Source of the DNA: Candidatus Sumerlaeia bacterium
GTDB lineage: Bacteria; Sumerlaeota; Sumerlaeia; SLMS01
Length of the DNA stretch: 40,169 bases
Reading direction: 5' to 3'
Assembly: GCA_038208905.1 (NCBI GenBank)
Contig: JBBQYG010000015.1
Location: 1-40,169, forward strand
Part shown: in pieces, positions 1 through 40,169 of the stretch
How positions within the stretch are numbered: the first letter of the stretch is position 1
How the letters are laid out: each line of letters starts with the position of its first letter
Notes under the pieces: generated by a model
Database searches by the model: none
Told to the model about the DNA's origin: nothing
What the model saw: the letters and a program-made list of their open reading frames with translations, nothing else
Program-made: the position numbers and the translations under genes

Positions 1-7
1 CCATGTC

Positions 8-802
8 TTAGCGCACGCCCCCGAATCGCCGGTCGCGGGCCTGGTACTGGATCAGCGCCCGCAGGAAATCGGGCCGCCGGAAGTCCGGCCACAGCGTGTC
101 CAGGATCACAAACTCCGCGTAGGCGATCTGCCAGAGGAGAAAATTGGAGACGCGCATCTCGCCCGAGGTGCGGATGAGGAGGTCGGGGTCGCCCAACTCC
201 GGGTGATCCAGGAGGCGGGAGAATATCTCGGGGGTAAGCTCCTCGGGCGAAAGCTCGCCTTGCTGGGCCATCTCCATCGCGCGGCGGACGGCGCGGGCGA
301 TTTCGGCGCGAGAGCCATAGCTCAGCGCGAGGTTCAGCGTCAGCCCCGTGTTTCCCGCCGTGCGCTCGATGGTCGCGTCCAACGTCTTGCGCGTCTTCAC
401 GCGCAGGTCGCCAAGCTCGCCGCTCGCAACCAGACGCACGTTGTTCTCCATCAACTCGGGGACCTCATCGATAAGGAAGCGGTCGAGAAGGTCCATCAGC
501 GCGCTTACCTCGGCGGCGGGCCGGACCCAGTTCTCCTTGCTGAAGGCGTAGAGCGTGAGCGCGTGGAGCCTGAGCGCGGCGGCCGTGCGGGTGGCCTCGC
601 GGACGGAGTCGATCCCCGCGCGGTGGCCAAAGATCCGCGCCGTGTAGCCGCGCGTCTTGGCCCAGCGCCCGTTGCCATCCATGATGACCGCCACGTGGCG
701 GGGAAGGCGCGCCGGGTCGAGCTGATTGAACAGCTCCTCCTCCGCCGCCGTGTGGGGCTCGCGCAGCATCGGCTGAAGGTTTTTCTGGTGGGAGACGGAC
801 AT
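8..802 (-). CDS. uppS: Undecaprenyl/polyprenyl diphosphate synthase (cis-prenyltransferase)
   Basis: Motifs HVAVIMDGNGRWA, LYAFSKENW, LALSYGSR, DLLIRTSGEMRVSNFLLWQ, RRFGG. Start taken at ATG 802; 769 is an alternative. Confidence 0.95.
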   Translation of the reverse strand: MSVSHQKNLQPMLREPHTAAEEELFNQLDPARLPRHVAVIMDGNGRWAKTRGYTARIFGHRAGIDSVREATRTAAALRLHALTLYAFSKENWVRPAAEVSALMDLLDRFLIDEVPELMENNVRLVASGELGDLRVKTRKTLDATIERTAGNTGLTLNLALSYGSRAEIARAVRRAMEMAQQGELSPEELTPEIFSRLLDHPELGDPDLLIRTSGEMRVSNFLLWQIAYAEFVILDTLWPDFRRPDFLRALIQYQARDRRFGGVR

Positions 803-909
803 GGGAGGTCGCGCAACGGCGGGCATTTGGCCCGGAACCGGGCCGGAACAGGCATTCTCGCCCGGCGCGGGGGAGCGGCAAGGCAAAGGTGGGGCGGGGT
901 CAGCCCGGC

Positions 910-1443
910 CCCCAATCCTTCACCCCGCCGCCCGCCCGGGCTCCAACGCCACTTTGCGCCGTGGGGCCTGGGCCTGGATTTTGGGTGGGTATGTTTTCGC
1001 CTTCCGCTGCGCAAGCGGCCTTGGATTGCGGTGGGGCTGGGAAGGGGGCCTTTGTGGTGGGGTCGGAGAGGTGTTTGGGGGTTGCGGGCGGGCGGGGCGG
1101 ACAGCCTCGGTGGCCACCGTGCCCTGGGCTCCGGTGAGCATGCCGGCCAGCGCGGCGGTGGCGATCTGCGGCAGGCGGTAGCCCCGGCGGTGGGGCAGGC
1201 GCTTCTCCAGCAGGGCGCGCAGGCCCAGGCGCCCGAACACGCGCGCGGCCACCGCCAACCCCCCGAAACTCGTCACCGACTCGCCCGGCGCAAAGTCCAG
1301 CTTGATCGCCTTCGCCGAATGCTGCTGATTCTTGGTCGCCTTCTGCGCGCCTCCTCGGTTGTCTTGCGTCGTTGCAAACACAAGAAAACACAAGGGCGCG
1401 CAGATGAGCTTCTACTTTTTAGGGGATTTCTGAAGGATTAGGG
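910..1443 (-). mobile_element. Internally deleted IS / MITE-like element (IS1380-like, tentative)
   Basis: Terminal inverted repeats CCCCAATCCTTCA (910-922) and TGAAGGATTAGGG (1431-1443) match 12/13. Flanked by the 8-bp direct repeat AGCCCGGC (902-909, 1444-1451). Contains a transposase-like N-terminal fragment. Confidence 0.85.
1097..1393 (-). pseudogene. Truncated transposase N-terminus
   Basis: IKLDFAPGESVTSFGGLAVAARVFGRLGLRALLEKRLP...LAGMLTGA resembles the IS1380-type N-terminus (TS.GGL). Similarity ends abruptly and there is no DDE core. Boundaries approximate. Confidence 0.6.
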
Positions 1444-2662
1444 AGCCCGGCGCTGGCGGGAGGGGCACCGCGATCCCCCTCAGCGCCGCCAGCCGCTCGA
1501 TCGTCTCGCCGATGGCGCGGTTGGGGGTACTGGCCCCGGCGGTTAGGCCGATGGTGGCGGGGCCGGGGGGTAGCCAGTCGTGGGTGAGGGTGGTCTGCCG
1601 GCTGTGGGCCGGCTGGTGGCGAATCTCGCCGAGGGAAAGAATCTCCGCCGCGTCGCTGATGTGGAACGCGGGCATCCGGCCCGTGGCGATTTCCAGCAGG
1701 TGCCCCGTGTTGCTGGAGTTGTAGCCGCCGATGATCAGAATCATGTCGAGCTCGCCGGATTCCACCAGTTCCACGATGGCGTCCTGACGCTCCTGGGTGG
1801 CGCTGCAGATGGTGTCGAAGCTGCGAAAGTGCGCGTCGATGTTCTCCGCGCCCCACCGCGTCACCATCGCGCTCCGGACCATCGCCGCGATCTCAAGCGA
1901 CTCGCTGGCGAGCATCGTGGTCTGGTTGGCGACGCCCACGCGCCCCAGATCGCGCGCGGGATCGAAGCCCTTGCTGAAGGCGAGGGGGCCCAGCGCCAGT
2001 GCGGCCTGCGGCGGCAACTCGCCCGCGATCACACGGCAAATCAGCTCCGCCTGCGCCTTGTCCAGCACCACCACGGTGTGGCCGCCGAACTTCTGGGCCT
2101 GGCTGACGGTGGCGAGTGTTTCCGCGTGCAGCGCCTTGCCGTGAACCAGCGCCGTATATCCATCCTTGGCATACTTCTCCACCCGCTTCCACACGTGCAC
2201 CACCGAGCCACAGGTGGTATCGACCAACACGCAGCCCGTCGCGCGGAGTTGCTCCAGATACTCCGCCGGAACGCCGAAGGCGGGCATCATCACCACGTCG
2301 CCCGCGGCGATGTCGGCAAAGCCCGCCTCGCCCTTGAGCGCGCCGGAAAGGAACTCGATCCCCATCTCGCGAAGCCGCTGGTTCACGGTGGGGTTGTGGA
2401 TAATCTCGTAAGTGAGGAACAGGCGCCGGTCGGGGAACTTGGCCCGCGCCTCATAGGCCATGTCCACGGCCTTGTCCACGCCATAGCAGAAGCCGAACTC
2501 CTTCGCGAGGCGGAAGGAGAGCCCATCCAGCTCCAGCCGGTTGCCGTTGGCGCGCATCCAATCGACGATGTGGCTGTGGTAGTCCCGCGCGACCGCAGGG
2601 GCGATTTCGGCCTTCATGCCGAGGCTGGACCGGAAGTAATTTTGGGAAACTGAGGGTGCCAT
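1412..2662 (-). CDS. ispH: 4-hydroxy-3-methylbut-2-enyl diphosphate reductase (long cyanobacterial/plant-like type)
   Basis: FGFCYGV, EIIHNP, VDTTC, NQTTM, DTICSATQERQDA, IGGYNSSNT and GASTP motifs, with three Fe-S cysteines. The last 10 residues come from the IS end. Confidence 0.95.
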   Translation of the reverse strand: MAPSVSQNYFRSSLGMKAEIAPAVARDYHSHIVDWMRANGNRLELDGLSFRLAKEFGFCYGVDKAVDMAYEARAKFPDRRLFLTYEIIHNPTVNQRLREMGIEFLSGALKGEAGFADIAAGDVVMMPAFGVPAEYLEQLRATGCVLVDTTCGSVVHVWKRVEKYAKDGYTALVHGKALHAETLATVSQAQKFGGHTVVVLDKAQAELICRVIAGELPPQAALALGPLAFSKGFDPARDLGRVGVANQTTMLASESLEIAAMVRSAMVTRWGAENIDAHFRSFDTICSATQERQDAIVELVESGELDMILIIGGYNSSNTGHLLEIATGRMPAFHISDAAEILSLGEIRHQPAHSRQTTLTHDWLPPGPATIGLTAGASTPNRAIGETIERLAALRGIAVPLPPAPGSLILQKSPKK

Positions 2663-2840
2663 GCGCGCTCCGGGAGGCTGGAAACAGGGGGCTTTCGACG
2701 CCCTTGGGCAATTGCGGCCTTGCGGCGGCGTGCTGACAATCGCTTTTTGGGGTTGCGTCGAAGGTTCCCGCCCTTCATTCTGTCCCCGCAGGTCCGAGCA
2801 GGAAATCAGGATACCCCACCGGAAAAACAGGAGATTCCCC

Positions 2841-3536
2841 GTGCAAGCTGCAGCCATCCGAAAAGGCTTCACCCTCATCGAACTACTGATCGTCGTCGCG
2901 ATCATCGCCATCCTCGCGGCAATCGCCGTGCCGAACTTCTTGGAGGCGCAGACGCGCGCGAAGGTGAGCCGCTGCAAGAGCGACATGCGCACCCTTGCCC
3001 TCGCGATCGAGGCATACAACCTCGACAATAATATGCCCCCCAGTTCTGCAGGCAACGGCTCCGGCGGAGTTTTCCGCCCCTACGCCGTGCCCCCACGCAC
3101 CGTATTCAATCCGACATCGAATCTGACGATCGGATTTGACGTGACGACGCCGATTGCCTATTTGACCGGAATTTCGTCCTTGCGCGACCCCTTCAAGGAA
3201 GACCGCGCCGGCGTCTCGGACATTACGGGGCGCGTCTATTACGGATTCATCAACTACCAGTGGCTTGAGAAGTTGAACGGCAACACGGCATTGCCACTCG
3301 TCACAATCAGCAAGCCCTTCCATGGCCAGTGGGTTCTCTATGGCTGCGGTCCCGATAAGGCCACCTCCAACATCGCGGGAAGCAAGGTGGACTACTCCTC
3401 GATCGCTAATGTCCCTGGCGGCGGCGACGACCTCCCCCTTCGCGTAAGCTATGACCCCAGCAACGGCACCCTCTCCCACGGCGACATCATCCGCAGCCAG
3501 AAGCACTCGGAACTGACTCCGCAGTTCCCGATCTAA
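2841..3536 (+). CDS. Prepilin-type N-terminal cleavage/methylation protein (type IV pilin / pseudopilin-like)
   Basis: K-G|FTLIELLIVVAIIAILAAIAVPNF class III signal. GTG start with AGGAG RBS. C-terminal YDPSNGTLSHGDI. Confidence 0.9.
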   Translation: MQAAAIRKGFTLIELLIVVAIIAILAAIAVPNFLEAQTRAKVSRCKSDMRTLALAIEAYNLDNNMPPSSAGNGSGGVFRPYAVPPRTVFNPTSNLTIGFDVTTPIAYLTGISSLRDPFKEDRAGVSDITGRVYYGFINYQWLEKLNGNTALPLVTISKPFHGQWVLYGCGPDKATSNIAGSKVDYSSIANVPGGGDDLPLRVSYDPSNGTLSHGDIIRSQKHSELTPQFPI

Positions 3537-3575
3537 GTCCAAACCTCCAAAGTTGGCTACGGCGCGAATGCCAAA

Positions 3576-3602
3576 GACCCCCCGGATCACCTCCGGGGGG
3601 CC
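3576..3602. terminator. GC-rich hairpin between convergent genes
   Basis: CCCCCCGGA-tcacc-TCCGGGGGG stem-loop between the pilin stop (3536) and the small ORF stop (3639). Confidence 0.6.
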
Positions 3603-3638
3603 TTCATATTGCAATCTCCGCGCACCAAGCAGGGCGCC

Positions 3639-3863
3639 CTACATGAACGCGTTCTCGCGCTTATCCTGATACACCGCGCGCGCCTCCGCCTCGTTCTTGG
3701 CGTCAATCTCGGCGACGGGTTCGGGGTCGAGGAGCGGGTTGCTGCGCGGGACGACAATGCCCATTTTGATATGGATCTCGGGGATCAGGATGAAGGGCTT
3801 GGCGGCCCCTTCCTCGTCGGTGAGTGAAGCGGTTCGTTGTTCGAAGACAAGGTAGCGAGTCAT
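3639..3863 (-). CDS. Small hypothetical protein (74 aa)
   Basis: ATG preceded by AAGGAGG RBS. Protein-like composition MTRYLVFEQ...ENAFM. Confidence 0.7.
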   Translation of the reverse strand: MTRYLVFEQRTASLTDEEGAAKPFILIPEIHIKMGIVVPRSNPLLDPEPVAEIDAKNEAEARAVYQDKRENAFM

Positions 3864-3915
3864 TGGAGAGCCTCCTTCTGCCTTCGTATTATCGCGATAT
3901 GACGATGGATAGCAA

Positions 3916-4096
3916 GAGGGAAAGGCGAACGGCAGGGAACGACGGAAAAGGCGGGAACGGCGGGTTGGAAGGAGGGAACCGGGCGGGCAGAGCGATCTGC
4001 CCACAAAAAAAATCTCCTTTCACGCCTTTCCCATCGTTCCCGCTGTTTCCTCTTTTCCCGCCTTTCCCGTTTTTTCCGTCGTTCCCGTCGTTCCCC
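3916..4096. repeat. Inverted array of degenerate 9-bp repeats (CGGGAA[A/C]RR), copy 1
   Basis: About 5 purine-rich units (3916-3965), a spacer, then 9 complementary units such as CCTTTCCCG and TCGTTCCCG (4016-4096). Confidence 0.8.
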
Positions 4097-4100
4097 TCCC

Positions 4101-5132
4101 CTAGCCTACCTCAACAACCACCTTCATCACTTGCTCGTTCATGCTGCGCATGAGGCGGTGGGCTTCGGCGATTTCGGCGAGGGGGAAGCGGTGAGTGACG
4201 ATGCGTTCGATGCCGTCGAGGCGTCCGGAGCGGAGGAGGTCGGTGGCGCGGCCCAGGGCGTTGTGGGGGCGGCGGACGAATTGGATGGTGAGTTCCTTCT
4301 GGCGGGCGTCGTTGGCGCCGAAGAGCACGCGGTTGTCGGCGGGGATGCCCCCGAGCAGGACGCGCCCGCCGGCGCGGGCGAGGGAGACGGCCTGGCGGGA
4401 GGCCTCGCTGGCGTTGCTGACGTCGATGACGACATCGGCTCCGCCGAGGGGCCATCCGCGGATTGCTTCCTCGGCGTGGGCGGGCTCCATCGCGATCGTG
4501 GCGCCGTGTTCCAGAGCGGCTTCGCGGCGATAGGCGAGGGGGTCGATGGCGAGGATCTCCCCGGCGCCGCTGGCGCGGAGAACCTGAATGAGGAGCAATC
4601 CCAGGCTGCCGCAGCCGAGCACCACCGCGGAGCCCATGACGGGGAGCGTGGCGTGATCGACGATGTGGATGGCGAGGCTGAGGGGGACGAGCATGACCGC
4701 CTGCTCGTCGGGAATGGAGTCGGGAACGACGACGCACTGGGAGGCGGGCCATGCGAAGCGCTCCTGCAAGGCGCCGTGAACGGGCGGGCGCCCCAGCATG
4801 CGGGAGTTGGGGCACAGGTGGGCGGCGCCGCGGCGGCACCACTCGCAATGGAGGCAGGGCGACACGGGGTCGGCGACGACGCGGGCGCCCTCGAACCGGG
4901 CATCGACGCCGCGCCCGACGGAGGCGACGCGGGCGACGAACTCCGACCCGGGAATGTGGGGTTGGCGGAACCCGTTGGCGAGGGGGGCGCCCTTGCGAAA
5001 GCGCAAGGCGTCCACGCCCGTCAGGCCGACAAGGCGCGGGGCGAGCAACAGCTCGAACGGCTCGGCCTCGCGGCGGGCGGGGACGTCCTTGACTTCGATG
5101 CGCTCGGGATTGGTGAGTTGGACGACTTTCAT
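4101..5132 (-). CDS. Medium-chain dehydrogenase/reductase (sorbitol/threonine dehydrogenase-like) with degenerate catalytic Zn site
   Basis: Structural Zn motif CLHCEWC...HLC, Rossmann GCGSLG and IVTHRFPL are present. Catalytic GICGSD / GHE / EP appear as GLTGVD / GSE / VP. Confidence 0.85.
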   Translation of the reverse strand: MKVVQLTNPERIEVKDVPARREAEPFELLLAPRLVGLTGVDALRFRKGAPLANGFRQPHIPGSEFVARVASVGRGVDARFEGARVVADPVSPCLHCEWCRRGAAHLCPNSRMLGRPPVHGALQERFAWPASQCVVVPDSIPDEQAVMLVPLSLAIHIVDHATLPVMGSAVVLGCGSLGLLLIQVLRASGAGEILAIDPLAYRREAALEHGATIAMEPAHAEEAIRGWPLGGADVVIDVSNASEASRQAVSLARAGGRVLLGGIPADNRVLFGANDARQKELTIQFVRRPHNALGRATDLLRSGRLDGIERIVTHRFPLAEIAEAHRLMRSMNEQVMKVVVEVG

Positions 5133-5169
5133 GGGTAGAGGGGACGGGAGGCCTGGCCGGAGGGCAAGA

Positions 5170-7596
5170 TCACTTGCGCGGGGCGGGGTCGCCGCCGCTG
5201 GGCGGGATCATTTCGGGAATGGCGGCGGTGGAGGGAATGGGCGTGATGCCCTCGGCGCTGCGGTCCTCGCGCATGGGTACCTTCTCGCGGCTTTCGCGGC
5301 TGCGGCGTTCCGCGGCGGGGAGGGCGCGGCCCGCCGCGCCCACCTTCTTGGGATAGTCGATGCGCGTGTGGAAGCGCGACTTGAGCACGCGGACGAAGAC
5401 CTCGCGGATGACGTTGAGGTCGCGGAGCGTCAGGTTGCATTCGTCGAACTGGCCGTCGTTGAACTTCTCGGTAATGGTGTCGCGGACGACTTTCTGGATG
5501 TCCTCCTCGCGGACGGCGCGGCTGGAGAGCTTGGCGGTGGCGGTCGCCTCCACGGTATCGGCCAGCATCACGATGCCGGCCTCGATGGTCTGGGGCTTGG
5601 GGCCGGGATAGCGGTAGTCCTCCTCGCGGACGGGTTCCTTGATTTCGCCGCGGGCCTGGCCCTTCTGGGCCTTGTCATAGAAGTAGTAGATCAGGCTGGT
5701 GCCGTGGTGCTGCTCGATGAAGTCGATGATGCGCTGGGGCAGGCCGGCGGCGCGGGCCATTTCGGCGCCTTCCTTGACGTGGTTCTTGATGATGAGGGTG
5801 CTGATCTGCGGGCGCTTGTCGGCGTGCAGCATCTTGTCCTCGTTGGTGATCTGGTTCTCGGTGAAGTACTCGGGGCGCTTGGTCTTGCCGATGTCGTGGA
5901 AGTAGCATCCCGCGCGCACGAGGAGGTAGTTCACGCCGATCTCCGTGGCGGCGGCCTCGGCCAGCTTGGTCACGTTGAGGGTGTGCTGCCACGTGCCGGG
6001 GGCGAGTTCCTCCACCTGGCGGATCAGCGGATGGTGCAGGCCCGTGAGTTCCAGGAGCTGCATGTCGGTCACGATTCCAAACCGCTCGAAGATGGGCATG
6101 ATGGCCAGCACCAGGAAGCCCTGGATCCCCGCAAAGAATCCAAGCCCCGCAAGGCCGAGCGGAATGATCTCGGGATTTCGGATATAGCTGGTGATCAGGA
6201 TGATGGCTGCGCAGACGAGGCCGATGAGGATGGCGGCGACAAAGACCTCCCACCGTTTGCGGATCGTATAGATCGCCGCGACGCCCGTATATCCGCCAAA
6301 GAGGCCGACGATCACGAACTCGTAGTTGAGATTTACCTGCAATCCAAACAGCAGGCACCCCCACGTGACCAGCAGCAGCGCCATGCGCACATCCAGGAGC
6401 AGCACGCCCAGCATCCCGATGGCCCCGGCGGGGAACAGATAGCCGACCTTGGAGACATCGCCGCCCGCGAGCACGATGATGGCGGCCTCCAGCGCGAGGC
6501 CGAGCAGCACGGGAATGGAAATCAGGATCAGGTTGCGGGCGCTGAACTCAAGCTCCCGGCTGAACTTGCGCACATAGAACGCGATGATCAGGAAGACAAT
6601 CAGCGTGAATCCCGCGTGCCCGACCAGGCGCAGCGAGTGGCGCGCCTCCACCGCGCCGCGGTGCGTGGCGAGAAGCTGGACTTCCTCCGCGGTGAGGCCC
6701 GTCGGCCGACGGAGCGCCTCCGCCGGAAGGATGGCCGCCCCCCGAGCGTAGGGCGTCGAAAGGTCGCGCTCGGGATAGCTGCGCAGGGACTCCTCCGTCC
6801 CGATGGTGTCGAGCCGCAGGTTGGGCTGCACGATCGCGGTCAGGAGCTGGCGCGCCACGGTGCGCGCCATCGCCTCGCGGTCGCTCCCAACGAAGGCCTG
6901 TCCCAGCGGGCGCATCAGCGGCGCCCAAGCGGCCCAGTCGGACGGAAGGGGAATCGGCGAACGGACGATCTCCTCGCGGGTGATGTTGTTCCGCTCGGTG
7001 TCGTGGACCTCGGCGAGCCCGTATTCGATGTAGCCCTTGTAGCGCGTATAGTCGCGCGGCGCCACGATCACATTCTCGTCATAGGCGTTGAGCAGGATGG
7101 CGCCGATGGACTGACGGAATCCCGCGTCGCGGAGGATCGACACGAAATCCGCGATGTTGTCCGCCGCCAGGAAGGTCAGCCGGGAATCCACACGGCGAAT
7201 CGCGGCCAGTATCTCCTCCGGGGTTTGCGCGGAGGGGTCGATGGCGTCGGCGGTGGAGTGAAGCTCGTTGAGGGAGCGGATTACCTGATCGCGGCGCGTG
7301 GCATCGTGGATGAACAGCCGCTTGTGGCGCTCCTGGCGCTCGCGCTCCCACTCCTCCGTGTTCTGGCGCGTGGTGAACCGGAAATCGACCTGGGCATTCA
7401 CCTGCCCGGGGGGAACCTCCCCCAGTTTGCCAACCGCAGGCCGAAAGAAATAGAAGGGACTCGTGAGGAAAACCGTCAGCAGATAGACAGCCACCAACAC
7501 CAGCCAGCGCACAGCCCCCCGCCGACGCCCATCCTCGCCCTGATGGGTGCGGTGGATCTTGCGGATTTCCTGCGAGAGGGTCAGACTCCGCGCCAT
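5170..7596 (-). CDS. 7TM-HD (HDIG) family phosphohydrolase, PgpH-like c-di-AMP phosphodiesterase candidate
   Basis: N-terminal TM, large extracytoplasmic region and about 7 TMs, then APGTWQH, FHDIGK, ENQ, HHGT, YPGPKP and MLAD. Lies downstream of phoH as is typical. Confidence 0.88.
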   Translation of the reverse strand: MARSLTLSQEIRKIHRTHQGEDGRRRGAVRWLVLVAVYLLTVFLTSPFYFFRPAVGKLGEVPPGQVNAQVDFRFTTRQNTEEWERERQERHKRLFIHDATRRDQVIRSLNELHSTADAIDPSAQTPEEILAAIRRVDSRLTFLAADNIADFVSILRDAGFRQSIGAILLNAYDENVIVAPRDYTRYKGYIEYGLAEVHDTERNNITREEIVRSPIPLPSDWAAWAPLMRPLGQAFVGSDREAMARTVARQLLTAIVQPNLRLDTIGTEESLRSYPERDLSTPYARGAAILPAEALRRPTGLTAEEVQLLATHRGAVEARHSLRLVGHAGFTLIVFLIIAFYVRKFSRELEFSARNLILISIPVLLGLALEAAIIVLAGGDVSKVGYLFPAGAIGMLGVLLLDVRMALLLVTWGCLLFGLQVNLNYEFVIVGLFGGYTGVAAIYTIRKRWEVFVAAILIGLVCAAIILITSYIRNPEIIPLGLAGLGFFAGIQGFLVLAIMPIFERFGIVTDMQLLELTGLHHPLIRQVEELAPGTWQHTLNVTKLAEAAATEIGVNYLLVRAGCYFHDIGKTKRPEYFTENQITNEDKMLHADKRPQISTLIIKNHVKEGAEMARAAGLPQRIIDFIEQHHGTSLIYYFYDKAQKGQARGEIKEPVREEDYRYPGPKPQTIEAGIVMLADTVEATATAKLSSRAVREEDIQKVVRDTITEKFNDGQFDECNLTLRDLNVIREVFVRVLKSRFHTRIDYPKKVGAAGRALPAAERRSRESREKVPMREDRSAEGITPIPSTAAIPEMIPPSGGDPAPRK

Positions 7597-7746
7597 TCAG
7601 CGGCGTCCTTTTCGGAAAGAATCCATGCCGACCAGCGGTTGACGGGACGAATCTTCGGCAGAGGAGCCACCAAGCCAACCGAAGATTGGAGCAGGTTGGG
7701 CTTTAAGGGACCGCAGAGACCAAAGCGACGAGCCGAGCCGACCGCA

Positions 7747-7791
7747 TTTCATCCCTCATCCCTCCGACCTCGTCCCTCCCTTTCATCCCTT
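7747..7791. repeat. Short TCATCCC heptamer tandem repeat
   Basis: TTTCATCCCTCATCCCTCCGACCTCGTCCCTCCCTTTCATCCCT at the phoH stop. The same motif occurs inverted at 16693-16717. Confidence 0.45.
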
Positions 7792-8802
7792 CCTGTCGTC
7801 TCCGCCGAATTTCTCGTAGGCTTGCACGATCTTCATCACCAGCTCGTGGCGGACGACGTCCTGTTCGTTGAAGAAGACGAAACCGATGTCGTCGATCCCC
7901 TTGAGGACCTGCTGCACCTGGACGAGGCCGGAGACGCTGCGGCTGGGGAGGTCGATCTGGGTGACGTCGCCGGTGATGACGGCCTTGGACTCGAAGCCAA
8001 GGCGGGTGAGGAACATCTTCATTTGCTCGGGGGTGGTGTTCTGCCCCTCGTCCAGAATCACGAAGGCGTTGTTGAGCGTGCGCCCGCGCATGAAGGCGAG
8101 CGGGGCGATCTCGATCACGCCGGTGTCGAGGGCGTGGCGGATCTTCTCGGACTCCATCATCTCATAGAGGGCATCGTAGAGCGGGCGGACGAAGGGGTCC
8201 ATCTTCTCCTTCAGGTCGCCGGGGAGGAAGCCAAGCTTCTCCCCCGCCTCGACCGCCGGGCGGCACAGGACGATGCGGCTGACGCGGCCCGCGATCAGGT
8301 GGCTGACGGCCATGGCGACGGCGAGGTAGGTCTTGCCGGTTCCCGCGGGGCCGATGCCAAAGACGATGTCCTTGCGGCGGATCTCGTCGATGTAGGCCTT
8401 CTGTCCGGCGGTGATGGGAGAAAGGCGGCGGCGCTTGAGGGGGAGCGGGATGCCGTCGAGGAAGATTTCGGAGAGGGGGCGGTCGTAGTTGCGGGGGTCC
8501 TCGTCAACGCGCGGGGAGTCGGCGGGGCCCTTGGCCTTGAGCGATGCCTGGCGGACGACTTGGCGGAACTCCTGCTTGTTGAAGCCGCCACCGCGGCGCT
8601 GCATGTCCAGAATCTCCAGAATCATCCCGTGGGCGCGGGCGACGTCCTCGGTGGCGCCGATGATCTTGAGCGTGTCGCCGCGCAGTACCATGCGGGCGTT
8701 GGTGATCTTCTCGAGTTCGGTGAGTTTCGCTTCGTTCTGGCGGGAGAAGTCCAGGGCTTCCTGCTTCTCGAGTTGGACAACCTGCTCGGCGGTGTCGCTC
8801 AA
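7783..8802 (-). CDS. phoH: PhoH family ATPase (YbeZ-like)
   Basis: GPAGTGKTYLA, RPAVEAGEKLGFLPGD, APLAFMRGRTL, GDVTQIDLP, DVVRH. TTG start is inferred. Confidence 0.93.
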   Translation of the reverse strand: MSDTAEQVVQLEKQEALDFSRQNEAKLTELEKITNARMVLRGDTLKIIGATEDVARAHGMILEILDMQRRGGGFNKQEFRQVVRQASLKAKGPADSPRVDEDPRNYDRPLSEIFLDGIPLPLKRRRLSPITAGQKAYIDEIRRKDIVFGIGPAGTGKTYLAVAMAVSHLIAGRVSRIVLCRPAVEAGEKLGFLPGDLKEKMDPFVRPLYDALYEMMESEKIRHALDTGVIEIAPLAFMRGRTLNNAFVILDEGQNTTPEQMKMFLTRLGFESKAVITGDVTQIDLPSRSVSGLVQVQQVLKGIDDIGFVFFNEQDVVRHELVMKIVQAYEKFGGDDRKG

Positions 8803-9035
8803 ATTCCGCGGTTCTCTTGGATAGTGGGATCGAACGGCATTGGGGCACTGATTGGAACGCTGTTCCCCGCCGCCGGGGCTGTCAACCCGAAGGGGCGCGA
8901 ATGGTGAACGCCGCACAATTGCCTTGGATTCCGGTCTTGACCGTTTGCGAACGGGCGGGCACCTTGGGGCAGCTGTGCGGCGTTCGGCGGGGGATCGAAT
9001 TCTTCCGGCTAGGAAACAAACCGGGGAGAGATGGA

Positions 9036-11720
9036 ATGCGTCGATTCGTACTGATGGCAGGATGCCTGTTGGCCACCGCGACCGCCAGCATGGCGCATAG
9101 GCCGGCCGCGCCCATCGATGCGGCGGATCCGGCGACGTGGCCGTGCGGATTCTCCCCCGTGGAGAACGACACGCCGGGGCGGATGAAGGCGCTCTTCGCG
9201 GCGGAGGGATCCGATGTGTATCTGACCGAGGCCCAGATGGCGAAGCTCAAGCGCCCGGCGCCAACCAACCCCGACCGCTCCACGCATGTCCAGGGGGATA
9301 TAAAGATATACAGCTCCCCCGCCTCGGCGACTCGCGACGGAGGAGGCGCGCTGGCGGGCCGCGTCGTCTATGTGATGGCCGGACACGGGTGGACGCCGAA
9401 CGCCTCGACCTGGGCGCTCCAGCGCAGCCCCGCCCTCGGCATGGTGGAGGATATGGGGACCTACGACCAGGCGACGATCTTCGCCGACCTGGCGCTGGGC
9501 GCGGGCGCCATCGTGGTGCCGCTCCGCGCGTTCCACCACCAGAGCGCGGAAGTCGTGGTCGACAACGACGACGCGGCGGCGACGTTTGCGGGAACGTGGG
9601 ACGAAAGCGGCAGCACGGCATTCTACGGCACCCCCGGCGACGTGGCCTATCGCTTCGCCACGGCGGTTGACGGCGCCGCCACCGCGACGGCGCGATTTTC
9701 GGCGACGATCACAAAGACGGATTTCTATCCCGTCTATGCATGGGCCCGGTGGGGCGTCGATCGCATCAACCAGGAGTACATCGTGGGGCACTCCGGCGGG
9801 ACCACCAGCCGTCGCATCAACCACCGCATGGTCGGCGCGGGATGGGTCTACCTGGGATTCTATCACTTCGAGGCAGGCGGCCAGGCGTATGTGGAAATCA
9901 ACAACGCCCGCCAGCCCGGCGACACCGGCACGGTGGTCATCGCCGACGCGATTCGCTTTGGCAACGGGATGGGTTCCATTGCGGGGGCATCGGGCATTTC
10001 GGGGAAACCGCGCGAGGAGGAAAACGGCACCTATTGGGCAACGGAGAGCGTTGGCGTGGCGCCGGACGCCCCCTTGGCGGGAACAAACTGGGTGAGCGCG
10101 CCGCGCGAGCTTTCGGAATACATGAACTTCACCGACGCCGTGCCCGATCCGATCATCGACTCAACGCGCAAGCGGGTCTATTTGAGCTTTCACTCCAACG
10201 CGGGCGGAGGGCGCGGGGCCGACGGGCTGTTCAACTCCTACGGGGCGACACCCACTGTTCCCAATGAGAACACGACGCCAGACAGCTATCTCTTCGCGCA
10301 GTTGACTGGCCAGTATGTGAACCGCGACATGACCGCGGAAACAACGGCATCCGGGAACCCCTATGAGTTTGCCTGGGGTCGCAGCGGCTTTGGCAGCAAT
10401 GTTTTCGGCTCGGGAAATCGTCCCTTCGATGCCTACGGCGAGATCAACAACTCGTTCAATGGCGAGATGGCGATGACGATTATCGAGGTGGCCTTCCACG
10501 ACAACTCCAGCGACACCGCACTGATGCGCGATTCGCGGGTGCGCTATGCGATTGCGCGCGCCAACCTGCACGCCCTGATCGACTACTTCAACCAAGTGGA
10601 TAGCGGACCGATGACATTCCTCCCCGAGGCGCCGAGCAATGTGGCGGTGGTGTCGGATGTCGCGGCGAATCTGAGCCTGAGCTGGACCCCCCCAGTCGAT
10701 GGCGGCCCGTGGGGGCGCGGCGGCGACGCCCCGGCTGGCTACGTTGTCTATACATCCGCCAACGGCCGCGGATTCGTGGAGGCCGCGACGGTGGCTAGCG
10801 GCGCCACGGCGAGCCTGGACGTGACGGCGCTGGTGCCGCCCGGCGAGACACGCTTCTTCCGCGTGTCGGCCACCAACGCGGGGGGCGAATCGTTTCCCTC
10901 CGCCGTTGTCGGCGCCTCGCGCCCGGCCGCCGGCCGGAATCCGATTCTGGTCGTCAGCGGCTTCACCCGCGACGACCGCACGCTGAACCGCCTCCAGACG
11001 GAGAATTTCGGGTCCTTCGAGCGCGTGGTCCCGCTCTACCACAACTCCTTCGACTACGTGGCCGACGCCGGGCGCTCGGTCGCGGCCCACGGCAGCCGGT
11101 TCGACTCCTGCGAGGCGAGCCGCGTGGAATCGGGCGCCGTCAGCCTGCTCAACTACGCCACGGTGATCTGGCTGCTGGGAGAGGAAAGCACCGCGAACGA
11201 AACCTTCAGCGCGGCGGAGCAGGCGCTCGTCACCGCGTTCCTCGCGGGTGGCGGCAACCTCTTCGCCAGCGGCGCGGAGATCGGCTGGGACCTCGGGCGT
11301 TCCTCGGGCCCGACCGCCGCCGACCGCGCATTCCTGGCTAATCAGCTTCGCGTCGGGTTTCCCTCCAACGCCTTCGACGATGGCAACTCCTACAACGCCA
11401 CCGGGTCCGGCCTCTTCGCCAGCGTCGGCGCGTTCTCCATCGCCAGCGGCTCCAACGCCCAAGGCACCTACAATGTGGATACCCCCGACGTCTTACTGCC
11501 CGAGGGCGCCGGCGCCTCCACCGTGGCCAACTATGTGGGCGGCACGGGCAACAGCGCGGCGGTGGCCTATGACGGCAGCGCCGGCGGCGGGCGCCGCGTC
11601 GTGATGGGCATTCCCTTCGAGGCCATTTCCCCCTCCGCGAAGCGCGACGCGCTGATGGCGGCGGTGCTCGATTTCTTCGGCGCGCCGGCAGACGTTGGCG
11701 ACTGGATGGTTGTTTATTAG
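9036..11720 (+). CDS. Secreted N-acetylmuramoyl-L-alanine amidase-like protein with golvesin/CBM-like insert and FN3 domain
   Basis: Signal peptide MRRFVLMAGCLLATATASMA. Amidase_3-like motifs VYVMAGHG, SFHSNA, IIEVAFHDN. VVVDNDD...IADAIRFG module. FN3 LSWTPP...FRVSATNAGGES. Confidence 0.75.
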   Translation: MRRFVLMAGCLLATATASMAHRPAAPIDAADPATWPCGFSPVENDTPGRMKALFAAEGSDVYLTEAQMAKLKRPAPTNPDRSTHVQGDIKIYSSPASATRDGGGALAGRVVYVMAGHGWTPNASTWALQRSPALGMVEDMGTYDQATIFADLALGAGAIVVPLRAFHHQSAEVVVDNDDAAATFAGTWDESGSTAFYGTPGDVAYRFATAVDGAATATARFSATITKTDFYPVYAWARWGVDRINQEYIVGHSGGTTSRRINHRMVGAGWVYLGFYHFEAGGQAYVEINNARQPGDTGTVVIADAIRFGNGMGSIAGASGISGKPREEENGTYWATESVGVAPDAPLAGTNWVSAPRELSEYMNFTDAVPDPIIDSTRKRVYLSFHSNAGGGRGADGLFNSYGATPTVPNENTTPDSYLFAQLTGQYVNRDMTAETTASGNPYEFAWGRSGFGSNVFGSGNRPFDAYGEINNSFNGEMAMTIIEVAFHDNSSDTALMRDSRVRYAIARANLHALIDYFNQVDSGPMTFLPEAPSNVAVVSDVAANLSLSWTPPVDGGPWGRGGDAPAGYVVYTSANGRGFVEAATVASGATASLDVTALVPPGETRFFRVSATNAGGESFPSAVVGASRPAAGRNPILVVSGFTRDDRTLNRLQTENFGSFERVVPLYHNSFDYVADAGRSVAAHGSRFDSCEASRVESGAVSLLNYATVIWLLGEESTANETFSAAEQALVTAFLAGGGNLFASGAEIGWDLGRSSGPTAADRAFLANQLRVGFPSNAFDDGNSYNATGSGLFASVGAFSIASGSNAQGTYNVDTPDVLLPEGAGASTVANYVGGTGNSAAVAYDGSAGGGRRVVMGIPFEAISPSAKRDALMAAVLDFFGAPADVGDWMVVY

Positions 11721-11913
11721 GGGGGGAACGGCGGGAAAGACGGGAACAGCGGGAAAGACGAGAACGGCGGAGTTGGTGGCGGCCCTTGATCCCTACGCAA
11801 TTGCCGTAGTTCCCGCAGTTCCCGTTGTTCCCGCTTTTCCCGCCGTTCCCCCTTTTCCTTCCGTTCCCCCTTTTCCCGTTGTTCCCGCCGTTCCCGCTGT
11901 TCCCCAATTTTCC
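11721..11913. repeat. Inverted array of 9-bp repeats, copy 2
   Basis: GGGAACGGC GGGAAAGAC GGGAACAGC GGGAAAGAC GAGAACGGC, a spacer, then about 12 complementary units (CCGTTCCCG, CTTTTCCCG, TTGTTCCCG). Confidence 0.85.
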
Positions 11914-11949
11914 ATGCCCCGCCGAATTCCGCCCAACATCACGTACGCC

Positions 11950-12543
11950 ATGGAACGCACGCCCGAACGCGAGGCCCGATTGCTGGAAGTTCTGCGCCGT
12001 CGTCAGCCGGGGCTGACGGTGGTGCTGGAGAACATCCACGATCCCCACAACGTGAGCGCGATCCTGAGGAGCGCGGACTCGGTGGGTGTGCAGGAGGTGC
12101 AGCTCCTGTACTATATCGAGGAATTCCCCAATCTCACACGCCACGGCAAGCGCAGCAGCGCGGGCACAAGGAAGTGGCTGCCGCGCCATCAGCATCCCGG
12201 CGTGGCCGAGTGCTATGCCGACCTGCGTGCGCGTGGATTCAAGGTCTTCGCGTCCAGCCTCGCGGTGGGCTCGCGGTCGCTCTATGATCTGGACCTGACG
12301 GGGCCGACGGCGCTGCTCCTCGGCAACGAGAACCGCGGCGTTTCCCCCGAGGCCGCCGAGCAGGCCGACGCCACCTTCACGATCCCCATGATGGGAATGG
12401 CCCAAAGCCTCAACGTCTCCGTCGCCGCCGCGGTATCGCTCTACGAGGCGCTGAGGCAGCGGCAGAAGGCGGGGCTCTACGACACGGCGGGCCTTGGCGA
12501 GGAGGAGATGGAGCGGATCATGGAGGAGTGGCGGCAGATGTAG
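11950..12543 (+). CDS. trmH: tRNA (guanosine-2'-O)-methyltransferase, SpoU/TrmH family
   Basis: LTVVLENIHDPHNVSAILRSAD, LLGNENRG, IPMMGMAQSLNVSVA. Start is 11950 or 11914. Confidence 0.88.
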   Translation: MERTPEREARLLEVLRRRQPGLTVVLENIHDPHNVSAILRSADSVGVQEVQLLYYIEEFPNLTRHGKRSSAGTRKWLPRHQHPGVAECYADLRARGFKVFASSLAVGSRSLYDLDLTGPTALLLGNENRGVSPEAAEQADATFTIPMMGMAQSLNVSVAAAVSLYEALRQRQKAGLYDTAGLGEEEMERIMEEWRQM

Positions 12544-12625
12544 GCAGGGAACTTCGACCGCCCACACCTGCGGCCACGGGTTGTGCCGGAGAGGTACCGG
12601 GATGGGTAGCCTCTTTGGCAGGGCG

Positions 12626-13327
12626 CTACCTGCGCTCCATGGGGATGATGGCGGCGACCAGCAAATAGCAATACCCTGTTTTCTCGTACGGCTCTCCAAT
12701 CGAGACGGTGGCGAGCACCGGACTCTTCAGTTCTGGCGTCGCCCCATTGCTTATCGCATGGAAGCCCGTTGGCAACGATTGCAGCCGATGCTCGTAGTCG
12801 TCATCGGTTAGCGGGAGATCGTAGTTGATTCGATCGCGGTGAAAGTTTACGCGGGCCTGCCTGCGGGTGGCGCCTGGCTGACTCGGCTCGCGCAACTGCC
12901 ACTCGAAATCCTCCAGCAGGATCAAGGCGAGGGAGGAGGACCGGGGCTCCCCTGGCGAGACGTGGTTCAGCTTTGTTCCGAAAAGAAGGGGATCACGGGC
13001 AAGCGACTTCCGAAGAAGCGCCCTTCCCGATTCATCTAGGCCCCGACGAATCAGCCGCCACGGGGTGCGTGCAAGAACCCAGTCCTCGGGTTGATACGGC
13101 TTGGGGGAGGGAGAGGTGACTCCGAACTCGATCACATCCAGCAGGCGTGGCGCCCCATGCGGGCCGAGGTCCATGCTGGCGGGGTCAATTTCGCCGTGGG
13201 GAGTGGATGGGTCGATGGGGCGAATCCAGCCGCCCCCATCGAGGCGAATGCCCGCGACACATCGCAGCCCATGCTTTCGGGAGTTTGCGAGACAGAGGAC
13301 TTGGACGCGCTGTTCTGTTGGATGCAC
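12626..13327 (-). CDS. Dual OB-fold domain-like protein
   Basis: VLCLANSRKHGLRCVAG, WIRP, QPEDW, YDLPLTD and SIGEPY...CYLLVAAI match a family I recall next to DUF488 genes. Confidence 0.7.
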   Translation of the reverse strand: MHPTEQRVQVLCLANSRKHGLRCVAGIRLDGGGWIRPIDPSTPHGEIDPASMDLGPHGAPRLLDVIEFGVTSPSPKPYQPEDWVLARTPWRLIRRGLDESGRALLRKSLARDPLLFGTKLNHVSPGEPRSSSLALILLEDFEWQLREPSQPGATRRQARVNFHRDRINYDLPLTDDDYEHRLQSLPTGFHAISNGATPELKSPVLATVSIGEPYEKTGYCYLLVAAIIPMERR

Positions 13328-13343
13328 GGTGCCACTCCAGGGA

Positions 13344-13784
13344 TCAGAGGTGGATAGTCCGCAAGTCCGGCCAGTATCCCGCCAAGTACTGCAGGACCAG
13401 GCGCCGGTGGCACTTTTCCGCGGTTGGCTCGGAGCAAAGGAGCACCGTGGGATCTCGGAACAGATTCTGGTCCAACGCGGCCTCGATCCTGCGCTGACCC
13501 ATGAGCGCGAGGAAGTCCCTTTCGTAGTCCTCCCACGGCACGACTTTCTTCATCTTATAGGCGCTCAGCATCTCCTGAGTGGGGGCGAGCAGCGGCTCGT
13601 GTACATAGCGAATACCGCCAATCTCCCCAAGGAAGTACTCCAGATCGGATGCCTTGGTGAACCCGGCGAGCTGGGAGACGTTGTTCAGGCGCACATCGAC
13701 GAGGGTGCCTATATTTGCTCCACGTAGGATTCCGAAGAATTCCCGAGCGCTTTTTTTCGTAAACCCGATTGTATAGACTTCCAT
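13344..13784 (-). CDS. DUF488 family protein
   Basis: YTIGFTKKSA, LVDVRLNN.SQLAGF, LAPT, LLCSEPTAEKCHRRLV. Confidence 0.85.
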   Translation of the reverse strand: MEVYTIGFTKKSAREFFGILRGANIGTLVDVRLNNVSQLAGFTKASDLEYFLGEIGGIRYVHEPLLAPTQEMLSAYKMKKVVPWEDYERDFLALMGQRRIEAALDQNLFRDPTVLLCSEPTAEKCHRRLVLQYLAGYWPDLRTIHL

Positions 13785-14326
13785 TGCTCGCGCTCCTGGG
13801 GCAGATTGACCTCGGCGAAGATGTCGAGCTGGGGCCGTCGCGCTTCGTCGAGGCGGGCCAATTCTTCCTCAAGTTCCAATCGTCCGTCGCCGCGAATATG
13901 GCGCACGTCCACGCCCTGTTCGTGAAGCACGCGGGAGAGCAGCAGGCGGCGGTGGCACGCGGAGGGGTTTTCCTCGCTGCACATGGTGGCGATGGAGAAT
14001 TGCTTCATGCCTCGATAGAGTCGGGTGACACCGTCCAGGAAGAATTCGCTCTCGGCCATACGCCAATAGAGGGCGCGCCCGTCCTCGTCGTAGAACTCCG
14101 CGGCGGGGGGTTGGCCGCCAAGTTCGCGGCCCATGAAAACGTACTTGAAACCGTTCTCCGCTAGGATCGTCGATATGTTCTCTCGCGAGAAATAAGGGCA
14201 ATAGCTGCTGACGGGGCGGGAGCGCACATCGGCCACGACATCGATCCGATGGGCGCGCAGCAGCCCAAGAAAGTGATCGAGCGCGTGATTTGAGTGGCCG
14301 ACGGTGTGGATTGTGAAGTTCGGCAT
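13709..14326 (-). CDS. DUF488 family protein
   Basis: TVGHSNH, ADVRSRP.S, ELGG, MCSEENPSACHRRLL, HIRGDG. Its 3' end overlaps the next DUF488 gene. Confidence 0.85.
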   Translation of the reverse strand: MPNFTIHTVGHSNHALDHFLGLLRAHRIDVVADVRSRPVSSYCPYFSRENISTILAENGFKYVFMGRELGGQPPAAEFYDEDGRALYWRMAESEFFLDGVTRLYRGMKQFSIATMCSEENPSACHRRLLLSRVLHEQGVDVRHIRGDGRLELEEELARLDEARRPQLDIFAEVNLPQEREQWKSIQSGLRKKALGNSSESYVEQI

Positions 14327-14411
14327 GTGCGGACCCGGCCGTGAACTCGAGGTTGTTGGTAGCATTGCTGCTGGTGATCCCCTTGAGGCAAGGATTTCCC
14401 TCCAATGCCGC

Positions 14412-14449
14412 AATAAACCGCGCCGCCCGGGATGCCATCCGGGCGGCGC
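14412..14449 (-). terminator. Rho-independent terminator of groESL
   Basis: 11-bp stem GCGCCGCCCGG/CCGGGCGGCGC followed by GGTTTATT on the minus strand, just after the groEL stop. Confidence 0.7.
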
Positions 14450-14475
14450 TTCGATGTTGCGCGATGGGGTGAGTC

Positions 14476-16113
<1,638 letters not shown>

Positions 16114-16166
16114 CTATGTCAGTGTGTTGATTTGTGACGGGGTGAGGGGGACGAGCCGGGTGTGGC

Positions 16167-16463
16167 TCAGTCCTTGGTGATGATCGCGAGGATCTCGCTC
16201 TCGCGGACGATCAGGTACTCGTGGCCGCCGAACTTGATGTCCGTGCCGGAGTACTTGCCGAACAGCACCTTGTCGCCCGCCTTGACGGTGAGCGCGGTCA
16301 GTTTGCCGTCGTCGGCGCGTGTGCCTTCGCCCACGGCGACAACCTTGCCCTCGATCGGCTTCTCCTTGGCGGTGTCGGGGATGATGATTCCCCCGCTGCT
16401 CTTCTGCTCGTCATTCTCGATACGCTCCAGCAGGACGCGGTCGTGGAGTGGCTTGATCGGCAT
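16167..16463 (-). CDS. groS: Co-chaperonin GroES
   Basis: [41 protein letters not shown]. Confidence 0.98.
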
Positions 16464-16522
16464 GGCTGTAAAGGCTCCTTCTAAGGGTTGAGGATTTGTT
16501 ATGTATCCGGGGTACACGTGTT

Positions 16523-16539
16523 TGCAAACGCGGTGCCAG
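16523..16539 (-). promoter_or_regulatory. sigma54 (RpoN) -24/-12 promoter of groESL
   Basis: The minus strand reads CTGGCAC-CGCGT-TTGCA, matching the TGGCAC-N5-TTGCA consensus about 60 bp upstream of groES. Confidence 0.75.
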
Positions 16540-16692
16540 CGCCTCAAACGGTCTTTCGCCGGGCCCAACCCCAATAAAATCAGCGAATCGACCGATCCAA
16601 CCGGCCAACTGGGCGGCAGAAAGTGGGTCTCTGTGATACGGTGGCGCGACGGCGGGGTGGTTGCGGGGTCGGTTGGAGACAGGGGAAACGGC

Positions 16693-16717
16693 AGGGATGA
16701 GGGTGGAGGGATGAGGG
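16693..16717. repeat. Short AGGGATG heptamer repeat
   Basis: AGGGATGAGGGTGGAGGGATGAGGG, the reverse complement of the motif at 7747-7791. Confidence 0.4.
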
Positions 16718-16757
16718 CGGTTTTGCTGGTTTGGAGGACCCGCGCCACCTTGGCAAC

Positions 16758-17627
16758 TCAGTCCAGCAGGATCGAAACGTCCGTCAGCCCAGTCTTATTG
16801 AGCACCACGTTGGCCACGATCCCGCCGCCCTGCTGGAGCCATTGCGCCGTGAGCTGGGCGCCGGAGACGCTCCCCTTCAGGTCATACATCTCGTTGTTCT
16901 TGCCCGATTCGGTGACCTTGAACCGGCTGGCGACGCGGAAGGAGGACTGGGCGGCATTGACGGTCACATCGCCTAGCTGGCGGCCGTAGGCGTCGTTGCC
17001 GGGGAACTTGAAATAGACGTCGGCGGTGGCGGGGGCCGCGTCTCCCCCGTTGAACTGGACGAAAAAGTCGATCTCCTCGCCGTTGGTCATGCGTGCCTTG
17101 CCGGACCAAATGCCGCGAAGCGCGGTATAGACGGCCTGGGGGTCGGCGGCAGGGGTTGGGACGGGAATTACCGCGACCGGCGCGGGCGCGGGGAGTGCAG
17201 CGCCCTTGGGCTGGCGCAACGTCGCGGAGAGCGTATCCGGCGTTTGCTCCCAAGCGCCGCCAGAGAGCAGCCCCAGCAGCGGCACCAGCCAAAGCACCCC
17301 CCCGATCACATCGATGATTCCCACCGTGCTGAGGCCGCCCGAGGTGGAGAGCGTGCTGGTTTCGTAGCCATCCAGCGAGAACGTCACCACGGCCCTGCGC
17401 TTGCGATCAATCTCGTAAACCTGGACGGGCGTGGTGCCGGCATAGACGCCGTTGACCTTGGCCTCGGCCCCCTCGGGGGAGGAGAGCAGCGTGATCGTTT
17501 GGCGGGAATTCGCGAAGAGGGAGCACGCCGTGGTGCTGGCCGCGAGGCCCAGGGCGCACGCCATCCGGCCCGCGCGGCGAAGTCGGCGGAACGGCGTCTT
17601 GTACGTCTCGACGTGGCGATCAGGCAT
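16758..17627 (-). CDS. PEGA-domain putative lipoprotein
   Basis: Basic N-region, hydrophobic stretch and T-A-C lipobox-like site. SSPEGAEAKVNG...GTTP...LDGY PEGA motif, a hydrophobic hairpin, a PA-rich linker and a C-terminal beta domain. AAGGAG RBS. Confidence 0.7.
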   Translation of the reverse strand: MPDRHVETYKTPFRRLRRAGRMACALGLAASTTACSLFANSRQTITLLSSPEGAEAKVNGVYAGTTPVQVYEIDRKRRAVVTFSLDGYETSTLSTSGGLSTVGIIDVIGGVLWLVPLLGLLSGGAWEQTPDTLSATLRQPKGAALPAPAPVAVIPVPTPAADPQAVYTALRGIWSGKARMTNGEEIDFFVQFNGGDAAPATADVYFKFPGNDAYGRQLGDVTVNAAQSSFRVASRFKVTESGKNNEMYDLKGSVSGAQLTAQWLQQGGGIVANVVLNKTGLTDVSILLD

Positions 17628-17708
17628 CGTCGCGGGGCTCCTTGGTACGGCGTGGATAATGCCCGATCATCCATTGCGATTGGGGAAAACGGGCAACAGG
17701 AAACGCGC

Positions 17709-18935
17709 ATGGCGCTTGATTCCCCGGCGCCCCCGGCGCCCCATGACCCCATGCTGCCCATCGGCTCCATCGAGTTCCGCCACGTCACCAAGACCTATCA
17801 CATCATGCAGCGCGCCACCCCGCGCGTGGGGGCGTGGTTTATCAGCAAGGCCTTCGAGTACTTCCGGCGAGAGCCGTTCTCCGCGATCCGCGACCTCTCC
17901 CTCAGCATCGCCCCGGGTGAGATGGTCGGCCTCCTCGGCTCCAACGGGGCGGGAAAATCCACGATCCTCAAGCTGATCGCCGGCATCACCCAGCCCACCG
18001 GCGGCGAGGTGATCGTCTCGGGCCCCGTGACCAGCCTCCTCGAACTCGGCGTCGGCTTTCACCCCGACCTGACGGGGATGGAGAACATCTTCTACAACGG
18101 CGCCCTGATGGGAATGAGCCGTGCCCAGATCCTTTCCCGGCTGGAGGAGATCATCGCCTTCAGCGGCCTCGCGGAATTCCTCTACGAGCCGGTGAAGCAC
18201 TACAGCAGCGGCATGTACTCGCGCCTTGCGTGCTCGGTGGCGCTGCACCTGGAGCCCAAGATCATCCTGGTGGACGAAATCCTGGCCGTGGGCGACGCGG
18301 AGTTCCAGCAGCGCGGCATCCTCAAGATTCTCGACCTCCACCGCCAGGGCGTGACCGTCCTGCTGGTCACGCACGAAACCAACACCGCGCGCGACATCTG
18401 CGACCGCCTCATCTGGATCGACAAGGGAACCGTCCGCCTCTCCGGCGATCCCCGCGCCGTCCACGCGGAATACATGCAGCACATGATGGCCGACGCCGGC
18501 GTGGGTGGAATCTTCACAAGGGAAGTGGAGCCATCGCCCGACGGCCCGCGTCTCTCCGGCGCGCGCTTCCTCGCAGACGGAGCCGAATCCACCCGTATCC
18601 AAACCGGCCACCCCGCCGAGGTCCTGGTCCGCATCGAAGGCGCCGCCCACAACGCCCGCCTCGCGATCCGCTGGCGCTGGACCGACGGCCGCACGCTGGT
18701 CGAGGAACTCTCCGACCCCTTCTCCTGCGGACCCGACGGCACCACCCACCGCTACGCCGTCCCGCGCTGGCCCCTGCTCGCCGCCAAGGTGACCGCGTCG
18801 GTGGCGCTGGTGAGCGCCGATGAATCGCGGACATTGAGCAGGCTGAACGACTGCCTCCGCATCCAGGTCGAGTCCCCCGGCTGCCTCATCGGCGAGACGA
18901 TGGTGTCGCCGAGGGTGCGGTGGGAGGTGGGGTGA
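17709..18935 (+). CDS. Polysaccharide/teichoic acid export ABC ATPase (Wzt/TagH-like) with C-terminal domain
   Basis: GSNGAGKST, LLELGVGFHPDLTGMENI, YSSGMYSRL, DEILAVGDAEFQ. Start is 17709 or 17751. Confidence 0.88.
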   Translation: MALDSPAPPAPHDPMLPIGSIEFRHVTKTYHIMQRATPRVGAWFISKAFEYFRREPFSAIRDLSLSIAPGEMVGLLGSNGAGKSTILKLIAGITQPTGGEVIVSGPVTSLLELGVGFHPDLTGMENIFYNGALMGMSRAQILSRLEEIIAFSGLAEFLYEPVKHYSSGMYSRLACSVALHLEPKIILVDEILAVGDAEFQQRGILKILDLHRQGVTVLLVTHETNTARDICDRLIWIDKGTVRLSGDPRAVHAEYMQHMMADAGVGGIFTREVEPSPDGPRLSGARFLADGAESTRIQTGHPAEVLVRIEGAAHNARLAIRWRWTDGRTLVEELSDPFSCGPDGTTHRYAVPRWPLLAAKVTASVALVSADESRTLSRLNDCLRIQVESPGCLIGETMVSPRVRWEVG

Positions 18936-19060
18936 GGGGGGCCGTCCTCGCCCGCAACCTGCTGAGGGGCCTGCAACGAAGGGAGAGCCGCGCGTGATGT
19001 CAGGTCAGGAGGCGGATGCGCCGCGCAGTCTCCGCCACAATCGCCACGCGGAATGCTGAG

Positions 19061-19127
19061 GGCTCCGGGGCAAAAAAAAACAGGTTGGTTTTAGAACGGA
19101 GTTGGGCAGGTGGTCAGGTCAGAGGTT
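19061..19127 (+). repeat. Left arm of ~66-bp imperfect inverted repeat
   Basis: GGCTCCGGGGCAA...AGGTTG.TTT.AGAACG.AG...GTCAGGTCAGAGGTT aligns to the reverse complement of 21397-21462. Confidence 0.75.
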
Positions 19128-19629
19128 TCGTTAATTGTACCATTGCGTACGACATGATGACTGAAGCCTTGATTTTTTCCGGCAAAATTCTGGGCATGTG
19201 AATTGCCGGAGCGATCAATGGAATCCCCCTCGGACCGTCACCGGCCCATGATCTTAAACGCTAGGGCATTACGACGGCGATCGTTCCTCCGCATTCGATT
19301 CTTCAGCTTCCCTCGCTTGAGCTCATGACGTTACCCTCGCTTCCCTCTGGCTTGCTTCTTTGCACCCTTGTCTTCGCGACGATGGTTCCTACCGTCGCTG
19401 GCTCGGACTCGGAAACTATTGTCGGCGATCCCTCCGCCGGGTGTCTCGGGTTGGAGATTTCGCCCGACATGAAGTTCCTCAGCCGGACCCAGCAGCCAGC
19501 CACTCCGCGGTTGTGGTTGTGCGGAATGGATGGTGCCACCGGCGAACTCGTTCCCCCCAACGGAAGAGCCATCGGATCGAACGGGCAACCTTTCGCGGTC
19601 CCGAATATCCCGTCGGGCTCGAGACCAGT

Positions 19630-19843
19630 GCGCGCGGCCTGTGCGCCAACCTGCTGAAGCACGAAGGCGCACTCTGGCACCCGCTGCGCGACGCCGCGAT
19701 TCCCGCCACCAACAACGCCGCCGAGCGCGCGCTGCGCGGAGCGAATGATCACCCCCGGAGCCACCGCCCGCCACCATGACTTCAACCCCATCTCCCTCCT
19801 CGCCGCCGCGCTGCTGCCGGGAGGGTAGGGCGTGAACGGATAG
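19630..19843 (+). mobile_element. IS66-family transposase C-terminal remnant with degenerate right IR
   Basis: NLLKHEGALW...IPATNNAAERALR (NN.AER.LR motif), then ATARHHDFNPISLL. Ends in GGGCGTGAACGGATAG, which resembles an IS66 terminus. Confidence 0.7.
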
Positions 19844-20030
19844 GTCACGGAGCCCGTCTTTGGGCGCAAGCTCTTCAGGAAGCCGACTTCAGGGGGACGT
19901 GCCGGATCTAGCGACTCCAGCTTCAATTGTCCACATCGCGACCCCTTTCCGCATTGTCGGGGGAGATGATCACGTCAGAAATCGTATTGTAGTTTTCCGA
20001 GTCACCTACTTTCCCAGGTTTTCTCTGAAT

Positions 20031-20339
20031 ACGCAAAGCACCATCGACGCGAAGGGATCAAGCAAGGCGCTCATCGACACGGGGTTCCTGACGACCTCCG
20101 TCACCCAGCAGATCATGCCGGATCACGCCTACGTCGGGCTGCTGAAAACGGCGATGAGCAAGAACGGCGACTCGCTCGCGATGATCGGCGCGATCATGGG
20201 ATATGGAGCGACGATCCAGCGCCCGAACGGCGCGACGATCATCATCCCACCCCGCCCGTTCCTTCACCCCGTGATGGGGAAATACAGACTACGGGCGATC
20301 AAGAACCACCGCGAGGCGGTCAGATCGGTGATGGGATGA
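20031..20339 (+). pseudogene. Fragment of phage virion morphogenesis / neck-tail protein
   Basis: STIDAKGSSKALIDTG.L..S...YG...IPPRPFL resembles Mu gpG / HK97 gp10-like proteins. The N-terminus is missing. Confidence 0.6.
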
Positions 20340-20345
20340 AGTCCA

Positions 20346-21311
20346 TCACCTCTGCTTTTCACGGTACTTGCTCCACGCCAGCTCGCTTGCGTTCACATCG
20401 ACGTAGCGAAGCCGAAGGGCACTGAGCCAGTCTGACTGCTGGCGGGTGGCAGCGCTGGGATGCCAAGAGGAGAGAATCTTGCCGAGAGGCCATTCGAGCA
20501 GGGTCGCCTGTCCTGCCTCCGTAAGTTTCCCTCTGTAAGCCTTGATGGCGGCTGGGCAACCATCATCCAGATCATGGTACACGACAGCGCAGAAGGCCTC
20601 CTTGTACTTCCTCGGAGACTGCCTCAGGACTGCAAAAGTCAGGAGGTGGTCCCGCCAAAGCTGGTTGGTCTCCGGGTTTGGGAAATCAGTTTCAGAGCCG
20701 GGTAACCACCAACCGTTATCTCGTGCGAACCAATCTGTATAACGTTTTGAGGGATACTCTTTTTGCGAGAATGGTTCCGTCAGCTTGGTTTCGACAGCGA
20801 TGAAGCCAAGATCGCCATTCTCCAGTTCATACTCTACGAAGGCATCGAATGCCGTGCGATCTCCCAGCAGTCCTTCCCCGTCGTACTCCACTTGGACATC
20901 TCGAACCTTCAATCCTCCGGGTACGCCGGGGAGGGTCGAAATCAGCCGCGTCGCCAGATCGAAGTCCGCATGAAGTGGACCGAATAAGTTGAAGCACATG
21001 GGCTGGCTGCTGAGCAGATTCCGCCGCAGCCGGTCAGGCTCAATCGCCCCTTCGCCTTCCGAAAGTCGCTGCGCAGCGAATCCATAAATCTCGTCCGTCA
21101 GGAAGTTGAATCCACGTTGCCCGTCCGAGTCCGTGAGCATGCTGCCGTAGAGTTCCCCGCCCGCCTGAGGATTGGGGCCAGGAGACAGACCAAGTGCGTG
21201 GTGTCGATACCATGACTGATGAAAACGGAGCCGACCCTTGAACTCGCCGTCGCTGGGAGCCACATGCTTGCAGTCACTTTCCAACCCATGAGGTGCTGGT
21301 GTACCCGCCAT
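20346..21311 (-). CDS. Putative PD-(D/E)XK restriction-endonuclease-fold protein (PGN_0703-like)
   Basis: NLLSSQPMCFNLFGPL, EY, DRTAFDA, IAVETKLTEPF and NQLWRDHLL. GAGG RBS. Visibly lower GC than the flanking genes. Confidence 0.75.
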   Translation of the reverse strand: MAGTPAPHGLESDCKHVAPSDGEFKGRLRFHQSWYRHHALGLSPGPNPQAGGELYGSMLTDSDGQRGFNFLTDEIYGFAAQRLSEGEGAIEPDRLRRNLLSSQPMCFNLFGPLHADFDLATRLISTLPGVPGGLKVRDVQVEYDGEGLLGDRTAFDAFVEYELENGDLGFIAVETKLTEPFSQKEYPSKRYTDWFARDNGWWLPGSETDFPNPETNQLWRDHLLTFAVLRQSPRKYKEAFCAVVYHDLDDGCPAAIKAYRGKLTEAGQATLLEWPLGKILSSWHPSAATRQQSDWLSALRLRYVDVNASELAWSKYREKQR

Positions 21312-21396
21312 ATTTTTCCTCGCTCTTGATGGAAATTCCGAAGCCCCAGCTCCGGACGTGAGACTACCGCCTGGATCATTTCCAAGGGCAAGTAGG

Positions 21397-21462
21397 AACC
21401 TCTGACCTGACTCTCCGCACCTCTTCGTTCTGAAAGCAACCTCGTTTTCTTGCCCCGGAGCC
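21397..21462 (-). repeat. Right arm of ~66-bp imperfect inverted repeat
   Basis: The minus strand reads GGCTCCGGGGCAAGAAAACGAGGTTGCTTTCAGAACGAAGAGGTGCGGAGAGTCAGGTCAGAGGTT. Confidence 0.75.
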
Positions 21463-21570
21463 ACATTTTCCCTCCTCGATGCCGCGCTTGAGCCTTCGGG
21501 GCGGTCGATTACGAGCAGTGGTGGTGGCCCTGCGCGGGTTCGCGGCGCGTTGCCGCCCTCTGAACTGGCG

Positions 21571-21722
21571 TCATGCGTGGCTCTCCCGATGTCTGACTGC
21601 CTTGAGAAGGTTGTGGGCGAGGATCGCCAGGCTGACCTGTTCGCGGAAGCGGACGATGCCTGTATATACGGCGCGGCCCAGCCGGCGCCATCGCTTGAGC
21701 GCGCAGAAGACGCCCCGCGAGG
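21571..21722 (-). pseudogene. DDE transposase C-terminal remnant (IS5/IS1182-like)
   Basis: GVFCALKRWRRLGRAVYTGIVRFREQVSLAILAHNLLK matches the F..LK...L.R..Y.G......L..LAHNL pattern. Confidence 0.6.
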
Positions 21723-21731
21723 GCCTGCTCC

Positions 21732-21971
21732 ACTCACGAAAATGCCTCCATCTGGATTCGGGGAATGGATCCCCAGCCTGAAACTCGAATCGCCCGCCAG
21801 CTTGATGCTGGGGGCGGCGGAACAAAACTTGATCCCGAATCCCTTGCCGGAACTCGGGAGCTCTTCGTTCTATACAACCTGATTAACGACCAAGGCCTGT
21901 GGGAAGTTCACCGCTGCAAAACCGGAATCACTCTCCCGAATCAATCATCCGACTACTGGATTGTGGACTAA
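21732..21971 (+). pseudogene. C-terminal fragment of an unknown, possibly secreted, protein
   Basis: Open frame THENASIWIRG...LWEVHRCKTGITLPNQSSDYWIVD* with no good start. The tail resembles the end of the 9036-11720 protein. Confidence 0.35.
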
Positions 21972-22206
21972 CTGGGAGAGCCGCCGCCTCTGCGTTTTAA
22001 TTCTAGCATCCACAGCGAGGGCCTCGACAGGGCAACCGCCCGCCCCGCCTCAAATCATCGTTGGGCTTATGTGTCGCGTGGACGCGCAGTGGCGAGCATC
22101 GACGAGACGCCGCCGGTTCCCGAGTCCGATCTTGGCGCCCCCCGGTAGGACGCCGGTGATCGGGGCTTTGCGCTGTGCGCTCTGAGGTAGCCTCGTCGCC
22201 GGCGCT

Positions 22207-23010
22207 TTAAGATTTGGCGCCGCCCGCCCGGGCCTTCAGGATCGCGTCGATTTCCTGAACCAGTTCCCGTAGACGCCGTTCGCTGGTGTCGGTCGTGAGC
22301 GAGCGGTGGTCTTCGATATCCTGCACCTTCTGGTAGTTGTTGATTACGGCGCCGACGATTAGATTCACAAGGAGGAACGTGGCGATCACGATCCAAGAGA
22401 CTTGAAAGGCGGTGAATGCGCCGAGGGGATGACCAGCCTGGGCCAGCTCGTAGCGCATCTGGGTCCAGTCGTCGCCGGTGAGGATGCGGAAGAGTGTGAA
22501 GCAAGCCTCGTGGATGGTGGCGAAGTATGTCTGCATGGGGTGGCCGTCGCCCCCGAACAACTTAACCCCGATGACCGCGTAGACGTAGAACAAGATCGTC
22601 GCCAAGAGCGCCACGTACTTCATGCTGGTGACTGAGCGGAGAAGAACGGCGACGATCAGCCGCAGTTCCGGGATGGTCTTGACCAGCCGAAGCACGCGCA
22701 AAACCCGGAAAACACGCAGGACCGGTCCGATGCCGTTGGAGGCGGGAACGATCGCCGCGACGACGATCGAGAGATCGAAGATGTTCCAACCATCGCGGAA
22801 GAAAGAGGCTGTGGAATCGCGGGCCATGAATCTCAGGACGATTTCCACCATATAGATGACGAGGCAGACCGCCTCCAACACGGCGATGGTACGGAGAGCT
22901 GCCGCATCCGTCAGATAGGTAGCGAGGCCGATGAGCACCGCATTGAATACGATGACGGCAATGATGAAGTTATTGAAGGGGGCGGATTCGACGAGCTTGC
23001 GGATCACCAT
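22207..23010 (-). CDS. Bacterial voltage-gated cation channel (BacNav/NaChBac superfamily)
   Basis: 6-TM layout with FFRDGWNIFD, S4 LRVFRVLRVLRLVK, filter LTGDDWT and S6 NLIVGAVINN. Confidence 0.9.
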   Translation of the reverse strand: MVIRKLVESAPFNNFIIAVIVFNAVLIGLATYLTDAAALRTIAVLEAVCLVIYMVEIVLRFMARDSTASFFRDGWNIFDLSIVVAAIVPASNGIGPVLRVFRVLRVLRLVKTIPELRLIVAVLLRSVTSMKYVALLATILFYVYAVIGVKLFGGDGHPMQTYFATIHEACFTLFRILTGDDWTQMRYELAQAGHPLGAFTAFQVSWIVIATFLLVNLIVGAVINNYQKVQDIEDHRSLTTDTSERRLRELVQEIDAILKARAGGAKS

Positions 23011-23173
23011 GTTGTTCCTGTGGCATTCGATGCTCTCTCAGCCAGCAATTCTGGAGAGGTTCCTTCTGTGAGAGTCAACCGTGGCGCGCGCGATGCGCCG
23101 CAGTTCGTCATCCACGCCGCGACCCGGTTTGGCCGGACGCTCCTCGTCCGGCGGAATACTTCAACGGCAATCG

Positions 23174-23510
23174 TCAGTGGCCCACTTTTCCGCCGCCCGA
23201 TCCGTTCGCCGGAGGCTGTTTCGAAGGAATCAGCAAGCTCGGCACAGTGGCCACTGCCAGCGTGCCGACGACGGCCAGAAGCGACACCGTTGTGCTAATC
23301 TGATGGGGGAGGCCTTGGCTAGGCCAATCACGTCAAGGTATGGTGGCAGGCTCAGGAGCAGCATCTTGATGCCGACGAAGGCGAGGATCAGGATCCACTG
23401 GTACTTCAGGATCAGCCCCGCCCCCAGAAAGATCATCGCGCCACGCATGATCAGGGCGCCGATGATGCCCCAGAAGAGCACCCGGTGCTGGTACTTTCCC
23501 GGCACCCCGC
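23174..23510 (-). pseudogene. TerC/Alx-family membrane protein remnant (internal deletion and frameshift)
   Basis: VPGKYQHRVLFWGIIGALIMRGAMIFLG is joined directly to ILAFVGIKMLL. The last TM, ISTTVSLLAVVGTLAVA, is in another frame. Confidence 0.75.
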
Positions 23511-23540
23511 CCCGTCCATCCCAAAAGCTCTTGCTCTGGT

Positions 23541-23645
23541 TCAGTTGCCTACGGGCTTCCAGTTCTCTGGCAGCAGTTCTTCGAGGCGGTTGGTCGGGTG
23601 GGACGGCAGGCGCGTCAGCAGGTCGGTACCGTAGTCCCACCGCAA
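23541..23645 (-). pseudogene. IS66 transposase extreme C-terminal remnant
   Basis: WDYGTDLLTRLPSHPTNRLEELLPENW matches the IS66 C-terminal Y..D.L.RL......ELLP.NW motif. Confidence 0.7.
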
Positions 23646-23675
23646 CGCGGCGCTTGCACCGAGGCGGGGATTGGG

Positions 23676-23912
23676 GGATTCTTTCGCCGTGCCCAAGTTC
23701 GCAACAACGTGATTATGCTGCCCCCCGGTGTCTCGCTGCCGGATGGTTCGGAGGTGTTCGTCGAGCCGGTGGCCGGCGCGAATGGCGAGGCCGCGGCGGG
23801 CTCGATCCTTGAGCGTGACGGCAAGTTTGCGGGATGACTGGAGGGCCTGCCGGAGGACTTCCCCGAGAATCACGACCACTATCTGCACGGAGCCGAGAAG
23901 CGATCTTCATGA
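23676..23912 (+). pseudogene. Antitoxin remnant (partner of PIN toxin) with in-frame stop
   Basis: AQVRNNVIMLPPGVSLPDGSEVFV...KFAG*LEGLPEDFPENHDHYLHG. TGA at 23835-23837. ATGA overlap with the toxin start. Confidence 0.65.
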
Positions 23913-24308
23913 AGACCGTCTTCGCGGACGGCTTCTTCTACTTCGCGTTGCTAAATACCAGCGACCGCGCCCACTTGGCGGCAACTCGCGCAGGGGCCGC
24001 GGGGGCTTGGAATTGTGCCAACGGATTTCGTCCTAATCGATCTCCTCGATGGCCCCGGTTCCCCCCGCCATCGCGCGCGGGCTGCCCAATTCGTCCGCGC
24101 AATCCCGGCGGACTCTTCGACTCGCATCCTGCGGGCGGAACCGTCGTATCGGGAAGCCGCCATTGGGCTCTTCGAGCAGCGGGGCGACAAGGCATGGTCA
24201 TTCACTGACTGCGCGTCATTTGTCGCTGTGGTGAATGAGGGACTCGATGAGGCACTTACGGGCGATACCCACTTCGAGCAGGCGGGATTCCGGGCGCTGC
24301 TGAAGTAG
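23909..24308 (+). pseudogene. VapC/PIN toxin, frameshifted
   Basis: MKTVFADGFFYFALLNTSDRAH in one frame continues as TDFVL...DKAWSFTDCASF...ALTGDTHFEQAGF in another. The frameshift is near 24010. Confidence 0.8.
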
Positions 24309-24345
24309 CAGACTGCCGATGAGGGGAATACCGGGCACGGCCCCC

Positions 24346-25347
24346 CTACTCCCCCCACAAATGCAGCTTGTCCCTCACCACGTCCATCGTCTCCACGGCC
24401 TTTTCGCGGGCGCGGGTGTTGCCTTGGGCGAGGATGTCCTTCCAGGCGTCGGGCTGGGCGGCGAGTTGCTCTCGGCGGTCGAAGGCGGGGGCGAAGCGGG
24501 TCTCGACGGCGTCGGCGAGGATCTTCTTGCACTCGATGCAGCCCCACTTGGCGCCGCGGCAGTTGGTGGTGATTTCCTCGTAGCGGTCGGGCGAGGTGAA
24601 GACCTTGTGGTAGGACCAGACGGTGCATTTCTCGGGTTCGCCGGGGTCGGTTTTCCGGACGCGGGCGGGGTCGGTTTTCATGACGCGGATTTTGTCCCAC
24701 TTTTCCTGCGGCGTCTCCGACAAATAGATGCAGTTGTTGTAGGACTTGGACATCTTGCGTCCGTCGTTGCCGAGGAGGACGGGGGCCTGGCTGAGGCGCC
24801 ATTCGGGGATGCGGAAGACGTCGCCATAGCGGGAGTTGACCTTCTGGGCGATGTCCTGGCACTTCTCGATATGCTCCACCTGGTCGCGCCCCACGGGGAC
24901 GACGTGGGCCTGGTACATGAGGATGTCGGCGGACTGGAGCACGGGGTAGCCGAGGAATCCGTAGGTGCGCATTTCGTCGAGCTTCTGCTCCTCGACGAGG
25001 TCCTTCCAGCTTGTGCAGCGCTCCGCCAGGCCAAGCGGCGTGAACATGCCGAGGATCAGCGCCAGCTCGGCGTGTTCCTTGATGGCGGATTGGACGAAGA
25101 TGGTGGCCTTCTGGGGGTCGAGGCCGACGGCAAACCAGTCGAGGACCTGGTTGCGGATGTTCTCGGGGATCGGCGACAGGTCGTTGTAGTTGTTGGTCAT
25201 CGCGTGCCAGTCGGCGACCATGAAGAAGCACTCGCATTCCTCCTGCAAGTCGAGCCACTGGGCTAGCGCGCCCACGAAGTTGCCGAGGTGCTGGCGCCCG
25301 GTGGGGCGGCTGCCGGAGAGGAGGATTTTCTTGGCGGGGGCGGTCAT
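24346..25347 (-). CDS. trpS: Tryptophan--tRNA ligase
   Basis: SGSRPTG.QHLGN (HIGH), GYPVLQSADIL, VPVGRDQ, KMSKS. Confidence 0.97.
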   Translation of the reverse strand: MTAPAKKILLSGSRPTGRQHLGNFVGALAQWLDLQEECECFFMVADWHAMTNNYNDLSPIPENIRNQVLDWFAVGLDPQKATIFVQSAIKEHAELALILGMFTPLGLAERCTSWKDLVEEQKLDEMRTYGFLGYPVLQSADILMYQAHVVPVGRDQVEHIEKCQDIAQKVNSRYGDVFRIPEWRLSQAPVLLGNDGRKMSKSYNNCIYLSETPQEKWDKIRVMKTDPARVRKTDPGEPEKCTVWSYHKVFTSPDRYEEITTNCRGAKWGCIECKKILADAVETRFAPAFDRREQLAAQPDAWKDILAQGNTRAREKAVETMDVVRDKLHLWGE

Positions 25348-25363
25348 GGGTGGCGTTCCGATT

Positions 25364-26071
25364 TCAGAGGAGATAGACGGGCAGTTGGGCGAGGGTGCTG
25401 AGCGCCCTGTAGGCGGGAAGGACGGTGGCCGAGTAGAAGATCCGCCCGAGCGGGGTGACGAAGATCAGGATCAGGACGAAGTAGCTGAATGTCTGCACGG
25501 TGGCAAAGGCCTGGTGGAATTGGGGGCGGCTCTTGACGAAGCCATGCCAAAGCACGTGGGACCCATCGAGCGGCGGAATCGGCAGCAGGTTGAAGAACAT
25601 GAGCACCAGGTTGATGAGCAGCGAGTAGGAGAGAATGTGGCCGACGATCCCGTGGACGTTGTCGGGAATATCGACGCCACGCTGAAACAGCATGATCCGG
25701 GCGAGGTAGTAGCACTGCATCAGCACGACCGTAACCAGCGCCAGGAGCAGATTGGAGAACGGACCCGCCAGCGCCACGATCACTCCATAGCCGCGGCCCC
25801 GGCGATAGTTGGACTCCACCACGGGGACGGGCTTGGCCCAGCCGATGAGGGGGAAGTTCTGGAGCACGGCGATGATCGGGATGATGATCGTGCCGACGGG
25901 GTGTATGTGCGCGATCGGGTTGAGGGTGATGCGCCCCTGATAGGCCGAGGTCAGGTCGCCGCCCCACTTGGCCACGATGGCATGGGCCGCCTCGTGAAAG
26001 GAAAGGGCGAAGAGAAAGACCGGGAAGCCAATGAGGAGGTTGCGGAGGGCTTCCTGAGTTTCGGGATTCAT
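25364..26071 (-). CDS. Site-2 protease family (M50) peptidase
   Basis: HEAAH, GRITLNP, GWAKPVP, AGPFSN, FNLLPIPPLDG. Confidence 0.92.
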   Translation of the reverse strand: MNPETQEALRNLLIGFPVFLFALSFHEAAHAIVAKWGGDLTSAYQGRITLNPIAHIHPVGTIIIPIIAVLQNFPLIGWAKPVPVVESNYRRGRGYGVIVALAGPFSNLLLALVTVVLMQCYYLARIMLFQRGVDIPDNVHGIVGHILSYSLLINLVLMFFNLLPIPPLDGSHVLWHGFVKSRPQFHQAFATVQTFSYFVLILIFVTPLGRIFYSATVLPAYRALSTLAQLPVYLL

Positions 26072-26216
26072 GGCAACGGGGCGGGGGAGGGTGGTAAGGC
26101 CCCCGTGTTCTGGTGACGCCCCCACCCACGGTCAACGGATTTCGCCGCTTCTGCTTGACGTGAAACTCACGCAAATCAAGCATTCGCGGCAGCAGTCAAC
26201 GCGGAGAACCACGCCC

Positions 26217-27338
26217 TTGCTATCACTCGTCGAACAACGCTCCATCGACCCCGATGCCGATCCCGCCCTGCTGGACCGGCTCAGCGTCGTCACTTACTTC
26301 ACGACCACGCGCTGCAATGCGAAGTGCGAGACGTGCTTCTATTGGCAGAGCCTGAACGATGCCGACGAGAAGGCGCTGAACCTGGAGGAGATCGACACGG
26401 TTTCGCGCTCAATGCCGCGGTTCAACCACCTGCTCTTCAGCGGCGGAGAGCCCGTAATGCGCAAGGAGATCGTGGAGGTGGCCAAGATATTCGCCGCCAA
26501 CAACGGCCTGATCTCCATCGACATGCCGACCAACGGACTCCTGCCCAAGCGCGTGGAGGAGGTTACGTCGCGCATTCTGGACGAGATTCCCGAGGTGCTC
26601 TTTACCGTGGGCCTCTCGCTCGATGGGCTGGAGGAGACGCACAACCGCATCCGCGGCGTGCCGGGAAACTGGAAGCGCAGCATGGAGACGCTGGCCACGC
26701 TGGCACGCGTCCGCGAGGACCGCATGGCGAAGTTCCGCCGCGGCGAGGGCCCCAAGCCGAACCTGCGCATCATGACGCTGACCTGCATCAACAACCAGAA
26801 CCTTTCCGAGATCGAGGCGTTGGCCCAGGCGATGTATGACAATCCCGAGGTCGATGGCATGATGTTCGAGTGCCTGCGCGGCACGCCGAAGGACCCGGAA
26901 CTGAAGCCGCCGACGATCGAGCAGTTTGACCGCGTCGTCCGCATGTCGATCGAGATGAACGAGAAGATGTATCAGCGCCGCTTCGGCGACTACCGGGCGT
27001 CGTGGCTGAGCTATATCCGCAACGTGTATCGCTTCCAGCGCGAGCATTTGGTCACCGGGAAAATCCCGGCCACCTGCCAAGCCGGCGTCGGCCTCGCCGT
27101 CATCGAGCCCGATGGACGCGTCCGCATGTGCGAACTGCTGGACGTGGTCGGCGACCTGCGCAAGGAGGGGCTCGACTGGGCCAAGCTCTGGCTATCGCCC
27201 CGCGCGGCGGACATGCGCCGCTGGATCCGCGAGTCGCGCTGCTCCTGCACCCACTGCGTGAACATGGGCCACAGCATCGACGCGACGCTGAAGACGAAGC
27301 TGAGGCGCAAGCTGGACGAGGTGGTTTTCTCTCGATAG
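26217..27338 (+). CDS. Radical SAM protein with C-terminal SPASM/twitch-like domain
   Basis: CNAKCETC, SGGEP, SLDG...HNRIRG, CQAG...C...CSCTHC. TTG start with GGAG RBS is inferred. Confidence 0.88.
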   Translation: MLSLVEQRSIDPDADPALLDRLSVVTYFTTTRCNAKCETCFYWQSLNDADEKALNLEEIDTVSRSMPRFNHLLFSGGEPVMRKEIVEVAKIFAANNGLISIDMPTNGLLPKRVEEVTSRILDEIPEVLFTVGLSLDGLEETHNRIRGVPGNWKRSMETLATLARVREDRMAKFRRGEGPKPNLRIMTLTCINNQNLSEIEALAQAMYDNPEVDGMMFECLRGTPKDPELKPPTIEQFDRVVRMSIEMNEKMYQRRFGDYRASWLSYIRNVYRFQREHLVTGKIPATCQAGVGLAVIEPDGRVRMCELLDVVGDLRKEGLDWAKLWLSPRAADMRRWIRESRCSCTHCVNMGHSIDATLKTKLRRKLDEVVFSR

Positions 27339-27388
27339 AGAAGAGAACAAAAACGCCACTGAGGCACGGAGAGCACGAAGGGGCGGCG

Positions 27389-27651
27389 ATGAGCGCGACA
27401 CGAAACGCGGAGACGGTGGAGGAGGCGGCGGCCCACTTGCGCGATCTGGTGGAAAGGGGACAGCATGGGGAAGCCACCGATCTCGTTGATGATGGAAGGC
27501 CGGTGGCGCGCATCATTGCGGTGGCCGAGTCCCCTCTGGATCGTAGCAAGGCGTTCGAGGCCATGAGAAAAAACCGTGAGCAATTTCAGGCCGAAGGCAA
27601 TTTTTCACGGTGGACGAGTTGCTCTCGTTCCGTAATGAAGGCCGAAAGTGA
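27389..27651 (+). pseudogene. Phd/YefM-like antitoxin, frameshifted near the C-terminus
   Basis: EAAAHLRDLVERGQHGE...GRPVARI. The natural-looking tail FTVDELLSFRNEGRK* is out of frame after the T-run at 27601. GTGA overlap with the toxin. Confidence 0.65.
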
Positions 27652-28070
27652 TTGTGGTTCTGGGTTGCTCTGTCGTTCTGGCGATGAACATGCCCGATGA
27701 GTGGAGTCCGTATGCGGCGATGACGGCGTCCATTGCTCGGGCGGGTCAGGCAATAGTACCGGCGCACCGGCAGGTGGAAATCGCCAATTCTCTTCTGGTG
27801 GCTCACCGGAAAAACAGAATCGTGCAGTCCCAGTTGAAAAGTATCATGGCGGCAATCGGTCAAATCTCCCGAGAAACCGAAGCGTCCACCTTCGAATCAC
27901 TGCGCGACGCCGTGGTGCCGCTGGCGCCAAAACAACGCCTGACCGTATACGACGCGATCTGTCTCGAGCTCGCAACTCGTAGGGGCGCTCTACTGGCTAC
28001 GCTGGACAAAGAATTGGCAGGAGCGGCGCGCGAAGAGGGCGCATATCCCAGTGCAAATACTTCGATCTGA
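27648..28070 (+). CDS. VapC/PIN toxin, probably degenerate
   Basis: VVLGCSV (the expected D is G), EIANSL, LTVYDAICLELA, LATLDKEL. Confidence 0.7.
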   Translation: MIVVLGCSVVLAMNMPDEWSPYAAMTASIARAGQAIVPAHRQVEIANSLLVAHRKNRIVQSQLKSIMAAIGQISRETEASTFESLRDAVVPLAPKQRLTVYDAICLELATRRGALLATLDKELAGAAREEGAYPSANTSI

Positions 28071-28089
28071 ACTACTTCGCCTGCAATAG

Positions 28090-29163
28090 ATGATCTACCG
28101 CTCCCTCATCTATCCCCTCCTTTCCCGCTTGGACGCCGAGTGGACGCACGAGGAGACGCTGCGTGTGCTGGAGCTTGCCCAGCGCGTGGCTCCCGGGCCC
28201 ACGCTGTTGCGGGCTCTGGCGGGGCGTGTGCCGGAGCGCCCTGTTGAGGCGTTCGGCCTGAGGTTTCCAAACGCGGTCGGCGTGGCTGCGGGATTCGACA
28301 AGGACGCGCGGGTGGCGATGGGGCTGGGGATGCTGGGGTTCGGCCATGTGGAGGTCGGCACCCTGACGCCGCGCCCGCAGGAGGGAAACCCGCGCCCGCG
28401 GATCTTCCGCCTGCCCAGGCAGCGCGGGCTGATCAACCGAATGGGTTTTCCCAATGGCGGAGTCGATGCGGCGGTGCCGCGTCTGGCGGCGCTGGCGGGC
28501 GAGTCGCGCTCCTTCCTGATCGGCGTCAGCCTCGGGAAACAGAAGGAAACGCCGCTGGCCGAGGCAGTGGGCGACTATCTGGCGGTGATGCGCAAGGTGC
28601 ATCGCTATGCCGCCTATCTGGCGGTGAATATCAGCTCGCCCAATACGCCCGGGCTGCGCGAGTTGCAGGGCGGGAAGTTTCTCTCGGAACTGTGCGGCGA
28701 ACTGGTCCGCGAGGGCGCCCACCTGACGCGGGACAGCGGCCTCCCCCGCCGCCCGATTCTGGTGAAGATCGCGCCGGACCTCTCGCGGGCGGAGCTGGAC
28801 GAAATTCTGGAGACCATCATCCACGCGGGCATCGATGGAGTGATCGCGACCAATACAACCCTCAAGCGCCCGGGGGTGCGCGGCGCGGTGGCGAAGGAAG
28901 CCGGCGGGCTGAGCGGCGCGCCGGTGGGAGAACGCAGTCTCAAACTCATTTCCCACATTTACCGCACCACCGGCGGTCGGCTGCCGATCATTGCCGTGGG
29001 CGGGATTGCGACGCCGGAAGACGCCCGCCGTCGCCTCGATGCCGGGGCGAGTCTGGTGCAGGTTTACACGGGCCTTGTGTACGAGGGGCCTTGCCTTGCG
29101 GGGCGGCTGGCGCGGGGTATCCGCGGGGGCGGCGTTTCGCCCGGACCAGAAAACCCCTTGTAA
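28090..29163 (+). CDS. pyrD: Quinone-dependent dihydroorotate dehydrogenase (class 2)
   Basis: AAGFDK, GNPRPRIFRL, NRMGF.N, NISSPNTPGLR, KIAPD, TNTT, GGLSG. Confidence 0.96.
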   Translation: MIYRSLIYPLLSRLDAEWTHEETLRVLELAQRVAPGPTLLRALAGRVPERPVEAFGLRFPNAVGVAAGFDKDARVAMGLGMLGFGHVEVGTLTPRPQEGNPRPRIFRLPRQRGLINRMGFPNGGVDAAVPRLAALAGESRSFLIGVSLGKQKETPLAEAVGDYLAVMRKVHRYAAYLAVNISSPNTPGLRELQGGKFLSELCGELVREGAHLTRDSGLPRRPILVKIAPDLSRAELDEILETIIHAGIDGVIATNTTLKRPGVRGAVAKEAGGLSGAPVGERSLKLISHIYRTTGGRLPIIAVGGIATPEDARRRLDAGASLVQVYTGLVYEGPCLAGRLARGIRGGGVSPGPENPL

Positions 29164-29221
29164 CGGGCCATGCGGTCGCTAAACCTCTCGCCGCTTTTAT
29201 CGACCGAAAGGAATACAAGAC

Positions 29222-29953
29222 ATGAAGAAGCTTTTCCTGGCAGGCCTCGCCTTCGCGGCCCTGCTCTCTGCGCCCGCCGCCGTGCGCGCCCAAGACGCGG
29301 CCGCCGCGGAGCCGAAGTCCGAAGTAAAGTCGGAGTTCAAGACCCTCGAGGAAAAGGTCAGCTATGCCATCGGCATCCAGCTCGCCAAGGACATGCAGAA
29401 GAACGGCGTGAACCTCTCCCCCGCGCTTTTCCTGCGCGGCATGGAGGAAGTCTATGCCGGCAAGACGCCCGCGATGAGCGACGAAGACGTCGAGGCGGCC
29501 ATCGGCGAGTTCCAGACGTTCATGCAGAAGAAGATGATGGAGAAGGCGGAGAAGGAGAAGACCGCGAATCTCGAAGCGGCCACGGCATTCCTTGAGAAGA
29601 ACAAGGCCGAGGCGGGCGTCGTGACCACGGCGAGCGGCCTGCAATACCGCGTGATCACCGCGGGCGAGGGCGAGTCCCCCAAGGACGGCGCCAAGGTGAA
29701 GGTCCACTACAAGGGGACGCTTCTGGACGGTAAGGAATTCGACAGCTCCTACAAGCGCGGCGAGCCCGCCGAGTTTGGCGTGAACCAGGTGATCCCGGGC
29801 TGGACCGAGGCCCTCAAGCTGATGAAGCCCGGCGCGAAGTATGAACTCTTCATCCCCCCCACCCTCGGCTATGGCGAGTCCGGCAACCAGAGCATCCCCG
29901 GCAACAGCCTCCTCAAGTTCGAGGTCGAGCTGATCTCGATCGCCGCCGAGTAA
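29222..29953 (+). CDS. FKBP-type peptidyl-prolyl isomerase (FkpA/Mip-like, signal peptide)
   Basis: Signal peptide, KVSYAIG, SGLQY, VHYKGTL.DG.EFDSS, VIPGWTEAL, FEVEL. Confidence 0.93.
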   Translation: MKKLFLAGLAFAALLSAPAAVRAQDAAAAEPKSEVKSEFKTLEEKVSYAIGIQLAKDMQKNGVNLSPALFLRGMEEVYAGKTPAMSDEDVEAAIGEFQTFMQKKMMEKAEKEKTANLEAATAFLEKNKAEAGVVTTASGLQYRVITAGEGESPKDGAKVKVHYKGTLLDGKEFDSSYKRGEPAEFGVNQVIPGWTEALKLMKPGAKYELFIPPTLGYGESGNQSIPGNSLLKFEVELISIAAE

Positions 29954-29977
29954 GCAGTCCGTCCGTTCAAGTATCCT

Positions 29978-30016
29978 GCGCCCCGGTCTCGACTCAGCGA
30001 GGCCGGGGCGCTTCGT
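29978..30016 (+). terminator. Hairpin terminator after FKBP gene
   Basis: GCGCCCCGGTCTCG / CGAGGCCGGGGCGC stem followed by TTCGTT. Confidence 0.6.
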
Positions 30017-30149
30017 TGTTGGGCCGATTCAATATCGCGCGGGGCGAAATGCTGCTTGAGTTTCCATCCGGGAGGCACCAAACAGGCCGCTTGACTGGGA
30101 CTTCCCCATCGCGGCCCGGACCAGGCGCCCCCCCGGAGGCATCACCCGC

Positions 30150-31439
30150 ATGAGCGAGCTTTTCCCGCGGCTTATTCCGTTCGTCGGCATCGCCGTGATG
30201 GTGGCCATCTGCCTCGCCATGAGCACCAATCGCGGCGCCGCGCTCAAGCGCTGGGACCTGATCGCGTGGGGGTTCGGACTCCAGTTTGTCTTCGCGCTCC
30301 TGATTCTGAAGACGGAGCCCGGGGCATGGCTTTTCAGCGCGGCCAACGATGTGTTCATCGGGGTAATCGGCGCGACCCAGGCGGGCTCGGAGTTCGTCTT
30401 CGGGCCACTCGCCAAGAACCCCTCGCCGGTATCGATGGGGCCGATTATCGCGTTCTATGTGCTACCGACGATCATCTTCTTTAGCGCGCTGATGTCGGTG
30501 CTCTATCACCTGGGAGTCATGCAGAAAGTCGTTCGCGGGCTGGCCTGGGTGATGCAGCGGACGCTGAAGACGAGCGGGGCGGAGACCCTTTCGGCGTCGG
30601 CCAATATATTCGTGGGCCAAACGGAGGCCCCGCTGGTCGTGCGCCCCTTCATCGGCAAGATGACCCAGAGCGAATTGATGACGGTGATGGTCGGAGGATT
30701 CGCCACGGTCGCCGGCGGCGTCATGGCGGCCTATGTGTCTTTCCTGCAGAACTCGATCCCCAACATCGCCGGACACCTGATGGCGGCATCGGTGATGAGC
30801 GCCCCCGCCGCGTTGATCTTTGGCAAGCTGATGGTGCCGGAAACCGAAACTCCGGAGACGGCGGGGACCCTGCCCATCAACGTGGAGAAGGAAACCACGA
30901 ACGTGCTGGACGCGGCCACGGTGGGAACGACGGAGGGCGTGCGCCTGGCGATCAATGTGGGCGGGATGCTGATCGCGTTCCTGGCGCTGATCGCGTTGGT
31001 GGACATCTGCCTTGGCGGAATCGGAAAAGCGATCTTCGGAGGCACGGTGCCGACGTGGTATTCGGAATGGGTCAACCTGCGCGCGGCAGTGGGCGCCGTC
31101 TTTGCGCCGCTCGCATGGCTGATGGGAATCACCGAATGGGGAGACGCCGTGCAGGTGGGACGCCTGATGGGAATCAAGATGGTGGCCAATGAATTCGTGG
31201 CCTACATCGACCTCGGCGCCATCGGCGACGCGGGGGCGATCTCGGAGCGTTCGCGCATCATCGCCTCCTACGCGCTCTGCGGATTCGCCAACTTCGGCTC
31301 CATCGGCATCCAGATCGGCGGGCTTGCGGTCATGGCGCCGGAACGCCGCGCCGACCTCTCGCGCCTCGCCCTGCGCGCGATGCTGGCGGGAACCTTTGCC
31401 GCGAACGCGACGGGGTGCGTGGCGGCGATCCTGATCTGA
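30150..31439 (+). CDS. nupC: Concentrative nucleoside transporter (NupC/CNT family)
   Basis: LPTIIFFSAL, NIFVGQTEAPL, GFATVAG, SVMSAP, NEFVAY, YALCGFANFGSIGIQIGG. Confidence 0.92.
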   Translation: MSELFPRLIPFVGIAVMVAICLAMSTNRGAALKRWDLIAWGFGLQFVFALLILKTEPGAWLFSAANDVFIGVIGATQAGSEFVFGPLAKNPSPVSMGPIIAFYVLPTIIFFSALMSVLYHLGVMQKVVRGLAWVMQRTLKTSGAETLSASANIFVGQTEAPLVVRPFIGKMTQSELMTVMVGGFATVAGGVMAAYVSFLQNSIPNIAGHLMAASVMSAPAALIFGKLMVPETETPETAGTLPINVEKETTNVLDAATVGTTEGVRLAINVGGMLIAFLALIALVDICLGGIGKAIFGGTVPTWYSEWVNLRAAVGAVFAPLAWLMGITEWGDAVQVGRLMGIKMVANEFVAYIDLGAIGDAGAISERSRIIASYALCGFANFGSIGIQIGGLAVMAPERRADLSRLALRAMLAGTFAANATGCVAAILI

Positions 31440-31500
31440 GAGTCATGGGAACGCCGATCTCCCGATGGGCTTTTCTTTCCGGGAAGTGCGGCAACAAATA

Positions 31501-31557
31501 GACAGGATAGCAGGATGACAGAATCAATCGAGCTTCCTGTCATCCTGCAATCCTGTC
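31501..31557. repeat. Long hairpin built of CAGGAT units between convergent nupC and purU
   Basis: GACAGGATAGCAGGATGACAG pairs with CTGTCATCCTGCAATCCTGTC (one mismatch). Confidence 0.7.
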
Positions 31558-31587
31558 CGTCTGTTCTGCCTGCCCGCGACTCAACAA

Positions 31588-32439
31588 CTAGTCGAAGACG
31601 ATTGTCCGTTTCTTGTACACCATGATGCGGTCGTCGGAGTGGGCGCGGACGGCCTTGGCGAGGACGTTGCGCTCGATCTCGCGGCCAAGCGCCAGCATGT
31701 CCGACACGCTGTGGGAGTGGCTGACGCGGATCGTCTCCTGCTCGATCACCGGGCCGTCGTCGAGGTCCGCCGTGGCGTAGTGGCTGGTGGCGCCGATGAG
31801 CTTCACGCCGCGCTCGTAGGCCTGATGGTAGGGCCGGGAGCCCTTGAAGGCCGGCAGGAATCCGTGGTGGATGTTGATGATGCGGTTGGGCCACGACTCG
31901 ATGAATTCGGCGGAGAGAATCTGCATGTAGCGCGCGAGCACCACGAAGTCGATATGGTGCTGGCGGAAGACCTCCTGAGCGCGGGCCTCCGCCGCCGCCT
32001 TGCGGTCCTTCTCCACGGGTATATACACGAAGGGGACCTTGAAGCTGGCGGCGACGTGCTCGAGGTCGGTGTGGTTGCTGACCACCACGGCGATGTCGGC
32101 GGCGAGCTCGCCATAGCGCTCGCGCAGGAGCAGGTCGTAGAGGCAGTGGTCGTACTTGGAAACCATGACGGCGATCTTGCGGCGGTCCTCGGAGCACTGG
32201 AGATGGGCCTCCGCGGAGAACCCTTCGGCGAGGCCGGCGAGGTCGCGGCGCAGTTCCTGGGTGGAGACCTTCATGTCGCCGCGGTCGAAGAGGACGCGCA
32301 TGAAGAAGCGCTGGTCCAGCTCCTCGCAGTGCTGCTGGGAGTTGATGATGTTGCCGCCGCGCTCGAAGATGAAGCGCGAGACGTTGAACACGATCCCCTT
32401 TTGGTCGGGGCAGTTGATCTTGAGGATGGCTGTTTTCAT
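31588..32439 (-). CDS. purU: Formyltetrahydrofolate deformylase
   Basis: CPDQKGIV (ACT domain), FFMR, VSKYDHCL, LARYMQIL, INIHHGFLPAFKG, GVKLIGAT.H, LDDGPVIEQ. Confidence 0.96.
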   Translation of the reverse strand: MKTAILKINCPDQKGIVFNVSRFIFERGGNIINSQQHCEELDQRFFMRVLFDRGDMKVSTQELRRDLAGLAEGFSAEAHLQCSEDRRKIAVMVSKYDHCLYDLLLRERYGELAADIAVVVSNHTDLEHVAASFKVPFVYIPVEKDRKAAAEARAQEVFRQHHIDFVVLARYMQILSAEFIESWPNRIINIHHGFLPAFKGSRPYHQAYERGVKLIGATSHYATADLDDGPVIEQETIRVSHSHSVSDMLALGREIERNVLAKAVRAHSDDRIMVYKKRTIVFD

Positions 32440-32561
32440 GGCGGGGGGATTAGCGGGGGGGGCGCTGGCCGGGACAAGGGCAATGCGGCGAATGACCCTT
32501 GCGCATGGGCGGGGCGCGCCGATGATCGAGCGCATTCCGCAGTCCACAAGGAGTCACGCGC

Positions 32562-33317
32562 ATGTTCATGCACTACCTCGTCGTCTATTGGGCCTGGGTC
32601 GTCCTTTGTATCGCTGGCACGCTGGTCCTGTGGCGCGTGACGCGAAAGGTGGCCGAGGCCCCGCTGTTGGACATCGTCCTGTCCCTGATGTCTTGGATTC
32701 CGTGGGTCGTGGCATGGAACTCGGGCGGTTGGTGGGGATTCGCCGGGTGCCTGGCGGGGCAGTTTCTGGCGCTCCAGACCTTTGTGATCGTCCACGGCAA
32801 CGCCCACCCGCGGCCCAAGGGCTCGATCCGGCGCACGCTGGACCGTTTAGTGGGACCCGTCCGCAATCACCTGGGCCTTTGGATTACGATCCCGGCGCTC
32901 CCGGTTTTCGTCTCGTTGCGCTTCGCGGAAATCTTTGTCTATCCGCTGCTGGTCTGGACCTTGGGGTTCCCCAAGTACCGGCAGAGCGAATGGGTCAACG
33001 TCTCCCGCCAGAAGTTCGAGGGCCTGATCGGCCACGATCTGGTGTGGTGCCTGTATTGCGACTGGATGACGGGGGTATATTCGCTGGGGGCGGAGATGCT
33101 GAGGAGCGTGGAATCGTTCTGGTGCCCGATCCGCTTCTACCCCGGCAAGAAGTGCGAGAACTGCAAGCTGGACTTCCCCGACCTGGATAAGTGGGTGCCC
33201 GCCGACGGCACGATGAAGGACGTAGAGAAGGCGCTGGAGAAGCACTATCCGGAGGGAGAAGGCGAGCCGCGAAGCTGGTGGGGCCACCCGGAACGCTCGG
33301 AACGGTCGGCGGATTGA
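32562..33317 (+). CDS. Hypothetical membrane protein with Cys/Trp motifs
   Basis: AAGGAG RBS, 3-4 hydrophobic segments, WCLYCDW, FWCPIRF and CENCK. Confidence 0.75.
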   Translation: MFMHYLVVYWAWVVLCIAGTLVLWRVTRKVAEAPLLDIVLSLMSWIPWVVAWNSGGWWGFAGCLAGQFLALQTFVIVHGNAHPRPKGSIRRTLDRLVGPVRNHLGLWITIPALPVFVSLRFAEIFVYPLLVWTLGFPKYRQSEWVNVSRQKFEGLIGHDLVWCLYCDWMTGVYSLGAEMLRSVESFWCPIRFYPGKKCENCKLDFPDLDKWVPADGTMKDVEKALEKHYPEGEGEPRSWWGHPERSERSAD

Positions 33318-33387
33318 TTGCCGTTGCCAGTCCGCCACGTCCTCGTGCCTATGCCCTGCAAGTAACCAGTCCGCGAAAGGCTTCTGA

Positions 33388-34014
33388 ATGGAAATCGTTA
33401 TCCACACCATCGACAATGAGTCGGCGAGATTCGTCCAGGAGGACCCGGAGCAGGTCGCGCTGCTTCTCAGCAAGGTCCACCCTCAGCGCCTCTTCCAGCA
33501 GCGGAACATCATCATCCAGGGCAAGATGGCCGTTTCGGGCTTCAACACCAGCCTTGTCGAGATGGTCGAGTTCATCACCGACGTCAAGCCGCAGTGGCAG
33601 GTCCAGACCCATGTGGACACCATCCAGGTCATTAGCGAGGAGAAGTACGAAGCGCTGATGCTGAAGCTGGTGCGCTCCCTCAAGGGCGAGCGGCCCCGCG
33701 TGAAGTTGGGCGATTCGATGGAGGGCTGCGCCGAGTTCCACATGCGGAGCGGGCGCGATGTCCTGGTCCAGTTCCACTCCGTGGTGAAGGGGAAGGTGGA
33801 CGAGCGCATGTTCCTGCAGTCCCTCTTCGAGTCCGGCGCCCTCGCCATTCCCATCGAGAAGGGCGGCTGGGCGATCCTGAACCCGGAGAACATCGTGCGC
33901 TATGTCCTGAACCCCGGCCCCGCCGACGCCCCCGCCAACTCCTGGCTCGCGGCCCGCGGCGGCGAATCGCTCGCCTCGCGCATGAGCATGGAGATTGATG
34001 TTAGGAGGATGTAG
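33388..34014 (+). CDS. Hypothetical protein
   Basis: 208-aa ORF with strong GC3 codon bias. No recognised motif. Confidence 0.75.
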   Translation: MEIVIHTIDNESARFVQEDPEQVALLLSKVHPQRLFQQRNIIIQGKMAVSGFNTSLVEMVEFITDVKPQWQVQTHVDTIQVISEEKYEALMLKLVRSLKGERPRVKLGDSMEGCAEFHMRSGRDVLVQFHSVVKGKVDERMFLQSLFESGALAIPIEKGGWAILNPENIVRYVLNPGPADAPANSWLAARGGESLASRMSMEIDVRRM

Positions 34015-34158
34015 AGAGGGGGAAGGCGGGAAAGACGGGAAGAGCGGAAACAGCGGGAAAGACGGGAACGGCGGATGGAGTTCGGTGGGGGGCCAAGGCC
34101 CCCCATTTCTGCTTTTACGCCTTCACCGCTTTTGGCGCCGTTCCCGCCTTTCCCCTTT
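34015..34158. repeat. Inverted array of 9-bp repeats, copy 3
   Basis: GGGAAGGC GGGAAAGAC GGGAAGAGC GGAAACAGC GGGAAAGAC GGGAACGGC, a central GGGGGCC-AA-GGCCCCC hairpin, then degenerate complementary units ending CCGTTCCCG CCTTTCCCC. Confidence 0.8.
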
Positions 34159-36174
34159 TCAAGTGTAAGGCAAAAACGCCGTCTGCAATTCGCTCGGCAG
34201 GTCCACCAGGCGGTAGTCCTTGGCGCTGACGAACATGAGGGTCTGCTTGCCTTTGCCGAGGACTTGCTTGGCCTGATTGACAATCTCGTGTTCGAGGACG
34301 GCGAACTTGCGGTTGAAGCCCTCGACGCGGATCTTGACGGTCAGGATCTCGAACTCCTTGGCCTCGATGTTGAACTTGTGCTCGATCTGGCGCGTAAGGA
34401 TGTAGAATCCCGTGCTTTTGAGATCGAAGCTGGGCATGCAGCTGCGGAAGAACATCTCCCTCACCTTGCCGACGTAGATGATGTAGTTGCCGAAGTACAC
34501 GTTCCCCACCGAATTGGTGTCGCTATACGTTGTCATGAACGTGTGGCAGAACCACTTTCCCTCGAAGTGCCCGCGCGCGTGCTCGCCGTCGGCATCGATG
34601 GGGGCCAGTGCCGTCGCGCCTCCGCCGCCGGGGCTGACGGAGTGCAGGAATCCCGCGAGCGCCTGGGCGGCGGCGGGTTCGATGCGGTGGATCACGGACT
34701 TGAGTTTTTCGCCCGCCTTGGGGTCTAGGCGGGAGATTGCATTCTCCAGCGCCGAGATCGCGACTTCGGCGGCCTTGCCGCTGACGCTGGGAAGGGGAAC
34801 CTCGTCGGTTGAATCCGGCTTCGGCAGCGCCTTCTGCAAATCGTCCACCACCACGCGGCCGGAGATCACCGCGAAGCCGTGGATCAGCGGGATGAGCGGC
34901 CCAAGGACCATCAGGTACCATGTCTGCTCGAAATAGCCGATGCCAAACAGCCCCAGGGAGAACGCGGCGACGGAGAAAAGCGCCGTCTGGGTGAAGCGCG
35001 TGAACTCGGGGAAGTAAGTCGTCCTGAACAGGAACACCAGCGCATATCCCACGCCAAAGGATGCGTAGAAGGACATGAAGTATTCCAGCCTGAATCCGAG
35101 GAGCAGCCCGCCCATGCCCACGGCGAGGGCCAGTATCATCGGCACCACGGGAGAGGAGAGCAGGTTCTCCGGGATGATCGTCATGATCAGGTGCTCGCTC
35201 TTGCGCGTGAGCTTCTTCAGGTACCACTTCAGCGAGACGTATCCGCTGTCCAGCGTGGAGACAATGCAGAGAATGATGAACCCTACGTAGCAGACCTTTC
35301 CGAGCATTCCAAACGGCTCACCGGAAAGTAGCATGAAGCGGACGATGTAGTCCTTGCCGTCAAAGAATCCGTCCTGCGCGGGACGAAGGTGGCTGGGCCC
35401 GCCGACCGACATGAGGGTCAGCGCGAGGAAGCCGTGAAACAGGAGAATGCCGAAGAAGAGAAGCCCGCCATACAGGTATGACTGGCGGATGCTGGCCTTT
35501 TCACGGTGAATCTGGATGGCGCGCTGCCATTGCTGGATGTCGAGCCACGGCCCCAGCAGCAGCCCCGCCACGATGGGGATCAGAAAGCCGACGAAGCCCG
35601 GGGACTTCCACGACGAGTGCCCCTCGGCGAGGACCGATGGCAGCTCGGTGGTCTCCAGGTAGGCGCCGACGGAAACCGCGACGCCCGCCATGCAGAGAAG
35701 AATCGCCACGAACATGGCGAGGTGGCTCCACTTGATGCGCACGATATCGAAGCTCTCTCCCAACATCAGCGCCGCCGCCAGGATCAGCAGCGCGCCCAGC
35801 GCGGGATTGAGCCCGAGCGGCGCAAAGAGATAGGCAAGGATGGCGAAGAACGTGAGCGAGATCGCCACAAGCTGGTAGGCGAGGATGACAAACCGGAGCG
35901 AGTGGCTGGTGGCGAGGAAGTGGCGCTCGAAATCGCGCTCCCCGGGAAGGCGCCGGGCGATGCGCTGGGTCAGCATGCCGAAAATCACCAGCCCCAGCAT
36001 GTTGGGAATCGCGAAGGACAGCAGCCCGACCACGCCAAAGTGCAGCGAAAACTGGACGGAGAAGAACAGCCCGAGGCCCCACGTCCAGCTGAGGGCGATG
36101 GAGACCCCCCAGAGGAGGGAGCGGAGCGGGCGCTTCGTGATCGGCGAAAGGGCGGTGGCGCTGTCCTGCGGCAT
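34159..36174 (-). CDS. Multi-TM permease-like (SSS/APC-like) protein fused to a C-terminal hot-dog thioesterase
   Basis: ATG with AAGGAG RBS. About 12-13 hydrophobic segments including SWTWGLG, GP.LD.Q.WQR and STLDS. C-terminal TYSDTNSVGNVYFGNY...GKVREMF...GKQTLMFV. Confidence 0.8.
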   Translation of the reverse strand: MPQDSATALSPITKRPLRSLLWGVSIALSWTWGLGLFFSVQFSLHFGVVGLLSFAIPNMLGLVIFGMLTQRIARRLPGERDFERHFLATSHSLRFVILAYQLVAISLTFFAILAYLFAPLGLNPALGALLILAAALMLGESFDIVRIKWSHLAMFVAILLCMAGVAVSVGAYLETTELPSVLAEGHSSWKSPGFVGFLIPIVAGLLLGPWLDIQQWQRAIQIHREKASIRQSYLYGGLLFFGILLFHGFLALTLMSVGGPSHLRPAQDGFFDGKDYIVRFMLLSGEPFGMLGKVCYVGFIILCIVSTLDSGYVSLKWYLKKLTRKSEHLIMTIIPENLLSSPVVPMILALAVGMGGLLLGFRLEYFMSFYASFGVGYALVFLFRTTYFPEFTRFTQTALFSVAAFSLGLFGIGYFEQTWYLMVLGPLIPLIHGFAVISGRVVVDDLQKALPKPDSTDEVPLPSVSGKAAEVAISALENAISRLDPKAGEKLKSVIHRIEPAAAQALAGFLHSVSPGGGGATALAPIDADGEHARGHFEGKWFCHTFMTTYSDTNSVGNVYFGNYIIYVGKVREMFFRSCMPSFDLKSTGFYILTRQIEHKFNIEAKEFEILTVKIRVEGFNRKFAVLEHEIVNQAKQVLGKGKQTLMFVSAKDYRLVDLPSELQTAFLPYT

Positions 36175-36379
36175 TGTGCGGGGGGGCTCCTTGGGGAAGG
36201 CGAAGGATAGCGAGGATCGGCGGTGCCGAACAAGCGCTAATTCCAAGTTTGGGCATGATGCACGGCGCCAGTGGCGCGCCGCCGAAGAGGTTGACGCCCG
36301 GGGGGCCGGGCAAGCAAGACTTCGCCATCCCGCAAGGCAGCCGAAGCCGAGCGAAAAATCCATTGTCTGGGAAACCTCC

Positions 36380-37453
36380 TTGCCTGCTGCCCCCGCCGCG
36401 CTTCCACAGGTCCCCGCCTCCACACTGGAGGTAGGCGCCCGCGTGGAATCCGTGTACCTGCTGGCCAATACCGAACGCCGCCTGAAGAAGAACAACGAGC
36501 CGTTCTTCTCGCTCCAGCTTTCCGACGCCACCGGCACCATCGGCGGCATCATGTGGGACGGCCACGCGGAGCTTGAGCGCGGCAATATCCGCAAGGACGA
36601 CTATGTCCTGGTGCAGGGCGACGTGGGCGAGTTCAACGGCCAGCCCCAGATCACCATGCGCCGCATCGTGAAGGTGGACGACGCCGACGTGGACCAGAAG
36701 GCGTTCCTGCCCGTGAGCCCGCGCCCGCGCGAGGAGATGGAGGCGGAGCTGGACGGCTGGATCGCCCGCGTGAAGAATCCCGACTGCGCGCGCCTGCTGG
36801 CGCGGCTCTTCGGTCACAAGGGCCTTCGCGAGCTGTACTGCATGGCTCCCGCCGCGGTGAAGGTGCATCAGGCGTATATCCACGGCCTCCTGGATCACAC
36901 GCTCTGCGTGATGAAGCTGGCCTGGAGCATCGCCGACGTCTATGAGCCGATCGACCGCGATCTGCTGGTGACGGCGACGCTCCTGCACGACATCGGCAAG
37001 GTGCGCGAGCTGGAGTGGAAGCGCTCGCTCGGCTATACGACACAGGGGCGCCTCCTCGGCCATATCTTCATGGGCGCGGCCATGGTGGACGCGGCCATCA
37101 ACGAGATCCGCAAGGCCGACGGCTTTGATCCGGAAATCCAGACACACCTGATCCATCTGATCCTGAGCCATCACGGCAAGCAGGAATGGGGGTCGCCGGT
37201 GACGCCGAAATCCCGCGAGGCGTTTGTGCTCCACTATGCCGACCACACCGAGGCCTACATGGCGTCCTTTGTGAAGGAAACGACGAAGGCCGCCGAGAAG
37301 GGCGACGCATGGACAGCGTATAGCAAGATGTTCGAGTCGTACCTGTTTGTGGGCGGGCGCACGGCGGAGACCGCGCCCGGCGGCGACCAGGAGCCGCTCC
37401 TCAACACGGAGGGGCGCCGCAATCCCGTGGACGATGTGAAGTCGCCCACATGA
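36380..37453 (+). CDS. YhaM/Cbf1-like OB-fold + HD 3'-5' exoribonuclease
   Basis: LSDATGTIGGIMW (OB fold), PAA.KVHQAY.HGLLDH, LLHDIGK, GRLLGHI, LSHHG..EWGSP, LHYAD. Start uncertain. Confidence 0.88.
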   Translation: MPAAPAALPQVPASTLEVGARVESVYLLANTERRLKKNNEPFFSLQLSDATGTIGGIMWDGHAELERGNIRKDDYVLVQGDVGEFNGQPQITMRRIVKVDDADVDQKAFLPVSPRPREEMEAELDGWIARVKNPDCARLLARLFGHKGLRELYCMAPAAVKVHQAYIHGLLDHTLCVMKLAWSIADVYEPIDRDLLVTATLLHDIGKVRELEWKRSLGYTTQGRLLGHIFMGAAMVDAAINEIRKADGFDPEIQTHLIHLILSHHGKQEWGSPVTPKSREAFVLHYADHTEAYMASFVKETTKAAEKGDAWTAYSKMFESYLFVGGRTAETAPGGDQEPLLNTEGRRNPVDDVKSPT

Positions 37454-37890
37454 GCGACATCCCCCAGGAACCAGCCCGCCGCATACCGGGAGGCGACCCG
37501 CGCGACCGCCGCCGGGAACCACGCGTCGAATTTGCGAGGAACTGCCGCGTGAACATCACCGCGCCGCCGTGGGCCATGACGCGCGAGCCGCTGATCGGCA
37601 CCACGGGCGACATCACCCTTCACGGCGTAAGGATCACTTTCGAGCAGGCGGAGCCCGCCCACGTTTCCGCCTGGGCCGAGGCCGTCCGCAACGATGACGA
37701 GCTTCGCGTGGAGATCGTGCTGGAAGATATCGGCGAGGGCACCCTCCTGAAGGGCCAGATCGTGTGGCTTCAGGAAACCGATCCCGATCCCGCGCGGGCG
37801 ACCGGACCCAGCAGCATTGGCGTTCTCTTCTCCGTGATGAAGGAGCGCGACCAGCAGCGCCTGATCGCGCTGATCGACAAGCAGGCCTGA
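37450..37890 (+). CDS. PilZ domain protein
   Basis: RRREPR (RxxxR) and DITLHG (D-x-S/T-x-x-G), GQIVW, IGVLF. ATGA overlap with the upstream gene. Confidence 0.75.
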   Translation: MSDIPQEPARRIPGGDPRDRRREPRVEFARNCRVNITAPPWAMTREPLIGTTGDITLHGVRITFEQAEPAHVSAWAEAVRNDDELRVEIVLEDIGEGTLLKGQIVWLQETDPDPARATGPSSIGVLFSVMKERDQQRLIALIDKQA

Positions 37891-37913
37891 AGCCCCACCG
37901 GGAGGCCGGCGCG

Positions 37914-38876
37914 ATGTCACTTCGCCGACGCATCGGCAAACCGATTCGCAACCAGACCAAGGAGTTTCTCGCGGAGGTGCGCTTTCGCCTCGGCGGGAAT
38001 CCGCGCCTGCGCCGCCGCGCGTTTCTGGCGATGAAGACCCTCTCCGGCGGAATCGGCTATGCCGCCTTCGTCGAGCCGTTCCTCGTGCAGATCACCCAGG
38101 TGGAAGTCGCGATTCCCGATCTGCCGTGGGCGCTGGATGGATACCGCATCGCCCACCTGAGCGACATCCACTACAACGTGACCGCGGGGAGGAAGTTCCT
38201 CCGCCGCGTGGTGGAGCGCGTCAACGGGCTCGACGCCGACATGGTGGCGTTGACCGGCGACTTCATCACTCACAATCCCCGCAACCTGGATCGCTGCTTT
38301 TCGCTCCTGAGCGATCTCAACGCGCCGGATGGGTGCTGGGTGGTGCGCGGGAACCACGACCACAACACATCGCTCGAGCACATGATTCAGGCAAGCCGCG
38401 ACGCCGGGTTCCGCTTTCTGGAGAACAGCCACGCCATCGTGAGGCCCCTGCGCCATCGCGCCACCGGCAACCACGACAGCCGCGCGGAAAGCGGGGAGCG
38501 CCTCGTTATTGCCGGCGTCGGCGACATGTGGGAGGGCGAGTGCAACCCTTCGCGCGCGCTGGCCGGCGCGAGCACGGGGATTCCCACGGTCATGCTCTCC
38601 CATCACCCCCACTGCGCCGCGCTGATCGCGCCACCGCTCCGCGTGGACCTCATGCTCTCCGGCCACACCCACGGCGGGCAACTCCGCGCGATGGGCCGGG
38701 GAATTCACGCGCTCTCCGGCGGAACGGGGCGCTACGTCAGCGGACTCGTCAAGGCGCCGCACACGGCTGTGTATATCAGCCGCGGCGTGGGGACCAGCGC
38801 GCTCCGCGTGCGATGGAACTGCCTTCCCGAAGTCGCGCTGATCCACCTTCACCGCGGAGACGCCCGTGGAACCTGA
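37914..38876 (+). CDS. Calcineurin-like metallophosphoesterase (YkuE-like)
   Basis: LSDIH, TGD, GNHD, LSHHP, SGHTHGGQ, SRGVG. Confidence 0.9.
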   Translation: MSLRRRIGKPIRNQTKEFLAEVRFRLGGNPRLRRRAFLAMKTLSGGIGYAAFVEPFLVQITQVEVAIPDLPWALDGYRIAHLSDIHYNVTAGRKFLRRVVERVNGLDADMVALTGDFITHNPRNLDRCFSLLSDLNAPDGCWVVRGNHDHNTSLEHMIQASRDAGFRFLENSHAIVRPLRHRATGNHDSRAESGERLVIAGVGDMWEGECNPSRALAGASTGIPTVMLSHHPHCAALIAPPLRVDLMLSGHTHGGQLRAMGRGIHALSGGTGRYVSGLVKAPHTAVYISRGVGTSALRVRWNCLPEVALIHLHRGDARGT

Positions 38877-40056
38877 GAAGGAAGGTGGCCGCAAGCTGCG
38901 CATCGTCCAGCTCTGCGCCGTGGACTTTACGATGCGCCAGTTCATCGCGCCGCTGGCGCTTGCCCTCTCCGCGGATGGGCACCAGGTGGTCTGCGCCTGC
39001 ACGCCGGGGATTCACTGGGAGGAGCTGCGGGCGATGGGACTGCGCCTGCACGCCGTCTCCATCGCGCGGAGCGGCAATCCCATCCGCGCCGCGCGCTCGG
39101 TGCTGCGCATCGCGCGGTGGCTCAGGCGCGCGCGGCCCGACGTGCTCCACGTCCACACCCCCGTGGCATCGATGATCGGACGCCTGGCGGGAGCCCTCGC
39201 GGGCGTGCCGGTCGTTGTCTATACAGCCCACGGATTCTATTTCCACGACCGGATGCCCGCGATCCGGCGGCTCCCCCATATCGCGCTGGAGCGGGTGTTT
39301 GGCTGGCTCTGCCACTATCTTTTCTGTGTCAGCGCCGAGGACCTCTCCACGGCAAAGCGCCTCGGCATCGGGCCCCGCCACGGGCGATTCCACACGCCCA
39401 ACGGCGCCGACCATTGCCGATTCGATCCGGCGGCGATTCCCGAGGGAACCCGCGAGAGGATCCGCGACGAGTTCGGCATTCCCGCCGACGCGCGGGTGGT
39501 CGCGATCATGGGCCGGCTGGTGAGGGAGAAGGGCTACTTCGAGTTCTTCGGCGCCGCGTGTGCGCTGGCCCCGCGCTATCCCGGGGCGCATTTCCTCGCC
39601 ATCGGCGACACCGTGGCGAGCGAGCACGACGACGCGAAGGCGGAGATCCTCCGCATGGCGCAAGCGCCCGAACTGAAGGGCCGCGTCCACTTCGCCGGAC
39701 TGCGTTCCGATGTTCCGGAACTGCTGGCGGCGAGCGACATCTTCTGCCTGCCCTCCTATCGCGAGGGGATGCCCGTCAGCATTGTCGAGGCGATGCTGAT
39801 GGGTCTCCCCACGGTGACGACGCGCATTCGTGGCTGCCGCGAGCTAATCGAAGATGGCCGGTTCGGCCTGCTGGTGATACCCGGCGACGCGGCGGAGCTG
39901 GAGCGCGCCCTGGAGCAACTCCTCGGGGACGAAAGCGCCACGCAGATCCTTGGCCGGGAAGCCATGCTCCACGCCCGCGCCCACCTGACGCAGGACCGCG
40001 CGATGGAGCGCGTGGTGCATCTGTATGGACGAATCGCGCGGGAGCGATTCGGATGA
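38866..40056 (+). CDS. Glycosyltransferase family 4
   Basis: HVHTP, YTAHGF, GRLVREKG, PSYREGMP.SIVEA (EX7E). Confidence 0.92.
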   Translation: MEPEKEGGRKLRIVQLCAVDFTMRQFIAPLALALSADGHQVVCACTPGIHWEELRAMGLRLHAVSIARSGNPIRAARSVLRIARWLRRARPDVLHVHTPVASMIGRLAGALAGVPVVVYTAHGFYFHDRMPAIRRLPHIALERVFGWLCHYLFCVSAEDLSTAKRLGIGPRHGRFHTPNGADHCRFDPAAIPEGTRERIRDEFGIPADARVVAIMGRLVREKGYFEFFGAACALAPRYPGAHFLAIGDTVASEHDDAKAEILRMAQAPELKGRVHFAGLRSDVPELLAASDIFCLPSYREGMPVSIVEAMLMGLPTVTTRIRGCRELIEDGRFGLLVIPGDAAELERALEQLLGDESATQILGREAMLHARAHLTQDRAMERVVHLYGRIARERFG

Positions 40057-40169
40057 AGGTGCTCCTTGCCGGCGGCACCGGCCACACCGGCGAGCGACTC
40101 GCGCGGCGGCTCATTCGCGCGGGACACTCCGTGATGGTGCTGTCGCGTCGCTCCCCCGATGAACCCATC
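40053..40169 (+). CDS. NAD(P)-binding epimerase/dehydratase-like protein (partial, runs off window)
   Basis: MKVLLAGGTGHTGERLARRLIRAGHSV Rossmann motif. ATGA overlap with the GT4 stop. Confidence 0.75.
   Translation, partial: MKVLLAGGTGHTGERLARRLIRAGHSVMVLSRRSPDEPI

Follow-up and report, generated by a model that had tools for sequence, protein, structure and literature searches.

ADHx, the MDR-superfamily protein encoded on the minus strand at positions 4101..5132 of the window, has lost all three ligands of the catalytic zinc, and this loss is common to a whole clade of close relatives. The structural-zinc lobe and the dinucleotide-binding site are kept, and the gene is under purifying selection. 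The window is the whole stretch of DNA that was analysed (40,169 nucleotides), and ADHx is the label given in the present analysis to the product of this gene. We favour, with about half of our confidence, the reading in which ADHx works as an oxidoreductase that depends on NAD(H) and is independent of zinc.

The ADHx gene encodes 343 amino acids followed by a TAG stop, as given by the open reading frame list and the translation. The first-pass annotation had placed a full-length reading frame here; its existence and length hold, but the coding strand is corrected to minus. The frame on the plus strand at 4101-5132 is a mere antisense open frame, and the stretch has 68% G+C. ADHx matches the Pfam domains ADH_N (E-value 1.1e-17, 64.6 bits against a cut-off of 23.5) and ADH_zinc_N (2.2e-17, 63.7 bits against 31.8), and it possesses both the GroES-like catalytic domain and the Rossmann cofactor domain that characterize the MDR superfamily. 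The AF2 model is confident (pLDDT 96, pTM 0.93) and shows the canonical MDR fold. In Foldseek searches the model reaches TM scores of 0.86-0.91 against polyol, threonine, and butanediol dehydrogenases, with 0.90-0.91 against polyol/threonine dehydrogenases (5vm2, 1e3j, and 1pl6, about 0.9). Contigs from four DNA metagenome runs in four studies cover ADHx at 90-100% likeness, one of which may be the sample of origin, and a single metagenome contig of 2808 nt bridges positions 3619-6273 without a gap. ADHx is not a sequencing artefact, because contigs of four metagenome runs cover the gene. Contigs in three runs skip positions ~3964-4054, with a shorter side of only 21 letters that is too weak for a reading. 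None of the 19 listed runs is RNA, a result that is silent on expression.

HMMER alignments to 1e3j, 5vm2, and 4ilk place Thr38, Ser63, and Val149 of ADHx opposite the GICGSD, GHE, and LEPL/VEP/IEP motifs of the solved enzymes. Thr38 (codon ACG, 5019..5021, minus strand) lies within GLTGVD, where the zinc-dependent enzymes have the Cys that binds the catalytic zinc. Ser63 (codon TCG, 4944-4946) stands within PGSE in place of the zinc-ligand His of GHE and is followed by the retained Glu64, the two codons occupying 4941..4946 on the minus strand. Val149 (codon GTC, 4686..4688, minus strand) lies within MLVPL at the third, acidic residue of the zinc site, the Glu of LEPL. The replacement of Cys by Thr38 and of His by Ser63, both claimed from the sequence at first pass, is thus borne out by the codons and by alignment to solved enzymes; the replacement of the LEPL Glu by Val is confirmed as well, and the residue number missing from that claim is 149. 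ADHx has also lost the Ser/Thr of the proton relay, which lies two positions beyond the Cys (Val40 in ADHx), unlike 17 of the 22 clade members, which have Ser or Thr there.

None of the 22 clade sequences has the Cys/His/Glu ligands. Position 38 is Thr in 13, Ser in eight, and Gly in one. Position 63 shows six residue types (12 Ser, four Thr, three Ala, and one each of Gln, Gly, and Ile), and position 149 shows eight. The non-ligand residues Ala, Gly, Ile, Val, Leu, and Pro occur at positions 63 and 149 across clade members. The first-pass annotation had proposed an alignment of orthologues to see whether the substitutions are conserved, and had named close orthologues with C/H/E as a sign of recent decay; the loss is common to all 22 sequences, and no close orthologue with C/H/E was found among them. 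A total of 247 non-clade homologue rows were aligned as the outgroup. Here, position 38 has 232 Cys, 14 gaps, and one Glu; position 63 has 236 His, 10 gaps, and one Ser; and position 149 is Glu, Gln, or Asp in 245 rows (one gap, one Val). The lone Val149 row (P0123) is a 246-aa fragment that belongs to the clade, and the lone Glu38/Ser63 row (P0230) has a match to the query that begins only at residue 65. The zinc ligands are retained in ~245 remoter relatives.

The structural-zinc lobe (4812..4856, minus strand) carries Cys93, Cys96, Cys99, and Cys107, according to the translation and a codon check. All 22 clade rows have these four Cys, as do 243-244 of the 247 outgroup rows, and at the motif level the structural site described at first pass is intact. 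The dinucleotide-binding elements (4527..4616, minus strand; translation and alignment) comprise GCGSLG (residues 173-178), which is the intact GxGxxG motif noted earlier, together with Asp197 and Arg202. Gly173, Gly175, Gly178, and Arg202 do not vary among the clade sequences (22/22), and position 197 is acidic throughout (Asp in 20, Glu in two). As is general for MDRs, Gly173/175/178, Asp197, and Arg202 would contact the ribose and phosphate of NAD. Asp197 predicts a preference for NAD rather than NADP, and NAD(H) is most likely still bound by ADHx.

The 22 members of the clade share 54-66% identity. The clade was set by similarity, independent of ligand loss. At its edge the scores drop from 399-502 bits to 215, and the corresponding fall in a library of 1.84 billion proteins is from 426 bits to 213. 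A tree of 88 rows recovers the clade as monophyletic (SH-aLRT 100), among canonical relatives and with a stem of 0.85 substitutions/site, which points to a single origin of the zinc-site loss. Of 11 genomes that make up one family in an uncultured phylum, 10 have an orthologue frame of ADHx, none with internal stops; eight are near full length and two are truncated by contig ends. No orthologue of at least 40% identity was found in the other 64 searched genomes of the phylum. Two orthologues bear the name Candidatus Sumerlaeota, and the phylum holding the clade is probably Sumerlaeota. Orthologues in two sources carry the automatic name 'L-iditol 2-dehydrogenase'. The Sumerlaeota genome paper (PMC8092238) makes no mention of alcohol dehydrogenase, sorbitol, threonine dehydrogenase, zinc, or iditol, and no account of a bacterial polyol-dehydrogenase-like clade without catalytic zinc was found in the open-access literature searched. 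A short conserved C-terminal tail motif is present in many of the 21 aligned orthologues, and ADHx is without this tail. Readthrough or frameshift was considered for the absence of the tail and rejected: the sequence after the stop, inspected by eye in two frames, is nothing but a purine-rich repeat, and the tail motif is absent.

The two genome pairs nearest to each other have dN/dS values of 0.05 and 0.13, and the range is 0.05 to 0.44 over the 37 of 45 pairs with computable dS. Eight of the nine variants inside ADHx in other metagenomes are synonymous, and at the Thr38 codon the variant is ACG>ACC, also synonymous. ADHx is under purifying selection. The low dN/dS expected at first pass is found between genomes, with dN far below dS, and the view that this is not a decaying gene stands on this result together with the shared loss, the frames without internal stops, and the synonymous variants.

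Constraint has moved within the protein, away from the metal ligands and onto a different loop. Among the 343 positions, the variability rank changes from outgroup to clade from 334 to 151 at position 38, from 335 to 80 at position 63, and from 319 to 22 at position 149. The clade-specific loop Asp266-Asn267-Arg268 (4329..4337, minus strand; from the alignment) follows the GIP strand. Its residues are found in 22/22, 21/22, and 22/22 clade sequences and in 20%, 5%, and 21% of outgroup rows, in which these positions rank 34th, 139th, and 10th in variability. The former ligand positions now vary freely, with the 266-268 loop invariant or nearly so. The loop probably sits where the active-site cleft opens, a placing which we take from the topology of horse-liver ADH. 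Further clade-specific invariant polar residues occur in Gly54-Phe55-Arg56 and at Arg288, within segments that in relatives line the substrate cleft.

The best sequence and fold matches of ADHx are polyol/threonine dehydrogenases (E-values 2e-34 to 2e-29), including ketose reductase 1e3j, human sorbitol dehydrogenase 1pl6, threonine dehydrogenase 2dq4, and E. coli 5vm2. ADHx resembles them in length, in GxGxxG, in the NAD-type Asp, in an equivalent of Arg288, and, where they have one, in the structural-zinc lobe. These enzymes have Cys/His/Glu, whereas ADHx has none of the three. Among the traits of this group, the Cys4 lobe, GxGxxG, and the acidic end of the second Rossmann strand are present in ADHx, and the catalytic ligands (GxCGxD Cys, GHE His, and later Glu) are absent. 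Catalytic zinc is described as necessary for activity in polyol/threonine dehydrogenases in the abstract of PMC9895041. All 19 NCBIfam matches of ADHx fall below the equivalog cut-offs, which included those of tdh, idonate, IolM, and GatD; the best is TIGR00692 tdh with 137 against 458 bits.

Loss of the catalytic zinc is a rare but already documented state in the MDR superfamily. As described in passages of PMC3673990, PyAeADHII from Pyrobaculum aerophilum (PDB 4JBG/4JBH/4JBI) has Asn39, Ser61, and Ile147 at the ligand positions, holds one zinc per subunit in its Cys4 site, binds NADPH, and reduces alpha-tetralone; the activity is weak and artificial. In both proteins the three ligands are replaced by small polar, Ser, and aliphatic residues (Thr38/Ser63/Val149 in ADHx), the proton-relay residue is missing, and the Cys4 lobe (Cys91/94/97/105 there, 93/96/99/107 in ADHx) and the dinucleotide site are kept. 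There are also differences. PyAeADHII is archaeal and was solved with NADPH, whereas Asp197 of ADHx predicts NAD, and the candidate catalytic Arg88 of PyAeADHII, three residues before the first structural Cys, corresponds to Val90 in ADHx. The match between ADHx and 4jbg scores 47.3 bits (E-value 1.8e-11), against 122.8 bits for the canonical ketose reductase 1e3j; ADHx shows the ligand replacement and retained Cys4 of PyAeADHII and is no closer to it than to zinc MDRs. By these comparisons ADHx resembles PyAeADHII in kind and is not a member of its family. Since ADHx is only distant kin of PyAeADHII, the ligand loss is independent.

The plant DPAS proteins (dihydroprecondylocarpine acetate synthase) are MDRs of the cinnamyl-ADH branch that, according to passages of PMC12224309, lack catalytic zinc and reduce iminium ions and alpha,beta-unsaturated aldehydes. 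Like ADHx, they derive from canonical zinc MDRs and form their own clade, and they are active NAD(P)H-dependent reductases (PMC12224309). Putting the ligands back into DPAS was without effect (PMC12224309). Unlike ADHx, they belong to plant secondary metabolism and the CAD subfamily and are described there as substituted at two ligand positions only, with Ser/Thr retained; the likeness to ADHx is by description, not sequence.

MDRs of the quinone-oxidoreductase (QOR) and enoyl-reductase type carry out NAD(P)H hydride transfer on the MDR fold with no catalytic metal, and the structural-zinc lobe is absent from them too. The lobe is described as absent from one QOR-like enzyme in a passage of PMC12224309. 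ADHx, in contrast, has the Cys4 lobe and does not share the absence of both zinc sites. Its NCBIfam scores are far below the cut-offs, with 30.9 bits where quinone_pig3 requires 296.8 and 28.8 bits where crotonyl-CoA reductase requires 378.6.

In the oxidoreductase reading, which we prefer, a zinc-dependent polyol/threonine-dehydrogenase-like enzyme would have lost the entire catalytic-zinc site (Cys38, His63, and Glu149) in the ancestor of one family, probably of Sumerlaeota. Through this loss the protein would have retained its Cys4 lobe for structural zinc and its Rossmann site for NAD(H). Hydride transfer would probably proceed without a Lewis-acid metal, as in the mechanisms proposed for PyAeADHII and DPAS. 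The substrate may be one that reacts without polarisation by zinc, as with an activated C=C or C=N group or a quinone-type acceptor. A second possibility is a carbonyl that would be polarised in a remodelled cleft by hydrogen-bond donors or arginines, including Thr/Ser38, Ser/Thr63, Arg56, and Asp266-Asn267-Arg268. Several observations speak against an enzyme. The free variation at 63 and 149 fits a pseudoenzyme equally well, ADHx itself has Val40 even though most clade members keep Ser/Thr, no conserved neighbour gene hints at a pathway, and the weak, artificial activity of PyAeADHII is no proof of a physiological enzyme. A Zn-independent reductase, an NAD(H) sensor, and a regulatory subunit, the three roles offered at first pass, are all candidates still.

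A non-catalytic pseudoenzyme, in which the MDR fold, structural zinc, and NAD(H) pocket would serve for sensing the redox state (NADH/NAD+), as a scaffold, or as a regulatory subunit, is possible but doubtful. The missing catalytic residues and the conservation under selection that mark a pseudoenzyme are both found in ADHx, as judged from the sequence. The relay Ser/Thr is gone in ADHx together with the three zinc ligands, positions 63 and 149 have the variability expected of a disused catalytic centre, the cofactor-site residues are invariant, selection on the whole protein is strong and purifying, and the C-terminal tail of many orthologues may be a docking peptide. However, the clade-invariant polar residues in segments that line the cleft in relatives (Gly54-Phe55-Arg56, Asp266-Asn267-Arg268, and Arg288) suggest continued binding of a defined small ligand, nine loci show no conserved partner gene nearby, and both of the zinc-less MDRs with structural zinc that have been characterised are enzymes. 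In a fuller form, the clade would be a family-wide, selectively kept NAD(H)-binding pseudo-dehydrogenase of Sumerlaeota-like bacteria, a polyol-dehydrogenase shell with its cofactor pocket and structural zinc retained, acting as a redox sensor or regulatory subunit, with a newly gained invariant Asp-Asn-Arg cleft loop and, in many members, a docking tail; we regard this form as rather unlikely.

Judged by sequence, it is very unlikely that ADHx is still a metal-dependent alcohol or polyol dehydrogenase with a site rebuilt by residues such as His59, Glu64, and Thr/Ser38 or by another segment, the second refuting condition named at first pass. Glu64 and His59 are indeed invariant in the clade (22/22 each), and the second-sphere Asp41 is retained in 21/22. 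Glu64, however, is general in MDR relatives (236 of 237 ungapped rows). His59 (codon 4956..4958, minus strand) also occurs in 19 outgroup rows, and the two inspected (P0029 and P0069) have the full Cys/His/Glu set; it is not evidently a replacement ligand. The clade has gained no specific Cys, and its gains of His or of acidic residues are limited to E10, E22, H59, D142, D237, E243, and D266, none of which is sequence-adjacent to 38, 63, or 149. The non-ligand residues found at 63 and 149 in various members also argue against a rebuilt site.

A functional tie to the neighbouring genes, such as a regulatory-subunit role in a nucleotide-signalling or RNA-processing module, is hardly probable. 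The upstream neighbour (5170..7596, minus strand) encodes a 7TM receptor with an intracellular HD/HDIG hydrolase domain (Pfam 7TM-7TMR_HD, HD, and 7TMR-HDED; HDIG), and a phoH-like ATPase gene lies further upstream (7783..8916, minus strand; Pfam PhoH 6.3e-95). As the first-pass annotation had it, ADHx follows both genes co-directionally, all on the minus strand. The gap from the 7TM-HD stop to the ADHx ATG is 37 nt and holds no terminator-like site, and a contig of another metagenome joins ADHx and 7TM-HD. The functional link implied at first pass does not hold up among relatives. Neither gene lies beside the orthologues at any of nine loci (flanks of up to 8 kb per side, with one flank only at two loci where the gene is at a contig end), and ADHx is absent within 1.5 kb of all 10 7TM-HD loci of relatives. 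The 7TM-HD/ADHx adjacency occurs in one of the 11 family genomes, and phoH adjoins 7TM-HD (1.5-kb flanks) in three of 10 relatives. The neighbours of the orthologues are mutually unrelated: all-against-all clustering of ORFs from the nine loci found no common neighbour beyond same-genus pairs, save an HtrA-like protease at three loci. A conserved operon was rejected, as tblastn of 12 window ORFs against the nine orthologous loci matched ADHx alone. The phoH/7TM-HD adjacency is uninformative on ADHx function because it is confined to the present genome.

That the gene is in recent decay, or is an artefact of sequence or assembly, has a negligible probability: residues held essential in the parent family are gone and the tail of many orthologues is missing from ADHx, but the matches in 10 genomes lack internal stops, the ligand-less state is constant across 54-66% identity, dN is far below dS, nearly all population variants are synonymous, and the gene was recovered from four metagenome runs.

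The ADHx clade opens no long-standing question. It calls for caution towards automatic names such as 'L-iditol 2-dehydrogenase'. With about 22 sequences and a confident model, it is a small and defined target for enzymology, either of zinc-free MDR chemistry or of a bacterial NAD(H)-sensing pseudoenzyme. To our knowledge, no bacterial pseudoenzyme on a zinc-ADH scaffold has been described, and the clade would be the first if the pseudo-dehydrogenase reading is true. Collectively, ADHx represents a clean natural case of an old zinc-enzyme scaffold outliving the deletion of its catalytic metal site, independent of the archaeal and plant zinc-less examples, and the loss arose in the polyol/threonine dehydrogenase branch, where the catalytic zinc is deemed indispensable.

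The MDR-superfamily (zinc-alcohol-dehydrogenase-like) protein ADHx is encoded on the minus strand at 4101–5132, as 343 codons with a TAG stop at 4101–4103. The first-pass annotation was right about this ORF and its residues and wrong about its strand. The plus-strand frame at 4101–5132 was rejected as a gene because it is an antisense open frame in a region of 68% G+C. Similarly, a 1369-codon open frame at 4780–8904 (+), antisense to the phoH and 7TM-HD genes, is a typical high-G+C artefact, and long ORFs are a poor guide to genes here.

In HMMER alignments, ADHx GLTGVD aligns with canonical GICGSD, PGSE with GHE, and MLVPL with LEPL (VEP and IEP in two other chains). The codons at the Cys/His/Glu ligand positions are ACG (Thr38), TCG (Ser63), and GTC (Val149). 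Glu64 is kept, Val40 replaces the proton-relay Ser/Thr, and the structural-zinc cysteines 93, 96, 99, and 107 are all present, as are GCGSLG (173–178), Asp197, and Arg202. The codon check and the alignments agree with the earlier description of replaced catalytic-zinc residues beside an intact structural site and GxGxxG, confirming that ADHx lacks the catalytic-zinc ligands. The best NCBIfam models are L-threonine 3-dehydrogenase, Zn-dependent oxidoreductase, and L-idonate 5-dehydrogenase, with all 19 matches far under the curated cut-offs (tdh, 137 vs. 458 bits). Among solved structures, ADHx is closest in sequence to ketose reductase 1e3j (2e-34), E. coli 5vm2, and RspB 4ilk, followed by threonine dehydrogenases and human sorbitol dehydrogenase. 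An AlphaFold2 model built from a 150-sequence alignment (pLDDT 96.0, pTM 0.93) best matches 5vm2, 1e3j, butanediol dehydrogenase 6ie0, TADH 4cpd, arabinitol dehydrogenase 3m6i, human sorbitol dehydrogenase 1pl6, and threonine dehydrogenase 2dq4 in the PDB by Foldseek (TM scores 0.86–0.91). The predicted fold, structural lobe included, corresponds to that of canonical polyol/threonine dehydrogenases.

A search of 5.8 billion proteins retrieved 21 clusters (P0004–P0024) that match ADHx with 54–66% identity and 399–502 bits; below them the score falls to 215 bits and identity to approximately 41% or less. In an exhaustive search of 1.84 billion representatives, this clade comprises the full-length P0018 (426 bits) and two fragments, and the next match scores 213 bits. 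Two of the orthologues are listed by NCBI as 'Candidatus Sumerlaeota bacterium'. All sequences returned by both searches were aligned with the query (269 sequences), giving a clade of 22 rows, ADHx included, and an outgroup of 247. None of the close orthologues retains Cys/His/Glu, and all 22 clade rows are ligand-less. Position 38 is Thr (13), Ser (8), or Gly (1) in the clade and Cys in 232 outgroup rows (14 gaps, 1 Glu). Position 63 is Ser (12), Thr (4), Ala (3), Gln, Gly, or Ile in the clade and His in 236 outgroup rows (10 gaps, 1 Ser). Position 149 is Val (7), Ile (5), Leu (3), Thr (2), Ala (2), Met, Asn, or Pro in the clade and Glu/Gln/Asp in 245 outgroup rows (1 Val, 1 gap). The lone outgroup Val149 row, P0123, is itself a clade fragment, and the lone Glu38/Ser63 row, P0230, has an N-terminus unalignable to the query. 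Glu64 and the four structural Cys are present throughout the clade. Within the window's family, nine of 10 further genomes contain an orthologue without internal stop (56–65% identity; two matches truncated at contig ends), the exception being G044, which is 87% complete. Among 64 genomes searched from the rest of the phylum, none has an orthologue of at least 40% identity. Many orthologues among P0005–P0024 (alignment A1) extend past the MDR fold by a C-terminal tail of 15–40 residues in which a Met-Pro-x-Tyr-x-Pro-x-Glu-Glu-Ser-like motif is conserved; ADHx stops right at the end of the fold (window 4101–4106), and the tails of P0004, P0007, and P0020 are short.

A phylogeny of 21 clade sequences and 67 canonical relatives (88 rows) was inferred with a quick IQ-TREE search under LG+G4, omitting the partial P0021 and proteins not 320–380 aa long. 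With midpoint rooting only, the clade is recovered as a single group with SH-aLRT support of 100, its stem measures 0.85 substitutions per site, and the lineages around it keep Cys/His/Glu. This position of a monophyletic clade on a long stem among ligand-keeping lineages points to a single loss of the ligands followed by conservative evolution.

When the 343 positions are ranked by variability (1, most variable), positions 38, 63, and 149 fall near the conserved end of the scale in the outgroup (334, 335, and 319) and rank 151, 80, and 22 in the clade. Gly173, Gly175, Gly178, and Arg202 are invariant in the clade, and position 197 is acidic in all rows. Thirty-six positions are clade-specific (≥90% conserved in the clade, same residue in <25% of outgroup rows), including Arg20-Arg21-Glu22, Gly54-Phe55-Arg56, His59, Trp128, Ser239-Asn240, Ser242-Glu243, Arg246, Asp266-Asn267-Arg268, and Pro289. 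Positions 266–268 rank 34, 139, and 10 in the outgroup and show little or no variation in the clade. Following horse-liver ADH topology, we take the stretch that follows the G-(I/V)-P strand to be a loop at the entrance to the active-site cleft; the 50–60 segment presumably lines the substrate pocket. ADHx may, at roughly even chances, be an NAD(H)-dependent oxidoreductase that dispenses with catalytic zinc, its substrate probably polar or anionic. It is possible, with distinctly lower probability, that ADHx binds NAD(H) as a non-catalytic protein. A rebuilt metal site is improbable: His59 is an unconvincing ligand that also occurs in 19 outgroup rows, two of which, P0029 and P0069, were read and keep the full ligand set.

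The 7TM receptor gene with an HD/HDIG domain (7TM-HD; 5170–7596, −) and phoH (7783–8916, −) lie upstream of ADHx on the same strand, with a 37-nt gap ahead of its ATG, as the first-pass annotation had placed them. The functional tie implied by this order is very unlikely. The arrangement is peculiar to the window's genome: phoH, 7TM-HD, and all others of the 11 queried window neighbours are absent from the nine orthologous loci (flanks of at most 8 kb on each side, with only one flank in two loci where the gene is at a contig end). The 7TM-HD loci of 10 relatives (1.5-kb flanks) contain neither ADHx nor its downstream neighbour orf121 nor ybeY; in three of them phoH adjoins 7TM-HD. Neighbours of the orthologues vary by locus and include a histidine kinase, HtrA-like protease, glycosyltransferases, amine oxidase, HAD hydrolase, GFO/IDH/MocA oxidoreductase, MoxR ATPase, and sigma-54, among others. 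Apart from the HtrA-like protease, which recurs in three loci, ORF clustering found no neighbour common to loci other than same-genus pairs. Since the neighbours differ and phoH/7TM-HD are absent, the context yields no functional clue. In other bacteria, ybeY is frequently found after phoH and the 7TM-HD gene; in the window's genome (G000) it lies on another contig (C91:3266–3637, L030), away from 5170–8916.

Directly downstream of the ADHx stop lies a 9-nt-period repeat of approximately 8.9 copies (4016–4095), rich in purines on the ADHx strand and in pyrimidines on the plus strand. Approximately 3964–4054 is apparently skipped by contigs of three metagenome runs, with just 21 matching letters on one side. 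The 121-aa orf121 (3639–4004, −; GGAG ahead) belongs to no Pfam or NCBIfam family and is unmatched in the nine orthologous loci and the 10 7TM-HD loci. A pilin-like ORF (2661–3536, +), convergent with ADHx, has its prepilin N-methylation motif only at frame residues 67–89, so its true start is probably later. In the ORF at 1412–3055 (−), the LytB/IspH domain does not begin until residue 183 of the longest frame. Divergent from phoH, a large ORF of approximately 970–1000 aa (8724–11717, +) has a Golvesin C-terminal domain as its sole Pfam match. At 12629–13868 (−), two adjacent ORFs have a Dual-OB (DuOB) domain and a DUF488/DUF488-N3a domain, and a PD-(D/E)XK nuclease (PDDEXK_13/REase-ARP; 20349–21869, −) is situated approximately 6 kb from them. 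These domain families are often linked to conflict or defence systems.

Nei–Gojobori dN/dS among the 10 genomic orthologues is 0.048 and 0.13 in the two same-genus pairs, of 89 and 81% amino acid identity, respectively. It lies at 0.05–0.44 in 37 of all 45 pairs, dS being beyond correction in the other eight; dS of at least 0.9 everywhere makes these ratios rough. The ADHx locus is covered by contigs from four DNA metagenome runs, in which eight of nine in-gene differences are synonymous, including ACG>ACC at Thr38, and one is A187T; 18 of 19 are synonymous in the adjoining 7TM-HD gene. With open frames in the orthologues, a common ligand-less state, and dN far under dS in all computable pairs, decay of the gene has a negligible probability, and the earlier view that ADHx is not decaying is well supported.

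Zinc-free MDRs of the QOR/enoyl-reductase type have no structural lobe, and ADHx fails to score as one. Documented cases of the same kind of state are PyAeADHII and plant DPAS-type MDRs. PyAeADHII from Pyrobaculum aerophilum has Asn39/Ser61/Ile147 at the ligand positions, no relay residue, a single metal ion in each subunit, bound at Cys91/94/97/105 (X-ray and cobalt substitution), NADPH binding as in horse ADH, alpha-tetralone as the only substrate reduced, and a proposed catalytic arginine (PMC3673990). Its structure, 4jbg, matches ADHx at only 47 bits, so the two ligand losses are independent. DPAS-type MDRs lost catalytic zinc by coordination-sphere substitutions, still reduce iminium ions and enals, and show unchanged activity after ligand restoration (PMC12224309). 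No description of a bacterial polyol-dehydrogenase-like clade of this kind was found in the open-access papers searched, and such genes are unmentioned in the Sumerlaeota genome paper (PMC8092238). ADHx is a new and independent instance of an already known MDR state, in which only the structural zinc is predicted to be kept.
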